15,562 bases of DNA from Anthoceros angustus (Eukaryota; Plantae; Anthocerotophyta). Of this stretch, positions 1 through 15,562 are shown piece by piece (positions within the stretch are counted from its first letter, which is position 1; every line of letters begins with the position of its first letter). The stretch is taken from the NCBI GenBank assembly GCA_010909165.1, contig VJWM01000409.1, positions 1 to 15,562 of the forward strand, given 5' to 3'. The notes under the pieces were generated by a model, which worked only from the letters and a program-made list of their open reading frames with translations, was not told where the DNA came from and made no database searches. A program made the translations under genes and the position numbers.

Positions 1-486
1 ATGTTATGTCAGCAGGGGAAGCTGAGGCCGTTGGAGCCCTGGAATCTCTGGCGCAGACAGACTCTGCTGTCTGGTCTCTGTTGTACACTGTGCTGAAACT
101 GTGTACAGCTAAGAAGGATTTGGTTGTGGGGCGACGAGTTCATGATCTCACTGTCAAACTTGATTCGAATGCATACTTGGGAAAACCATATCTTGCGCAT
201 GTATGCATGTCTTAGAGGAGGCCATGGATGTGTTCACCAGGTGGGGAAACCAGATGCCTTCATGTGGTTTTCCATAATCTCTGCATACGCTAAGCATGGG
301 AAACCTAATGAGGCCATACAACTGTACCATGAGATGCGTAGGTCGGGAGTGAAGGCGAATGGTCACGTCTTTGTAGCTGCCTTACAAGCTTGTGCATTGG
401 CCGCCGACTTGGAATCTGGCAGGAAAGTGCACTCTGATGTTTTACACAGTGGCATTCCTCCTAACTTGTTTGTTGGCAACTGCCTG

Positions 487-1295
487 GTGGACATGTATGC
501 AAAATGTGGCGAACTGGAAGATGCACGCCAGGTTTTCGACAACATGGGGAGAAAGGATGTGGTGACATGGAATGCCCTGATATCTGGGTATGCAAAATGT
601 GGTGAACTGGAAGATGCACGCCAGGTTTTTGACAGCATGGCCACAAAGGATGTGGTGACATGGACGGCACTGATTGCTGGGTATGCACAGCAAGGGCTCG
701 GCCAAGAGGCGCTTGTCGTGTATGAACAAATGGAGCAAGATGGGCGTATTTTGGCTAACCATTTCACTTTGTCTTGCCTTCTGAAGGCCTGTGGAACCAC
801 TGGTGCATTACAGAAGGGCAGGCAGCTGCACTCACATATTGTGGAAAGAGGACTGCTGGATAACGTAGTGGTGAGCACCTGCCTGGTGGACATGTATGCA
901 AAATGTGGTGAACTGGAAGCTGCACGCCAGGTTTTTGACAGCTTGCCCAGGAAGGATGTGGTTACATGGACCGCCCTGATTGCAGTACAGCAAGCAAGGA
1001 CTCGGCCAAGAGGCGCTTGTTGTGTATGGACAAATGGAGGAGGCGGGCCTCGTTTTGGCTGACAATGTTACTTTTTCTTGCCTGTTGAAGGCCTGTGCGA
1101 GCACTGGTGCCTTACAGAAGGGCAGGCAGCTGCACTCACAGATTGTCAAAAGAGGACTGCTGGATGACGTAGTGGTGGGCACCTGCTTGGTAGATATGTA
1201 TGCACAATGTGGTGAACTGGAAGCTGCACGCCAGGTTTTCGACAGCATGAACACGAAGAATGTGGTGACATGGACCGCCCTGATATCTGGGTATG
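487..1295 (+). repeat. Intragenic tandem duplications of PPR-coding DNA: a 93-bp S/SS unit and ~306-bp P-L-S triplets
   Basis: tatgc(a)aaatgtgg(c/t)gaactggaag(a/c)tgcacgccaggtttt recurs at about 496, 589, 895 and 1199 (the last with gcacaa). cagaagggcaggcagctgcactcaca is identical at about 811 and 1116. Confidence 0.85.
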
Positions 1296-1684
1296 GTACT
1301 TGTGATGATGGTCAGAAGGCACTAGCTTGTTTTGAGGAGATGTTAGTTGCCGGTATTCAGCCTCAGGATGCCACTTTTACTAGCCTTCTTGCAGCATGCA
1401 GTCATGGGGGACTGGTCGACGAGGGTCGCAAGCACTTTGCTTCCATGGCTGAGCAGCATGGCATCAAACCTACTATGGAGCATTACACCTGCATGATTGA
1501 TCTTCATGGCCTGTTGTGGCTTGACGTCTGCTATTATAGATGAGGAGAAGCGATATAGTTTTGTTAAGCATGTTGGACCTCAGGAGGCACCTGCCTATGT
1601 GCTCATGGCCAATGCCTACGCAGATGCAGGTAGGTGGGTCGATGTAGACAGGATTGAGACACAGAGAGGGCAGCAGGAGCTAAC

Positions 1685-2089
1685 AAGAAACCTGCAGTGG
1701 CGACCATTGAGGTGGAGAAGCAGGTACATACATTTGTGGTAGGAGACAGGAGAGAGGATGTTGCGCGCAAGGTGGAGAGCATGAATGCACGTCTGAAACA
1801 CGACGGGGGCCACATACCTCACACAAGGTTGGTGTTGAAGCCAGTGTGCGAGAAGGAAAAGGAAGATGCTCTTTGTGGGCATGCGGAGAAACTAGCTCTG
1901 GCGTTTGGTCTTATGAATACTCCGAGTGGAACACCTCTGGTGGTGACAAAGAATCTACGCATGTGCAGTGACTGCCACAGTTCCACGGAGATCATGTCAA
2001 GGCTTGAACAGAGAGACATTGTTGTAAGGGATGGGTACCGTCTGCATCGATTTGCAGCTGGTTGTTGCAGTTGTAAGGGTCGACCATGA
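1685..2089 (+). CDS. DYW:KP deaminase-like domain, GRP C-terminal variant (open reading segment)
   Basis: aag aaa cct gca gtg gcg (1685-1702) = KKPAVA, the KPAxA motif that replaces the PG box. It is followed by HAEKLA (HxE), KNLRMCSDCH (CxxC) and HRFAAGCCSCKGRP-stop. Zinc ligands and the catalytic Glu are intact. Confidence 0.92.
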   Translation, partial: KKPAVATIEVEKQVHTFVVGDRREDVARKVESMNARLKHDGGHIPHTRLVLKPVCEKEKEDALCGHAEKLALAFGLMNTPSGTPLVVTKNLRMCSDCHSSTEIMSRLEQRDIVVRDGYRLHRFAAGCCSCKGRP

Positions 2090-2950
2090 GAATACGGCTT
2101 TCGCAAATTTGCTTGCATAACTCTGGAGATACCGTCCGAACTTGAGACATGGATGGCCAACCACTGATCCTGGCACCTCTCATCATCGTAACAGAAAGAA
2201 TCAGAGTGGAGGGGAGGACGGTGGGACCACGCCAGCGTGTGCCTCGTCCGGACTTGCTTGCGATCTTGGTGAACACGGGCTCAGAGCTTGGGGCTCCGGG
2301 TGCAGGCCCGTAAGTTGGCTCGATGCTGATCTCGGTATCTCCAGTTTATTCCGTGGGAGAGTGGATCGGTGATCCTGCCTGCATGAGCAAGTGTGGATGC
2401 ATGGTGTCTTCAGACAGGACAACTCCAACATCCCTGTCACTAGTTGGAACTTGACAGAGACTTGAGGGTCATTGAAACCCAGTACACAAGCTGCTTTAGA
2501 CGGCCATTCTGGAGTCTGGACAGCCAGGGCAGAGGACACGCGCTTTCCAGGTAAAAGCCCAGTTCTTACTTTTTTCGCAAAGGCCGCCACCTTATACTGC
2601 TTCATGAAGTAAGCGCCTGGTGTATATGATGCTGAAAATTGCCATGCGAAAAAGGTGCCGGGTCTGCACAATCACAGCAAGTCGGTACACTCGGTCTACA
2701 GACCGTACCTCGAGGGTGGTTCAACAGGGTAATGGCGAAATGATTACTTTTGAAAAAATAAGGTTCAGTAGAATTATTTACATTTATAAAATTTTTGATA
2801 TTTATAAAAAATAATTTTATTAAATTTTAAATTTTATTACAATACATAGGTATCTATATAGAACTAATAGATATGTATAGATCTCCAAAACAGGTCTCCT
2901 AATTTTCCACAAAATCTACTTTCTTGTTTTTGGCATCTTAAACTTGTAAA

Positions 2951-3442
2951 TGTTTACACATTGAGTAACACCTCTCAACGGGTGGAAAACCACGAGTTAG
3001 AAGCAAAACCAGAGTAATAATCAACTTATTACAAAGATTAGGCCTCCAAGTAGCCCGCCCTCCTCTTTCTAGGAGGACTCGCAGACATGACCCTGTCCCG
3101 CTTCTTTCTTAAATCACGAGTCAACAAGAACATACAGAGCTGGAGGGCTAGAGAGACTCCCCATCTTTGCCTAAGCTAGGAGCTTAGCTCTCTCCACTCA
3201 CCTCCCTCCACAAAGCTCCTTACAAGACCTCCCCTCTTACAAAGCAACAAGTGCTCTCACAACCCAGCAACAAGTGCTCTCAAGGCACAACTGAATTGTC
3301 TTTTAGCCTGTGGCGAGTCTCCTTTTATACTCAAGCCCTAGCTACAATCTTAATAACTTACTTAAGCTTAAGCTTTATTTACTACCACACTTCCCAGGGT
3401 GCACGTGCTAACATGCTCTTAGTGTACTGCTTCTTCTAAACA
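2951..3442 (-). mobile_element. Putative decayed solo-LTR-like segment
   Basis: Termini tgttta (2951) and taaaca (3442) are inverted repeats. TATA-like tataaaagg on the minus strand at 3321-3329. 17-bp direct repeat agcaacaagtgctctca at 3243 and 3266. Shares motifs with 4050-4523. No target-site duplication found. Confidence 0.35.
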
Positions 3443-4049
3443 TGCCTCCCGATGGAGCTTTCAAGCACCCTGCCTCACTTTGTTACTCATTGGGTTTTAA
3501 GTATAATTTTCAAATTTTAATTAATGCCGAATCATCCTTCGAGAATGCGGTAATCATTGACTTGGAGCGACTTGGAACCACAAATTCAAGTGGATCAAGA
3601 GCCTCTCAAATTTTGAAACACTGTAGTCATGAAAAATTTGATAAACGAAAAATGCTGATGTGATCATAAATTGATTTCTAAGAACAATGTGTAGACGCCT
3701 TGGTATTAGGCAGTTCAACTTATCGCACATGAGAAAGAAAGCGCATCAATATGAAAAGAGTTGCAATGGTTTCGCGGAGTTGCAAAGATTGTTAGTCGGA
3801 GACACAGACTTGATATTTAGGTCTAGGATTTAGGGTTTTCTGAACCCTAAAACAGACGGTTATATAGCTCCACACAGTCTCTGGTATACAAATGGCTAAG
3901 TGGAAAGAGCTTCGTCAACAAGCCCACAAATATTGGTATGCCTAGATAGGTATGCTAATATGACACATAAATCAAAGCAGGAAATACATTTTTTTGGTAG
4001 ATTTTCGTGTCCACCAAACAAAATTGGTAAAAAATATTAAAAGTAACCT

Positions 4050-4523
4050 TACTAGGAGGTTAGGGGAGGACTAAAGAGATAATAACACACAAGAACACCA
4101 ACACTAGGTGTCCAAGTCGCTCCACCTCCTTTGAAAGACGATCTTAGCGAATAACATGTCTACTCCAATTTATTATAGTAAGAGTCAACAAGAGTACATG
4201 AGATTGATGGGCTTCCATCTTTATCTCGAGCTAGGTGCATAGCTCTCTCCAATCTGCCTCACATAGTTCTCTCGACAATCTCCTCCTCACAACTCTCTTT
4301 CAGATACACACTCGAGGTTCCCATAGCCTCTAGGAACCCCAGTCCTATCCTCTACAAAAGTGTGGGCACAAGTGCTAGGAATTATTCCCTAGAGCTAGCC
4401 TCATCGCTTTCATCGGGTGGCTTATTTCCTGCCCAAGTACCTGCCTAAGATATACTAGCTTACTTAAGCCCTGAGCTAAGCCTCACTATCATTAACCACA
4501 TATTGCATATCTTGTTCTTGACA
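4050..4523 (-). mobile_element. Second decayed LTR-like segment related to 2951-3442 (left boundary uncertain)
   Basis: Colinear shared motifs gagtcaacaaga, ccatcttt, gctagg, tagctctctcca and cttacttaagc. Similar end: cttgttcttgaca versus cttcttctaaaca. Confidence 0.33.
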
Positions 4524-5041
4524 TTAGGTCCGTTGACATGACTGAACTGCTTAATCAACTAATCTCGCCAGAGTCTACCCAGGCTTTTAACTATAATTCC
4601 TTCCTAACCGAGACCAACGGGAGCACCCTAACGCTATGTTTGTGCAATGGTCTCAACTTCACCCCCTAGCCACATATCGGTGGCAACACTACCGTCCCAT
4701 CGAGCTCGGATATCGGCTCATCCAATCATGGCTAGCTACAAGCTACTATGACATAAGATTTGCACAATGATCAAGCTCGATTTTGGTACTTCAACGACAA
4801 AAAAGCTATCGAGTTTTTGGGGCAAGTTTATTGAACGACAAGTTTTGGCTTTCAAAGCCCCATACCTTTAAGTTAAAACATATAGCATTTTGTTTTTATT
4901 TTGATATTCTCAAATATGCCCAATTTATAATAACATTGGGCCTATTCACGTGATTCTCTGCTCGACCCTCATGTGCCCATTTTTGGGCATATGAGGCTCC
5001 TCATGTGAGTTGCCCTAAAACCACCCACTTTGAATTGATTT

Positions 5042-5423
5042 GAGTTGAGTTGAGTTGAGTTGAGTTGAGTTGAGTTGAGTTGGAGTTGAGCTGAGCTGAG
5101 CTGAGTTGAGCTGAGTTGAGTTGAGTTGAGTTGAGTTGAGTTGAGTTGAGTTGAGTTGAGTTGAGCTGAGCTTGGAGTGAGTTGAGCTGAGCTGAGTTGA
5201 GTTGAGTTGAGTTGAGTTGAGTTGAGTTGAGTTGAGTTGAGTTGAGTTGAGCTTGAGTTGAGTTGAGTTGAGCTGAGTTGAGCTGAGTTGAGTTGGAGTT
5301 GAGTTGAGTTGAGTTGAGTTAGGTTGAGCTGAGCTGAGTTGAGTGAGCTTGAGCTGAGTGAGCTTGAGCTGAGTTGAGCTTAGTTGAGCTTGAGTTGAGT
5401 TGAGCTGAGAGTTGAGTTGAGCT
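5042..5423. repeat. (GAGTT)n pentanucleotide microsatellite with GAGCT, GAGCTT and GGAGTT variant units
   Basis: About 380 bp (roughly 75 units) of directly visible tandem gagtt/gagct. Confidence 0.98.
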
Positions 5424-6098
5424 GTGAGTGAGGTGAAACGAAAAGAAACATAATTGCATTAAAGTCCATTAGAGTCCACCCTTTTAAAACATTAGGTCAA
5501 TGAGTTTCCTTTCCTACTTTCCATTTTTTACAGCGAATTACATGTTTTACATTTGTTTCATCCTCTGTGAAACCTATGAGAAACTCTATGTGAAATAAAT
5601 ATGTTCCACCCTTTTTTTGTTTTCGAGTTGAATTTTTTATATTTTAACTGATTCTCTATATATGTATGCTTCTTCCAAGGTTTACAGTCCTCATTTTGAG
5701 AGAGAAAGGTGGATTTCATTTCTAGTGTTAAAATCTTTCAATTCAATTATGACATCATGGTTGGCACCAGTCACTACTTCGTTTGTCGTATTATCAGTAT
5801 TGTTGTTGATTCTATTTTTCAATGCTCATAGAGAACAATTTTAAGAGTTCAAGGAAACTCGTTCATCTAATCGAGAAAATTCCAAAGCCTAGTGCATGCC
5901 ATCAATCGCCCATTTGTGAAGTCCTATAAAGTACGTACATCTTGATTTGCTCAAAATTATTTTTTATTGTTAGAGAGAAGTTTATTTTCTAAAACCGTCT
6001 TAAAGTTTTTAGATGATAGTAATGAGAGCCATGGTAGCGATACAAGTTTATAGTTTTTTCTTTTATGTTCTTTGTTGACGATAATATTTATGATACAG

Positions 6099-6182
6099 CT
6101 TTCGGATAATACCATTATCGATTGTGTAAAATTTGAAGATCAGCTCAGTCTCCAAGATCCTGTTATAAAGGAATATTTTGAG
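6099..6182 (+). CDS. Neprosin-like gene exon 2 (activation peptide, LSDNTIIDCVKFEDQLSLQDPVIKEYFE)
   Basis: atacag acceptor, gag|gtttgc donor, 84 bp in phase 0. Matches the family DGDIIDCV...QPAFDHP motif. Confidence 0.8.
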
Positions 6183-6354
6183 GTTTGCATTACCTATGTC
6201 ACGTATACTTTCAATATTTGGCCCAAGATGTTTGTAGATGCCTTAAAGGCATGTTCTAACATTTTCACTGTAGTTCTTCTCTACATAAGAATGAGATTAT
6301 TGTAGATGTCTTAAACCCATGTTTTGATATTTTCAATGCAATGATTTCATGCAG

Positions 6355-6606
6355 AAGAATGGATTTGGCAGTAATACTTCGTCACTTTCCAAAGGTTTCA
6401 AAAATAAATACTCAAACAAGACTATATCTAGCTTGTTTCAGAAGGAGGTTGGACATTGTCCTGAAGGAAGTGGTGCTATAGCTCGAGTGATGAATCCTGA
6501 GATTGATTTAGAACAATATCGATATGCAAAACGGAGGCCTTTCGTTTTTAACAACACAAGATTCAAATCTGTTAATGATTTAGACGGCTCGAAATATGAC
6601 CGTTGG
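6355..6606 (+). CDS. Neprosin-like gene exon 3 (contains CPEGSGAIAR)
   Basis: tgcag acceptor, tgg|gtaagt donor, 252 bp open. CPEG..I.R resembles the family CPEGTIPIRR motif. Confidence 0.8.
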
Positions 6607-6802
6607 GTAAGTTCTTTTCTACAATCCGTATCTTTGTACAAAATATTATCAAGTTGTTTTTAGTGGAGTGAAAGTGGGAATGTTAGATATTCAAACACGA
6701 CGATGGATAGGTGAATTTAAGAAATATTATATTAGATAATATTCTTAATTTCTTAGAAATAAATATTGGATTGACTTGCTAACTATTTTTTACTTTGGGC
6801 AG

Positions 6803-6991
6803 CATGCACTTGCTAGGTCCGATTTAACAGGGAATTCACTTGCATATTCGCAAGCTAAAGCAATCGGTGTATCAATGAATGTTTATCAGCCACAGCCTGT
6901 TAGATCTTATGATTATAACGATTTTTCACTGGGACAAGTATGGGTGGTAAATTTTGGTCAACGACACCAAACGATCGAAGTTGGATGGCAT
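6803..6991 (+). CDS. Neprosin-like gene exon 4 (start of catalytic domain, ...NVYQP...FSLGQVW...TIEVGWH)
   Basis: ggcag acceptor, cat|gtaagt donor, 189 bp open. Contains the IExGW catalytic-Glu motif. Confidence 0.85.
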
Positions 6992-9010
6992 GTAAGTGAT
7001 ATTAGATTTTGTCTAGATCTTAAAGAAGTTTGTGCATTTCAACTAAATACCAAGACTTTTGTGTTTTTAATAAGACTAGTGTTTCCATACTTATATTACC
7101 AAGGTAATAGAAATGTAAATTGTAATGAGTGTACATAATAGGTCTTTCCAAACTTATATCGAGTAGTGCAGAAATGAGCAACCACATTTTTTATATTTTT
7201 GGGCCGGTATTTATTTGGTTTTGTACATCTTCACTCAAACTCTATTCTTGATCTTTAGATTGTTAGTTTTGTTATTCTTATATTTTAAATTATTCTTATG
7301 GCGATCAAACAATTATACAGATGGATATTACAATTTCCAATGTCCCGGTTTGTTCATATTCGAATAGGAAAGCCCAATGATACAGTACTCCTTTTCAAGA
7401 TGAAGATATAGCAATTGAGCGATTTTAGAATATACAGAACTTGGATGCATCGGAGATTGGACCTTCGCATAAAAGCGACGAAAGAGTTGGAATTTGGCCA
7501 AAAGCCATATTTGGAGATGGTGGATTGTCAGAATTTGCGAATGTCTTGGACTTTGGAGGAGAAGTTGTTCGTGACAAGAGAGGTGATCGAATGGGTGAAG
7601 CCAATGGAGATGGGAAATTTGGCTCAAAATCCAAAATTTGATGGGTGCATATGAGACTAATATAGTGAATATGGATGGTAAATTACTTTTGGTTTTCTTA
7701 AATGGAGTTGGGCTATTTGGGCCATTACCTGGTCAAAAGATGGATCCTATCATATATGATGCAAAGCGTAATGTTGCAGAAACAAAGAATGATAGGATAT
7801 GGGTGATTTATGGTGGCCGGAGAAAGATTGTTGCTTCAAACCTAAGTGAGCTATTGGAGTGAGTAGATGCATTACAATATGATACTCATAAAATGAAAAA
7901 ATAAAAGAACATGATATAAAGATTGTGAGTCATTTATTTTGGCGGTGTTATCAAGTTCAAAAAAAAAAACTTTCAAGTTTGAGCATAGTTTGTGACAAAA
8001 GAGAGAGGCTTTGTTATATCTCCGGTGTCTCCATGCATAGTAGAGTCAAGACTTGTAGTAACCTTTTGTTCTATTGTGACTAAAAGATGTCTCAGAAAGT
8101 TCAAGTTTATATTTCTCCTAGGGCGAGAGAGGAATACTACAAAAAAAATGTACCTGAATACTGGAATCTTACCTCCCTCCTGAAAGCTCGCACACATCAA
8201 CATGATGTTGTTGTTGGTGCTGCTCTTGTCTACCATGAAAGCGCATCTTGATCGCCATGTCGTGCTTTAGTGGTTTCGGGACCCTAAACCCGAATAGACT
8301 TGAGGCATGCATGGTACAAACGTGAAGATGAGAAGTCTATGGTTAGGCACTTGTCAGCCTTGTGCTTACTTTTGCAAAGTAAGCGTGGCGACCATGCCTA
8401 ATGTCTAGATAGTCTCATCAAGCAACAAAAAAAAAAACCACTGCCTTACCGTCTCTTGCGTTTTAAAATCGGCGATCGAGGGGAAGCTCTGCCACACACG
8501 AGGTACACTCAGATTCATGTATAAGCACTTCCTCTGAGCCAGCACAAATTGCTAAACAAATCTAATAGCGAGATATATAGGTGCAAACCAATAACCGGTA
8601 ACAGCAGGAGGAGCGCTGCACATCGTAGTAAGCGCGAGCACACTTTGCTACGCGAGAACAACAACAAATTCCCAACCAATACGCAAATTTCATACATCGT
8701 TTTAGAGTCATAGCTTTGGCACTCCTCACAACACCACTTGCATTGCATATCCTAGAGTGACATGAGTTATGATGCGACTTCTGTTCCAGTAAACTGATTG
8801 CATATTCTTACTTTGCCATTTAGATAAGTAATTGGATTAATTAATGCTAATCAAATACTAAACCCAAGTGGCAGAGTTTAGTATCATACCGGCATGACAC
8901 CCGAGGCCAACGTGCTCGAGACTGAGACGATCACAAAAAGAGGTGAGGGGGTGGGCGGGGGAGGTGGGGGAAGAAGAAGGGGTGGGGAGGGGAGGGGAAG
9001 AAAGAAGTAA

Positions 9011-9229
9011 TGAAATTGTGCGCACCAAGTTTAACTTGATCTTGTGTGTGGTAGCGTGTTTGCTTAGGTGAATATTCATAATTGAATTAGATATATGATT
9101 GTGGATATCACTTTCACTAGGGATCTAACCCGGGCGTGCACACTATATCGAGAATCGTGTAGTAAATGGATTTAAGACCCTGAGGAATGGTTTGACTACG
9201 TCACCTCTTGCTTATTATTCCTAGTTACA
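9011..9229 (+). mobile_element. LTR-like terminal segment (TG...CA) of the tandem unit, copy 1
   Basis: Preceded by a long polypurine tract (8936-9007). Starts TGaaatt and ends gttaCA, followed directly by TGG. Among the best-conserved parts between copies. Confidence 0.4.
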
Positions 9230-11239
9230 TGGGGTTGGGTGGATCGAATAAATTCAAAATTCTAAGCGGGACTTACTAGGTCGACTGACTAACCTGTGTG
9301 CAGGTTACCACTCCGTCGGCCGGCCCTTGATGCGCAACTAAGTACCCGCCAACCCAACGCGTTGTTGGCGGACAAGGTTGGTAGGTGAGCACTGGCTGGT
9401 TTCCAGTAGGCTCCCTCGCTACATCGGTGTGCTGTTTTGAAAACAGTCCCAACCTTATCTTATCTACGAGCCGTTCTACCCTACGAGTTACCCCTTGGCA
9501 CACCATCTGGAACCGTACTCTTCTCACCCACGAAATCTCTCTTCCCCTCAATCCCTCTCTTCTCACATTTCTCGGTTCAAGATAGCACGTTAAGGCTAGC
9601 GACTATTGCAATCACCTCCCAGATGGCCGCATGGCGAAGGAGAGTTAATCGGCGCCTCCTTCGCTTATTTCCCATCACAAATCTGTCACTGTTGGCACCA
9701 CTTTGGTACACTCCACCTCCTCAGCCCACTTGCGAAAGCAGGAACGGGCTCCGGAAGCTCTTGATGCCTACACTCCACCATCCCGTGTTGGGCTACCGTC
9801 CTCACCAAAGCCGGGATGTCGGCCAGTAAGCCACGTCATTCGACTGGCGCTCGGTGACTACTCCAGCAACAACACATTCTATAAACAATGTTAGTGCAAA
9901 TGCTGGATTCGAGACTCATAAGGAAGACTATGATTTGGGGACAGCAACCTCCTCTTATGCCACTATAGCTATGAAGAATTTTGGGCCTCTGTTATACTCC
10001 TTATAGCTGAGGCAGCCATGACCTACTACCTTGTTATTCGCCCCACTCCCTCGCAGCGGTGCTGAGAACACCCAAATCCCTCACGCGACCTATTTGCTGT
10101 GTAGACGTCTATGGCATTGACCCCATTTGGTCCCCTAAGCATTTGGCGGAGTCCCTAGTTGACCCTATTCTCGGCTCATCCCGCCTCGTGGAAGCAGGCC
10201 TGTTTCCTCCCTTCCCCAAAAGGCGGGACCCTCCCTTTGGACTCGGTTGATGCCTGTAATAGGCGCGACTTTCGTGGCGGCCACCAAGCGCCGCGACACC
10301 CCGATGTCGTATGAGTAATGTAACAGAGGTCAGTTCCCAAGAGAATGATAGGTTCTGACGCGTCTGGCACGCCTCAACTGCTTCCCACCTCCTTTACACC
10401 GCCGACCATTTGGGACTCAAACACGCAGCGCTTTTCAGCGGTTTACTACTAACACTAATTTTAACGTCCGCCGACTGTGTTCAAGGGCGGCGTGGCCAAG
10501 CGTTTAAGGACTCGTTAGCGTCGTATCCACTCCGCCCTCTGGATCGGTCCGTTCTCCTCACCACTCTCCCTTTCATCATGCTCTTTGGAAGAGTGGTGGG
10601 TTGCGTGGTCGGGACCTCCGTCGTCGTTAGCCGGGTCTCGTCACGGGCTCTACCGCCCTCCGGGAGTTCCGCCGCTCGCAGCGTTCGGTCGGTAACACGG
10701 TCCCGGCTCTGGAAGAGCGAGGTCTCGATCGTTCGCCCTGCACCACCACGTTGGGTCCATCACGGGACCTTGATCCGGTCTCCGGTACATGGGTGCTGCT
10801 TCGATGACCGGGACTCACGTTAGCAAAAGACTCATGGTCTACAAAGGCGATATCCGCCTTTTACTAGGTAGCCACCTCTTATACTCTGGCCCAAGGCGGC
10901 GCGATCTTTATTACACTCCTATTACGAAAGCCGACTCATTGTGCCTAACTTTGCACTTCTATACCCCCTATTCCGCCCTATCTCGCCGGCGGTGCTGGGA
11001 GTGCCCTTGGTTCCACCTCGGCGGTGGCCCCAATCCCTAGCTTACAGCAGTTGCGGGCGCACCCAATCGGATGATCCAGCGGCGGGCCCTTCCCTTCACG
11101 AGACTGCTCCGGGTTGAGCCACCGGCGATCGACAACGCGGTAACCACCACATCCCCTCTCCGTCCTCTCCGACCTCGGTAGTCCCTCGTGGGACCCCGGG
11201 AGGCTGCTCACTGGCGGTGGTGGTGATTCCCCTCTCCTC

Positions 11240-11545
11240 AGTCCGGACCTCGGGGTCCGGTCAACTCAGATCCCGGGACCTAGAGTCGGTCAGATGACCT
11301 CCAGTCCGGTTCCTCGGTCCGCACTCTGGAGTCAGGACCCTCGAGGTCGGTCTCGACTCGAGTCAGGACCTGGGTCGATTCTCTCCTTCAGGTGGGACCT
11401 CGAGGTCGGTCTCGACTCGAGTCCGGACCTCGGGGTCGGTCATTCAGGTAGGACTATAAAGTCCGTGCCTTATTCCGGTCCGCAATTCGGTCTCGACTGT
11501 TAGGACCTTAGGGTCCGGATCCGGTCTTGCCTAAGGTCCGGACTC
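11240..11545. repeat. Degenerate GC-rich short tandem sub-repeats (ggacctc-g(a/g)ggtcggtctcgac) within copy 1
   Basis: tcgaggtcggtctcgactcgagtc is exact at 11341 and 11400 (59-bp period). Multiple further ggacct cores. Confidence 0.8.
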
Positions 11546-12103
11546 ACGGGGTCTTGAACTTCTCCACCTAGGGTGAGTCCTGGCCCACGGACCCCGCTGG
11601 CCGGATCTTCCGGACTTTCCTCCTCCTGAGGCTCCTCCCTCATTCTGCCTCATCCACAGATAGCGCTACTAAGGTCCCTGAGTGGATCTATCCCGGGACC
11701 TTCATCTCCTCCCCTCCGATCCATCAGGTCAGGCTGATTTGAGGTTGGCTCAGGACCTCCAAGCCTTGAGGGGCTCGGGCGTGGTAGTAGGCAAAGTCTG
11801 GTCGACTTGTTGGATTGCCTCCTCCACATGCGCCGGGCACAGTCTCCCTTCTCCAAAGGTGCTCCAGTTAAGGCTGCTGCTTTTGGACACGTCTCTATCG
11901 CAAGGCCGCCCTTGGAGTTAGGCGGAATCTTGAGGCCACCAAGGATGCCTCTTGTCACTTCTGCGACCTCTGCTGGCACTCGCCCCTGCTCAGGTCTTTC
12001 CGCCCGTTTACGTTGACCAACTTTCCGACCATGGCCTTGACGTTCTCCTTCCGCCTTCCTTGGTTGGACCAGCAACCACTCCGCAGAGCTCTCTCCCCAC
12101 CAT

Positions 12104-12406
12104 TCATCCTTGCTTGAAACTCGCCATCTCCCTTCCCGAGGGTCCGTGACTCAGCCCGCTCCTTGCTTCATCCAAGTCTTTCTCCATCTTGGCGACGTCC
12201 TGCTCCTTGTTTCGCCATCGAACCTCCTCCGCCCTCCAACAGAGCTGGAGCCGCTCTATCTCCCGTTCGTGGTCCTGAATTCTTCCTTGGAGGTCCCCGT
12301 TCCGCTCCACGGTCACTTGGAGCTGCAGCTTCAAAGTCTCCTTGCGGTCTTCCATCTCCTGACGCCGCTCCTCCGTCCTTTGCAGCTGTGCCCGGAGATC
12401 CTCCAT
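12104..12406 (-). CDS. Coiled-coil ORF fragment of the tandem unit (unknown product)
   Basis: MEDLRAQLQRTEERRQEMEDRKETLKLQLQ...HEREIERLQ...VAKMEKDLDEAR is E/R/K/Q/L-rich with heptad-like Leu spacing. The frame stays open upstream (EQCTASRAEEREANNRE). Confidence 0.5.
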   Translation of the reverse strand: MEDLRAQLQRTEERRQEMEDRKETLKLQLQVTVERNGDLQGRIQDHEREIERLQLCWRAEEVRWRNKEQDVAKMEKDLDEARSGLSHGPSGREMASFKQG

Positions 12407-12502
12407 CTCCCGGTTGTTGGCCTCCCTCTCCTCTGCACGGCTTGCCGTGCACTGCTCCCTTGGCAGGCAGAAGAAAGAAGGGGTGGGGGGGGAAAGAAGA
12501 AA

Positions 12503-12708
12503 TGAAATTGTGCACCAAGTTTGTGATCTTGTGTGTGGGCGCGTGTTTGCTTGGGTGAATATTCATAATTAGTTAGATATATGATTGTGGATGTACTTTC
12601 ACTAGGGATCTAGCCGGGCGCACACTATATCCCGAATCGTGTAGTAAATGGTTCGACCCCAAGGGAATGGTTTGTTACGTCACCTCTTGCTTATTATTCC
12701 TAGTTACA
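12503..12708 (+). mobile_element. LTR-like terminal segment (TG...CA) of the tandem unit, copy 2
   Basis: Preceded by a polypurine tract (12467-12502). Starts TGaaatt and ends gttaCA, followed by gg-TGGGGGATC. Shares a 33-bp identical block (tacgtcacctcttgcttattattcctagttaca) with copy 1. Confidence 0.4.
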
Positions 12709-14794
12709 GGTGGGGGATCTAACTGGGTGGATCGAGCACGGTCAGAATTCTCCAGCCCCTTGGGACTTACTAGGTCAATGACCTTCTTTAGGGCTGGTTT
12801 AGGCGCACTCGTCGGCCCGAGCACGTGCGCCAGCTGCTAGCGTTGGCAGTGGCGGACGAGGGAAGTCCACTAGAATGAGCACTTGGTTAGCAGTGAGCTC
12901 TCGCTACATCGGTCGTGCTTTTGAAGCACCCCAAGCGTCATCCATGCCGGTATCTTGTCTACGAGGCAATGATGTTTCTACCCTTGTTGAGGAGATACCC
13001 ATGGCGGCCTTGACCCAGTAGTACTCTCTTCTCAACGCCGTCCTCTTCCCCTCAATCCTCTCTTCTCTGACTTCGTTCCAGGGCCTTGCGTTAAGGCCCC
13101 GACTATTGCAATACCTCCCGGTGGCGCGCATGGCGAAGGAGTGAGTTAATCCGGCGCCTCCCTTGGCCCTCTTGGCGCTAGCTCCCTTCTCAGCCCATCT
13201 CAAAGTGGATTTGGGCGTACTTTGGTACACTTTCGACTCCTCAGCGCCTTGCAGCAGGCCCGAGGCAGCCTCTTGATGCCTACACTCACCATCCGATGTT
13301 GAGGCTCGTCACCAAAAGCCGGGATGTCCCGGCTCGCCCACGTCACTTCAGCCAGCTTTCGCGCCTTTTTGACTCGGGCAACTTCCATTCACAAATGTTA
13401 GATACCGTCTGGATTCGGACTCATAAGGAAGATGTGATTTGGGACATGACAGCCTCGCCTCTTATATAGCTATGAAAGTGCGAGGCCTCTGTTATACTCC
13501 TTATAGCAGTGACTCTGACCATGACTACCTTATTGCATGTCTTCTGCGTACAGGTTTGCTCGGGTGAGAACTTTTCGTCCTCACTGGGTGGCGGCACCTA
13601 TTTGCGCTGTGGCGTCTATGGCATTGACCTGTCCTTGAATCCCACAGTTTGGTGGGCCAGTCCCTAGTTGACCCCTATTCTCGGCTCCCGCCCTCAGGCG
13701 GACAGCCCTTTTCCTTGATCCTCCTCTTCCCCCTCCTTGGCGGGTCCTCCCTTTGGACACCAGCGATATGGTCACCCGAGGGGTGGCTTGCTAATAAGCG
13801 CGACTTTCGGTAATGACGGTAAAGGCGCGCCTGATCCCGTGTCGTTGTATGACGAAAGAATTATCCACGTTCCCAAAGAGAATGATTAGAGTTCGTTTGG
13901 AGGTCTCAAGCGCGTGATTACTCACCTCGCACTTCCACGACCATTTTGAGACTCAAAACACATGCGCGTTCGATGGGCGATAATCTTACCACTAACTACT
14001 CTGCGTCTGCACCGAGCGACAGTGGTATAAATACGTTTGGAGACTCCGTTCGGCTTGTGTCCCTACGATCCGCCCCTACGTTCGTCCGATCCGTTCTCAC
14101 TTCGGGGACCATTACTCTCCCTCGCTCATCGATTCCTTTTGGAAAGATTTGTGGGTGGGTTACAAATGAGTCAGGACCTCGATGGAAAGTCACCTCCGTT
14201 CCACTTGAGTCTCTCGCATCCGGGCTCTACCGCCCTCGGGGTTCCATGCTCCCACGTTCGGTCGTCAACATCGGTCCCCGGCAGGCAAGGTCTCGATCGT
14301 TAAGCCTGCACACACACCACCACCATTAGGGTCCATCCCACGGGGACCTTGATCGGTCTCTCGGGCATGGGTACCTTTCGATGACTCGGGACTCGCGTTA
14401 GCAAAAGACTCACGCTCTGAGCATGGTATCACGCCGCACACTAGAGTAGCCCACCTCCTCTTATCTCTGGCAAAGGCGGCCTTGATCTTTATTACACTCC
14501 TATTACATTTGGTAGCTGACTCATTGTGCCTTTGCCTACTATGCCCTATTCCGCCCTATCGTCGCCGGTGGGGTGCCCTTGGTTCCACCTCGGCGGTGGC
14601 CCAATCCCTAGCCGGCGGTTGCGGCGCGCAGCCGGATGATCGCGGGCCTTCCTGAGACTCTGTCGGGTTGAGCTACGGCGGTGCGACAACCTTGACCTTC
14701 CACATCCTCTCCGTCCCTCTCGACCTCGGTGAGTCCACGCTACGTGGGACCACCGGAGCTACTCACTTCGTGAGTGGGTGGTGATTCCCCTACT

Positions 14795-15000
14795 CCTCAC
14801 GAGTCCGGACCTCGGGTCGATCTCGGCTCCGTCCGGACCTCGGGGTCGGTCTCGGCCTCTGGTCCGGACCTGCCGAGGTCGGTCTCGACTTCAGGACCTC
14901 ATCAGGTCTCGACTCTCTGCTCAGGACCTCGGGGTCGGCCTTCCGGACCTCGGGAGTTCCGGTCTAGGCTCACGGGGGTCGGACCTTGGTCCGGACTCAC
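14795..15000. repeat. Homologous sub-repeat array within copy 2
   Basis: Repeated ggacctcggggtcgg / ggtctcgac units at about 14808, 14836, 14878, 14895 and 14925, with different unit number and spacing from copy 1. Confidence 0.8.
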
Positions 15001-15562
15001 AGTGCCTAAGATGGGACTCACGGGGTCTTGAACCCTTCTCCACTAGGGTTAGTCCTCGCCACGGACCCCCTTTATCTTGGATCTTCAGGACTTTCCTCTG
15101 AGGCTCTCCCTCGGCTCTCCTACTCCACGATGCTACTAAGGTCCCGTGGGCTGCTATCCCCGGGACAGCCGCCCTCCCCTCACGATCCATCAGGAGGTCA
15201 GCCGATTGTGGGGTGCTCCCGGACCTCCAAGGCCTTGAGGAGCTCGGGCGTGGTAGTAGGCAAAGTGCAGATCGACTTGTTGGTGCCTCCTCCACATCTG
15301 GGAGCACCCAGGTCACTCTGTGGTAGGGAGAATCAAGGGGCACTCCCAGGGTCCTCCCACTATGGCGGCCACACTTATCCAGCGCCGTCGTTGGGTTTGG
15401 TCCCATGAGACTTGTGTGAAAGTTCGAGGCCTTGTGGTCACCAATCGCTACTGCAACTCTCGGCCTTCTCAACAAGCAAGGCGCCCTCTCTCCCTCTTGG
15501 TGCACTTGCCTTTGCTTGAAAATCGCCAATCCTCGACCTAGCGACACCCAGTCGCACCGTGG

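Follow-up and report, generated by a model that had tools for sequence, protein, structure and literature searches.

Does a short stretch of hornwort DNA that ends in an apparently perfect RNA-editing domain belong to a working editing factor? The window (the whole stretch of DNA analysed, 15,562 nt) begins inside a PPR gene whose last 405 nt, positions 1685-2089, caught the attention of a preliminary description. This had proposed that the locus, or its intact allele or paralogue, is a site-specific U-to-C editing factor. DYW:KP domains of the GRP type have been put forward in the literature as candidate enzymes of natural U-to-C editing, and designed forms of them are already active. Hornwort DYW:KP proteins fall into two subgroups, GRP and DRH (PMC9478123); the first of these is described by Gerke et al. 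2020 (cited in PMC9478123) and is the basis of the designer proteins KP2 and KP3. In E. coli these two proteins, modelled on the GRP consensus, carry out U-to-C editing at 22-26%, and this activity is abolished by HAE-to-HAA and CxxC-to-AxxA mutations (PMC9478123); the earlier statement that designed PPR-DYW:KP proteins edit U-to-C heterologously was sound. The reading that we favor is that positions 1-2089 are probably a nuclear pseudogene, the decayed copy of a PLS-class PPR-E-DYW:KP gene that is of hornwort type and belongs to the GRP subgroup.

The C-terminal segment is a DYW:KP deaminase domain of the GRP subgroup

Translation of positions 1685-2089 of the + strand gives a 134-residue DYW deaminase domain. 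It is matched by Pfam PF14432 with E = 4.3e-33, above the curated cut-off, and its 134 residues cover positions 1-91 of the 93 in the profile. An exhaustive phmmer search of 1.84 billion representatives returned 1,556 proteins at E ≤ 1e-10. The presence of the domain is thus far beyond chance. A word-indexed protein search with the same 134 residues gave only two fragments, the length window of that search excluding full-length kin, and the close family is absent from the collection searched. Exact look-ups of the ORF products of the window matched no record. The features of the segment are as follows.

1685-2086, + strand: DYW:KP deaminase domain, GRP subgroup, undamaged, 134 codons (Pfam, phmmer, tree, alignment and predicted fold)
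1688-1702, + strand: KPAVA gate motif replacing the PG box (translation and diagnostic columns)
1880-1888, + strand: HAE, comprising zinc ligand His66, KP-specific Ala67 and catalytic Glu68 (alignment; PMC9478123)
1949-1951, + strand: Lys89, the equivalent of the Lys88 reported to be essential for U-to-C editing (invariant column; PMC11845758)
1961-1978, + strand: M-CSDCH, the KP-type Met preceding the CxxC zinc ligands and His98 (alignment; PMC9478123)
1988-1990, + strand: Glu102 replacing a near-invariant Lys (K103 of DYW:PG), a hallmark of the GRP subgroup (alignment and tree; PMC9478123)
2066-2089, + strand: CSC second-zinc motif, K, GRP terminus and stop codon (translation)

The motifs had all been read correctly in the preliminary description. 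Frame 2 from 1685 opens with KKPAVATIEV in place of the PG box, KKPAVA being residues 1-6, in the columns where canonical domains show xxPGxS. HAEKLA is found rather than HSEKLA (H66-A67-E68), and CSDCH is kept, with C94 to H98 at 1964-1978 within KNLRMCSDCH. The domain ends in CSCKGRP, the codons for GRP (2078-2086) lying directly before the stop codon at 2087-2089. Frame 2 is open from 1658 until that stop, so the segment from 1670 onward is indeed without lesion.

In an alignment of 40 sequences the domain preserves all the invariant columns (E9, H66, E68, A71, K89, C94, C97, H98, R110, D116, H121, F123 and C130). The zinc-deaminase signature is present as H66-A-E68 and C94-xx-C97-H98, together with the second zinc motif of H121 and C128-S-C130, all in invariant or near-invariant columns. 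The HxE...CxxC site, the second zinc motif (H...CSC) and the active-site lysine are held in common with the canonical DYW:PG deaminases, for which the reported direction of reaction is C-to-U. Lys89 of KNLRMC is therefore a necessary feature but not one that discriminates DYW:KP, since it is also conserved in DYW:PG.

Other positions set the domain apart from the canonical type. The window has KPAVA where these have the PG box, HAE for HSE, Met for Val before the CxxC, Glu102 for Lys, and GRP for the terminal DYW; the combination of a PG-type gate with HSE was found in 99 of the 139 domains compared. HAE is reported to be specific to DYW:KP, and the substitution of Glu for the Lys partner of the DYW aspartate to be a feature of GRP (both PMC9478123). 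Glu occupies position 102 in three of the 139 aligned domains, namely that of the window and that of protein P0002, both of which end in GRP, and that of P0142, which instead has an EYV terminus and an HCE site. The domain of the window lacks the xHP tripeptide, which leaves a four-column gap in the alignment after GDRR that is common to the hornwort-like KP rows, where the PG rows have SHPQ or similar. The length is consequently 134 residues, against 136-137, and lies in the DYW:KP range of 132-134. These characters agree with the published description of the GRP subgroup: KPAxA for the PG box, HAE for HSE, Met before CxxC, retention of the active-site Lys, lack of xHP, replacement of the Lys that pairs with the aspartate, a GRP terminus, and a PLS-type PPR array and E motif upstream.

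The phylogeny leads to the same assignment. A maximum-likelihood tree was calculated for 139 DYW domains over 137 columns by a quick search, with groups labelled by motif and not by curated references. The domain of the window pairs with P0002 (SH-aLRT 95), and the two lie within a 12-member clade (SH-aLRT 96) in which HAE is found in all 12. This is nested in a 34-member non-canonical clade (SH-aLRT 99), apart from the bulk of PG/HSE/DYW domains, so that the domain does not cluster with canonical DYW:PG. The nearest named sequences in the 12-member clade are two transcripts of the hornwort Nothoceros aenigmaticus, and fern proteins (Ceratopteris and Pteridium) form a sister subclade. It is these nearest named sequences, together with the GRP hallmark, that point to a hornwort origin of the gene. 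Every sequence marker tested, together with the phylogeny, thus assigns the domain to the GRP subgroup of DYW:KP, and the classification made earlier was right.

The closest full-length relative, P0002, is an intact PPR-E-DYW protein of 753 residues from Logan assembly SRR33208241 (locus L001). Its domain is 66-67% identical to that of the window and has the same KKPAVA, HAE, E102 and GRP. It differs in having the full 95-residue S2-E1-E2 stretch that the window lacks, and its PPR array is not orthologous to that of the window. The same is true of the array of P0007, which comes from the same Logan sample.

An AlphaFold2 model of the domain, with the 40-row alignment as input, has a pLDDT of 95.7, and its predicted fold is that of a DYW deaminase. 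The best match by Foldseek is the synthetic PPR-DYW:RNA complex (PDB 9kfx), with TMq 0.92 and an rmsd of 1.5 Å, followed by the DYW domain of OTP86 (7o4f and 7o4e, TMq 0.77-0.80) and DYW1 (7w86, TMq 0.77). In predicted fold the domain is therefore like the canonical C-to-U deaminases (TMq 0.77-0.92). A search of PDB sequences found the same three proteins, and the solved domain of DYW1 aligns with residues 28-130. The PDB copy searched contained no DYW:KP structure.

The gene upstream of the domain is broken as assembled

An undamaged domain does not make an editing factor; for that, an uninterrupted frame would have to run through the PLS array, E1, E2 and DYW. No such frame exists at this locus. 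The gene and its lesions are as follows.

1-2089, + strand: PLS-class PPR-E-DYW:KP gene, a pseudogene as assembled, with its 5′ end beyond the window (Pfam PPR, PPR_2, PPR_1, E_motif and DYW_deaminase; blastx frames 3>1>2>3>2)
20-21, + strand: lesion, 4 nt missing relative to family contigs, frame 1 to frame 3 (GCTT, CTTT or CTCT inserted after 20/21 in approximately 30-38% of depth)
182-183, + strand: lesion, one extra base, frame 3 to frame 1 (97-99% of family depth is without this base in each of the four runs)
205-240, + strand: mutually compensating double frameshift within an S motif (frame 2 flanked by frame 1; G after 239 in only 10-17% of family depth)
541-633, + strand: in-frame duplication of 93 nt rather than a lesion, adding one 31-residue S-type (SS) PPR motif (repeat spacing of 93; translation)
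977-990, + strand: lesion, loss of 2 nt accompanied by clustered substitutions where a P motif begins, frame 1 to frame 2 (alignment of the neighboring PLS triplet; HSP frames switch at 984/986)
1510-1560, + strand: lesion, scrambled stretch with two frame-2 stops, shorter by about 28 codons net and lacking the greater part of the S2 motif (codon spacing; family contigs)
1561-1666, + strand: E1/E2 motif remnant in frame 3, PAYVLMANAYADAGRW... (Pfam E_motif, 1.2e-06)
1666-1667, + strand: lesion, one nt (A) missing between E2 and DYW, frame 3 to frame 2 (A after 1666 in 8-12% of depth; loose ends at 1667)

The family contigs extend upstream of position 1, with loose ends at 22, showing that the gene begins beyond the 5′ edge of the window. 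From there the reading frame is 1 for positions 1-21, 3 for 24-182, 1 for approximately 184-984 and 2 for 986-1510; the scrambled stretch with stops follows at 1510-1560, then frame 3 for the E motif (1561-1666) and frame 2 from 1667 to 2089. Blastx HSPs to intact relatives change frame in step (3>1>2>3>2), and in-frame stops are present.

The form with four inserted nucleotides at 20/21 reads continuously as LCQQGKL-F-EAVGALES. If the extra base at 182 is left uncorrected, frame 3 meets a stop at 213-215. Between 205 and 240 frame 2 gives the canonical LEEAMDVFTRWG, where the continuous frame gives CLRGGHGCVHQVG, with about 10 residues of the S motif rewritten. This compensated state appears to be common to most close family copies, since the extra G after 239 is present in so small a fraction of the depth. 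The lesion around 985 rests on the internal-repeat comparison, the contig-difference tables listing the best-supported differences only. Restoration of the A after 1666 gives ...RIETQRRAAGANKKPAVA, as in the relatives.

A further lesion affects the S2 motif. From HYxCMxDL to the gate there are 68 codons in the window, compared with 95-97 in the intact proteins P0002, P0007 and P0136, and the S2 core is missing. The family contigs leave the window after 1509 (...GRAGHLDEAE...) and rejoin it before 1581-1591 (...IVRLDPQRA...). The complete P2-L2-S2-E1-E2 block that positions the target base is consequently not found here.

The principal alternative is that the organism itself has an intact gene and that the frame breaks arose during assembly, in which case the locus would be a working GRP-type PPR-DYW:KP editing factor. 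The changes at 182, 239 and 1666 are single nucleotides in short runs of G or A and might be explained in this way. However, the loss of about 28 codons with scrambling at 1510-1560, the four-nucleotide gap at 21 and the 2-nt deletion with substitutions at 985 are atypical of consensus errors, and when all the single-nucleotide changes are reverted the S2 deletion and the stops at 1540-1560 are still there. We consider an intact gene quite unlikely.

Could the breaks instead be short introns, or sites of programmed recoding, such that the mRNA is in frame? Introns do occur in some hornwort PPR genes, although nothing specific to this locus speaks for them. Homology to the relatives and to the neighboring PLS triplets is continuous through each break, leaving no spare sequence to splice, and at S2 sequence is absent rather than inserted. 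Introns and recoding have hardly any probability, and were rejected.

The lesions are shown here, as are the identity, subtype and predicted fold of the domain and the large family in related organisms. With about five frame breaks in the targeting array and most of S2 lost, no full-length factor can be made, and the locus as assembled cannot encode an editing factor. Five or so uncompensated frame lesions and the loss of most of S2 distinguish it from working GRP genes, and its N terminus lies beyond the window. The proposal of a site-specific U-to-C editing factor does not hold for the locus itself; an intact allele or paralogue with that role is plausible, but is not specific to the DNA of this locus.

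The array has two further features of interest. The tandem duplication at 541-633 places two consecutive, near-identical 31-residue S-type motifs in an SS arrangement inside the PLS array. The adjacent P-L-S triplets at 689-980 and 993-1284 are 87% identical in DNA, and many joints in the family contigs of public runs skip about 300-400 nt. Taken together, this similarity and these joints suggest that paralogues may gain or lose whole triplets through unequal recombination.

The locus belongs to a very large family

Positions 1-3000 were compared at 90% likeness with Logan contigs of four public runs, from three related organisms (A, B and C). What these runs contain is paralogues from related organisms by the thousand, the locus itself being represented in organism A only, and there in part. 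Each run yielded between 5,736 and 56,925 contig pieces that were at least 90% alike on 1-2092. The summed word depth on 1-2092 was 10^4 to 10^6, and it fell approximately 1000-fold three bases past the stop codon. The loose ends after 2092 have no consensus (agreement 0.43-0.5), from which it follows that the copies are dispersed and alike only in their coding part. With thousands of contig pieces of such similarity, across the coding part alone, the locus is evidently a single decayed copy within a huge family.

Counts in the literature are consistent with so large a family. PPR genes make up 7.9% of the genes of Anthoceros angustus (PMC7027989), and hornwort genomes contain 1,583-2,308 PPR genes, a number that has increased chiefly through dispersed duplication resembling retroposition (PMC13386178). 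At 2090-2100 neither a common 3′ UTR nor a poly(A) tract adjoins the gene, though retroposition is the published route of PPR expansion.

The 3′ flank provides a means of recognizing the locus as opposed to the family. Positions 2093-3400 were found only in the two runs of organism A, with a word share of 0.16-0.18, and on this basis organism A has this locus or an orthologue of it, the family alone being present in organisms B and C. A 690-nt contig of organism A covers 2065-2729, with 7 substitutions and 33 gap letters relative to the window. That so many gap letters accompany so few substitutions is a further point in favor of assembly errors, and hence of the intact gene discussed above; the lesions at 21, 985 and 1510-1560 nevertheless remain of a kind that such errors seldom produce. 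The run containing this contig is guessed to be RNA, and the DNA run of the same sample contains the same flank.

An undamaged domain is expected by chance

If the gene is dead, why is its catalytic end whole? Given that the 1,684 nt upstream contain 5-7 frame lesions, the probability of finding none in 405 nt is 0.19-0.30. The undamaged state of the domain is therefore expected by chance.

Selection was assessed from substitutions relative to the family majority. At 30 well-supported sites, out of about 160 differences listed, the window has 18 non-synonymous and 12 synonymous changes, whereas 77% would be non-synonymous under neutrality (P = 0.027). As the non-synonymous share is below the neutral expectation, part of the divergence probably arose under constraint, as expected of a once-working gene. 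Within the DYW segment there are 5 non-synonymous and 4 synonymous changes, and these are conservative (E/K, D/E, I/V, M/L and L/V). This ratio does not depart from neutrality (P = 0.13), and with the chance of staying whole given above, present selection on the DYW segment is without support.

These data bear on the possibility that the DYW:KP segment is used alone, as a catalytic subunit that has no PPR array and serves E-class PPR proteins in trans, in the manner of Arabidopsis DYW1. It might be expressed from an internal start, the first ATG being at 1781 (Met33), or by way of a spliced upstream exon. The alignment of DYW1 beginning only at residue 28 shows that a DYW domain without the gate can be functional, E+ class PPR proteins without DYW are reported to be enriched in hornworts (PMC13386178), and the 690-nt contig of organism A, from the run guessed to be RNA, spans the end of the segment. 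However, the type of that run is a guess, and the flank is equally present in the DNA of the same sample. Moreover, a start at Met33 would delete the KPAxA gate that defines the subtype, and neither the intactness of the segment nor its substitutions exceed what chance and neutrality provide. Such a stand-alone subunit is very unlikely. A broader proposition is that the segment is in use in one of two ways, either as this trans-acting subunit translated from within the wreck, or as a gene-conversion donor by which the catalytic ends of the GRP family, with its roughly one thousand members, are kept similar; we would attach only a slight probability to it. By far the more probable account is that of the decayed copy, in which the intact catalytic segment would be explained most simply by a recent death of the gene and by the small size of the segment.

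The function of intact members and the value of the locus

The former function of the gene, and the U-to-C direction of the reaction, may be deduced by analogy, the direction resting on the published designer proteins of GRP consensus. In intact members about 15 or more PPR motifs would bind organellar RNA upstream of the target, with one base per motif, and the E1 and E2 motifs would position the target base. The C-terminal DYW:KP domain, with its zinc-deaminase fold and HAE...CxxC site, would then perform the pyrimidine exchange, the active-site lysine being the proposed source of nitrogen by way of a covalent intermediate.

The preliminary description regarded the amination chemistry as still largely to be worked out. 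That view is in part outdated, as active-site Lys88 is now reported to be essential and to be a crosslinking nitrogen donor (PMC11332814, PMC11845758). The donor role was proposed for the active-site lysine in PMC11332814. Lys88 of KP6 is essential for U-to-C editing, its loss switching the enzyme to C-to-U, and KP6 also performs C-to-U editing in human cells (PMC11845758). No native assignment of a factor to a site of U-to-C editing was found in the literature searched.

The domain at this locus is of the GRP-type DYW:KP kind, and the gene that it terminates is a dead member of a very large family that has already been described. A single extra broken copy matters little alone and opens no new question, and its value is modest, as annotation and as a data point. 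It does illustrate that genomes of the hornwort type contain decayed copies with a perfect-looking catalytic end beside many working PPR editing genes. Since the catalytic end can look perfect in a decayed copy, calling genes by the DYW domain alone overcounts editing factors. For assay of a native GRP domain an intact paralogue is the better choice.

Other features of the window

Downstream of the gene lies an AT-rich tract at 2740-2860. The regions 3040-3440 and 4100-4520 are similar in wording and make-up (…ctccacctcc…ctctctcca…acttaagc…), and may represent a repeat present twice or the termini of a mobile element. A long imperfect array with a period of 10 nt, resembling a microsatellite (GTTGAGTTGA / GCTGAGTTGA), occupies 4954-5419. 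From 8890 to 15562 there are direct repeats spaced by 3,469-3,581 nt, and the GC content rises to 0.55-0.62.
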